A program made the position numbers and the translations under genes. The notes under the pieces were generated by a model. The model saw nothing but the letters and a program-made list of their open reading frames with translations. It made no database searches and had not been told where the DNA came from. A stretch of 64,000 nt of DNA, from positions 6,138,001-6,202,000 of the forward strand of contig OX597828.1 in assembly GCA_951406725.2 (NCBI GenBank). The letters run 5' to 3'. The stretch is from Octopus vulgaris. Lineage: Eukaryota. Below, piece after piece: positions 1-64,000 of this stretch (the stretch's first letter is position 1; each line of letters starts with the position of its first letter).

Positions 1-955
1 TCTGCCAAACATTGGAAAGGAGTGAGATGGTACTGGAAACTAAAGACGTTTTAAGGAAGTTAATTGTTCGCCTAATTTTGTTTATATTTTGTGGCGTAAA
101 TTAACTCTACAGTTGTAAAGTGGAAGCAATTTAATTAGTTTAACGAAAGCAGTTTTAGATCATTGATGATTTAGGAAAATACAATAACCCGATCATTCTA
201 CTTCGTGTGGGTTTGAAACACTGCACCAATGTTGCAAATCCATTGTTTTGCGGGGAAAAAAAAGTATCGATTCGTTTATCAAATCATAATACACCTACCA
301 GTGTGTGCTGAAACAATATATTCTCACGTGCAGACACACGAGGTTTATTTTCTTTCAAATTCACCCACTTTATTTCATTCTTTATCATTTTCTTCCTCTT
401 TTTATCTTATGTTCTATGAAATCTTGCATTATAGCAAATTACAGAGAATAACTTCGTTGTTTAGATCCACTTTCACTAATGGACATGTCTTGTTACCATT
501 CCAGAATGCAGAGAGAAAAAGAAAAGCTGCAAACCTTATAGTATACACTGACAGTTGCGATAGCTTGTTACATTTAAATTCAGGCAGTTCAGATTGGGCA
601 TATATTAAGTATGCTAATAAAACACTTCTACATCTTCTGCATTATTTCTATTTAGCACATAAAACTCATAGAATATTCCCATTCAGATATAAAGCATTTG
701 ATTTTAAAATGTTGTTCAATTTGACGCCTTTACAAAAAGTTTAATTTAAATTCATTCTCGTTGTATCAGTACATATACCACAAGTTTATTGTTCATAAAT
801 ATCCACTCTCCTTATCCATTATGCAATGAGTTCAACTACAGTACAGCTATATACTGTGACAATATAATATATAGAAGAATATGTCCTCATATTACTTATA
901 TTACCTATCAATATAACATCCAAAATATATTTAATCTGCCTAACTCAACATTTTT

Positions 956-1180
<225 letters not shown>

Positions 1181-1261
1181 CGTACATGCGTATTTGTATG
1201 CATGAATGTATTCACAGATACACACACATATACACGCATAATATATACAGTTACATATGCG

Positions 1262-1375
1262 TTGTAGGCGCGCTGACAAACGATAAACAGTGGTAATTCG
1301 TACTTTACACACTTGCCTCACTCTTTTAATCTCAAATCCAAGAGAGCACCCTTCATATAAACAACCTAAATGAAT
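1262..1375 (+). repeat. ~115-bp dispersed repeat, copy 1 (copy 2 at 5310-5423)
   Basis: TTGTAGGCGCGCTGACAAA...AGCACCCTTCATATAAACAACCTAA aligns colinearly with 5310-5423, with scattered substitutions. Confidence 0.85.
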
Positions 1376-1519
1376 GTGTTATTCTCATTTTACTATAACA
1401 TTTATATATACATATACAAATACACATGTATATATGTACCAAAACATACATACATTGCAGGTAGCTTGTTTGTAAGTGTGATTATGCACGCTGTAATAGA
1501 TTTCAACAGTCTCAGTGAA

Positions 1520-1553
<34 letters not shown>

Positions 1554-1721
1554 CGCACTAACTTATATAAGATAAAGGATTAATATATACTATAGGATTA
1601 TAGTTCCACCTAATAATAATTTGTTGCTCAAAGTTTCATGTCCCTATTCTTCGATATTCCTCAAATCTGGTTGGCTGATTGGTAGAACTAACACTGATTT
1701 TACAATATTTCCTTCAACCCA

Positions 1722-1935
1722 AGGCGGCTAGCTGGTAGAAACGTTAGCACGCTGGGCGAAATACTTAGCAGTATTTCGTCTGTCTTCATGTTCTGAGTTC
1801 AAATTCTGCTGAGGTCGACTTTGCCTTTCACAATTTCGGAATCGATAAATTAAGTCGCAGTTGTGTACTGGGGTCGATCTAATCAACTGGCCTCCTCCCC
1901 AACAGTTTCTGGACTTGTTCTTAGAGTAGAAAAGG
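1722..1935 (+). mobile_element. tRNA-derived SINE, family B (GGCGGCGAGCTGGCAGAAACGTTAGCACG head)
   Basis: A-box-like AGCTGGTAGAA, B-box GAGTTCAAATTC and GTCGACTTTGCCTTTCA body, shared with copies at 19742, 27535, 32778 and 40030. Confidence 0.8.
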
Positions 1936-2356
1936 CATTTCCTTGAAACCGGTTAGTAAATAATATAGAGAATAAAAGAACGCTTTCGACAAGTGGCAAA
2001 TGGCTACTAAAACTTTCGATGCAAACAATTTCTTTCATGAAATGATGTTCAGATGTTTATAGCGGAGAAACAATGCCTTTTATATTCGTTGTAATCGATC
2101 ACCTCGTTGAGAGCATAAAAGGGCCGGGACATAATGGGTTCAAACCGAAATGCATATATTAGCCATTTCACAGTTAGAGATGGAAGATTTCTTCTTCCTT
2201 CTAGAATTGGATCTTTCGTAAAAGGTCTTGATGGTGCACTTCCTCATTCCATACTAAATACATGCAAATAAACACATATACATGCATATATACATACGCA
2301 TTGGTATGCGTGTATGAGTGTGTGTGCGCGCGCGTGTATATAAATATATATATATT

Positions 2357-2405
<49 letters not shown>

Positions 2406-2492
2406 GGGAAAATTATTTTAAAAATGCAGAATGCTCAAATGAAAGAAAATTTTAATAAAATGAGAAATTGATAAAATATATAAATATATATT

Positions 2493-2533
2493 TATTCAAC
2501 CGGTTTTCGTCATTGTATGACTTGTCAAGAATA
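2493..2533 (-). ncRNA. Minimal hammerhead ribozyme-like motif (U3-A8 variant)
   Basis: Minus strand reads TATTC-TTGACAA-GTCAT aca ATGAC-GAAAA-CCGG-TT-GAATA: stems I and II and a palindromic stem III, with one extra A. Confidence 0.55.
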
Positions 2534-3136
2534 TTTATGTTTTATAAAGTTTTTTTAGAAATTAGAAAGGGGAAAAAAAGAAAATTGCATTGTTTTTTGC
2601 AAAAGAATAATGATAAAAGTGTACAAAAATTAAAAAATAAGTACTCCGATACATTGTGAGTTCGTTGTGTATCTTGAGTTTTATGATTGTTCACGAAAAA
2701 ATTACCTTGAGGTATTAAGATCCAAAGGGATTAAGAGCATGTGTTGTGTGGTTTAATTCAGCATGTTCGCAGGACAGGAAGTAGTAGTAATTGTGGTTCT
2801 TCAGTTCCTGTGTTGTGAGTAAGGGGAGACAACTCTTTTGAGTTCTTCAATAATATGGTAAAACCCAAATTATAAAATTATCATTTTAGCTTCATTTGCG
2901 TTATCTTTTTTATATAATTGCTTGTTAACTTAACTTTCAGATTTTAACACTTTATTTATATTATTTTCTAATTATATAAATCTGCATAGACAATTGCATT
3001 TCAAATTGTCATATCATTTATAATAAAAATGATATTTAAAGAATATAAGTTTTAGCTTGAAGTGATGAATGCATGGTATCTTTATATATTTGTGTTAGTC
3101 CATCCATGAAGAGTGAGGTAGAAAATGGAAGTTTGA

Positions 3137-3592
3137 TCAACGAGGAGTTTGCATATTAAGTTGTGTTTGGAATTTTTCAATAAAGAGATTATCCTTGTTA
3201 ATTCTCTCCTGTGTGGTGATCCCGTCTTTACATTGGTAGAAGGGGAATATATAGAATTTGGGGTTTAAGTCTTTAGCACATGAGTCTAAGTGGTCACTCA
3301 GTGGAATTTGTCGGTATTCCGGGAGATTTATTTGTTCTTTATGTACCGTTACTCGTTTACGTAACGGGAGACTCGTTTGTCCAACATAATTATGTTGGCA
3401 ACCAGCGCATGTGAGAACGTAGATAAGGTTCTCGGAGGAACAGGAGAAGTTAGTCTTGATTTTAAACTTCGTACCTTGTTTGAAGGTAAATTCAGAGCCT
3501 ACAAGTAGAAAGGGGCAGGTACCACAGTTTGAGCGTGCACATTTTTTTACTGTTGGGGGTGGATGTGGTGTGTGGAGTTTGGCATTTGTCAA
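3137..3592 (-). pseudogene. PLE GIY-YIG endonuclease domain (C-terminal fragment)
   Basis: KKCARSNCGTC linker and NLIYVLTCAGCQHNYVGQTSLPLRKRVTVH...SDH (GIY-YIG with CCHH residues), typical of PLE endonucleases. Confidence 0.9.
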
Positions 3593-3626
3593 GAGTTTTT
3601 TTAAAGATTTGTGTTGCCTTTTACAT

Positions 3627-3691
3627 TGGGACTGAACCCGTAACCATGTGGTTGGTAAGCAAGCTACTTACCACACAGCCACTCCTGCGCC
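3627..3691 (-). mobile_element. SINE family A head fragment
   Basis: Reverse complement of GGCGCAGGAGTGGCTGTGTGGTAAGTAGCTTGCTTACCAACCACATGG. Confidence 0.8.
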
Positions 3692-3699
3692 TATTTATA

Positions 3700-3747
<48 letters not shown>

Positions 3748-3855
3748 TGTGTATACATATAGGTGTATATGTATATATATAGAGAGACAAACAGCCTTGT
3801 ACAATGTGATATAAAGGAAAATTTCAATTGTCTCTAAGGGTGCTGTACCACCTAT

Positions 3856-3995
3856 ATTGCTAGATGTAAGAGTTAAAATACGTTCAATGCTGTAAGAAAA
3901 GCACACATATATACATATATAGCATTAAGAGTATTTCAAGTCTTATTTCTAGCATTTTATGTTCTTCGGTACTCTTTCCCACTCTTAATGACGGT

Positions 3996-3996
<1 letters not shown>
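3856..3996. repeat. Imperfect ~39-bp inverted repeat (arms 3856-3894 and 3918-3957) ending at (TA)n
   Basis: ATTGCTAGATGTAAGAGTTAAAATAC pairs imperfectly with GTATTTCAAGTCTTATTTCTAGCAT. Confidence 0.55.
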
Positions 3997-4052
<56 letters not shown>

Positions 4053-4058
<6 letters not shown>

Positions 4059-4378
4059 GCGTATAATAAGTGATGACCACTAAGTGGACATCCAATATGC
4101 TAGAAGAAGATCATCTACGATCTAACCACATCTGTCTTACCCGCTTATGTTCTGGTGTTTGCTGAATTTCTCTAGAGAACATTCTTTTCTTTCTGGTTAG
4201 ATCGTAGATGATCTTCTTCTAGCATATTGGATGTCCACTTAGTGGTCATCCTTTATTCTACGCATGTATTACAATTTTTCTGAATTTTCAGATTTTTCTA
4301 TATGCTAGGCAACTGGTTTTAAATTGATGTTAATTTAATTAATATTCAATTCATCACCCTCATTATTTTTAAGTTTTA
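4053..4378 (+). mobile_element. Short fold-back element between (TA)n tracts (putative PLE 3' terminus with inverted 5' duplication)
   Basis: Arms 4053-4128 and 4194-4269, perfect over 4072-4128. 3' motif TATATGCTAGGCAACTGG resembles motifs near 7906, 15731 and 47222. Confidence 0.7.
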
Positions 4379-4417
4379 TATATATATATATATATATATA
4401 TACATACACATACACAA

Positions 4418-4825
4418 GGCGCAGGAGTGGCTGGGTGGTAAGTAGCTTGCTAACCAACCACATGGTTCCGGGTTCAGTCCCACTGCGTGGCATCTTGGGC
4501 AAGTGTCTTCTGCTATAGCCCCGCGCCGACCAATACCTTGTGAGTGGATTTAGTAGACGGAAACTGAAAGAAGCCTGTCGTATATATGTATATATGTATA
4601 TATATATGTGTGTCTCTGTGTTTGTCCCCCTAGCATTGCTTGACAACCGATGCTGGTGTGTTTACGTCCCCGTCACTTAGCGGTTTGGCAAAAGAGGCCG
4701 ATAGAATAAGTACTGGGCTTACAAAGAATAAGTCCCGGGGTCGATTTGCTCGACTAAAGGCGATGCTCCAGCATGGCCGCAGTCAAATGACTGAAACAAG
4801 TAAAAGAGTAAAGGGTAAAAGAGTA
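4418..4825 (+). mobile_element. tRNA-derived SINE family A (CORE-like), full length
   Basis: A box TGGCTGGGTGG, B box GGTTCAGTCCC, CORE-like CTTGGGCAAGTGTCTT, internal TA/TG tract, tail GCTCCAGCATGGCCGCAGTC...(AAAGAGT)n. Confidence 0.85.
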
Positions 4826-4905
4826 TACATATATATACACATATATGCATACATACATATATATGTATGTATGTATGTATGTATATATGTATGTATATAG
4901 ATATG

Positions 4906-4941
<36 letters not shown>

Positions 4942-5015
4942 CATACATATATAAACATATATATGCATACATACATATATATATAAATATATATATATAC
5001 ATATATATATGTGTG

Positions 5016-5055
<40 letters not shown>

Positions 5056-5309
5056 AATGTATTTATGACTACTGGACAATCTCTCACTAAACTCGCTTGA
5101 CAATGTGGATGTGATTCCAATTTATTTTTTTATTTTTCTGCTTTTTTCCCCTCACAAACACATTAGGTATACAGGAAAAGTTTCAATTTAAATAATCGTA
5201 CTGTTTTGAAATGGTGGCAAGTTTGACTGTTGAAGGATAATTTTTAACATGTTAATGCTGTTTATTTCAGGAGTTCTGATATAAATAAATATTTATTCGT
5301 AGCAGAAAA

Positions 5310-5423
5310 TTGTAGGCGCGCTGACAAATGATAAGCAGTGGTAATTCGTATTTTACACGCTTGCATCATTCTTCTAATTCCAATTCCAAGAAAGCACCCT
5401 TCATATAAACAACCTAATTGAAT
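5310..5423 (+). repeat. ~115-bp dispersed repeat, copy 2
   Basis: Aligns to 1262-1375. Confidence 0.85.
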
Positions 5424-6587
5424 TTGGTATACCCTTTTTATTAAACCATTTCTTTTATTGTAATGTATTTTACCCGCAAAATATTCAATTAAAATATACT
5501 GATCATAACAACCGTATAATAATTCTCATCATTTTTATTACCGTTATTTTTGTTTGCAAAGAATGGATTTTTGTTCATGTTTCGTAAGTTGTCTTTAAAG
5601 TGTGTTGCTTTATTAGTCGCTATTCCAAATTTCTTTGAGCTGGTAACTAAATAACTCAGCTAAATGTAAGTGCGAAGTTTGAGAATTGGAATTTTAAAGT
5701 TAATAGCTCTAGACAAAAAATTATCACTATGGCTTCCGAAATCGAGGGAAGTGGTAACTGTTGGAACAACCGTTATGTCATTGTTAACCACCAGAGATAG
5801 AAGCAGAAGCAACAACAACAATATCAATAGCAACAGCATCAAAAGCAACATTAGAGACAAGCAACATATATTTTTAAATGACTCAAAAACGAACTTCACC
5901 GCTGTTCCCAATACCAAAACAACACCGCCACCACTACCACTAACACCTGCAATACAAACATTAGTAAGACGACAACAACGGCCGTTCTTACTTCTGAGTA
6001 GAACGGGAAAGGTTTCACATAAGTCTCTCAAAAAATTGTAAAAGTTAATCTAGCAATAAAAGTCAAGTGACTCTAACCTGCAGAACAGTCTTCTTTAATA
6101 TACTAGAGGAAGTTGAAAAAGACAATGAAAACCACAAAAAAAAACTCTATCTAAATTTATTTCGAAAAGTACGAAGAGATGAGTGGGTGTGTTCATGCAT
6201 GTGTTTATTGGGTTTGTTGTTTCAACTAACACTAATGCTCTACTCAAAGATTGGTCACTTTTCTTGAAAATTTTTCTGTCACGTTTCACTAATCTATCAC
6301 TCCTATAACAGAACATCCAAAAAGTTCTTAAAACGATGCTATTTTATGATCACACCGTACTACACAGACATGTTTCAGCATTCAAATTAAAACAAAATAT
6401 GAAATTAGAGTGTAATTTGTTCAAATCAATGAAAAATATCTTGCAATTTATTCTTTTATTTTATTCCGACAAACGTACGTCTGAACATCATAAATAAATA
6501 CACACGCAGAGTTCCGGACGCTTAAACACAGCCGATAACACTTTGGCAATCAGTTCTATTCATGACGTGGCGTTTTTTATTATACAG

Positions 6588-6624
<37 letters not shown>

Positions 6625-6777
6625 ACCTAACTAGTTCCTTGCAATGAATAAATGAATAAATGATCTCCGATTGAAAGGTTGAAATTTTCGTCTCCGTAAA
6701 CATTTAGTTTTAATTCATTTATTTTAAATTCAATGCAAAATGGATTACGAATGTTTGTATAATGCAATCTATATACT

Positions 6778-6986
6778 GCTTTCAAATTTTGGCACAAGGT
6801 CAGCAAGATTGATTTGAGGGAGGGTAAGTCAAATAAATCGACCGCAGTACTCAACTAGCAGTTATTTTGTCCACTCCGGAACGGGGTGTAAGACCTCGGT
6901 GGAATTTCAACTCAGAACGTAAGATCGAATGAAATCGGGCTCAACATTTTCCCCGGCGTGCTAATGATTTACGATCTCGCTGCCTT
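6778..6986 (-). mobile_element. SINE family B, diverged
   Basis: GACCTCGGTGGAATTTCAACTCAGAACGT...CCCGGCGTGCTAATGATT matches the family B reverse complement. Confidence 0.65.
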
Positions 6987-7169
6987 CGAAATATTTAGAA
7001 CGAATGCCATATGTATTTAAATACAGAGTTCAGTCACCGAAGCAAGGAGGCAACATGTATAGGACAAGATGACACTAAGCTTTCGAAGTTAATTGATATT
7101 GAACTGTATAAACATAATTTTGAAATCAAGTATAATTTTGATAATAGTAAATGTATACATGTACATACG

Positions 7170-7201
<32 letters not shown>

Positions 7202-7610
7202 ACACCCTTTTCAGATACACAGACACACACACGCACGCGCGCACATACACACACATACACTCTCTCACAAGGCAATGATAAAAAGGAAATCCAGAGAGTG
7301 TTTTGAAAAGTGAACTTTGCTCCCCTCCCCTCCTTGGAGTGACCAGCTGGATTTGCCATTGCTAAAAGCCAAGAATTACTTACTATTCAAAGACGGACCA
7401 GCTGCAAAGATATCAACAAATTTTACTTCTTTCTCTCCTTTTTCCTCTCCTTCTTTTTTTCTTTAACACCCTTTTAGATACAAATACACACACGCGCGCT
7501 CTCTCTCACTTTCTCCCCATTCCTCACCCTCTTGTACTATCTTATATATCTCCCCACCTCTACACACTCCATAATACTATAAAAAGAGTCAAAATTATAT
7601 TATAGAAACG

Positions 7611-7935
7611 TTTTCTACCAGTGCCCTAGTATGTGTAGAAAGTCAATCGACACATTTTTCATATAAAAATTACTGTACATTTAAACACAAAGAGGCCAGT
7701 CTTAACAGGTTGCCTAACATACGATTTGAAAAATTATAATATAGAAGGATGAGACACGTGTTATTACGTCTTTAATTTATATGTTAATGTTTTGGCGTAT
7801 CCGCTGATGAGAACTTCGCCGTGCAAATTATTTTATTTGCTAATTGCTCTTTCTGTTTAATTGTACACTAATTTTATATGAAAAATATGTCTATTGACTT
7901 TGTGTATATACTAGGCCAGTGGTAAAAAAAAATTA
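7611..7935 (+). mobile_element. Fold-back element (inverted arms 7611-7694 and 7847-7929) with partial hammerhead core
   Basis: ~84-bp imperfect inverted repeat; CTGATGA at 7804; TATATACTAGGCCAGTGG terminal motif. Confidence 0.65.
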
Positions 7936-8531
7936 GTCCTCGTGATGGCTGCGGTGGTAGCAGTGTCAGTGTCCTCCTCCGCTCCCTCCTTCATGCCTTC
8001 GTCGGACTTCATGGTGTTGTTGTTGGTGTTGTTGCTGCTGCCCTCTGTATTTCACATTGCTGCTGCTGTTTTTCACATTGTTCTTGCTGCTGCTGTAGTC
8101 GTCGTCATCATCATCTTTCCTGCTAGTACTTTTGCACTTGCTATTATCGTGATACCAACAAGAAGAAATTATTTTTCTCTTTGGCGAGAAATGAATTTCA
8201 CCTTCGGCTGCGTTTTTGTTCGCAGTTATAAGCCCACAGAACGCTGCTCTTGGTCAATTATTATTATTTTTCTGTAATCCGACGTTTTTTACGATTAGAA
8301 AAAATATTAAAAAATCTTGCTTTCACAATAAAAATGCAAAAACAGAAAACAATTATTACACCCCCCAAATGGGGATGCAATTACACAAAATGTTATCCCT
8401 ACAATCCCGACAATGCAAGCAAAATACTTGTTAAATAAAATTTGGAAAACACGAGCTGCAATCAGCCGAAATGCTTGATAAAATTACAAATTACGGAGGT
8501 TCCACATGTATGACTTCAAAGGCGGACGTCC

Positions 8532-8584
<53 letters not shown>

Positions 8585-8659
8585 CATAATAATGATGATG
8601 ATGATAATATATAAGAATTATATTTTCTGTGAAAATTTCATGGAAAATATAAAAAATGT

Positions 8660-9060
8660 AAGCAGGATTGGCAGTATGTTAAGTAGCTTGCTTACCAACC
8701 ACATGGTTCCGAGTTCAGTTTCACTGCGTGGCACCTTGGGCCAGTATCTTCTACTATAGCCTCGAGCTCACCAAAGCCTTGTGAGTGGATATGGTAGACG
8801 AAAACTGAAAGTAGCCCGTCGTATATATGTATGTGTATATGTTTGTGTGTCTGTGTTTGTCCCCCCAACTTTGCTTGACTACCGATGCTGGTGTATTTAC
8901 GTCGCCGTAACTTAGCGGTTCGGCAAAAGAGACCGATAGAATAAGTACTAGGCATGCACAGAATAAGACCTGGGCTCGATTTGCTCGATTAAAGGCGGTA
9001 CTCCAGCATGGCCGTAGTCAAATAACTGAAACAAGTAAAAGAGTAAAAGAGTAAAGAGTA
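8660..9060 (+). mobile_element. SINE family A
   Basis: Colinear with 4418-4825, including the (AAAGAGT)n tail. Confidence 0.85.
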
Positions 9061-9935
9061 TATGCAAACTGTGTCAGATACTCTGACTGAGTTTGAGTCA
9101 AATTTTATTGTTCTACTTGTATCTGATTCTTACATATATTATTTGCATCATCTCAGCTTTCTTAATTTAATTATCGTGAAATGTAAGAGGATGTACATTG
9201 ATTAACTGTGAAATGTATTTGATTAATCAATCGATTGTGCTCATGAACCGTTTCCCTGAAGACCTCGTTTGTAACAAATAGCTAACACGCTTTTATTTAT
9301 ACTTGAAACCTTTTCTGATTACCTACCTTGCGCAATATATTCATTACGTACAACTACTGAACACAATTTTCCCTTCATTAAAGAGCCGAAGCCCAGAATT
9401 CACTTACAGTTTATCATTTTTGGTTTGTGGATGCGACACGGATAACAGAATGCTGATATTTCACGACTCTTTATTGAAAGTAAGAAGGGTTGATATCGCT
9501 TTCCATTTCAGTGAGATAAAGGAAGTTATTTGAAAGTCGGTAGCCTCGTGTTACTTCATTAGTAATGAGAAGCATAAATAATATTGAAACGAAGTCTTTC
9601 TACCATCACCTACAAAACAATAGAAGAGATAAGAAAAAGTCAACGTTGCGGGAAGTGTAGATTTCTATGAAAGTAAGCTTCATTTACATTTGATATATCT
9701 GAACAGGTTCTCGTTTCCACTTTGCTATCAGTAAACGAATATTTTGCGCGTGCGTACAATCACGAACACACACTCATTTGTGAACCACGCTTTTACACTT
9801 ATTTGTTTGTAAACACAGACACACACACATTTATATCGTCATCTCACATTCTTACATGTGCTGTCTTTTGATTACGTAGAAGATTAGTGGACAACTATTT
9901 TGTCGTAAGTTAAAATGAAACAAGCCATACACACA

Positions 9936-9974
<39 letters not shown>

Positions 9975-12422
9975 GCACGCACATACACACACACTCACAT
10001 ATATTGTATATTTTCAATACGAAATATAATTTACTAACATTTCAACTACAATACTATCATATAATCTTTGCGTCTCAACCAATTTGAGACACGATGTTAC
10101 ATTTTTAACACTAAAGAATGAAAAGGATAGAATATATGGATATAAATGAAAATCTTTGAAACAATATTTGATACCAAAAAGAAAATAAAGGACTAGATAT
10201 AACACACATTCTTAATAATTGCAAACATGGCTCTTTTTAGAGGTATATGTGTCATTGACACATTCTTGAATGTCACATTAAATATTTTGCATTTTGTAGA
10301 AAGTATAATACTAAGAAAATAAATAAGGAATTAAGAAACACACCTTAAAAAGTTCAATGAAATTAGGGTGCTTAAATGTTTAGGTAAAATCAGGTGTAAA
10401 GGAAGGTAAATATAAATTAGCATACAGCATACGTATTGCAGAGAACAAACCCAGTATTCAAGCTACTGCTAGGTTGGCTAGAAGGCAGTATGTTTTACAT
10501 AAAACAGATGATTATCCCAACACTTTAATGAAATTTCACTGCAATACATTTTTGCGCTTCTTAATATCATAATCTTTTGTAATCTTAATTAAAACTTATG
10601 CGTATAATATACTTAATATGTTTATATATATATGTGTGTGTGTATGTGTGTGTGTATTTATGCACACACACACATATAAACAGGCATTCACACACACATC
10701 CTCAATCGTATACATGTATTTATATAAACATATATATGTTAAAACTTCAACATCACAGTAGAAAGCCACCAGAAAAATAATTTTCATGAGAACGAAGCTG
10801 TAAAAATATGGATACACAGAAAACCTCAAATACTTGAAATAGACTAAAAATAAGAAAATCCCCAACCAAAACGCAAGAGCAGATGTTAAATTCTGATACA
10901 ATTCGCCATACAACCGATCAGTAAAATTTCAACATCCCGTTGTCACACTTTTTGTCACACTTTTCATGCAAATTTACACGTGTATGTTTAATAGTCATCC
11001 GTTAGTCTGATTTGTATATACAAACCACGGTTAGTCCTGAGAATGCTCTACTCTATGAAGGCAGCAGTAAGAAGGAAGAAATATCTTATGCAGTGAGTGT
11101 ATTAGCATGCTTACATTTGCAAATTATTTTCAAAGGTTTTTTTTTTAAATGTGGAGCTAATTTTTATATTAAGCGCAAGATGTTGAAATTAAAAGAAATC
11201 TTAACTAGCATTGTAGGAAGTAAATCAATTATAGTTGAAAACCAACTCATTAAGTTATTAAGGATGTTTAATAGAAACGACAATAAGGTCTTTTATTCTC
11301 GTTAAAACTTAGCCACTACTGAAGATACACAAAATGCAAGTATGCGAGGACGCTTTTGCATCACTGAGCACGCAATCATAACTTCAGGGACTGATCTGTC
11401 TGACTAATTCATTAATAAGCTTTGTTGTAGTTCAACTGAATGAAGGCCCTGCATCGGAGCTACAAGAAATAACTTCAAACTGAAGTACTGCTTACTTACA
11501 CATTCAGTAGCCAAGCAGCATAAAAAAAGAAGCCTATTGAATTACATACAGCGAAATGGTGAAAGCAGTGATAATAAATGTTACTCGAAAACAATGCCAC
11601 GGTGGCTGATCGAATTCCGAAGCTTAATGATAGCAAAAAGAATTTCTTATATATAAGACATGATGCCTCCGTCTATGTCGGCGCAGGAGTGGCTGTGTGG
11701 TAAGTAGCTTGCTAACGCACATGCGCAATTAGTCAGCTGCTTCCTGTTCAGCCAGAGTGGACGCGAGTCAATCAGCTCTGTCCAATTAAAGAAAAAAGAC
11801 CAAAAACGGAAAGTTGTCGAGGTAAGTGATTTTGTTTATTGTGAGTTGGGCATAATTTATTGCGTGCCAATTATTATTTCAGTAGGTTGTGTCCAACTCT
11901 GAGAGAATTTCGCCTGCTCTCGGCGGCTGCCGTTTTTGTGTTCATTGAAAAAAAAAAAGAAAAGAAAAAACAGTGGAGGGGCGTATCCTCAGAATTCAAT
12001 ACAGTTACTGTTAAAATTACCGTTGGCGGTAGCCAGTGCTGTGTTTGGGCTTGTTGAATTTATTCCCTTGTCAGAGTACTTCGCAAGAAAATTATAAAAA
12101 TAAGCCACTATTGGATTACCTTTCGGACCCATTTTTGTGGAGGTTGTGTTGCAGTTGCGGCGTTCCAGGTTCAACCCAGGCCGGGAGTACCGCAAGGCCA
12201 GAATATTTTTGCTGTGTTTTTTCTGTTTATTAACTTTCTTTTGAACTTCATTTAACCCCCCCCCTTTTGGTTTTTTTCTTTATTGCGACTTTCCGTTAAT
12301 TTCTTCCCTTCTGTTGTGCTTTCTCCTTTTTGTGTTTTCAAAAATCTATTCAAATTTTATTTGGACTTTTGAACTTTTTCTTCCTGCTTTTGAGTCTAAT
12401 TTGAATATATTTTTAAAAAAAC

Positions 12423-13682
12423 ATGGCAATGAAAAATAACAAAATTTTGGAGTGGGAAATAATACCACCTAAAAAGTGGTTAAAAGACCGTGAAGATAGG
12501 ACGGTGGTGTTGAGAACCTACTCCAAGGCACTTGACACCATCGCCCTATTCGAAAAGACGGCAATTGAAAAGGAGTTGGAAGAGTATTTGCCAACAATTA
12601 AATTCATTTCCAGGGGTGTCAAATATGCAACGGTGTGGTTGCTATTTGACACCCCTGAAAGGCTTGCAAATTTGCTAGCAAACCCTTGGAGGGTAAGGAA
12701 ATCTTATTCCTGCCCACGTACAAAAAAAAGAAATTGATGAAAGCTTGGATCTGCGGACTGCCACCCGACATAGAACCCGAGTGGATAGAGGAGACTATCC
12801 GCCGGGGTCTGGGTGGCAGCGAAACTAAGCTCCTTAATGTAAAATTTCTTCCTGCGGCTGCTTGGGTTTGGTCAAAAGCAATTTTGACCCTGTGGACCCA
12901 ATCAGCCAATCTGGTTCTTCCAGATTTTTGAAAATGGCCGGGTGCAGGTACCCGGTGATGCTTGAGGGTCGCCCCTCTAAGTGTCATCGGTGCTTGGAGT
13001 CCGGCCACATAAAGAAGAACTGTCCCCGGGAACAAAATAGGATCCCGGAACAGTTAAGTAAAACCCCTCTAGAAGAGGGAATGATAACGGCCGAGAAAGC
13101 AGAGGACTCCTCAAACAGAGGCCGAAAGAGGAAGGTGAGCAACAATGGGTGCTCACCAAAGGATAATAGGGATGAGGAGAGGAAGCCGAATCTTCCAGCC
13201 ACGGAGGAGACGCACCCTCCCTCAGTTGAAAAGGAAAAAAAAAAAAGAAAAAGAGGAAGAAAATCGGGACATTACCGACTGTCAGTGTAGCACCGGAATG
13301 TCGCGGAACTACGTCGGTTGGGGTTGTGCCACCGACAAGAGAAGGAATACCATTGGCGGGAACTGTGCCGCCACCGAAAGAACTGAACGTATTGGTCCTC
13401 TTCTATAGAGGAGGAGAAATTGAAAAAGTGATGGAAGAGCATCACAAGGGAGCACCTTTAGCCTTCACACAGGACCCCGAATGGCCTCCGCAGGTAGCTG
13501 TGGAGGCCGTGACGTTCGACGTGACGCTTGGGCTAAAGGAGCTCAATGAAGACTATAACTTGGTCCCGGGCGACGCTGACTCGGAACTTGATTACGTTCT
13601 GAGGGAGGCGTGGTTGATGGTGGAGGGCGCGGGCACAAGCGACGATATGTATTATTGTAATGGACTTAAGTCCAAAAATTGA
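12423..13682 (+). pseudogene. Gag/ORF1-like nucleic-acid-binding protein with CX2CX4HX4C zinc knuckle (about 410 aa once frameshifts are joined)
   Basis: Overlapping ORFs 12423, 12686, 12862, 13145 and 13326 join into one reading: MAMKNNK...KAWICGLPPDIEPEWI...EGRPSKCHRCLESGHIKKNCP...basic/acidic tail. Confidence 0.75.
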
Positions 13683-14082
13683 AAATTGTAAGAGGATTAA
13701 TACCTCGTTTTGTATTAATAATGGACTGCTAAGTCCAAAAATTGGAAAAATTGTAAGAGGTTTAATACCTCGTTTTGTGTTTATCTTTTTAAAAAGAACA
13801 ATGTTTTAGAGAAGCGAAAGTCGGCGGGCGCTTTCTGTCTTCTCCCAGGACGATATGTAATTATTGAACTGTTAATATTAGTAATGGACTGCTAAGTCCA
13901 AAAATTGGAAAAATTGTAAGAGGTTTAATACCTCGTTTTGTGTTTATTTTTATTAATAATGGACTGCTAAATCCAAAAATTGGAAAAATTGTAAGAGGTT
14001 TAATACCTCGTTTTGTGTTTATCCTTAAAAAGAACAATGTTTTAGAGAAGCGATAGTCGGCGGGGGTGTTTTTCTTCTCCCA
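13641..14082 (+). repeat. Higher-order tandem repeat (A-A-B)x2 in the 3' UTR of the ORF1-only element
   Basis: Four ~62-nt units AATGGACTGCTAAGTCCAAAAATTGG...GAGGTTTAATACCTCG and two AAAAAGAACAATGTTTTAGAGAAGCG units; blocks start with GACGATATGTA at 13641 and 13849. Confidence 0.9.
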
Positions 14083-15009
14083 TCCTTATCATCTTTCATT
14101 CATTATCATTCACTTCATTAATGTCCTCATCCAGCCCGCAAAGCTAACTTAATCTGTGTACTGCCTTTATGGCAAATGTTTTGAAATAAAGTAGCTTGCT
14201 AACCAACCACATGGTTCCGGGTTCAGTCTCACTGCGTGACATCTTGGGTAAGTGTCTTCTGCTATAGCCCCGGGCCGACCAATGCCTTGTGAGTGGATTT
14301 GGTAGACGGAAACTGAAAGAAGCCTGTCGTATATATGTATATATATATATGTGTGTGTTTGTGTGTCTGTGTTTGTCCCTCTAGCATTGCTTGACAACAA
14401 ATGCTGGTGTGTTTACGTCCCCGTCACTTAGTGGTTCGGCAAAAGAGACCGATAGAATAAGTACTGGGCTTACAAAGACTAACTCCCGGGGTCGATTTGC
14501 TCGACTAAAGGCGGTGCTCCAGCATGGCCGCAGTCAAATGACTGAAACAAGTAAAAGAGTAAAAGGGAGTAAAGAGTATATTCTATATATATATAGAATA
14601 TACATATATTCTATTCAAGACACAAGTGACTCTGGCAATTACCAAGACAGACAGATTAGATAGAAACATAAGTAGGGTGATAGGCAGATTGGCAGGTAGA
14701 TTAGCAGGAAAATATGTAGGCAGGAAGGCAGGTAAGCATTCATGCAGGTAGGTAGGTTAGTAGGTAGGTAGGTAGGTAGGTAGGTTAGAAGATAGATAGG
14801 TTGGTACGTAGTAAGTATTTGAGGTGTGAAAATAGATAACCAAATACGTATTTAAGTGTACATGTATATGAAAGTATGTATGTATATATTTGATTGTATA
14901 TATAACACATAAAGCGAAAATATTGCGCAGCGAGTGTGTATGCGCATACCTAAATGTATATATATATATATATATATATACATATTCTGTTTGTCTGTCT
15001 GTCTCTCTC

Positions 15010-15040
<31 letters not shown>

Positions 15041-15338
15041 AAAATATATATAAATTACATGCATAAATGCATAGAATAATATTATTATGAACGTGTGTTT
15101 ATGGGGGAACTTTTAAGCATATTAGTATTTTTAATGTTGTTATAAATTGGAAGCTGGAGTGTTTAATATACTAGTATGTGCATATAAACCACGTATACAC
15201 ATATTCGTTGTGTCTGTGCAAGTGTAAGTATATGAGTGTATGCCTATATATATACGTATGTGTGTATGTATAAATATATAGATAATTATAGATATAGATA
15301 TATGCACATATACATAAATTTATGCGAATATATATTAT

Positions 15339-15782
15339 AACTTATATGTAAGCGCAAAAGAAAAAATTTCTAATGCCAAATATGCCGAAAACAGACACAT
15401 CGTCAATATATTTGGGGTACTTAATTGTGCGCATGACTCAGTGTTTGCTTATTCCATGGGTATAAGTAAGTATTTCATTTATTTCTTTGCCGCATTTATC
15501 ACTGACGAAGAGAAGGTTCTTATGAATTAACTCTGAAATAGGGTCCGATATGATAATAACGGAATTTTTTAGTAATTTCTGTCGAATTTCTTCGAGATGC
15601 GTGCTTATAGTGATGAATTATATGGTTATTGACGATGTGTCTGTTTTCGGCATATTTGGCATTAGAAATTTTTTTCTTTTGCCCTTGCTTATAAGTTGTT
15701 TATAAATTTAACCTTTAAAGATATTTTTTAATATGCTGGCCATTGACAGAATTTGTTTTCGAAAAATTTTATCTTATATTAG
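15339..15782 (+). mobile_element. Fold-back PLE-terminus-like element with hammerhead
   Basis: Inverted arms 15339-15408 and 15627-15697; hammerhead at 15496-15556; related to 46829-47272. Confidence 0.7.
15496..15556 (+). ncRNA. Type I hammerhead ribozyme motif
   Basis: TTATCA-CTGACGA-AGAG(18 nt)CTCT-GAAA-TAGGGTCCGA-TA-TGATAA: canonical core, stem I and stem II. Confidence 0.7.
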
Positions 15783-15806
15783 ATGTATATATATATATAT
15801 ATATAT

Positions 15807-17910
15807 AATTGAGAAAGAGAGAAACAAATTTCATATCATTCAATCCATTTCAAATTGTCGAAATTCTCCGCAATATACGTAGATGTGTTCACATATATGA
15901 GACATGATAAAAATTCCTAAGAAATTACAAATATATATAAATATATTTATAAATATAGAAAAATCCATAAATATATAAAAGTTTATAAATATAGAAAAAA
16001 ATTATAAACATATAAACATATAAATAAGAATACATAGATGTACTTGCGAGGTTGAATGTCTGTACTAGAATCAATGGGGAGGGTAGATGAAAGAGTTAGT
16101 ATAAAATTATTTAAGAGATAATGGCTTACTCTATCCTTACCATGAGCCTAATAAGACTATTAAGTATATCCAAGCCTTATCAAATCATCCCCAAAGTGTC
16201 ATTAAGGGGATATTCAAAGATATGTCCATAAGAATATCTAACTTATCCGCAAACAAAAAGATCGACGATTTTGCTCCCCTTTATAATACAGCATTAAAAG
16301 ACAGTGGATGGAAGAGGAAAATATATCATATTAAGAACGCAATATTTAAAAATAAATTAGGCCAAAGTTTTCCAAATAATACGAACTTAAACATCAACAC
16401 ACCTCTCGTAAACAACCCCGCCTCCAAATATAGGAACCAACAATATACTACCAACAATAGAAGATGCTATAATTTATTTAATCATAATGACAGTATCTAT
16501 ACTTGGCAGGGCAGAATAGAAACAAATCGGGGAGGAGACGGGAAATTATATGGTTCACACCTTTTCCCTCCAGGTCAGAAACCTCCCTAAATTATATTTT
16601 AGAATTATCGATAGGAACTTCTCACTAGGACATAGATATCATTCCAAGTTTAATAGATGCTGCCTTAAATTATCGTACTCAACCATACCCAATCTAGGAT
16701 CTATAATCTTGGCCAACAATCGACTTAAATTTAGAATAACAGCATTAATAGAGATGGTTAAAATAGCTGACCTTAATATGAAGAATAATAAGAACCCTGA
16801 TATTGAAAATAAAAAGGCTAAACCTAGAAATAAAACATGTAATTGTCGTAATAGGGAGCTAGGTCCCTTAAAAGGATTCTGGTTAAAGAGATATGTCGTA
16901 TATAAAGTTGAGGTTTCAAACCTTAATGAACCTAAAAAGTTATACATAGGAAGTGCGACAGATTTCAAGATTAGATATAGGGCACACGCAAATTCATTTA
17001 TCAAACACGAAACAAAAACTTCAACCACACTAGCTACCCACATCAATAAATTAAAAATACGCAATAAAGAATTCAGTGTATATTGGTGTTTCATAAAGGA
17101 AACCACACCACATAATACACACACTAAAAATTGCAATTTATGCACGAAGGAGGCGATCCACATACGCCATACCAACAAAAAGTAATCTTGATAAGATATC
17201 TGATGTCATAATTACCTGTAGACATAAATATCTTTCAACTCTTAAATTCTTTCCTTAAAATAATTAGCCTGTAGGATTTTAATCTAATCACCCTTCATAT
17301 TTTGAATTCATCGTCAAATACTATTATATATAGCGTCGTAATGCATCTTCACATGTAACTTTAATTCTAATTCTAATTTCTCATGAAAAGTATGCTGCGA
17401 CAAAGCATTCGTTTTATAAAAATTCTCAAACCTTTCATGTCTCTTAAAGCTTTAACAACTCTTTGAATCTTTTAACTCTGATGAGAGACGTCTAGATAAT
17501 TGCTATGATTGGAGTTAGCTCGCACATACCAACCTATATCTTCCCGAAACGGCCATGAGACTCTGCACTCATTCAGGATTACTCTTAAATCATTTTACAC
17601 TAAATTTCTCATCTACCCTCCCCATTGATTCTAATATAGACATTCAACCTCGCAAGTACATCTATGTATTTATATTTATATATTTATATGCTTATACATT
17701 TTTATATATTCATAATGGTTTATATATTTATGAATTTTTATATATCTCTAACTCTTCGTATATTTATATATTTATAATATCTTATAAATGTTTACCATAT
17801 CTCATATATGTGAACGAATTTATGTATATTGTGGAGAATTTCGACAATTTGAAATGGATAGAATGAACATAAATACGGACCTTTGGAATTCGTTTCTGTC
17901 TTTCCTAATT
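15807..17910 (+). mobile_element. Penelope-like element (Naiad-like), 5'-truncated, bracketed by a ~310-bp inverted pseudo-LTR
   Basis: 15807-16117 is the diverged reverse complement of 17582-17910; coding remnant lies between; CTGATGA at 17478 and GAAACGGCC at ~17546. Confidence 0.85.
16130..17185 (+). pseudogene. PLE RT C-terminus/linker and GIY-YIG endonuclease (frameshifted)
   Basis: SNHPQSVIKGIFKDMSIRISNLS, FNRCCLKLSYSTIPN, TCNCRN..PLKG, VVYKVEV...LYIGSATDFKIRYRAH, CNLCTKE. Confidence 0.85.
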
Positions 17911-18235
17911 TTATATTCCTGAAGCTCTATAGGAGCGCTAGTTACTTGTAGTGTATAAAGTGGATAACTATAACATTTAATTCTTCATCATATATATGTC
18001 AAAAGGATATGTTATAATGCTATTCCACAGCCATACCAACAATCCAACATACATCCATCATCAGCTGCCTCACGGATATCATTATCGTTTCGACACCTGT
18101 GTTGTACCATTCAATCCGGCAATGTCAACAGCTCTAAAACAAGTGTTGTTTGAGAACAAACAAACCACAGAAACAACAACATTCAAACACATTCACCAAA
18201 TGTACAACCGTATCGAGAAATAAATTCGATAAGTA

Positions 18236-18719
<484 letters not shown>

Positions 18720-18721
<2 letters not shown>

Positions 18722-18940
18722 GCCGCAATGGCCCAGTGGTTAGGGCAGCGGACTTGCGGTCGGAGGATCGCGGTTTCGATTCCCAGACCGGGCGTTGTGT
18801 GTGTTTATTGAGCGAAAACACCTAAAAGCTCCACGAGGCTCCGGCAGGGGATGGTGGTGATCCCTGCTGTACTCTTTCACCACTCTAAAAGGCGGTGCTC
18901 CAGCATGGCCGCAGTCGAATGACTGAGACAAGTACAAAAA

Positions 18941-18958
<18 letters not shown>
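18720..18958 (+). mobile_element. tRNA-derived SINE family C with family-A-type 3' tail and poly(A)
   Basis: A box TGGCCCAGTGG, B box GGTTTCGATTCC, tail AAAGGCGGTGCTCCAGCATGGCCGCAGTC then an A-run. Confidence 0.8.
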
Positions 18959-18974
<16 letters not shown>

Positions 18975-19038
18975 TATAAATAGATATATTGATAGATAGA
19001 TATAGATATATGCGCATATGTATACATTTAAATATATA

Positions 19039-19138
<100 letters not shown>

Positions 19139-19617
19139 GTTTATATATATATATATATATATACATCCTTTGCATTATATATATATATATTTACATTCAA
19201 CTGATTAACAGTGTAAGTACATTCACAAAAATATTCATAGATGTGCGAATTTGGTTGTGTGCGTGTTGGTGCTTATCCACGTGCGTGAACGTGTGCCATT
19301 GCGCATGTGTGTCTGTAAGACTATCTACATATTTTTTCTATTATTCTCTATCATTCTACACCGGAAGTAGTTATCTATTCTGTTAATATTTTTACAAACT
19401 AAATTTATTTTTCGAGTGACATGACATCCAGCTTTAAAAAATTTACTTTCACATCTCAGATGTATTTTCAGATAAGACGATAAATTCATGTTATAGATAA
19501 AAATGATAGCAGAATGCCAATAATAATATTGGTTTAACAAATTCATCTAAGCTGTAATAAACAACACTAGCTCTTTCTCTATCTCTGACTTTCACGCAGT
19601 ATATGACTTCAAACACA

Positions 19618-19674
<57 letters not shown>

Positions 19675-19741
19675 ACACGCACACACACACACACGTATAT
19701 ATGTTTGTATGTGTATGTGCGCATGTGTATACGTGTATGAA

Positions 19742-20130
19742 TAGAAACTTTAGCACGCCGGGCGAAATGCTTTACAGTATTTTATCTGCCGCTACGTTCT
19801 GAGTTCAAATTCTGCCGGAGTCGACTTTACCTTTCATCCTTTCGGGGTCGATAAATTAAGTACCAGTTACGCACTGGAGTCGATGTATTCGACATAATCC
19901 GTTTGTCTGTCCTTGTTTGTCCTCTCTGTTTAGCTCCCTTGTGGGTAGTAAAGAAATAGGTATTTCGTCTGCCGTTACGAAAGGCGGTCTTCTGAGTTCA
20001 AATTTCGCGAGGTCGACATTGCCTTTCATCCTTTCGGGGTCAATAAATTAAGTACCAGTTGCGTACTGGCTCGATCTAATCGACTGGCCCCCTTCCCCCA
20101 AAATTTCAGGCTTTGTGCCTTGAGTAAAAA
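19742..20130 (+). mobile_element. SINE family B, internally duplicated (two bodies)
   Basis: TTCTGAGTTCAAATT...CCTTTCATCCTTTCGGGGTC...AAGTACCAGTT occurs twice. Confidence 0.8.
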
Positions 20131-20188
20131 TTATATAGTCAGCCATATATGCGTATATGTCTATATGTATATAAATATATATATATTC

Positions 20189-20560
20189 TGTTTATTCTTT
20201 TATTTGCTTCGGTCATTTGACTGCGGCCATGCTGTATCACCGCTATTAGTCGGACAAATCGACCACATGACTTATTCTTTGTAAGCTTGCTACTTTTTCT
20301 ATCTGTCTCTTTCTCCGAACCTCTAAGTTGCAAAGACATAAACATATCAACATAGATTGTCAAGCGATAGTGTTGGGAACATTCACAGACACACAAACGT
20401 ATACACACACATACACAGACATATATATATGTTTATACATACACACACACACAGGTTCCGTCTACCAAATACACCTTCAAAGGCTAAGTAGGCCTGAGGG
20501 TATTTCAGAGAGACACTTGCCCAAAGTGCCACACAGTGGGACCGAACCCGGTGCCATGCG
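20189..20560 (-). mobile_element. SINE family A, diverged
   Basis: Reverse complement of the tail (CATTTGACTGCGGCCATGCTG) and of the head (GACACTTGCCCAAAGTGCCAC). Confidence 0.75.
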
Positions 20561-20561
20561 G

Positions 20562-20608
<47 letters not shown>

Positions 20609-20611
<3 letters not shown>

Positions 20612-20809
20612 GACCGCGTGTGTACCGTTGGCGATTTTTTTCCTCCGTCTTCCCTTCTTTGGATCTTTCCTTTTCCTATGTTTCTGACGAAGAGCCCCGC
20701 TCGAAACGTTAGACACTCCTTCTTTCCTTCTTTCCTGAGCGTCCAATAATACTATTCTTGTTCTACGTCCTCGCGTTGTTGTGTTTTCTCTGTGTTTTCA
20801 TGTTTGGAT

Positions 20810-20813
<4 letters not shown>
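20609..20813 (+). mobile_element. ~205-bp non-coding PLE-terminus-like element between (TA)n tracts, carrying a hammerhead
   Basis: Related to 50440-50660 and 61150-61350; hammerhead at 20679-20715. Confidence 0.7.
20679..20715 (+). ncRNA. Minimal hammerhead ribozyme motif
   Basis: TGTTT-CTGACGA-A-GAGC ccc GCTC-GAAA-CG-TT-AGACA; palindromic AACGTT stem III as in dimer-forming PLE hammerheads. Confidence 0.75.
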
Positions 20814-20871
<58 letters not shown>

Positions 20872-21049
20872 TGTATGTATGGATGTATACGTATATGTAT
20901 GTGTGTATATATGTATATGCATAGATACCTTATTGTTAAAGAGGAAAACAAACGTTAAGGCAAGACAAACATCTCAAGTCATATATATTATTATTACTGG
21001 AAAAAATTATCTTGAAATGCTAAAGATTAAATTTATTCATTTAAATCGA

Positions 21050-22044
21050 GATTGGCTTAACTAAGCCCTACACACAAAGGGGTTGCAGTCTGCGGAGTTT
21101 AGTGGCCTGATGTGAATGGTGATGTGGGTGCAGAAATTGTCTGTCAGTCATAACTGGGTTCTCCTGCTTGTGTGGCATGGTGCAGAGTCCAGTTCCTAGA
21201 TATGGGGTGTTCCAGAAGTCAGTCACTTGAACTAGGGCAGCACTACCTACTACAAGCACGTGATATTGGTCTGCGTGTTGAGTGTGAGACCGTGTAAGAA
21301 GATGAATGGATGCATAAGGTTACCATCACTAGTGATCACTCCAAATACCATGATGTAGACGGGATGTTTGAATTTTATCATTCTCGGTACATGTTTTAGG
21401 GACACGGCAAGTCAACGGTTGTTCAGTGTTCACCATCTGATCCTGGTAGGAAATTTCCTCGACAGTGAAAATCCAAAACATTTTCGGCTGGAGGGGGTGC
21501 TTGAGCTTGTTCAAAAGCTTCATGGTGCGGTCTTTCTACTCGTCCTTGATAGCTTGAAATAATAATCGGCCCCTTCACATCTTGTATGAGGAATACTGAA
21601 TGTGTTCATACACTACCTGCCTGATAGGAAACTCAGACACTCCCAAGTCTCTGGCGAAGGATCTAACTCACTTAGAGGGGTCGTTGTCAATAATGGCATG
21701 GATATCACAAACAGATTCAAGAGTTCTTTTCTGGTCAGAATGAGTTTCCGAGCTGCCGTACCTTCGTACTCACCATTAAACGCATCTAACACTTTCAAAT
21801 CCTCTGTACTATCCGCAGATTGATACACAAACACTCTGATATGTTCATATTGGAGCTTTCGACACGATTGCCAAGCAGTACAGCTTGTCGTTTCCAAATT
21901 TCTTGCAGAGTGAATTGCGTCATGGTGCAGTCTTTGTCACAGACGGTGCCCGACTGATCCAACTATACTCTGTAGTTGACAAAAAAAAAGCAGATGCGAG
22001 AAAAAAGAAATATAAATGGTGACAATATACCCATCGCACATTGT
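21050..22044 (-). mobile_element. Decayed Tc1/mariner transposon, maT (DD37D)-like transposase remnant
   Basis: Manual translation gives IIDNDPSK..RSFARDLGVSEF, KLLNKLKHP, KHPVYIMVFGVITSDG, DSAPCHTSRRTQ and PLNSADCNP, with many stops and frameshifts. Confidence 0.75.
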
Positions 22045-22074
22045 ATATATATATGTATATATATATAACTCCAA

Positions 22075-22261
22075 CGTGGAAGGTGTTTATAAGCCATTTA
22101 AAATACACAAAAGCCTTAGATTCACTTCAACATTACAATTTGAATTTAACGGGTTTTTTTGTGTTTTAAATGGCTGATAAACACCTTTCATGCTGCAATT
22201 GTTTTCGTTCAAGCACACGATCTCAGATCAGGTCACTTGGTATGCAAGTACGCCTCCGTAA
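22075..22261 (+). mobile_element. Short fold-back element (arms 22075-22115 and 22152-22192) between (TA)n tracts
   Basis: Its 3' end CACACGATCTCAGATCAGGTCACTTGGTATGCAAGTAC...CCGTAA also occurs at 32095-32157. Confidence 0.7.
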
Positions 22262-22280
22262 TATATATATATATATATAT

Positions 22281-22317
<37 letters not shown>

Positions 22318-22325
22318 TGTATATG

Positions 22326-22367
<42 letters not shown>

Positions 22368-22752
22368 TAACCCTCCCGGCGCATGCATGTACACAGACAT
22401 TCACACTTATACAGGCATGATGAATAGATATGTCTATAAAGCAAAACAGGAATATATATCATACGTACATTGGTGCATAAGTGTACTTTAATATACATAC
22501 ACACACCTGCACACGGGTATGTGAGTGAATATCCATATATAAATATATAAGTATATACATATGCATTCATACACATATTCGTGCATACACATATACGCAT
22601 ACGCAGGAACATACCTGAATATATGTATTTTTACATACATACATGCACACATCCACAGGTGTACAGATACACAAACCTAAATATGTACATGCATAAATAA
22701 ACATGCACCCCCACACATACACACAAATACTCTGTGAGTACATGAGTGAACG

Positions 22753-22791
22753 TTAATAATAATAATAATAATAATGTTAATAATAATAATG

Positions 22792-22822
<31 letters not shown>

Positions 22823-22848
22823 TAATAATGATGATAATAATAATAATG

Positions 22849-22892
<44 letters not shown>

Positions 22893-22893
22893 G

Positions 22894-22972
<79 letters not shown>

Positions 22973-22998
22973 TAATAATGATGATAATAATAATAATG

Positions 22999-23050
<52 letters not shown>

Positions 23051-23112
23051 TAATAATAATAATAATAACGATAATAATAATAATGATAATAATGATGATA
23101 ATAATAATAATG

Positions 23113-23171
<59 letters not shown>

Positions 23172-23172
23172 G

Positions 23173-23254
<82 letters not shown>

Positions 23255-23280
23255 TAATAATGATGATAATAATAATAATG

Positions 23281-23320
<40 letters not shown>

Positions 23321-23382
23321 TAATAATAATAATAATAACGATAATAATAATAATGATAATAATGATGATAATAATAATAATG

Positions 23383-23477
<95 letters not shown>

Positions 23478-23478
23478 G

Positions 23479-23566
<88 letters not shown>

Positions 23567-23577
23567 TAATAATGATG

Positions 23578-23617
<40 letters not shown>

Positions 23618-23619
23618 TG

Positions 23620-23696
<77 letters not shown>

Positions 23697-23746
23697 GATA
23701 ACAATAATAATAATATAATAATAATAATTATAATAATAACGATAAC

Positions 23747-23799
<53 letters not shown>

Positions 23800-23801
23800 T
23801 A
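22753..23801. repeat. ~1.05-kb (AAT)n microsatellite with GAT/AAC variant triplets
   Basis: Read directly; source of the poly-I, poly-L and poly-N ORFs. Confidence 0.98.
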
Positions 23802-23829
23802 GTACATAAGCATGTCTGTGTGTGAGTGT

Positions 23830-23888
<59 letters not shown>

Positions 23889-24999
23889 TGTGCGCGTGTG
23901 TGTGTTTCAATATCTAAATAGAAGCTAGACAAAGGAACGAACAGAAATTTCACACAAAAGAAATCTGCATGCTCTTTCCTCGTTAGTTATCGTTCAGAAA
24001 TCATTACAGTTCATTACAATTTTAACGATAACATTTTGCAATTTTGATGGTATCTATAGCGAATAGCTGCTGGGAATAATGAACGAACGTTGATGACTGA
24101 CGAAAACAACTACGACACAAGTATAAAGGTAAACATAGAAATAATATTAACCATACATTATAGAAACAAAATAAAGGCCGCGGGGCTCTGAGAAACAACA
24201 AAACATGTATATAAGTAATACAATGGAAAATGTCAGAAAGGACTGGAAACAAAGCGGAGAAATGAATTGATAGAATGAAAAGGGAGAAAAACGAACCCAG
24301 TACTGATGTTAAGAAAAACGCCGGAGGTTATAAGAAGGGTGAATGAAGAATTCAGCAGTCAAATGGAAAAAGGACGTTGGAAAGAAAAAAATGAATGGTC
24401 ACAGGTCACATGGTAGAACCTAACAATGTTTCAGGTGTCAGATAGCGAGACATTTTCTTCGTTTCAACCAGAATTGCCTCCCCATCAAAAAGAGGAGCAG
24501 CGACGCTATACGTCAAAGCATTAATAAATCCCTGCACCGAGATCTCTTTATTCTTTTTTTTCTTAATCTCTGTCCTTCTGTCTTTCACCAACTTAACTCT
24601 GTCTCTTTCTGTGTCTATGCTCTCCACCATATTTTCTCTCTTTCCACTCTGCCACCTTCCACATGACCCGTGACCATTCCCATTTCCTTTTGTGTGTAAA
24701 TTTTCCGTTCTTTCCTATGTCATGCGTTTGTTTAATGTTTGAAACTTATTTCAGGCAAAGCTACACACCTATCTTTTCTGTCGCCCATATATAACTGTAA
24801 ATATTATATGTAACAATTTTTCGGTAGCCATGATAAAACTCCGAGTTGCGGATGTCGGGGTGGAAACCCACGCCGGCATCGCTTCAGTTATCGAGCCATC
24901 AAAAAAAAAATGCTATGAAAATAACTAGATCCCTCAATACTTTTATAGGAATACAGTTAGGGATATTTATATGTAAGATTACAACGAGGTAGAATGAGT

Positions 25000-25050
<51 letters not shown>

Positions 25051-25132
25051 GAGGGAGAGAGAGAGAACCCGACAGACAGATAAAAAGACAGAAAGTAGAT
25101 AGGCAGAGACAGAGAAAGTGAGAGAGGGAGGG

Positions 25133-25241
<109 letters not shown>

Positions 25242-27209
25242 AAGAGAGAGAGACAAAGACAAAGACAGAAGACAGTGACAGAGATTTTGAAGGTTAGTAT
25301 TTGCAGATAGTCCGGATATTTTTGATTTTGAGGGTTCTTATGTGTGGAAAAATACCGCAGAAGTTTATTATTCTGTTTGTGAAAGTACTTCTGGTTTAGT
25401 TTGAAGTACCTGCCTTACATGGAAAAAACAACTTCAGAAGATTAGCTAGAAATAAATGATAGAATCATTTTCATAGAAATGTGGTTTTAGCAGTCACAGT
25501 TAAAAACTTTTCACTCTTGCTTCACCTTAGATTTAAGAATTCAATTTGCCTTAGTAATTCTAGCATTGGAGACGATTTATATAAACTTCACCAAACAATA
25601 ATATTCATTTCAGAAACTCTTGTGACTCAAGATATTGATAGCTAAAACACATCAAGGCTTGCGAATCATATTTCTGCACTCCGATAAAGCTTTTCGAGTT
25701 TTATGTATTCTATTATTTCTTAGCAAATTCATAAGCATTCCCTTTTAATTATGCAAGATCTCCCCCAGAGAATGACCTTGTTCGCTTTATGCTGCTCTAA
25801 ATCATTTAGTTTCGCCTACTTTGACATTTATTACGACAGGTGTCCTAGTTCGTTGACAACTACAGCATATGACCTACATTGAAGGCGCTGCTTAAGATAA
25901 CCTGATTCAGCAGCACGTGGTCTAGTTTTAAAGAAATGTACTTTAGATGACCTTGTCTGTTTTTGTTCTTTACAAATTAATGTTTTCACAGAAGCTATCG
26001 TTTCCTGTGTACAATTATTTCTCAACCTAGGTGATAACCACTATAACAGCAAAGGGAATATTTATCAGATTAAAATATTAGGATTGGTTTAGGAAACAGA
26101 TAGCAGTTCAAACGTCATTTTATTTTTTCTAAGCACGAGGTTGTTGTACGCTGTTAAGGTCACACGGTATAATTACCAAAAGTTATTTCCATAATAAAAG
26201 TTCATTGATATTTCTTCCCAACACGATGTCGTGATCTGTTAAGGTCACAGAGTGTAATTATTTATCGGTATTATGTATTTGGGACCAAGTAAAGAGTTAA
26301 AATCGTAAGAGGGGTATTCTATAGACGATACATACACATATATACATACAAACATGAATTCATATATACATATGTGTATGTGTCTGTATGTGTGTGTGTG
26401 TGTGTGTGTGTGCGTGCATTTGTTACTGATTTTTTTATATAATGTGTGTGTGAGGAGGTGAGAGTAGAGTTATTACACCGTATGTGATGAATGCGAGTTT
26501 GTGTGAGAAAAAGTTATACTAAATTTTTAGTTATGGATGAGTAGATGAAACAAGATGGATTTGATTTCCCATAAGACCGTTTTGTATATGCTTACAAGCG
26601 ACATGAAATTCAAAAGCACAGCCTTACTTCTCACTATGTAATTAGACGCGGCTTTTTTTATCTTTATTTGTTAGTAACAAACGCACCAAACAAACTCGTT
26701 CACACACGCACCGAACATATACAATAAACACAGATATATATGCAGCTACTGGCCTCACACGCATTTATTTACTGGGTTCAGTAACCAAAATGCGGCAATG
26801 TAAGACACAGATTTCGAGAGTTTGCTCCAATATATCTACCTGGATATTTCATTTAATCCAATCCGTTCTCATTTTACTGTTACGCGATAAACATCGAATC
26901 AGCATAAACAAAAATACAAATACATGCATCTATCAATCAATCAATCAATCGATCAATCTATTTATTTATTTATTTCTCTATACACACACACACACACACA
27001 CACACACGGACACATAAGAGTCTGGAGGGATATATTAACCAGGCCGATACCATATTAGCTCTCAGTTTTTTTTTTGTTTTTTTTTATCTAGTTCCAGCTC
27101 ACCGAGCAGTAATACACGTTTGTGACTATAATTTGTTGCTGGTCACTCCGTGAAATCTTCCAGTGGGTAGTTCCGTACACGCTCCGCTGACACACACACA
27201 CAAATTCTA

Positions 27210-27452
27210 TCATTTTGCTTTGCTTTGTTTTGTTTGCTCTCGGCCTGAAATTCTCCGCAAAAAGAATGTCTTTTGCGGGCGCCACCAATTGTGGTACCAC
27301 CAATTGTGAAACTCTCAGTCTTATCATTAGCAATTGTTTGATAACTCATGAAGAGTCCGGTTTTGCACTCAGTATACGTTATGTCGTGTGCTTATTTACG
27401 ATATATTTTGTCATATATTAAGTAATGGAACGCAACACACACCGAATTTGTA
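27210..27452 (+). repeat. Diverged direct repeat, copy 1 (copy 2 at 28301-28574)
   Basis: Shared CAAAAAGAAT, CACCAATTG, CTCTCAGT, CACTCAGTATACGTTATGTCGT and TTAAGTAATGGAA blocks. Confidence 0.8.
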
Positions 27453-27534
27453 TTCACAAGTAAGTTTTCCTATATTCCCGAGTGACTCGCTCTCTTGCTT
27501 TCATACTTTCCCCTTTTATTTCTCATTTCTTCAT

Positions 27535-27945
27535 TTCTTAACTACCAACAAGGGGCTACACACAGAGAGGAAAAACAAGGGCAGACAGCAGACAAACGGA
27601 TTAAGTCGATTGTATCATCGCCAGTGCGCAACTGGTACTTAATTTCTCGACCCCGAGAGGATGACAGGCAAAGTCGACCTCGGCGGATTTGAACTCAGAA
27701 CATAAAGACAGACCAAATACATATTTCTTTACTACCCACAGAGGGCTAAACACAAAGATGACGGACAAGGACAGACGAACGAATTAAGTCGATTATACCT
27801 ACCCCAGTGCGTAACTGATACTTATTTAATCGACCCCGAAAGGATGAAAGGTAAAGTCGACCTCGGCGGATTTTTGAACTCAGAAGGTAGCGGCAGACGA
27901 AATACCGCTAAGCGTTCCGCCCGGCCTGCTAACGTTTCTGCCAGC
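27535..27945 (-). mobile_element. SINE family B, duplicated bodies
   Basis: AAAGTCGACCTCGGCGGATTT..GAACTCAGAA occurs twice; head reverse complement GCTAACGTTTCTGCCAGC. Confidence 0.8.
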
Positions 27946-28300
27946 GTCGACACGTTTTCCCCTTTTCTTTCTCTCACCTTTTCCTATTCTAGCCTTTCCA
28001 CTTCTACCTTTTCTATTCCTAGCCTTTCTCCTTCCCCAATCCTCCCCTTTTTTTCTGTTTGTCATTCTCTCTCACTCACTCTCTCTTGCAGTCTTTCTCC
28101 TCTGCCTGCTGCTGTCACGTGACCCACGGCCAGCTTCCCTTTCTCTTCCCTTCTTACACTCCTCCCGAGCTGACCAGTCACCAATTCTCTGTATCTCCGT
28201 CTTGCAGGACATTTTCTAAGGGTCAATCACTATTCTCGCCATCTTGGCCCTAAGACCATATTTTGCTCGACTACTCATCAGTCCAGAATCACATTTTGTG

Positions 28301-28574
28301 TCATTTTGTTTTGTTTTGTCTTGTTGCTCTTGGCCATGAATTCTATGCAAAAAGAATTTTTTCGGATACCACCAATTGCGAAGCTCTCAGTTTTATCATT
28401 AAGGGTGCGAAAATGTGTATTAGCAATTGGTTGATGACTGATGAAGAATAAGGGACCTTCTGTGTTTGTCTCCCGTCCGGTTTTACACTCAGTATACGTT
28501 ATGTCGTATGTTTCTTTGCCAATCATATTTTTATTTATTAAGTAATGGAAAAACAAAGCCCACTGAATTTGTAT
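28301..28574 (+). repeat. Diverged direct repeat, copy 2
   Basis: Aligns with 27210-27452 with two short insertions. Confidence 0.8.
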
Positions 28575-28849
28575 ATATCTATGTATGTGTGTGTGTGTCT
28601 GTGTGTGTGTTAGTGTGTGTGTATTTGTGTGTGTATGGATCAAAACAGTTTGATTAAAATTCGTTGGTACTCTTGAGTTTCAAGCGCGAAACGTTAACAA
28701 CAAACGAGATGAGGACAAATATCTGTCAATTGTAAATAATGTAAATAATGTACATAATTCCTCATCTTTTAAATATAGAACTGTACTCCGTTTACATTTA
28801 CATGTACAAATTTCCTTATTTGGGAGTAGATTGTATTTTCTTCTGAAAA

Positions 28850-29385
28850 CACTTCAGACTTTTTTACAATTGACCTTTGAACTTTTGTTCTGCAGTGTGA
28901 ACTCTTGTCTCCAAATTGTTGACAACTGTAATATTTTGGTTTTTAAAAGGACAGTTTCTTCTGAAATGTAGGACCCCACATCCGTAACATGGATTAGGAA
29001 CAGGCAATTTTATTTGGTTATACTTTCTCAGTTGACATATATGTATTTTTGCGAAATCCTTTGCTTGAATTTTTCTTACGTCGTATTTCAGGATCACCAT
29101 CCTTTCGCACTCTTATGCAACAGTCTGGTGGGTTAAATCTTCGTTCGCTTCTTCAAGTATTGAAATAATCCCTGTTTCTTCATTTGCTGTAAGGCCTTGT
29201 ACAGAAATGAGACACTTATACATCTCAAGAGTAATTCTATAAGTTTAAAACATTCACATATTCTGTTGACTGTTCCAGCTTACGTAATAAAGTCATCATC
29301 CATTTTTAGTAAAATTCCAACACTCCATTCGAGTGTTAAATAGAGAAGATTTATCACTGAACATGTCAGACAGTAATTTGATTCT
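28850..29385 (-). pseudogene. Ty3/gypsy LTR retrotransposon gag fragment (decayed)
   Basis: NPCYGCGVLHFRRNCPFKN (CX2CX3HX4C knuckle) preceded by DDFITYAGTVNRICE and YKCLISVQGLTA segments; no LTRs seen. Confidence 0.65.
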
Positions 29386-29611
29386 GTATTAAATCTCTGA
29401 GCGAGAGGTAAACAGTAACAGTATGAGATCGTAAAATATATTTACCAACTAAATGTGGCGGTCGCATAGAAGACGATATTACTCTTGCTTTTAACCACAT
29501 GAAGACATATCCTCCAGTTGGCTAACGACACACTTTCTGTGTTTGATTAGTATTTACGGGGGAAGGTCATCGCTCCCATCTCTAAACTTACGTAATACAC
29601 ACATACCCTGG

Positions 29612-29908
29612 TTTCTGATTTTCAACTTTAACTCATACTGAAGCATAGCCGTGTGTATACTCATTTCAGTTTTCGAGTTTTATGATAGGAAGTAACTGAA
29701 CCACAATGCAAAACGTATTGTAATAGTACAAGCTTAATCCCATGCTGCCTACGTAGTCGGATACATGGAGCAATAATGAATAATATATACCTGCAAAAAT
29801 CTATGTTAGAAAGTACTAAAAATAAATGTCGCTCAAATAGTTATCGCTGTAATTTCGGAAATTTATCAAGAATGAGGAATTCTATATTATCAGTCCACAG
29901 TGATATTG

Positions 29909-29971
<63 letters not shown>

Positions 29972-30431
29972 CCACTTCATTTAGGGATTTCACTAAATCC
30001 AACTTAAATCAGTAGTGTATTGCTGGCAGCTAGTTCAATTAGTGAATTATTTACTGCTATACATAATTACACTCTTGAAAACAAACGGAGAAGCTGCCAA
30101 GATTTGGTATTTCCGCAAATCTGTTTTTCTTAATTTCATAGTCTCTAATTGTAGTAACTTTATATATAGTGTCTACATGAAAACGAAAAACAGAAGAGCA
30201 CTGTTATAGGTAAGTATCATGCATAAGACCAAAACTAGGTGGAGGGTCCTTCTTATTCTGTCCATGAATACATTGTATAAACATTTGTTTAGCTTTTCAT
30301 AAATGGTTATAACTACCCAAGTTACTGTTATAATAAACTGATTCTGTAGTACAATTAGAGAAATAAAAATGCGTTTCAAAAGTGTATTTCAGTCATGCAA
30401 GTGAATATGGAAATTTAGGCATGTGTGTAAG

Positions 30432-30494
<63 letters not shown>

Positions 30495-30643
30495 GGTGCC
30501 CCAGCATGGCCACAGCTCATAAGCTGAAACTAGAATCAATCAATCAATCAATCAATCATATATATATAGCTTATACACTCGAAAACTGAAATGAGTATAC
30601 ACACGGCTATGCTTCAGTATGAGTAAAAGTTGAAAATCAGAAA
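29612..30643. repeat. 67-bp near-perfect inverted duplication (29612-29678 and 30577-30643)
   Basis: TTTCTGATTTTCAACTTTAACTCATACTGAAGCATAGCCGTGTGTATACTCATTTCAGTTTTCGAGT versus its reverse complement, one mismatch. Confidence 0.9.
30492..30557 (+). mobile_element. Extreme 3' end of a LINE or SINE with (ATCA)n tail, inserted in (TA)n
   Basis: GGCGGTGCCCCAGCATGGCCACAG matches the shared SINE tail motif. Confidence 0.65.
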
Positions 30644-31363
30644 AATCAAAGAAAAATTTACGACCAAAAGCCTTACCATACATCTCCACACACAACCCTC
30701 TCAACAATGAAGCCTTCGACACCATCCTCCAAAACATACCCCTCCTAAAATAGACCATAGAATGAACACAATCCTCCAAACACACACGATCATAAAAAGC
30801 AAGAGACAGCCTAAATCTATGAAAAGTCTCCTAACACAAGCCTGAATACGTACTTCAACACAGAAGCCGACAATAAAAAAATGTGGAAGACCCAATTGCG
30901 GGATATGCGATTATCTAATTGAGGGATCAGAGTTCTCCTTCAAACAGGGACAACGGTTTACAGTGAAAACTTCACATGTGCTTCGGAGAACCTGATATAC
31001 ACACTAACCTGCTCTGGGTTTCAAGAGCAGTACATAGGCCAAACAAAAAGTAGTTTGCGTAAAAGAATGGCCCAAAACACCAAGCTTCAGGATTTTCCCC
31101 CTCTACCAATTCAGGAACAATACAACCTCGAACCAACGAATAAGTAAAGAAACTATCTTTATTACAAAATACAGGCCACTTCTGAACGGGTCTACGAAAA
31201 CAAACGATATATACATGTCGGCTTTAGAATAACACAAATACACACGCAAATATTACATTCCAAAGAATCAATTACAAATCAGACCCAATCACAGCTATAA
31301 CCCATAACGTGCCAAGTTCAAGTCATACAACACCTCACTACTTCCACTAATTCATATTCTCCC

Positions 31364-31448
31364 TTATCTTTCTTCTTCTTCCTCTTCTTCATCATCATCA
31401 TTATCATCATCATCATCGTCATCATCATCACCACCATCATCATCATCA

Positions 31449-31483
<35 letters not shown>

Positions 31484-31830
31484 TTCTTCTTCTTCTTCTT
31501 CTTCTTCTTCTTCTTCTTCTTCTTCTTCTTCTTCTCCTCTTCTTCTTCTGCTCCACTTTCTACTTCTTAACTTTATCACTAATGCTTTTTAGTATAACAC
31601 CTACGCAAATTCTATAAACAAACCTTTCAATAGAAATATTCTCATGAATTGAACAGCAACTGCTAGCCGCCACTGACCATTCAAAATACGACAATCAAGG
31701 CACTCCCAAATTTCCCCCCTTCTCCTCATCATCATCCTTCTTCTTCTTCTTCTTCTTCTTCTTCTTCTTCTTCTTCTTCTTCTTCTTCTTCTTCTTCTTC
31801 TTCTTCTTCTTCTTCTTCTTCTTCTTCTTC
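31364..31830. repeat. Compound (TCA)/(TCG)/(TTC)n microsatellites within the PLE 3' UTR
   Basis: Read directly. Confidence 0.9.
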
Positions 31831-31991
31831 CTTACCAAGAATTCACAACGACCTCGAACCCACAAGTGTAAACAAGAGAGACAGAGAAAGGCAGAAACAA
31901 GGAAAATGCGACTTATATTTGAACACTATACAAATATCCCTTTAAAACAACTTTTCTTTTAATTTTTCTAAATTTAATTATTTAATCGTTA

Positions 31992-32029
31992 CAGTTGAAA
32001 ATGTCTCAAATTGAGCGAAACCGGTACTG
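31992..32029 (+). ncRNA. Minimal hammerhead-like motif (U3-A8 variant)
   Basis: CAG-TTGAAAA-TGTCTCAA a TTGAGC-GAAA-CCGG-TA-CTG. Confidence 0.55.
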
Positions 32030-32777
32030 AAATGTTCTTTATAAAATTATTTTAGCATTTTCTATCTTGACTTGTTTTTTCATATATACAACAATTGCTT
32101 TCGTTCCAGCACACGATCTCAGATCAAGTCACTCGCTATGCAAGTACATCTCCGTAATATATATATACATGTGTATGTGCGTGTGTGTGTGCACGTATGT
32201 ATATATATATATATATATATATATGTCCATATATATATTGTATATTTACATTTATTTATGTCTTTATGCCTATGCGTGTGTATGTGTACACACATACACA
32301 AATAAACGCGCATATAACTACGAGACCAATTATAGATTTTTGTCTTGATATCTAGGATAGTACTGTCCAATGTACCATTCCTGCTTTAAACCAACTTCAT
32401 GATCTGAGCAAAATTGATGCTAATTTCTAGCGTGTCGAACAAATATAAAATGCCTCCCTTGTTTGTTCAGTAAAATATATTATTTTAGCTTCTGGAGGTT
32501 TAATTAGCGAGAGTTACTTCTACTATTGAAGTCACTGGCATTTATTTTCAGTATAATGTCCTCTGGCAAGGCCACAAAGCCCTTTTCATTTTCGAAGCCA
32601 ACAGTCGAACGTGTAAGTGCTATTGAGCTTATTCTGTCCGTCGTATTTACATGTGCAAAATATGTCGCAAATTTCTGCATACTAATAACGGTTTCTAATG
32701 AACTTTATGAAAGAGAGTTGGAGTAGTATCACAGATGTCACCGAAAAAAAATCGATACTTAAATGTAGAATTATATT

Positions 32778-32986
32778 GGTTTCAAGTTTTGGCACAACGA
32801 CAGCAATTTCAGGATGGAGACAAGTCGATTGCATTGGCTCCCACTGCTCAACTGGTATTTTATCGATCTCGGTGAGATGAAAGATAAAATCGACCTAGGC
32901 GGAATTTGAACTCGAAACATAAAGACGCAGGAAATGCCACTAAGTCCTTTGCCTGCGGTGCTAACGATTTTGCAAGCTCGCCGCCT
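32778..32986 (-). mobile_element. SINE family B, diverged
   Basis: TCGACCTAGGCGGAATTTGAACTC...GCTAACGATTTTGCAAGCTCGCCGCC. Confidence 0.75.
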
Positions 32987-33270
32987 TATCTTTGTAAAAT
33001 ATACCGAAAACCATATATGTTCAAGAAAATAGCTTGTAAAAAGTATCTGTGGAAAATACTAATGACTGTTCACAGTTGCAACTCATTTCATTATAAGTCT
33101 ACTCGGTCAAGGCTAGTCTGAAACTGAGCAGCAGCAGCAGCAGCAGTAGAAACAGCAGCAGCAGTAGAAGCAGCAGCAGCAAAGGTAACCGCAGCAGCAA
33201 CAACCACAACAACAACTATATATAACAATCACTGTTCTGATTTTAGATGCATCCGATTGCAAAAGATCAA

Positions 33271-33329
<59 letters not shown>

Positions 33330-34002
33330 AAGAGAGAATAATATATATTCCAGCTATACGTGTAGTGTACAAATATGCATTAATATATCAACAGAAACAT
33401 AACCCTCACACATATCACATGTATGTATATATAAATAATGTATTTGTGCATGTATGCTGCAGACATGTGTGTGTATACACATGGATGCTTAGAGAGTTAC
33501 GTAGATGAAGTAAGCAATGCAGACTGACAGATAAAGAATTAGGTAACTCATAAGAGATAAGAGTGAGGAGGGGTGAACAATGAGTAGATGAGCATGATAC
33601 GAATGTGGAGAAAAGATTGATGGCCGCGGAGAAAGAGGTGGAAGGATGATAAATAGCCAAGTAGGTGTAGGAGGAACGAATAAGAAACATATAGAGTGAC
33701 TGAGAAAGAGAGAGAGAGAGAGAGAGGGAGAGAGGGAGCCAGATAGAGACAGGCGGAGTAGTACAGAGAAACTAAAGTAAATGATGAGATAGTTAAAATG
33801 ATATATCATGACCTACAGAGAGAGAAGAATTCATTGCCTTAGAGAGATGGGGATGAGAGAGAACTAGAGAAAGTAGAATCTCTCTAACTGTTTCTCTGTC
33901 TGTCTGTAAGTCTCTCTCTCTCTCTCTTTCACTCTATATATATGTATGTGAGTGTCTATATATATATGCTTGTATACCTACTTAGACTTATCTAGTTATC
34001 TA

Positions 34003-34087
<85 letters not shown>

Positions 34088-35284
34088 CTCACTATATATA
34101 TATATATATCAATTTATCTACCTGTATACACACACACATGCACTTTCAAATACACTTACATGCAAACATACATACATAAGTAACTCCATACAGACATGTA
34201 TGTGAACATGTTTAAGTAAAAGAGAGCGAGAGGATCAGAGAAGTGGAAAGAGGAAATGCATAACGTAATGAATATGTAGCTATATAAATAGAAACTACCT
34301 GACAGTGAATGAATTGAAGAGAAAGTGAAAGTGAAAGTGGGAGGGAAGCTAGAGACAAAGTAGAAGAAATAGACAATTGTACTTGAGCCGAAACACAATA
34401 GACGTTGTTTCGTCATTAGCTTCAATCTTCGGAAACTATATTTCTAGAACATTAAGAGTCTTCAAATGGAGATTGATGGGACATTCGCTGAACACTAATG
34501 ATGAATGCCAGACGCTAAGAAGAAGGCACAGAGCGTCGTTTGCTACGGATTAGAGCATGCACAAGAGATGGCTGCCCTTAAACCTGTTTAATCTGCCTGA
34601 CAGTTGATATGTGAACCGTACAAAAAGTCTCCTCATTAGATATTCTCTCTGTTAACCAGGGCAGTCATTGAAGCAGTTTCTGTTCTCGTTGTTGCTTTTG
34701 TTTTTGCTGTCTTCATTTTTGCTCTCAATTTTGTTGTAGTTCTTGTTGTTTTCAAGTTGTTGTAGTGAAATCTTTTCTTGTTTCCTATTTATGTTTTTGC
34801 AATGACTGCTCATAATGCTGCTGCTCTTGATGTTATTCTAATAGCTAGTGTTGTTGTTGTTGTTATTGATATTGTGTCTTGTCTTCTTGTCGGTGATGTT
34901 CTAATTATTTTTGCTGTTCTTTGGCTATTTCATCCGCCGAACTTGTTTTTCTTTTGACTACTGTAGTTCCTGCTGTCGTTGTTGTTTTTGATTGTGCAAC
35001 TCTTCATTTTAGTCTATTTCTCTTTGTTCTTGCTTTTTTGTTGCAGCTGGGTTCTTTTTTCTTTTCTTTCATGAAACTCAAATCACTGATGGTGATTTTT
35101 TCCTTACTAATATTGCTGTTCTTCTAACAGCTGTCCTTATGTTCTTTTTTCTTAATTTGTCTGTTTCTTCATACAGTTGCAGGTGTTGCACATGGTGGTA
35201 CATATTGCTGAACTTATGGCAATCGTTCATACGGGTGACTCTATTCGATGTTCTTGACATTACTGAGTCCGAACTCCAAAGTTG

Positions 35285-35475
35285 TAAGCTAGTAGAGTCG
35301 TTAGCAATCAGGGCAAAATGCTTAACGGCATTCCGTTCTGAGTTCGGCTTCCACCGATGCCGACTTCGTTTTTCATCATCGCGGAGATTGAAAAAATATG
35401 TACCAGTCAAGTACTAGGGTAGATCTAACCGACTTAACTCACCCTTGATCTTGCAGACTTTGTGGGATGATTTGA
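35285..35475 (+). mobile_element. SINE family B, old copy
   Basis: AGCTAGTAGAGTCGTTAGCA..GGGCAAAATGCTTAACGGCATT, GTTCTGAGTTC and GTACCAGTC blocks. Confidence 0.6.
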
Positions 35476-36772
35476 AAACAATCAGTCTAAATCCTAAGAT
35501 AGCTCTGAGCAAATAAAACTATGATTACACTCATGAGCAATTTGTCATAGTCTTCCCATTTTTCAAACATTGGAAGGAGTATTTTAAGGAGATATTACTA
35601 TTCTTTTCACTGTTGTTGTCACTGGTGTTGTTCAATGGCACTTGGTGTCACTGATGGTATTCTATGCGTCTTGCTGTTGCTACTGCAATCGATATTGCTG
35701 TTGTCTGGGTTGTTACTATTGCATTTTGACTGATGTTTGTATTGCTCTGCCCGTTTTATATGTTGGTTTTGCTACGGTTGCTCCCGTTCTTACTACCACT
35801 GCAGCTGTAGTTGTCATAGCAACAACTGAAATTTTGCTGGTATTATTGTCTCCCATGCTTGCTGGCCTTGTGACAAAATTTGAAATCATTATTGTTCCTT
35901 TGCTTGTTTCTATTATGTCTGGTGGTGTCACTATTGCCGCAATCATTGTTATTACCTGTGTTGGGACAGTGGTTAATAACACTGCTTCTGTAGGTGTAGT
36001 AGTTGCGAGTGGTGCTTTCCACTTTGCAGACCTTAATGGTGCTGCTTCCATTGTCTCAGCACTTTCTGTTGTTGCTTTTGTTGGTGCAATCGTTGTTGCT
36101 ATCATTTCGTTGTTAAATCGGTTGTTACCAAAGTTACTATTAGTAAACCAGCCATCGCTGATAAATTTCTGCTTTTGCGTCTATTCATTCAGTTGTTGCT
36201 GTTGCTGCGTCTCTGGTTGCTGTCATTTATGTTCTGCATTTTATGTTGCTGTTGTTTTCAAAAAAAGCAGTTGTCATTTGTGCAAATCCCATTGTGATGG
36301 TCTTGTTATTCTTAACGGAATTTTGGGATGCTTCGTGAATTATCTCATTTTTATCGTCAATTTTATGATGGATATTCTTGTCAATGTTGTTGTTGTTGTT
36401 GTTAACGTGGTTGATGTGTGATGTGTGTGCCGACACTATTGTTGATGTTACTAGCAAGCTTGCGCTGTTGCCATTTATTTCTTTTCCATTTTTGTCTGTG
36501 CAATATCTTCTGTTGGCGTTGCTTATGCTAGTGGTGTTCTTTTGCTGCTACTGAAGCCATTATTTTATTTCTTTTTCTTTTCATAGTCTCATAATTTTCT
36601 TGTTCTAAATATCATTAATGTTGATACTTCAGCTATTGTTCTCTTCTTGCTGGTGCTACTAACACCATTATCCTTGTAGATATTCCATTTTTCTTGAGAA
36701 TACAATTCTTAATGTTCATGTTGCATTTGTTTTCATTGTTTCCACTCTTCTTGCAATTGTGCTGCACATCTT

Positions 36773-37197
36773 TAGGCATGGTTGTGTGGTAAGAAGTTTG
36801 CTTCCAAACCGCATGTGTCTGGGTTAAGTCCCACTGCGTGACGCCTTAAGAGAGTACCTTTTCTAATAGCCACGGGCAGACCTAGGCCTCGTGAGTGGAT
36901 TTGGTAGACGGAAACTGAAGGAAGCTCATCGTATATACGTCTGTGGCGTGAGTGTGTGCATGCGTGTGTACGTATGTGCTTTTGCATCTGCGTTTACTTC
37001 CCACCACCACTTGCCAATCGGTATTACTGTGTTTACAACCTCATAACCTAGCGGTTCAACAAAAGTGAACGATAGAATAAACACCAGGCCGAAAAACAAT
37101 TAAATAAGTAATGGGATGAATACTTTCGATTGAAATTCTTCAAGGCGTGCCCTAGCATAACTGCAGTCTAATAACAGAAACAAATACAACAAAAAGA
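36773..37197 (+). mobile_element. SINE family A, old copy
   Basis: GGTTGTGTGGTAAGAAGTTTGCTTCC and GTGAGTGGATTTGGTAGACGGAAACTGAAG. Confidence 0.75.
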
Positions 37198-37634
37198 CGA
37201 TATAATTTACTGCAAGTTCTGATGTGCTTTTCTGAATAGTAGTGCTCCATCTGCAGCCTTCATTGAAACGATTACTGCTTTTTCCTTTAATGCAGTTACT
37301 GTTGTTTATTCTTCTTACTGTTGTTACTGATGATGTGGTGTCTTATAAACAATGATATTGTCGTAGTTCTTCTTGAGTCCAAAGAAACAGAAGAGAAGGT
37401 CTATGATATGAGGCATTGTATCTGTGTACATTCCATTTTGTATAAGATGACGATGTTGCTGCTGCTGATGACGATGATGACGACAACGACGACGACGGCG
37501 ACGGTGGCAGCGGCGTTATGATGATGATGGTGTGATGATGACAACGGGGATGATGATGATGATGACGATGACGACGACGCTGCAACTGATGATGATGCTG
37601 ATGGAAAAGCTGATGATTAGAGAATATATATGTA

Positions 37635-37790
37635 GTGGCAGGACCCACGCAAGACAACTGGATATTATTGGGGAAGATCTCCAGAAGTTCGATTTCACCT
37701 TGGAGAATGCAGAGGGGCTGGTACATGACCGCCAGTAATGGAGGGCACAGGTGGACATGATCAACTCTACGAAATAAAACAAGAAACGAG
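37635..37790 (+). mobile_element. RTE-clade LINE 3' end fragment
   Basis: GRTHARQLDIIGEDLQ...AEGLVHDRQ*WR resembles the RTE C-terminal GRP..W.D....D....A.DR..WR motif. Confidence 0.55.
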
Positions 37791-37802
37791 CAAACAAGTA
37801 CA

Positions 37803-38018
37803 ATCATTCAGATTACTCTATCAAAAGTAACGCTCATTAATTCACATTGTTTTCAATTAACCATGTATTTATCTCATAGCTTCAAGATTTTGATGATGTG
37901 AATGTTTATTCTTTAAAATGAAATGCTAGGGTAAGTGTGAGAGGTCAAATTTAAGGTCAACAGGAAACAGGTAGAATATTTGCGCCAGATATGGCCGGTT
38001 TAAATGCTAATGGTTTAA
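37803..38018. mobile_element. Probable decayed MITE ending in TTAA
   Basis: Right end TTTAAATGCTAATGGTTTAA resembles TTAA-type MITE termini; left terminus eroded. Confidence 0.35.
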
Positions 38019-38989
38019 GTCTGTAGAGTATGATTTGAGGGAAATTTGGCTGTTATTTTTATGAGGCTGAACTCTCACTTAAGCACCTATTTAGTGTGTG
38101 CAGGTATCGGTGTTGTTCTACGTTAACCGTTTATATATCAACAATTGAATAGCTGTTGTATTCATTTTTACGAATTCCTTTAGCAATTTCTTATTCTTTG
38201 GTTTGCTGCTCACAACCGGTGTGTTTTTTTTTTTGTTATAATTGTTTAACATGTTTATCTTGTTCTAAATATTGTTATAACTGCTTGTTGTTTGTTTGTG
38301 TTTGTTTGTTTTTCTGCTAGTTTTGTTGGAAAAAACTACAGCTACTTACATTGTTGACGGTGCTTCCTTCTCTCTCTCGTGTTGAAGGTATTCATTCCAT
38401 CAACATAATTTCTGCGCCTGCTGCACTAAATGGCGTCGTTGACGACGAAGATGCTGCTGCTGCTGCTGCTGATGATGATGATTATGATGATGACGACGAC
38501 GATGAGGATGACGATTTTGATGATAGTGCGGATGATGACCATGATGACGAGGATAACGTCGTCGACGACGAAGATGATGATGATGACGATAGGAAAGCTG
38601 ATGCTTAGAGAATATTTAAATAATGTACTTCTGCTTATAGAAAATCGTGACATACTGAAGCACTCTGGTGGCACATCGGAATACAGAGTTGTCGGATAAA
38701 TTAATTCCATTTATAACAGTTTACATTATTTTAGATTATTTCTTTATATTTTCTAAAGTTATTTTCTTATTTTTGTTCCTATCTTGTTTAAAATTTGCCT
38801 TCTTCTTTAATTTCATTCTTTTAGGTTTGCTATCTTTTTTTTTCATTTCCTCGGTTTAATTAAGTTCTGGAACAACGACACAGTTTTCTTGAGTGGCTGG
38901 ATGATGTTTTTTTAGCATTTCTTCTTTATTTATTTTTTTCTTTTGAAATTCAGGTATTCTAATGGGCTGCATATTTTGTTGTGCGCATT

Positions 38990-39084
<95 letters not shown>

Positions 39085-39094
39085 GTCTGTCTGC

Positions 39095-39168
<74 letters not shown>

Positions 39169-39318
39169 GAATGTCTGTCTAACTGTCTGTCTTTCTATCT
39201 GTTTGCACCCCTCTCTCTCTTTCTTTATATATATATATATAGTGTATATAAAAGGCTGACAGAGTGACGAATAGAAAGATGATTACATATTACAAGGTAC
39301 AGATGTGCGCATGTGATA

Positions 39319-39350
<32 letters not shown>

Positions 39351-40029
39351 ATGTGTGTGTGTGTGTGTGTGCGTGTGTGTGTGTGCGTATGTGTGTGTTG
39401 GTATTTATGCTCGTATGTGCGGAGTGCGAGCGTGCATACTCGGCCTCCAGTGAAATGAAGCAGTACTGAGAGAGCGTGTATGGATAAATTGGAAATTAAT
39501 TCACGTGGATATGCTTGATAAATATTTACTCAAACTCACTGTGTATATAAATATAGTCGCCGAACCACAGCGCTCTTTTCTGTACATAACCGAGTTTCGG
39601 GAACGTTCAACTAGTTTCGACTAGTTATTGCTATACTTTTATTGACTTGTGTCTCTCTGTGTATTTATATATCTAAATCTGCTGAAAATTTCTCAATCAC
39701 CGTTGAACGCCATGAATTTCCTTTCGAAAAATCATTAGACAGAAAAATATTTTTGTTCCGGTGAACATTTGACAAATTATCTAATCTTTCGTTTAGGTAA
39801 ATTCTCCTGTGTAGTTTAGCAAATATCTTTAAATACATAATATTACTTATTATAACACTATGATTATCATCGCTTAATATTTAATTTGTTTAAACTGAAT
39901 TGTATTCATATAAAAAATCTCTGTAACGACGTTGTCTAACCAAATAAAATTTATAACCGAACATCTGACAGAGATGTGAAACAGAGATGTTGTCTATACC
40001 TTTACTACAGTGGTATCTAAATTTCAGTA

Positions 40030-40246
40030 AGGCGGCGAGCTGGCAGAAACGTTAGCACGCCGGGCGAAATGCGTAGCCGTATTTCGTCTGCTGTTACGTT
40101 CTGAGTTCAAATTCTGCCGAGGTCCACTTTGCCTTCGGGGTCGATAAATTAAGTACCTGTTACGCACTTGGGTCGATATAATCGACTTAATCCGTTTGTC
40201 TTTTCCTCTCTGTGTGTAGCCCCTTGTGGGCAGTAAAGAAATAGGT
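40030..40246 (+). mobile_element. SINE family B, well conserved
   Basis: GGCGGCGAGCTGGCAGAAACGTTAGCACGCCGGGCGAAATGCG...GAGTTCAAATTC...GTCGATAAATTAAGTACC. Confidence 0.85.
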
Positions 40247-40751
40247 ACCTGACCTTCAATACTAAAATAATGTGTACGAATCTCTCACAAAAGTATGCGA
40301 CACCGTAATGCATCATTTTCTACTAAAGAACAGATCCCATCACAAGCACTACTTCTTCCTGTCTTTTGTCTATTATAGTTTCAATTGAATAGCTTCCTCT
40401 AAAGATGGCTTGTGCAAACTACACACCTGAGTCTCTCCCTCTCAAGGCACTTCCCATTTATGGAATAATTAACAGAAACATAAATGCGCTATTGGCTCGC
40501 TTAATGCCATACTGCTTAATTGATGATAGAAGTCATTTATATTGTTTTAAGTGCTAAATCAATAATACTGGAAAAAAAAGATATTTAGAGTGCATTAATT
40601 TAATATGAGCTGTATATTTAATGGATATTTCTTTACATATGCGTCTGTGTATATATATATATGGTCTAATGAGTGTATGTACGGGTTATAGATTTTCAGA
40701 ATGGAACACATATATGTGTGTGTCCCGTAGACACACATACACATATAGGTA

Positions 40752-40848
<97 letters not shown>

Positions 40849-40867
40849 GTGTGTGTATACACACTTT

Positions 40868-41372
40868 CTCTTTACTCTTTTACTTGTTTCAGTAAATTGA
40901 CTGCGACCATGCTGGAGCACCGCCTTTAGTCGAGAAAATCGACCCTAGGACTTATTCTTTGTAAGCCTAGTACTTATTCTATCGGTTTCTTTTGCCGAAC
41001 CGCTAAGTTACGGGACGTAAACGCACAAGCATCGGTTGGCAAGCGATACTGGGGGTCAAACATAAGACACACAAACAGACACACAAATATATATATATAT
41101 ATATATATATATTGATAAAACGGTAAGATAACAAAAGAAAGAAAGAGACCTCAATATTATGTAAATAGAGGAAATTTATCTATACAATATGTTACATTAC
41201 GGTAGTCAAGATAAAACTCTGAGTTTCAGATGCCGAGTGAAATCCACAACACCATCTCTTCGGTTATCTGGCTTAGCCAGATAACCGAAGAGATGGTGTT
41301 GTGGATTTCCACTTCGGCATCTGAAACTCAGAGTTTTATCTTGACTACCGAGTAATGTAACATATTGTATAG

Positions 41373-41405
<33 letters not shown>

Positions 41406-41568
41406 TACGACGGGTTTCATACAGTTTCCGTCTACCAAATCCACTCACAAGGCTTTGATCAGCCCGAGGCTCTAGTAGAAGACACTTGCCCTAGGTTTCA
41501 TGCAGTGGGACTGAACCCGTAACCATGTGGCTGGTAAGCAAGCTACTTACCACACAGCCACTCCTGCG

Positions 41569-41570
<2 letters not shown>
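40868..41570 (-). mobile_element. SINE family A interrupted in its internal (TA)n tract by a hairpin element
   Basis: Tail reverse complement at 40868-41085; head reverse complement at 41405-41570. Confidence 0.85.
41112..41375. mobile_element. PLE-terminus-like insertion forming a ~200-bp near-perfect palindrome (41177-41375) with mirrored hammerhead-like motifs
   Basis: Arms 41177-41273 and 41275-41375 around CTGGCT-T-AGCCAG; AGATAA-CCGAAGA-GATG...CATC-T-GAAA-CTCAGAG-TT-TTATCT on each strand. Confidence 0.8.
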
Positions 41571-41604
<34 letters not shown>

Positions 41605-41614
41605 TATATCTATC

Positions 41615-41663
<49 letters not shown>

Positions 41664-41794
41664 GACTTTTATATAAATAAATAACGTGAAATACACGAAG
41701 GGACGAACAAAAAGACAAACGGTTCATTCAAAGCCTTCATTCTTCAGTCAGAAACTGAACCCTCATCGATTTCGGCTGTTATAGATATATATAT

Positions 41795-41837
<43 letters not shown>

Positions 41838-42408
41838 CATACATACATACATACATACATACATACATACATACATACATACATACATACATACATACAT
41901 ACATCATGAGAAAGAATACATGATTTGACTCGCATGTTGCCAAGGAAGAAAATTACCAGCGATGACAAAACCCCCAGCTTTGACCTATCCTGCTCTAATT
42001 CACCAAAATACCACTAATACATTGAGTTCTTTGATGGTATTTATTTTCTTTTGATAGTTTCAATCCAATTCATTGACTTTTCAAAGCGCGTTGGTCATTA
42101 TTTTTTCTCATCTATTAACTAATAAAATCTCCATACGTAATAAGGCAGCCTTAGTTTGGAAAACAAACCAGTACCAACATTTTAAATTAGCAAATCAGAA
42201 AAAAAAAAAAAAACTTTTATTTTCCTCTTCGATACAACTATATATAATTAGGGTCATAAAGTGTATTTAGTTCACGGAAGTTAAATAATAAATGTGTAAT
42301 TTTGTTTTGTTTTCGATTCACATATTTGGTGCCGAACTCTTTCTTCAAAAAACGATGAACTGACGTAAGTGCATGTGCACTTTTTCCTTCTCTCTTTCTC
42401 ACTTCGTG

Positions 42409-42443
<35 letters not shown>

Positions 42444-42447
42444 ATGA

Positions 42448-42479
<32 letters not shown>

Positions 42480-42581
42480 GTATGTATATATATATATACG
42501 CACACATATATTATGTTTTACATATTATATTATATATATATATATATTGACGTATATATGCATATCTATCTATTTATCTAC

Positions 42582-42659
<78 letters not shown>

Positions 42660-43073
42660 TTATGCACAATTGTATGGATATAGACATTTACTTACGTTTA
42701 CATATGTGTATATGTGCATGTGTGTGTGAGTGTGTGTATGTGTGCATTTATGTGTATGAGTGTGTGTGTGTCTGTTTGTGCACGCGTGTGTGTATGAGCA
42801 CATTCTGTTTTTGTGCGCGCATGCTTATATGAATACGATGCACTCACTAATTCTGTCTTCTATTTATTTCACTATTATGATGTTGCAAATAAAGAGACTC
42901 CTGCAAAAACTGAATATTTCGTTGAAAGAAATACCGCCTAATCAAAATACATAAAACTGCAATTAAATGTACATATATACACACGTCCAATCATGCACTC
43001 GAATGTTTAAAATATTTTACCCTATTATATTTAACTATATTCATACTCACTCACACCCTTTCTCAGAAAAATA

Positions 43074-43124
<51 letters not shown>

Positions 43125-43181
43125 CATATATATTTATGGAAAATGTACATGTGTATATATGTATGAATATATATGTATAGG

Positions 43182-43231
<50 letters not shown>

Positions 43232-45119
43232 AATATATATATTTATATATATATATACGCATCTGTGTGTGCGTTGTCGGACATGCGTAAATTTGTGTGT
43301 TCATACATACATACATACATACATACATACATACATACATACATACATACATACATGCTTGTTCATTCATAATCCATAATATAGCCGGAATCTACGTAAG
43401 TAAAGCGAGATCTCGTGGAAGATTCAAATCAAGAGAACTTAGTGTGTACATAGAAGTGTTCTGAAACGGGAAGGATTCCAAATGCTGCTTGGTAACACTG
43501 GATATGCATCCCACCAGCACTATAGTTTTTGCACAACAAAGGCTAAGTGAAATTTCATGTCGTCTCAAAATGCAAATAGTTCTTTGAATTAAGGTGAGCA
43601 GAAACACTAAGTGATATTGTCTATCAGCTGAATCACATATTTTGTTTCGGTATATAAACCGCGAGTACAGTTCCAGACAATAAGAACAGAATTTTATAGA
43701 AACTTCGTTAGTGGCATTATCGATGTTAATGGTGTCTTAGTAGGTATTTGAAATCCATATTAGACGAATTAGGAAGCTTAACGGAAACACCAGTCATCTG
43801 ATAAACAGGCATATAGATGGTCTAAACCTTGTGTGGGATGTTAAAATTCTGTCATCTTTTATCCTATTTTTTTAATTTCATTAAATTGTAGAACGTTGAA
43901 GACCCTGCTAGACCCCTATAGATTGTTGTCGAAAGTAATTGCCAGACGAAATGCATTTGATGCATAACTAAAATTACCCAAATTATCGAAATCAGTCCAA
44001 AATTTTCAATAATTATGTGCATCATTTATTGACTCAACTCTTCATGTCAACTTTGAGGAAAATACAATATAGAGATCTGCTTTAAAAATCGATCCCGTGT
44101 GTTACAAAGAGTAGATGTGGGAACTTGGTTGTTGTGTGATTGGACTATCAAAAATTATTCAGCAGAATACATAAAATCATGGAATCGCTGATGAATGAAT
44201 GCTTAACAAATTTATAGACCATAATTTTATTCTAGATAGAAGACACTCATGTATTACACTTTTCTATATCAAATTTACACACTTGCTCTTTCTGCTTTAA
44301 TGTTCTCAGTTCTTAAGTATTTCCCGAAGAAATAAAAAGACTACAGAAATGCACTGTCTAAATATAGAACAATTTCTCCTTTTCGCGTATCGGGAACAGA
44401 TTGCAGTCCTCCATCGCATTAGTCTTTGACATATGAAACAACTCAATACACCAAAGATTTGGAATGAAATTTGGGGTTTAAAAGTATGCTTATATATTGA
44501 GGGAAAAAAAAACTAAATCCTTGTAAAGGGAAGTGAGTAAGAAATATTCAGATACTAGTCAATGTATCAAAATATACTAAGAAAACCTATGACTACTAGT
44601 ATATGAGCAATTCAACTCCGCGGCACTAGGAAATAGCTTTCTATATACAATAAATCTATCATTAGCGCTCTCTTTCTAGCCCGTCTATATACTTACATAC
44701 ACTGCTGTACGTGGAAGCTGGCTGTATTGATCCTTACAGGTGTAAACTTGAACTCAGCGGTAGATGACAGTAGAAAGAAGACGCGAGAAATAGGAGATTA
44801 CCCAATGTAACGCTGAATTTTCGTTTCAATTAGCAACAGAGGTCGGTGGTATGATGTGATACGAAGTCAGCGTCCTTAACTCAATGTTAAAAGATTGAGA
44901 CTTCCGGTGTGTGTGACGAAAGGGGCAAAATCTAAAGCAAGTAAGGAACACAATCACACACTTTATTTATGTTCACAAGCACCAGATGAACTCTAGAGGT
45001 AGAACAACAAATAAGAGTGGGAAGAAACACGGAGTAAAAACTGACATAATTCATTCCCTATAATTAAGTGTGAGTTGTTGGGTTTGTTCTTACTCGGTGG
45101 CTTCTGTGTGTTTCCTTTT

Positions 45120-45171
<52 letters not shown>

Positions 45172-45176
45172 ATATG

Positions 45177-45212
<36 letters not shown>

Positions 45213-45263
45213 TGTATGTATGTATGTATGTGTGTGTATATATGTGCGTATGCATATAATTGC

Positions 45264-45303
<40 letters not shown>

Positions 45304-46199
45304 GCATGAATGTATGCATACATACTTATACATGCATACATATTTATATGTATATATGTGTGTGTGTTTGCGTGCGTATGTGTATGTATACATATAAATG
45401 CATGCATATAAGTGCCATCTATCAATGTATGTTTGTGTGTATTCATACATGTATATATTCACATATATGCATATATATACACGCCATATATACAATATAT
45501 ACATTCATCTCTCTATTAAATATATATGTATACATGTATTTACATATCTATGTATCAATCTAGCTATGTATCCATGTATATGTGTGTCTCTAAAAAGTAT
45601 ATATATATCACATTTTCATTGGCAATGCCGATGACATTTACATTGAATCCGCTGATGATCTATTTCATCTGTACAAACTAATACAATCTACATATATAAT
45701 ATTGCTTCTCATGAGGCAGATAGAGCGAACTAGATGTATTACTTGTTGAAGTAAATCTTCAGATCACTATCTAATCTCGTCCAACGATAATTACCGTCAC
45801 ACTGTGTGCCGAGTTACTGAGTACAAACAACTGCAATGATAAATAAAATCATTAACTTTTTATTCGAAATTTGTTTCCGAACAGTAAATACAAAATAGAA
45901 AATAAAATTTGCTTATAATGCCATGATATTCTCACTCTCTCACTCTCACATATTTTCGCTCTTTTTTGTCGCTGTTTCTCGCTCTCCCTCCCTCCACATT
46001 CTTCTATCTATCTATTTATCTATCTATCTGTTTATGCATCAGTACGTTAAGATATATAGATATACATATATATACATGTGTGCATATCATATATATATAT
46101 ATATAATTTATTGGTTTAAGTCAGAGGCTCGGGCCATGCTGGAGCACTGCCTTTCAGTGTGTTTGAGATTCATTTTTGCACTGCTTTTGGTAATGTAAC

Positions 46200-46828
46200 G
46201 AGTTGGTAACAGCCACTCTTCTTTGTGCCTCTGCCTCGATGTGTTTACATCTGGTATTTCAGAAATTTGTCCTGACTCTCATTGGAGATCTGCAACTCGA
46301 AAATATCTGAAGCTGAATACTGAATAGTTATGAACCCTTGACATCCAACCTGCTATAAGACTGGGTCCTCATTCGAAAAACCTGGCTGATGACAGTCAAG
46401 GCTGATCTGGAACCCAACCTAGGCCCCCATATCTACGGCGTTCGCCGCTGGAATAAGGAGTGGCTGGAGATCACGCGGTCGTTAGCTTCAAATCGCCAGA
46501 CCTGGTCAGCGTTTGTGAGAGATGCAGCATTGAGGAGGAATGAAGCCAGCTCAACCCACCCCGGGTGAATGCTGTCTCAAATCAAGTCAAGTCAAGTCAT
46601 TCGAGATAGAGGACACGGACATTTAGTATTATTCACAATCGTCCGGTTCGGTGGTTAGTATAACTTTCACTTCTAAGGTTGGTAGTTAGACCTTCCAATG
46701 CCTTCCATGTGCATGTCACTGCATATCTATCACGCCTTCTCTCAAGCGAATAGAGACTCAGTTCCTTTAGCTTCACCCATTCACTCATCCGTTTCATCGA
46801 ATCAATCTTCTTTGTGTAGATGCTAAGT
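46200..46828 (-). mobile_element. CR1-like LINE 3' ORF2 remnant, interrupted by an RTE tail
   Basis: LKELSLYSLERRRDRYAVTCTWKALEGL motif in ORF 46633-46863. Confidence 0.65.
46377..46596 (+). mobile_element. RTE-clade LINE 3' end, 5'-truncated, (CAAGT)n tail, 8-bp TSD
   Basis: KTWLMTVKADLEP..YGVRRWNKEWL...ASNRQTWSAFVRD; TCATTCGA at 46369-46376 and 46597-46604. Confidence 0.8.
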
Positions 46829-47271
46829 ACATTAAATATGTTCACTATTATTATTACACGCATGCTATTTCTGACCGGCTACACGCGTCTAGAGGCTTAC
46901 TTCGGAATTTCTATTTGGCTATATTTGCGGTACTTATATGTATTCATGACATTGCGTCTGCTCTTCCGTAGGTATGTGTAAGCATTTAATTTATTTTCAT
47001 TGTGTTCTTCGCTGATAAAGGTAAAATCTTTTGGGATTAATCCTGAAATCGGACTGATAGGGAGACAACTAAAGTTTTACCAATTTCTGTTAGTTTGCTT
47101 CCACGTTACGATACATGTGTAGTAATAATAGTGAAACTATTTAATGTGGTTAGACGATGTAGCGTCTATTTGACCTTATTTATACTTGCGTTTATAATTT
47201 CACCTTAAAAGGTATTTTTTCATATACTGGCCACTGATCAAAATTTTAGCAATTTTATCCTTATATTATAA

Positions 47272-47272
<1 letters not shown>
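46829..47272 (+). mobile_element. Fold-back PLE-terminus-like element with decayed hammerhead
   Basis: Arms 46829-46860 and 47116-47147; CTGATAA-AGG...CCT-GAAA-TCGGACTGA-TA at 47006-47065; 3' end similar to 15700-15782. Confidence 0.65.
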
Positions 47273-47300
<28 letters not shown>

Positions 47301-47305
<5 letters not shown>

Positions 47306-48928
47306 GCGGCCAAAATGTTCGGAACGGCATTTTTTTCGTCAGGAAAGTAAGTATAAGTTTTAATCAAAGTCGTTTTATATTCTATAATTTTCACAGACAA
47401 TAAATACAATATTAATTGTTATTGTCTGAGATTTTGGTGTAATTTGAGTGGATAATACAAAAGTTATGGATGATTTAGTGATTTACTGCAAAACCCATGG
47501 CGGCCAAAATGATCAGAACGGTTGAAAAAATAACAAAATAATCAAAAATGAGAGAGAATACTGGAATTATTTAATATTTAGTGTGAAGCCCTTTAGCTTC
47601 AATCACACTCTGACATCTTTGACTGCATGAGGAAATTAAATCTTCAATTTCTTGCTGGGTGATCTTACTCCATTCTTCCTGAAGGGCATTCCATAATTGC
47701 TCGGTTGTTTTAGGATTTCTGGCTTTCGAACGTCCTCCTAGAACATTCCACACATTTTCAATAGGATTGAGATCTGGCTTTGAGCAGGCCATTCCATAAC
47801 AATAACCTTTTCAGCCTTGGGGCAGTTCATGACCACCTTAGCCTTGTGACATGGAGCATTGTCCTGCATGAATATGGGTGGTCGCTTAGTTGAATTTCTC
47901 AGCACAGGCAAGACATGATCTTTTACAAGTTGTTTATAAACTTCTGCATTTACCTTTCCATGTAATCGCACCAAAGAGACCACACCATCTGCAGATATCA
48001 TCCCCCAAACCATGACACTTCCTCCACCGAATTTAACACTAGTCTTAAGGCATTTAGGCGACAATTTTTCACCTACTTTTCTACGAACGTACCTTTTCCC
48101 ATCTGAGCCAAATAACATAAACTTAGATTCATCACTGAAATGCACCGTTTGCCATTTTTCTTGAGACCACAACACATGTTTGGTTACAAAGGTAAGACGA
48201 CACTTTTTATTCTTGGAGCTGATCAGTGGCTTCACTGCAGATGCTCTTGCTTGTAGGTCATGTTCAACTAAACGACGAGACACAGTTTTTCGAGATAAAG
48301 TTTTCTTCAATACAATGCTCATTTTCCGAGAAACAGCAGCAGCAGTTTTAAATCTGTCCTTTTTAACCAACTTTACCATAGCACGATCTTCTCTCTTGGG
48401 CGTTTTTCTTGGCCTACCTGTAAAATTTCTTGCTTCACACGAACCACAATCATCGTAGACCTTAAGAATACCGTGTACAACACTGTTTGACTTGTTAACA
48501 ATTTTTGCAATAGATCCAATACTTAAATTATCCTTCCTTCGAAGCTTAATAATCTGCTGACGAATTGGTAACGGAGTAAGTGGCATTATATTAACAAAGT
48601 ACACTGCAAATATTATTACTAATGTTTAGTAAACGAACCGTCACGTAAACAAATTCAAAACATTAGAGTTCGCCGGTTAAATATACTAAAACACGGAGTA
48701 AAAGCAACCGTTCTGATAATTTTGGCCGCCATGGGTTTTGCAGTAAATCACTAAATCATCCATAACTTTTGTATTATCCTCTCAAATTACACCTAAATCT
48801 CAGGCAATAACAAATAATATCGTATTTATTGTCTGTGAAAATTATAGAATATAAAATAACTTTGATAAAAAATTATATTTACTTTTCTGACGAAAACAAT
48901 GCCGTTCTGAACATTTTGGCCGCAACTG
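47301..48928 (-). mobile_element. Tc1-family DNA transposon, IR/DR type, full length (1628 bp) in (TA)n
   Basis: ~223-bp TIRs (47301-47524 and 48706-48928) starting (C/T)AGTTGCGGCCAAAATG, each with an inner direct repeat GCGGCCAAAATGATCAGAACGG; TA flanks. Confidence 0.95.
47571..48586 (-). pseudogene. Tc1 DD34E-type transposase with one frameshift near 47790
   Basis: HTH region with GRPRKT, FSDESKF, GGGSVMVWG, FMQDNAPCH, then PDLNPIENVW in another frame. Confidence 0.92.
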
Positions 48929-48937
48929 TATATATAT

Positions 48938-49024
48938 AGGGAAATTTTACGAAAAAAAAACGAAGACAAGTGGTGTACAAAACAAACAGATGTATTAGTA
49001 TAGCGCTCAGGAATAGAAAAAATA

Positions 49025-49028
<4 letters not shown>
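48938..49028 (-). mobile_element. 3'-terminal fragment of the hammerhead PLE-terminus family
   Basis: Reverse complement TTCCTGAGCGCTATACTAATACATCTGTTTG...CTTCGTTTT resembles 20730-20813 and 50580-50660. Confidence 0.55.
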
Positions 49029-49107
<79 letters not shown>

Positions 49108-49108
<1 letters not shown>

Positions 49109-50656
49109 CACACACCACTACCCTCTCACTACCTCCATTCAATATAAACACACCGACTCACACTCTTACCTTAATTTCTCCTCCTACCACTCCTACCCAT
49201 ACGAAGCTCTCCATCCCCTACTCCCAATTCTTCCGTCTGCGCAGCTTCTGCAGTGACAATCAGGACTTTGACACTCAGTCTCATCTGATGGCTCACCACT
49301 TCATTCTACGTGGATGTCCCCTCGCCAATTTCCACACAGCTCTTATCGGAACAAGTACCGTGGACCGTGTCTCTCCTGTCTCTCTCTCCCCGCACCCGAC
49401 CCATCGTTGCTCGTCTCGCGTTTCACCTAACCTACCACCTCTCAACGATGCCGCTCCATCGCACCATAATCCCAGCCCTCCGGCGACCCCAGTCCGCCCC
49501 ATTCTCCACGCACATCTTCCTCTTCCAGCTCACAACCGGCGTGAACTGGTCCACAGTTCCTGCCTTAACCCCCACCTGGCCTTAACCCCCCAAACTGGCT
49601 CGTTCCCCTGCTCCCGCACACGCTGTCGTACTTGACCCTACTTCCTCAACATCATCATCCTCCCATGCAGCCATCATCGTCCTTATCACATCACCGACTC
49701 CTTTACGTGCACTTTTAACAACGTCATTTACTGCGTCTCCTTATCTTTCTGCCCTTCTCTGTACATTGGTCAAACGGGACACAGTTTGGCTGACCGCTGC
49801 ACGGAGCACCTCTGAGATATCAGGCAACGACACGTCGGTTTCGCGCCAGTTCTGCTCTACCGGTCATTCACTACAACACCTGTCTGTGTTCGGGTGGACT
49901 TTGCACAGAGGCCATCCAGACTCCCGCCTTCGCCGTGAACAGAATATATTCTTCTCTCTTCGCTCCTTTGCACCACATGGGCTAAACTCTCCCCTCTCTT
50001 CTTCTGACATCTACTTTCTCTCTCACTCCTACTCAGCTTCTCTCTTCATTGATACCCCTCCACCTACCCTACCCACACATCTCTACGCCACACGACATCT
50101 CCACACCCTCACCCCACATCTCCATCCACTCACATTACATCACATCATACCTGACCACACTACTCCACAGACACTAGCAATGACCACTTCCCAGCACCCA
50201 CACCACATACCATCACACCCGCATACCACACACCATCATCTTGACACCCACACACCACCATCCGCATACCCACACGTTACATACGCACACACTTACACAC
50301 GCACACATCAACACACGTCAAAGTGACTAATCTCTATCCACACACACACACACACAGATTATTGCATACACACAAACGCACGCGCACCATCGTTTTGGGT
50401 TCACCAATACTTTATTGTCTCCCCTTCTTTCAACCTCTTCCGTTAAACTTTTTTTCCCAAACAGTCGCCATGCTTGACCGCTAAATCCTTAAGTTTGTTT
50501 TAAAATCTCTTTCTGTATATTTTCTCCTATTCCTTTCTGTTGAAGAGCGTAGGCTCGAAACGTAAAAGACATTCTCCCTTTGCCGAGCGCCAAACTAAAA
50601 ACTCTTCTTCTTGTTCATACACCTGCCTTCGTCTTTTTGTTTTGCTGCAAATTTCA

Positions 50657-50660
<4 letters not shown>
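49108..50660 (+). mobile_element. Penelope-like element (Neptune-like), 5'-truncated, decayed, between (TA)n tracts
   Basis: HTKLSIPYSQFFRLRSFCSD, GSFPCSRTRCRT, FTCTFNNVIYC...LYIGQTGHSLADR.TEH, APHGLN; hammerhead at 50533-50568. Confidence 0.88.
50533..50568 (+). ncRNA. Minimal hammerhead-like motif in the PLE 3' terminus
   Basis: CTTT-CTGTTGA-A-GAGC gtag GCTC-GAAA-CG-TA-AAAG (A6 substituted). Confidence 0.6.
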
Positions 50661-50704
<44 letters not shown>

Positions 50705-50705
50705 C

Positions 50706-50810
<105 letters not shown>

Positions 50811-50837
50811 TTTATATATATACACACATATATATAT

Positions 50838-52002
<1,165 letters not shown>

Positions 52003-53729
52003 AGGTACACAACAACCTCTGCTGCTAACCGGAAGCTATAAACACATTTTTCAGCTTATCGATCTTCGATATGGGTGAGATTTACAACCTTCTACGTCAA
52101 TAAAAATTTATTTCTCCTGAAATATATACCTTTTATACCTTCAACACACTGACAGAAGCTTACTATCTTCTTGTACCTTGTTCCTTGGATATTACCTTTT
52201 CACTGACAGACAGACTGACACGCACACACACACACACTCCCACACATATACACATGAATGTATATGCGTTTATATATATGCTTGTATATCAGGAAATTTC
52301 TCTTGGAATATAAATCAAGCTTAATGGGAAAGAAATAGGCTTATTCTCTACATCTGTCCCTGGACATTGAGCCATGTTTCAAGCGAAATTTATGCAAAAC
52401 ATACATGTTAAACTCGCCTTCATTTGCAGCTGACAGAAGAATAAGTAAGCAAGTGATATTGGTACCCGTATATACAGATGCTGTCACAATTTGTAAAGAC
52501 ATTGTTATCCAGGGAGAGTACCAGGAAAATTGAGAAAATTCATACATTTGTTGTTTCCGTATCCAGTGAATGATTCATTTATAATTGCATGCCGGTGAAT
52601 GCTAAAATCTTATCAATATCAGAAATAAATACTTAATGGTTGAAACGGAAGAGTTTTCCTTTGGAGAATTAAGCAAATGCCTTAATTGCAATAGCGAATC
52701 GCTTTTCAAAGTAATAATGTACGAATATATATCAAAGAAAATAAAGTACGGTACGGAGTAGATGAAAAATATAGAAGCATTAGTAGCTTTTGCACACACT
52801 GGCATACTATAACAAGTAAATTCTTAAGAATTTAAATACGTCAGCAGAAAATCCGATAAAACAGTAACACTATCACTCTATAACAAGGACTTATGCCTAT
52901 ATTCATGCTCCGCTTTCAAAATGTAATATTAATCATTACATTTGTAAATAGTACTGAGATGAGTATGAATTACTTCAACTTTTGGGATTAATATCTACTT
53001 CAGCTCTAGTTAGTGTTGAATGAAACTTCTCAAGGTTACCATTAACTGCTTTTCATATATCTTAGACAGCATTACGTCTTTCGTGATGTGTCATCATAAT
53101 TCCGTATAACCGCTTACAATGCGTCTGTGATATAAAAAATGCTATCTGCATTTGCACACTTATATTGTTTTACTTATATTAGCCAGGTGATAAATGATGT
53201 TACTTTACTGGGAGAGATGTATTTATAAACTGGAGAAAGACTTTCTTGTTTAATGATGTTTATACAGACGTGGTTATGCTGTCAAATAATTGCCTTCATT
53301 TTTATCATTTTATATATTTTCTTGACTTGTATATCTTGTCGACAGAACACTGAATGCACCCAGCATAATCATCTTATTTGTCTAAAAGAAATCGTATAGA
53401 TAAGGTCTATATTTCAACAAGCTACGGCCAGAGATTCACTTAACAAAGATATAGAAGACACCTGTAGACTAATCAAATTTGTAATTTTCCTGTTAAGTAA
53501 TAATGCATCTTACAATATGTAGCTACATAGACTGAACTAGTGGTGTTGGCAGAAATATTGAGAAGATACACACACGCACATATACACATACACATATATA
53601 TGTGTGTGTGTATGTATGTATGTATGTATGTATGTATGTATGTATGTATGTATGTATGTATGCATGCATGCATGTATGTATGTATGTATGTATGTATGTA
53701 TGTATGTATACATATTCAGAGCTCTGAAT

Positions 53730-56135
53730 TCAAATCGATTTACCACTGCTGGCTTGCAGTATCCTTTTGAAGAAAGGCTTAGGAGATGGTACTCCGATAT
53801 AAAACCTGCGGTCAACTTAGTACTAGTCATGTTGCTTCGCTTGTCACTGGAATCTACTACTTTGATCCAGAGGGTGACAAAAGTGTTGTACAAGCGTTTG
53901 TCACTGAAATCCAATGAAGTGCAGATGTCCCCGACAAAACACCATCATCGTACAATCATCACTTTTCAAAAGTCCTATGGCGATAGAGACGTGGCGTTGT
54001 ATGCAGACTTGACCAGTTGGTAGCATACAGTTACAAATCTGCACATAAGGCGGCATAGGTTTTATATTAACGTCGCTAACCATGTTTTCATGGACACGAA
54101 GTGTTTTCGGTGAAGGACCCTGTGTCTGAGCAGCCCTTTTAAGAACGCTGATCACCTGGATATACTGGAAAGGTGCTAGAAAAGGTGCACTAAAAATTGT
54201 CTCTTCTCTCTCAGCTGGTTAGGCTATTGCGGCTTACGGTGGTTCCGTTTAGCAGGAATGAACCAAGAATTTATATAAACAATGATAACAAGTATGCAAG
54301 GAATAGAGTTTCTCTTGACCTGGCCTGTCGGAATGTGAGAACTCTTTAAGATCGAGCAGATAGGCCTAAACGAAGAACAGCACTAGTAATTAAGGTGCTA
54401 AGGCGTTTTAATATTGATATTGCAGCTCTTTCTGAAACATGATGTTCAGATGAGGATCATCTTGTTGAAAGAGCGGCAGGTTTTACATTATTCTGGGTTG
54501 AGAAGCCGGAAGGAGGGAAAAGAAAAGGGTTTGTAATTAGTAGTGGTTGTGCTAAAAGACCTAGAATAACTACAAAGCATAAATACACGCATAATGAAAC
54601 TCCAGATGCCTATTTCTCGTGAACGCTTTGTGTTTTCTTTATTTATGCTCCTACACTTTCAGCAATCAGGAAAATATCCATGCATGAGTAGCTTAGAAGA
54701 AGTATTCTGTCAGTCCCTTTGAATGAGAAGATGGTTGTGCTTAGCACGTGTTGGTAGAGACTTCGACGTTGGAATGTACTTGGGCGTTATGGAACAACAA
54801 TGGGTTGCATCCGTTACAAATATACTCTGAGCTAGGATTGATTGTTGGGAATACTTTCTTTCGGCATAAGAGGAAACATAAAGTTACTTGGATTCATCCA
54901 AGACCAAAGCAAGGTCACATGATTGACTTTGTATTAACTCGGAAAGCGGAATACAAGATTTTTGCAGTCTCAGAGTATTGTGAACTGCTGATTGTGATAC
55001 TGATTATAAAATGGTTAGGACCAAGTTCAAGTTCAGGGTCCGTAAGAAGATTCGTAGTACTGATGTACGACTTGCAAAGATTATTGATGTAGAGCAGCTA
55101 AAACAGCAATTTTGCGGTTGTCCGTGCCAAGACAAACATATTTTGGGGAATGGAACAAGGCTAGAAGTCGCTGACACCTTTGTTTACCTAAGAAACACAC
55201 TATCGAAAAGGGAAGAGAAAGTATTGTATTTGGAAAGCTCGAAAAGTGATTATAGGCGAATAAAGCATGTGTATTGTTTTCACTTCTTTATTCAAGTGAG
55301 ACATGGACCACTTACAAGCGTCACATAAGAATGCTGGAAAGACGTATCTTAAGAGAAAAATAGGAATGTTACATATCATATATAGAATTTTGTGCAGGGC
55401 ACGTTGTAGCGCAATTGGACAACATTTTATCTTGGCTGAAATTAGATGGACGGGACATGTTATTAGAATAAAAGACGAGCATTTGCCAAAATGGCTTTTT
55501 TATAGTGAGCTCAACTCTGGTAAGCGACCACAACATAAGCCGAGGAAAAGGTACAAAGACGGTGTGAAGAAAAACCTAAATGAGCAAAAATTATTGGGAA
55601 AATGATGCGCCAGATCGGAATGAGTGGAGAGGTGCTGTTAGGACTGGTTTTAATGCCTGGTGGGAGGAAAAATGAGTCAGCACTCTGAACTTAAAAGGGC
55701 CTGTCGCAAAGGAACAATTGGAACTGTAAACAACAGTGAACATTGGATATGTATTATATGTGACCGTGTTCTGTTGTCAAAAGCAGGATGGGTGAATCAT
55801 ATGAAGTCACATGAACATTGAAATGCCCAGATAGGTAATGATCTTGGGCACCAACCACCTCTTACGATTTGTGTTATATGGCAAAAAACATGTAAGACAT
55901 CTGGAGTTAAAAGACATATGCTAGGTCACAAAACATACCTTCAGAATCAGATGCCAAAGGTCAAAGATATAGAAGAAACTTAAATAACATCTGTCACTTG
56001 TGTTTTAAACCTGTTAGTCAGCAGATGGTCTTAAAAGTCATCTAATTGCTCACCAAGGGAGTGATTGTATTATGCGATTGGGTGTGGTGTGTGTTAATGG
56101 GACGGTTATCATTTCTTAAGATGAAGCAATCATCA
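53730..56135 (+). mobile_element. RTE-clade LINE, decayed, RT core deleted, with C-terminal C2H2 fingers
   Basis: APE motifs NVRTL, IDIAALSET and NTFFRHKRKHKVTWIHPR..HMIDFVL; RWTGHVIRI..LPKWLFYSEL..GKR..KPRKRYKD; C2H2 motifs at 55741-56053. Confidence 0.85.
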
Positions 56136-57250
56136 TATATACATATATATCCATGCATGTGTACATACATAAATGTACACATAGTGGTATATGCGTGTGT
56201 ATATACATTTGCCAATATCTGTGCATACATTTTTGAATTTTCCAAAAAGAGGAAAAAATCACAGCAGAATATAATTGTCTATCATTGTACTAAGGTTACT
56301 CGGTGTTGCTACATCGAGATATCGCTGACCTCCTTGAATCATGGCACTGAGGTTGTTTTATAGTGCACAGTATATTTTAGGTGAGTATTCTTGATATGGA
56401 AGTCATTTGATACATCAAAAATAGAAAAATACATATATTAATATGTTAAACCGACAAATTTTACATCTTTGAATTTAAACTCGAAACTCAGATGTTTCTA
56501 GACGAATTAGCCGCTAAATCTGCCACGAGCGGCTGATCGCATATAATATCAAAGGAATCACACATACCTCGGTGGATGAGTTCTTACAAAGAATTGTGTG
56601 AGTTTTAATTGTCCATTGAAATTAATTATTGAAATTTTCCATCAATTTCGGGGTCTCTCTTTCTAGTAGAACTTTATTTTGGAACGCAGACAAGTAAGGA
56701 AATACACTAGGAAGATCGCTGTCGCAGCTATGACCGGCACGAAGTGATTCTGGATGGAGGCGAAAGTTAATTTGATCCCTGTTGCTGTAGGGGAACACTA
56801 ATTCAGTCCTTACTGTTGTAGGCGAAAGTTAATTCAGGCTCAAAGCCGAAATAACTGTGACCCTAAGATACCTGCTGAAAACAAAGTAGGGCATCAATGT
56901 GATAGCTTCAGTCGACCTCAACAGAACAACTTGCAGCATCTCTATGTTGGTACATTCATTTTTGTTTGAGGTTAAGCTTCTTTGATATTTTCTAAAGTAC
57001 TCATTTTGAGAAATGACGAGGTTCTAATGGGTTTTATATTACAATACGCGCCTAATTCAAGAGAGAAAATTGTTTTAAATTGCATACAACATTTGTACTA
57101 ATATAGCAACCTTCACTAACTGTTTATGTCATCCCTTATTTTAATATTTAAGTACTGCGTCATTTTCACTCTCCTGCCCTCCTTCTTCATCACAAATGTT
57201 AAAAAGGGCCAACACCCTAAGGACATTTTATACGGAGATACACACACGAA

Positions 57251-57316
<66 letters not shown>

Positions 57317-57359
57317 TACATACACACACATACATATATATATACGTACGGACACACAC

Positions 57360-57416
<57 letters not shown>

Positions 57417-57637
57417 ATTATATATATATATATATATATATGTCTATGCATATACACAGATATACTCAAACTTAAATAATCACATCGGCAAGCACACATG
57501 CACACGTACACATACACACACTAATACTAAGATACACATATACAAAGGCTGAAATGTGCCTCTCCAGGGAAATATATCTTCTTCAGTCTCCCATGTAACT
57601 GTCACGATCAATAATAATGATAATAATAATAATAATA

Positions 57638-57670
<33 letters not shown>

Positions 57671-57688
57671 GTTATTATTATTATTATT

Positions 57689-57807
57689 ATAGCCCTAATA
57701 CCCCTTACAATAACCATCAGAGCATCACAACAAATCACACCACATACCTAAGGCACACAGAGCTGCGCTCGGTAGTGAAGTGAAAGCACGCTATAAAAAT
57801 AAAACTA

Positions 57808-57822
<15 letters not shown>
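57689..57822 (+). mobile_element. Short R4/Dong-type fragment embedded in (TAA)n
   Basis: Starts with a 22-mer identical to RT sequence at 58025-58046, flanked by (TTA)n and followed by (AAT)n. Confidence 0.5.
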
Positions 57823-57873
<51 letters not shown>

Positions 57874-57902
57874 CATAATAATAAAAATAATAGTAATAAT
57901 AA

Positions 57903-59865
57903 GCACATGTCAGAGTGGAAACGAATCTCCAACTATACCACGCTAATGGAGTACTGACCGCAAAATATATTAATTTCAACTGCGGTATTTCCCAGGTGAC
58001 TCACTTTCACCTCTAATTTTCTGCATAGCCCTAATACCCCTTACAAGTGAGCTTAACATAACAGGGTATAGATACAAAATTGGCGACAAGGAAATAAGTC
58101 ATCTATTTTATATGGATGACTTAAAACTCCACGTAAAAGACAATAATTAACTTGAAGGACTGTGAAAGCATTCAATGATGACATTGGGATGGAATTTGGT
58201 CTTGATAAAAGTGCCAAGGCCACTTTCCAGGAGGGGAATCTGAACCCCTCACATTCAGTGAAGCTGGATATTGAAACAGTCATAAAAGAACCCGAACAGG
58301 AACAAACTTACAAGTACCTCGGAATAAATTAAGGTTCTGGCATTCAGCAAAGAAGTATGAAAGAAAAGATCAAGAAGCAACGTTACAGGGGAGTTCGAAT
58401 AGACCTAAAATCCGAGTTAAATGCACGTAACAAGCTGTTAGTTATAAATTCAGTTGTTATTTACTGGAATTCCAGTTGTTATTTACAGTTTCAATGTATT
58501 AAACCGGTATATGAGGGAAATAAGGAAGGTTGACCTGAAAATCTGTAAGCTGCTGACTTGCAATAAGAGGCACCACGTAAAGACGGACGCAGATTATCTT
58601 TACCTACCCAGATCTCAAGGAGGTCGAGACTTGATCCAATTTGAAATCTCCTACAAAACCACCACAACTGGACTGGCAAAATATCCTGAAATATCTAACG
58701 ACTAGATGCTAAACCTCGTTGAAAATCATGAAAGACCTAAAAAGCTGCATTCTGTTATAAAGGAGAGCAAAATATTTTCAAGTGAGTTTATGCATAATAG
58801 GCAAGTTGAACAGCATGATGGAAGTGCAGCAAATGTAGCTGAATGCAAGGTTAAATCAATAGCAAAGCAAAATGCGTTTAGACAACTGGCCGATAGGTGG
58901 GAGCAAATCCTCTGCATTGCAAATATGTGGCCCATAGCAAACAAGCTGATGTAGACCAGAAGCACTCCCATCAGTGGCTACGGAGCTCAAGACTAAAGGC
59001 ATAGAGTGGAGGCTTTATCTTGGATGCCCAAGATCAGAGCTTTGTGGCCCGGAACTATCAAGCCAATGTAATGAAGAATGATGTAGACCTAAAGTGCCGA
59101 TACTGTAACGATGTGATAGAAACGGTGGACCACATAGTCTCTGCATGTAAGGCTTTAGTACTTGTAGAGAACAAATCAAGACATGACAGAGTTGGCCAAT
59201 ATCTACACTGTCGGCATTGTAAAATCAAAACAGCTGGCAAATGGTACAACCAACTTCCTGAGGCTGTAACTGAGGGAGAAAATGTAACTATTCCTTTGGA
59301 CTCCCTAGTATGTACAGACCGGACCATTAAGGCAAACAAACCAGATATTGTTGTGAAAGACCAAAACAATAAAGTCTGGTTATCAACTGACATGAGCATA
59401 CCCTGTGACCATAATATCTCCGCAAATAATTTGATATGCTCAGAAAATATAAAGATTTGCTCATCGAAATCGAAAAGATATGGCGTCTGATGACGGTTAC
59501 AAAACCAGTCATTATAGGAACATTTGGAATGATTAAAAAAGGAACTGGAAATTATTTAAGAATGATCCCTGGTCTACCATCTATGCAGAAAGAGCAAAAA
59601 AAGTGTCTTAACTGTTACGGCACACGTATTGGGAAGAGCATTGTCGCCGTTAATTTTCTTTCCCTTTTCCCCTTAAATTTCTTTGCTTATGTTTTTATTT
59701 TCTATTTTTTCTTTGTCTTTCTTCCCCGTTTTATCTATCACATGGACAATTTAGTGTGTTTATTTTAATAGCCTACAAATGTACACAGTGCGTTTCTCTG
59801 CACTAGATTTTAGGAAGACACTCAGCAAGAAATGTAAAGAGAATTGAAAGATGGTAATGAACATA
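57903..59865 (+). mobile_element. R4/Dong-clade non-LTR retrotransposon (RT plus restriction-like endonuclease), 5'-truncated, in (TAA)n
   Basis: GDSLSPLIFCIALIPL, SHLFYMDDLKL, YKYLG, LYLPRSQGGRDL, CRYC...ETVDHIVSAC, RHD, KPDIVV, KYKDL; (TAA)n on both sides matches known Dong targeting. Confidence 0.9.
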
Positions 59866-59883
59866 ATAATAATAATAATAATG

Positions 59884-59951
<68 letters not shown>

Positions 59952-59965
59952 AAAAAGAAGAAGAA

Positions 59966-60015
<50 letters not shown>

Positions 60016-61103
60016 AACGATGATGACGGATGCTGGTGTTGATGATAACAATATTAACAACAATAATAACAATATGAGTATACATACATATATATATATA
60101 TATACAAACATACATACATATATAAATACATATATATAGAGAGAGAGGGAGAGAGACAGACAGACAGAGACAGAGAAGAGACAGAGAGCGTGGTGGATAG
60201 ATAGATATGAATATATATATACATACACAGACACATTGCATCGGAATCGATACACCGAGTGCCTCAATCGCATTTTCAAGCAAATGACTTTATTCAATTA
60301 TACAGTCTTACGAATTGAACAAGAAAATCATCTGCTTTCACTAAATTATTTAATGCTAGGTTTTAGGCGCACAAATACCTTTGTTAACGCTATAGTGTCG
60401 TCTTTTCTATATGTTCTGTTATTTATGTATGCCCTTAATATTCCTATCGGCATTCCAATACATACTTATTTTAGATATTGATTATATCGAACAGTTGCAT
60501 GAGAGTTTTGCACTTTTAATGTAGCGCAAAGTTGACATCTTTATAAAACATTGTCGTAAGTTGTGGTGGCATCATGTATTGACCAAGATATTGACATATT
60601 ATCAGCAGAGTCATTCTCCTTTAAGTCCCAGATATACTGAGAGAGCAATGCATGCGTATTTATTTATTTTCTAATGTCGTACAACTACTGACTGAATTTT
60701 CTTATATTTGTTCTTCAACTTTCGATTTGTAGTCACTGATATAAATTACTTTTGATCCAATCTGCCCTCAGGTCATTATATTGTCCTGTAATCCTATCTA
60801 AGTGCTATTTGGTATTGAAAAAATAGATGATTTTGTTGTATTCTTTTTATTTTCTAATGTTGAATTTGGTTGATAATATACTATTGGGTTCCCTGTCAAC
60901 TGTTTGGATGTTATACAGTGTTTTCTTATATTGTGTCTGTGCGTGAGTGTGTGCGCGTCTGTGTGTGCATGTAGTTGAGCGGGTATTTGTGTGTGTATGT
61001 GTATATGTATCTTTGCACGTATATATGTTGTGTATGCGTGTATTTGTAACTGTGTATATATACATATGTAAGTACATATAAATATGCATGTATATATATA
61101 AGT

Positions 61104-61139
<36 letters not shown>

Positions 61140-61149
61140 GGATATATAT

Positions 61150-61350
61150 AATTAATAAAAATATAAATGAGAAAAAAGGACAATAGCAAAACAATGACGT
61201 GAGGACTTGGTACATGCAAAGTATTAATAAGACGAGCAGAGAAGAATCGAAAGGGTGTTTTACGTTTCGAGCAAAGCTCTTCAGTAGAAAAAGAAGTCAG
61301 GGAAATGTCCATAGGAAAAGGAAGATGGCGGAAAAAATGCCCATACGGTT
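61150..61350 (-). mobile_element. PLE-terminus-like element with decayed hammerhead (61257-61290)
   Basis: Minus strand CTACTGA-A-GAGC ttt GCTC-GAAACGTAAAAC; homologous to 20609-20813. Confidence 0.65.
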
Positions 61351-61455
61351 TTTATAATTATTTATATATGTTGTGGTATATATTATATTCATAGTATTTA
61401 ATGTAATATTGTAATATAAATAAATCATTAAATGTCAAAAGAATATATCTCTAAT

Positions 61456-61521
<66 letters not shown>

Positions 61522-61547
61522 CTCTCTCTCTATATATATATATATAT

Positions 61548-63204
61548 ACTAGCAGTATCGCCCGGCGTTGCTCGGGTTTGTTTCGACCCGCTGGAATTGT
61601 AATTTTGAAAAGTAAAAATTTTGTGAACATTTTTCTGGTCGAAATACACCGAAAAGTGGCGACACAGCAGTGAAAAAATCGTAAAAAATAGGGATTTTCA
61701 TAGAAAAAAGCATCTTTTTGATGTAAATAATTTTTGGTGTTAACATGGTCCGATTTGAATTTTATGTTCTACGGAAGGAAGAGCAACCCTTCTTCTACCA
61801 TACTCTCAATTTTGGTCAACTTGCGCCGCAGGGTCTCGGAGGAGATAGTGTTAGTTGAAGGTTACCATTGTAGGTGCCTGAGTAACAACCTCGCGGATTT
61901 ACAGATAAATGAATTAATTACTATTTTACAGAATAAAATTAAATAATTCTTGAAAATTAATTAATATTAATATTTTTTGAACAAAGTAAATAATTTTTAA
62001 AAACTTAAATAATAATTTTTTTTACACAAACGCGAACGGGGAAAAGGGGGTGGCGAATTCGATTTACATACCTAAATTTTTTCTTTTTCATGACATTGTA
62101 GCAAAATAGTAGTGAATTATATAAATACCAGCAGTACATTTTTTTTTCTGGGGTATTTTTTTCAACCTCGTCACATATTTGCCCCTTTCAATTTAAACAA
62201 AGTCTTAATTAAGCAATTACGGCAGCTTAGCAATGGTTTCAATACAGGCGTGACATGTGTATCTCAATTGTTCAAAACCCTTCGAATTTTTTCGCACGTG
62301 ATGATATCATAGTGAAAACTTTCAATTACGCGCGCTTAGAAGTACGCTCGCAAATTAATACTACCAAAATTTTGAAGTTCGCGCTCCGCTTGTGTGTGTG
62401 TGTGTGCGTGCTTTAGGTGTACGTAGGTATGTGTTTTTGTGTGTGTGTGTCACTGAAGCCATACATACATATATACATACATAACCTCTCTCTCTCTTTT
62501 CTCCCTCAGTCACTCACTACAAAAAGTGAATAAAAAAAGTTCAGTTATTTCTGTCTTTCACTCTGTCTGTCTCTTTACACACACTAGCAAAAGCACTTCA
62601 CTTACACACCACACTTTCTGTGTCGCACAACCCATCAAACACACACACACACTCACGCACGCACACATGTATATCAATGCTTTCGGAGTGAAATGTTAAA
62701 ATATTGAGTTTTCTCGAATTTTGTCTTAATTGGGGGTGAAATTGAAAGAAATATATTATGGCATGACCGAATGGAGTACTTTGAAAAATCTTAGGTAAAC
62801 TCTAATTGAAGAAATTGTGTGAGGAGTAAATCGTTATGTATTTATTTGTTTCTGTTTGCTGTGTTTTTTTATTTTTTGAGTAGTGGTTTAAATACTTTCA
62901 GTTTAGTCTTCCTCAAATCACTCTGTCGCTATTTACTTTCATTTTATTCGTTGCACACTGTGTGTGTGCGTGTGCGTGTGGTGTAAACCACATTAAGAAA
63001 AGCATTTGACATACACACCAGAATGTGAGTTTTCTGTAAATTTTGCTACATTGGAGTTTAAATTTTAAAAACTGGACCTGGCATGACCCAATGCATTCTA
63101 CTCTTAAAAATGCTAGGTAAATTGTAATTGAAGAAATCCTATATTGTAGATTTCTATAAGTTACAAAGGGAGGCAGATAAAATCTGCCTTTTATAATAAG
63201 AGAT
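61548..63204 (+). mobile_element. Non-autonomous Helitron-like element (Lep1-type ends)
   Basis: 5' ACTAGCAGTATCGCCCGGCGTTGCTCGGG hairpin; 3' hairpin AGGCAGAT-AAA-ATCTGCCT then TTTATAATAAGAGAT; TA flanks; internal repeat at ~62760 and ~63080. Confidence 0.55.
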
Positions 63205-63219
63205 ATATATGTACACACA

Positions 63220-63325
<106 letters not shown>

Positions 63326-63338
63326 AACTCACACGCAT

Positions 63339-63559
63339 ATTAATCCCGCAATCATCGCGGGCGTTACATTTCGAAACCCCCCGCAATAGTCGAAAATCTG
63401 CGAAATAGAAGTAGTAATTTAGTGTATATTCTTTTTTATTATTTTTTTAGTTATTTAGTTATTTTATTATATAGTTATTTTATTATATATGGAAAACAAC
63501 ATCACGGTGGAATCGACGTAAGCTTAAATAATAAACCGCGATATAGCGAGGGATTATTG
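63339..63559. mobile_element. pogo/Tigger-like MITE
   Basis: Imperfect TIRs TAATCCCGCAATCATCGCGG and CCGCGATATAGCGAGGGATTATTG, followed by TA. Confidence 0.6.
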
Positions 63560-63730
63560 TACTTTGCCTTTCATCCTTTCAATTTACCTCCGTGCTCTTT
63601 CCACCTCCATCTTTCTTATATACATACATTCATATATATATATATATATATAAATATATATACATATATATACGCACACACACACACACACGCACACACT
63701 CCCACACACACATATATATATATATATATA

Positions 63731-64000
63731 ATTTTAAAATAGGATGAAATATTTATAAGAATTTATCAAGTAGTTAGCGTGAAAAACCTCATAAGAAAAA
63801 AAGAAGCATCAATTTTTTTCTGTTAAATGTATTCATTTTTATTTTATAGAGGGCATTATTACACATAAATGCCTCACGCTAGGAGGGACATTCAAAGTCA
63901 AAACTACTAAAGTAAACATATCCTGCCGAAAGCAAATCTCGAAGCAATCATTTAGAAAAAGAATTTAGCTGCAGATCACTAGTGATTTCGTAATTAGCGC
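63731..64000 (-). mobile_element. Probable PLE-terminus-like element running off the window
   Basis: Reverse complement CACGCTAACTACTTGATAAATTC...TTTCATCCTATTTTAAAATT-(TA)n resembles the 3' ends at 4300-4378 and 47221-47272. Confidence 0.4.

Follow-up and report, generated by a model that had tools for sequence, protein, structure and literature searches.

Retroelements that keep the first open reading frame (ORF1) of a LINE and lack the second (ORF2) have been described in several hosts. HAL1 of mammals is a non-autonomous LINE derivative that encodes the ORF1 protein alone and keeps both ends (available portions of PMC5753468 and PMC5786205), and TRE5-A.2 of Dictyostelium retains ORF1, has ORF2 deleted and is mobilised in trans via a short 3' module; for TRE5-A, the combination of ORF1 acting in cis with ORF2 acting in trans was demonstrated experimentally (as given in the accessible part of PMC3159450). 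In invertebrates, HeT-A (Jockey clade) and Ag-Sponge (CR1 clade) are bipartite non-autonomous LINEs with ORF1 present (excerpts of PMC5786205). Insertion into another repeat with a target-site duplication (TSD) of ~15 nt is known from the Tx1-clade elements Tx1L, Keno, Kibi, Koshi and Tx1-Mar (with SINEU), and the TSD cited for SINEU-3 is 16 nt (PMC4494074, in part).

The locus described here lies in a 64-kb stretch of Octopus vulgaris DNA (the window). An earlier annotation made from the letters of this DNA (the sequence-only reading) had proposed an ORF1-only 'half-LINE', and this proposal was supported by multi-copy depth, by frames open in other copies and by an O. sinensis protein that reads through the same breaks. 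Overall, we consider it probable that the insert, which appears full-length, belongs to a young ORF1-only family of LINE type present in multiple copies. This family likely borrows its endonuclease and reverse transcriptase (RT) from an autonomous LINE, with L1/Tx1 as the most likely group.

The insert, its target site and its reading frame

The insert is 2,472 nt in length (11717-14188) and is flanked by an exact 15-nt direct repeat, both re-found at the sizes given in the sequence-only reading. It splits a single abundant SINE: when the flanks are joined without the insert and without one copy of the repeat, they are 94% identical over 394 nt to an intact SINE at 4418-4809, and the 15-mer is single in the uninterrupted paralogous SINEs of the window. 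Because the flanks are halves of one SINE whose intact paralogues carry the 15-mer once, the repeat is a genuine TSD, which goes beyond what the earlier annotation could show; its TSD claim stands on these empty sites, and it had missed the SINE head as the target. The known insertion sites in the SINE head number one of one, while in the runs the SINE contigs hide other junctions; SINE heads cover 0.8% of the window and the SINE family 3.2%. Neither ARAGORN nor Rfam called the head a tRNA, and its A-box-like motif was read by eye. The window holds no second copy of the insert.

Table 1. Features of the insert and its host SINE (window coordinates)
Feature	Position	Strand	Evidence
Host SINE head, 5' part, with A-box-like motif 11690-11700	11680..11716	+	97% identity to intact head at 4418
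TSD, left copy, 15 nt	11702..11716	+	Exact repeat; single in empty paralogous SINEs
Element 5' leader, 706 nt, putative internal promoter	11717..12422	+	Multi-copy depth in 4/4 runs
Single ORF1-type gene, broken at 12659, 12924 and ~13240	12423..13682	+	Reading frames, contigs, O. sinensis protein
Two predicted RRM-like domains	12423..12980	+	O. sinensis identity 75-76%; ESM Atlas look-alikes
One CX2CX4HX4C zinc knuckle	12982..13023	+	Sequence; Pfam zf-CCHC
Charged low-complexity linker, K/R-rich runs	13024..13310	+	Translation
Orphan C-terminal domain, ~115 aa, acidic	13311..13655	+	No Pfam family, no homolog
Tail: two tandem ~200-nt units, each with two ~70-nt repeats	13650..14082	+	Self-comparison
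3' terminal segment, small hairpin 14162-14174, AATAAA 14185-14190	14083..14190	+	Sequence, folding
TSD, right copy	14189..14203	+	Exact repeat
Host SINE remainder, B-box-like motif 14220-14228 (by eye)	14204..14560	+	Similarity to window SINEs

The leader, put at ~700 nt in the sequence-only reading, runs to an ATG at 12423 and presumably holds a promoter. The ORF that follows is cut by three frameshifts into four in-frame pieces without stops (79, 87, 103 and 135 codons), and in other copies it likely ends near 13656, giving ~412 aa, in keeping with the single frameshifted ORF of ~410 aa recognised before. Several of the frameshifts had been placed at homopolymers, which is correct for 12924 and ~13240; 12659 has no homopolymer. 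Whether the ORF is intact elsewhere had been named as a check, and contigs from four public runs (X1, X2, X5 and X12) speak to it. An extra base at 12659 accounted for 28,305 of 61,904 of the depth in X1, 8,037 of 29,247 in X2, 1,053 of 3,603 in X5 and 127 of 154 in X12; at 12924 the corresponding values were 18,197/19,324, 11,772/25,074, 1,785/2,180 and 80/80, and the one-base additions at both positions fit the frame changes exactly. The share at 12659 is only ~28% in X2 and X5, and that at 12924 is 47% in X2, partly because diverged relatives align too. In other copies the frame is open at two of the three breaks (12659 and 12924), and the third lies within a skipped repeat. The breaks in the window copy may reflect decay after insertion or errors of long-read assembly. 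Of the 40 rows listed (out of 162), 20 are ORF sites, and 8 of these are synonymous against an expected share of 0.27, an excess that is not significant (p 0.14).

The uncharacterised O. sinensis protein XP_029652367.1 (LOC115225585) is collinear with the first three ORF pieces, with identities of 75 and 76% in the RRM pieces versus 51% in the knuckle-plus-linker piece, and it crosses both 12659 and 12924 in one frame. It is 281 aa long, is without the C-terminal domain and has the first knuckle Cys replaced, whereas the window ORF has both. A phmmer search with the second ORF piece returned three matches; two of them (E ~1e-4), one a repetitive protein from an insect and the other an unnamed protein that is likewise repetitive, were rejected as chance. 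Neither 1.84 billion representatives nor 684 candidates yielded a further relative. Searched against proteins of 154-492 aa, the O. sinensis protein retrieved itself alone among the 684, and none of three candidates of 264-2000 aa was homologous to the knuckle region. Metagenome and viral contigs, scanned by exact pattern and by protein, gave no match, as expected for an animal repeat.

The family ORF is predicted to encode an RRM-RRM-CCHC protein (type I ORF1) followed by an orphan C-terminal domain. The RRM assignment is drawn entirely from ESM Atlas look-alikes carrying ZCCHC3 RBD1/RBD2, RRM_1 and zf-CCHC (scores 0.88-0.92; below 0.9 with the knuckle alone as query); neither the ORF pieces nor the O. 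sinensis relative had a Pfam RRM match, and the AlphaFold model of the RRM part (pLDDT 36) gave an uninformative Foldseek list. The zinc knuckle noticed earlier is CHRCLESGHIKKNC, and it matches Pfam zf-CCHC at E 0.004 (17.6 bits, under the 20.8 cut-off). The C-terminal ~120 aa, said before to resemble nothing recognisable, belong to no Pfam family, are without a homolog in a set of 29 candidates (74-237 aa) and gave no meaningful Foldseek match (AlphaFold pLDDT 39). The absence of endonuclease and RT noted at first sight was borne out, with no such Pfam match in the four ORF pieces scanned and no YADD, KAFD, SDH or GDxN motif in six frames. With E values as high as 1 allowed, Transposase_22 matched neither the window pieces nor the O. 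sinensis relative, and a PDB sequence search gave a best E of 0.73, with no L1 ORF1p among the matches.

The 'structured 3' UTR' of the sequence-only reading is mostly a tandem duplication (units 13650-13847 and 13873-14082, 87% identical), although one of four folded tail stretches, 13650-13790, did beat shuffles (z -3.4). Few copies probably carry the second unit: X12 depth was 4-40 over 13885-14070, compared to 198-1231 in the adjoining bins. The terminal stem-loop exists as TGCC-N5-GGCA, but folding of the final 76-126 nt does not exceed that of shuffled sequences (z +0.34 and +0.18), and the hairpin was rejected as a conserved structure at the single-sequence level. Likewise, AATAAA is present, but its last 2 nt belong to the right-hand TSD. 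The 3' end of the insert carries no poly(A).

Depth in public runs and competing explanations

A single-copy sequence was the outcome that the sequence-only reading had set against itself; instead, every bin of the insert was covered in all four runs, and the insert is a member of a multi-copy family. At low-contig places the depth was ~40-110 times the single-copy depth in X2 and X5; over five body places with 1-5 contigs each the ratios were 57-245 (X2) and 38-113 (X5), and such summed contig depth does not equal copy number. A leader place (12050; 75x in X2, 40x in X5) and an ORF-end place (13656; 57x and 38x) were of the same order. The X1 ratios (128-727; 0 at 13656) were left out of the copy estimates because many overlapping contigs were summed there, and position 14129 at the 3' end, with the highest summed depth within the insert, likewise did not enter the range given for the body. 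In X5, a 178-nt leader contig had 0 differences at a depth of 431.7 (single-copy ~9), and the window copy differs from long X12 contigs by 1.5% (19 of 1,245 nt); the family is apparently young. Neither the element nor its tail is crossed in full by any contig in the four runs, and the contig joints listed, which SINE contigs dominate and which leave aside 672 joints and 2,103 loose ends, contain no full-length second copy, second insertion site or second TSD. No run listed as containing the element is on record as RNA; X12, which is RNA only by guess, showed no enrichment of the element over the SINE and was left out as evidence of transcription.

Full-length elements could produce the same depth through their ORF1 and UTRs, if the insert were a dead autonomous LINE whose ORF2 was internally deleted within the present tail. 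In agreement with this, the ORF and tail are bridged by one contig among those listed (X12 contig 16, 13505-13775), no contig spans 13775-14190, and the last ~100 nt stand far above the body in summed depth. However, one contig holds nearly all the depth at 13656 (2,810 of 2,810 in X2, 337 of 341 in X5) at a level near the leader's, the bridging contig has a depth of 75 compared to 80-160 for X12 ORF contigs, and its 120 nt past the ORF are AT-rich repeats rather than an ORF2 start. Moreover, contigs with the letters of the first tail unit align at 14061-14072, suggesting that they continue into the terminal segment. A deleted LINE is unlikely in our estimation.

We give still less credence to a host-gene origin, in which an L1/Tx1 enzyme would have mobilised processed retrocopies of a ZCCHC3-like gene domesticated from an ORF1; this appears very unlikely. 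The Atlas look-alikes do include ZCCHC3 RNA-binding-domain clusters (score 0.90), and for the O. sinensis relative there is an annotated locus, with three protein accessions in RefSeq and no transposon-protein label, but tens of near-identical copies include the leader, there is no poly(A) tail, and the O. sinensis protein is at least 25% diverged, stops after 281 aa and no longer has the first cysteine of the knuckle. The lack of further relatives in the searches above also counts against a conserved host gene, which should have orthologs. That the insert is a piece of gag from an LTR element, or was carried as cargo by a DNA transposon, seems scarcely credible: the CCHC knuckle is Gag-like, but the ends of the insert share neither direct nor inverted terminal repeats (the best match between 5' and 3' ends is 22 nt, E 0.033), the long terminal repeats of an LTR element are absent, its 15-nt TSD is far longer than the 4-6 nt of LTR elements, and RRM-type look-alikes precede the knuckle.

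Taken together, the locus combines a TSD without LTRs or terminal inverted repeats, an ORF1-type protein (RRM predicted) and no ORF2 (one X12 contig joins the ORF end to the tail), as in bipartite non-autonomous LINEs. All parts have similar multi-copy depth in four of four runs, as amplification in the ORF1-only form would give, but the contigs show no full-length second copy or second TSD. For such an ORF1-only family, a master copy would be transcribed from a promoter in the leader through the AATAAA end, and the ORF1 protein, with its two predicted RRMs and one CCHC knuckle, would coat its own RNA in cis. The ORF2 protein of a partner LINE would then recognise the 3' terminal segment and nick the bottom strand at a T/AAG site, with priming on the two A's common to the RNA end and the target, and a second nick 15 nt away would yield the TSD. 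TRE5-A.2 is the best experimental model for this proposed mechanism, as far as the part of PMC3159450 available describes it. A more doubtful extension, which we regard as less likely than not, is that the element is a Tx1-mobilised ORF1-only hyperparasite homing to one site between the A and B boxes of the highly abundant SINE, where it would disable the Pol III promoter and have in the SINE a nearly limitless safe harbour; the orphan C-terminal domain might take part in targeting, like TRE5-A ORF1 via TFIIIB.

Relation to described ORF1-only and Tx1-clade elements

We infer an L1/Tx1 partner LINE; none was found, the scans of metagenome and viral contigs having come up empty. The RRM/CCHC (type I) architecture of the ORF1 is consistent with Tx1 in non-mammalian animals (PMC5203782, in the part available), and 13 recently active L1-Tx1 families are reported for O. 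vulgaris, in which SINEs make up 11.6% of the DNA (excerpts of PMC13282606). Since type I ORF1 occurs in several LINE clades, including I, Jockey, R1, Tad1 and L2 (PMC4120745, in part), it does not fix the clade of the element.

The HAL1 label suggested at first describes the lifestyle of the element and not its family. HAL1 derives from mammalian L1 with a type II ORF1 (coiled coil, RRM, CTD, Transposase_22; PMC5753468 and PMC5786205 in the portions seen), whereas the octopus ORF, from a mollusc host, has a predicted type I RRM architecture in which a CCHC knuckle is present and Transposase_22 is missing. This difference in ORF1 type sets the element apart from HAL1 proper. The earlier framing by vertebrate HAL1 alone was also too narrow, with HeT-A, Ag-Sponge and TRE5-A.2 placing the class in invertebrates and amoebae. 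Of these, HeT-A is telomeric while the octopus element is interstitial with a long TSD, and the Jockey and CR1 clades of HeT-A and Ag-Sponge are other than the one inferred here. TRE5-A inserts ~50 bp upstream of tRNA genes by ORF1-TFIIIB contact (PMC3159450, same portion), and no sequence similarity between it and the octopus element was found. Tx1L, Keno, Kibi, Koshi and Tx1-Mar encode ORF2, in contrast to the octopus element, which is known from one insertion site, and the targets named in the accessible part of PMC4494074 include no tRNA-type SINE head.

ORF1-only families escape RT-based surveys. With tens of near-identical copies, purifying selection on ORF1 without ORF2 (cis preference) becomes testable in public Octopus assemblies, as does SINE-head targeting, which, if true, would make a three-level parasite system of LINE, ORF1-only element and SINE. 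Our literature searches found no ORF1-only LINE lifestyle in molluscs; the published cases found come from mammals, insects and amoebae (Dictyostelium). Compared with these, the octopus family would represent an independent and apparently young origin of the strategy of keeping ORF1 and dropping ORF2, in a mollusc and with a type I ORF1.

Insertion site and anatomy of the insert

The 2,472-nt insert is flanked by exact copies of a 15-mer, outside which lie the two halves of a single SINE. After removal of the insert and one repeat copy, the region 11680-14560 was 94.2% identical over 394 nt to the uninterrupted SINE at 4418-4809; this paralog contains the 15-mer exactly and once, and the other SINE paralogs in the window contain it once with 1-3 differences. 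Since the flanks form one SINE and the uninterrupted paralogs carry the 15-mer once, the repeat is a true target-site duplication (TSD), as a sequence-only reading had claimed. The insert lies between two motifs in the SINE head that we take, by eye against the consensus, to be A-box-like and B-box-like. Neither ARAGORN nor Rfam called the SINE head as a tRNA; tRNA-derived octopus retroposons have been published (Ohshima and Okada 1994, as cited in PMC4758252).

Features of the insert, its host SINE and other repeats in the window
Feature	Position	Details
TSD copies	11702-11716, 14189-14203	15 nt, exact
A-box-like motif	11690-11700	by eye
B-box-like motif	14220-14228	by eye
Further SINE copies	8662, 20564, 36779, 41570	
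Truncated SINE copy	3691	
Leader	upstream of ATG at 12423	706 nt
ORF pieces	from ATG 12423	four, stop-free; 79, 87, 103, 135 codons
Frameshifts between pieces (breaks 1-3)	12659, 12924, ~13240	
CX2CX4HX4C knuckle, one	12982-13023	sequence; Pfam E 0.004, under cut-off
Imperfect inverted repeat	12331-12423	26-nt arms, 88%, ends at ATG; folding z -2.8
Tc1/mariner transposase frame	47738-48625 (-)	295 codons, open; Pfam HTH_Tnp_Tc3_2 E 6.7e-16, DDE_3 E 3.2e-5
Penelope-like fragments	3137-3667 (-), 16105-17185 (+)	weak GIY-YIG matches, E 0.001 and 0.023
LINE ORF2 C-terminal piece	59005-59490 (+)	Pfam zf-RVT E 5e-4; RTE-like by eye
AAT-type trinucleotide microsatellite	22746-23986	~1.2 kb, GC 12%
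Dispersed direct repeats	1262-1367 / 5310-5415	4,048 nt apart
Dispersed direct repeats	27366-27430 / 28486-28550	1,120 nt apart
Dispersed direct repeats	50880-50975 / 51771-51866	891 nt apart

The frameshifted ORF with its zinc knuckle was recovered as that reading had described it, and family and motif searches of the insert found no reverse transcriptase (RT) or endonuclease, in agreement with their proposed absence. Terminal repeats of the insert were looked for, and none were found. The tail consists of two ~200-nt tandem units, 87% identical, followed by ~100 nt closing with a small hairpin and AATAAA; the insert ends without poly(A), and the right TSD begins with the two A's that close AATAAA. 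Two of six folded stretches folded better than shuffles, 13650-13790 (z -3.4) and the leader end at 12320-12430 (z -2.8). The terminal stem-loop and AATAAA noted previously are both present, but shuffled sequences fold as well as the terminal region does (z +0.18, +0.34), and the description of the 3' UTR as structured holds for 13650-13790 and not for the terminus. The inverted repeat ending at the ATG may influence how ORF1 is translated, or it may simply reflect the AT richness of the sequence.

Elsewhere in the window, the Tc1/mariner frame is apparently a little-decayed DNA transposon copy, a truncated host-SINE copy at 3624-3691 interrupts or borders the minus-strand Penelope-like fragment, and the direct-repeat pairs probably belong to other repeat families or arose by local duplication.

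The open reading frame in other copies

Contigs from four of the 24 listed sequencing runs (X1, X2, X5 and X12) were aligned to the insert at 85% likeness. One extra base at 12659 accounted for 46, 27, 29 and 82% of the depth, and one at 12924 for 94, 47, 82 and 100%, respectively; these are exactly the changes needed to connect frame 1 with frame 2 and frame 2 with frame 3. The frame check covers breaks 1 and 2, break 3 sitting in a poly-A run skipped in the contig comparison. A further extra base at 13656 made up 99-100% of the depth in X2, X5 and X12 (X1 had no counted contig there) and would close the frame at that point, giving an ORF of ~412 aa, consistent with the single ~410-aa ORF originally proposed.

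A phmmer search of 1.84 billion representatives yielded one real relative, XP_029652367.1, an uncharacterised Octopus sinensis protein of 281 aa. Its identity with pieces 1, 2 and 3 is 75, 76 and 51%, and it runs continuously over breaks 1 and 2, providing support for frame continuity independent of the contigs. The first cysteine of its knuckle and the whole C-terminal domain are missing, which gives it the appearance of a decayed or sister copy. In the ESM Atlas, its residues 1-205 matched clusters scoring 0.88-0.92 with zf-CCHC, RRM_1 and ZCCHC3 RBD1/RBD2, and had structural neighbours with RRMs (best TM 0.55), which points to an RRM-RRM-CCHC architecture with predicted RRMs, that is, a type I ORF1 (PMC5203782, PMC4120745). 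No Pfam family, and no homolog among 29 candidates of 74-237 aa, was found for the C-terminal 115 aa, the part in which no match had been recognised before.

Copy number and age of the probable family

Between 20 and 53% of the insert's sampled 31-mers were present in 20 of the 24 runs (9 studies, 4 organism labels), a share of 0.53 corresponding to ~98% identity, and all insert bins were covered in all four aligned runs. Contigs of the unique left flank had depths of 61.5 (X1) and 49.4 (X2), and single-locus contigs of X5 had depths of 8-11. Because summed contig depth is not a copy number, ratios were taken only at places with few contigs. At five such places (1-5 contigs each) the depth was 57-245 times single copy in X2 and 38-113 times in X5, including 75x and 40x at leader place 12050 and 57x and 38x at ORF-end place 13656, which bears out the expectation of more than one copy. 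In addition, an X5 contig matched 178 nt of leader with zero differences at depth 431.7 (~48x single copy). The window copy differed from six long, closely matching X12 contigs at 19 of 1,245 nt (1.5%), a count that leaves out two more diverged contigs. On the simplest reading, the insert is one of at least several tens of copies that make up a young family. Numerous contigs diverged by 10-14%, at single-copy depth and aligning to the ORF alone, indicate that older relatives exist.

At 13186, 13352 and 13442 in X2 and X5, the depth without the majority letter was close to that of a single-copy locus (X5: 8.6, 9.9, 8.7), which would fit the presence of one locus carrying the window's alleles. 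No such residue was seen at 11905, 12050 and 13578, so part of what sets the window copy apart may be due to errors in assembly or to more recent changes. In X1 (organism A), leader depth relative to single copy was ~5-10 times that of X2 and X5, which comes either from fragmented contigs or from species or individuals truly differing in copy number.

Inferred partner, proposed mobilisation and known systems

X12 contig 16, with a depth of 75, covers 13505-13775, of which 150 nt belong to the ORF and 120 nt to the tail; the closely matching ORF contigs of that run have depths of 80-160. At 13656 nearly all depth lay on one contig in both X2 and X5. No contig across the whole tail occurred among those listed for the four runs, a list dominated by SINE contigs, with a further 672 joints and 2,103 loose ends beyond it. 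We infer that an ORF2-bearing sister element exists as partner. The long TSD, the AATAAA end, the ORF1 type and the recently active L1-Tx1 families of O. vulgaris (13 families with 421 insertions reported in PMC13282606) make L1/Tx1 the likeliest partner; I, Jockey, R1, Tad1 and L2 are also listed as having type I ORF1 (PMC4120745). The LINE ORF2 piece in the window and the insert share no DNA similarity. Across the final 100 nt, summed depth (at 14129, segment 14083-14188) was several times body depth in all four runs; the excess may come from the end of the partner or from copies truncated at the 5' end, or may be an artefact of how contigs are counted.

In the proposed mechanism, transcription would start from the leader, ORF1p would bind its own RNA, and the partner's ORF2p would recognise the 3' end of that RNA; the bottom strand would be nicked opposite T/AAG, target-primed reverse transcription would begin there using a 2-nt A microhomology, and a second nick would be made 15 nt away. 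The T/AAG site resembles the relaxed L1 endonuclease site. Experimental precedent comes from TRE5-A, for which ORF2 action in trans, cis preference of ORF1 and the need for a short 3' module are described (PMC3159450). Another repeat is given as the preferred target of many Tx1 families (PMC4494074). Heads of the host SINE cover 0.8% and its family 3.2% of the window, and SINEs overall are put at 11.6% of O. vulgaris (PMC13282606); with one insertion site to go by and priors assumed at 2-10%, targeting has a posterior of 0.15-0.93. That the insert is an ORF1-only, Tx1-mobilised element homing between the SINE A and B boxes and disabling the Pol III promoter, possibly with its C-terminal domain as the targeting part, seems to us rather unlikely.

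No ORF1-only family in a mollusc was found in full-text literature searches or in octopus and mollusc repeat papers (PMC9115989, PMC10294476, PMC8967140 and the supplement of PMC13282606, covered unevenly by term), and Repbase, Dfam and the PMC13282606 library on Zenodo may contain this family; among the recently active insertions in that paper is one of 2,391 bp classed as 'other retrotransposon'. Overall, we conclude that the insert most likely belongs to a true, young Octopus family of non-autonomous LINEs that carry ORF1 alone. ORF1-present bipartite non-autonomous LINEs are described as HeT-A (Jockey), HAL1 (L1) and Ag-Sponge (CR1) (PMC5786205), and TRE5-A.2 is a further case (PMC3159450). 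The insert probably resembles all four in its mode of working, and to that extent the earlier designation as a half-LINE stands; of the features compared, the HAL1-specific ORF1 type is the only one that it lacks.
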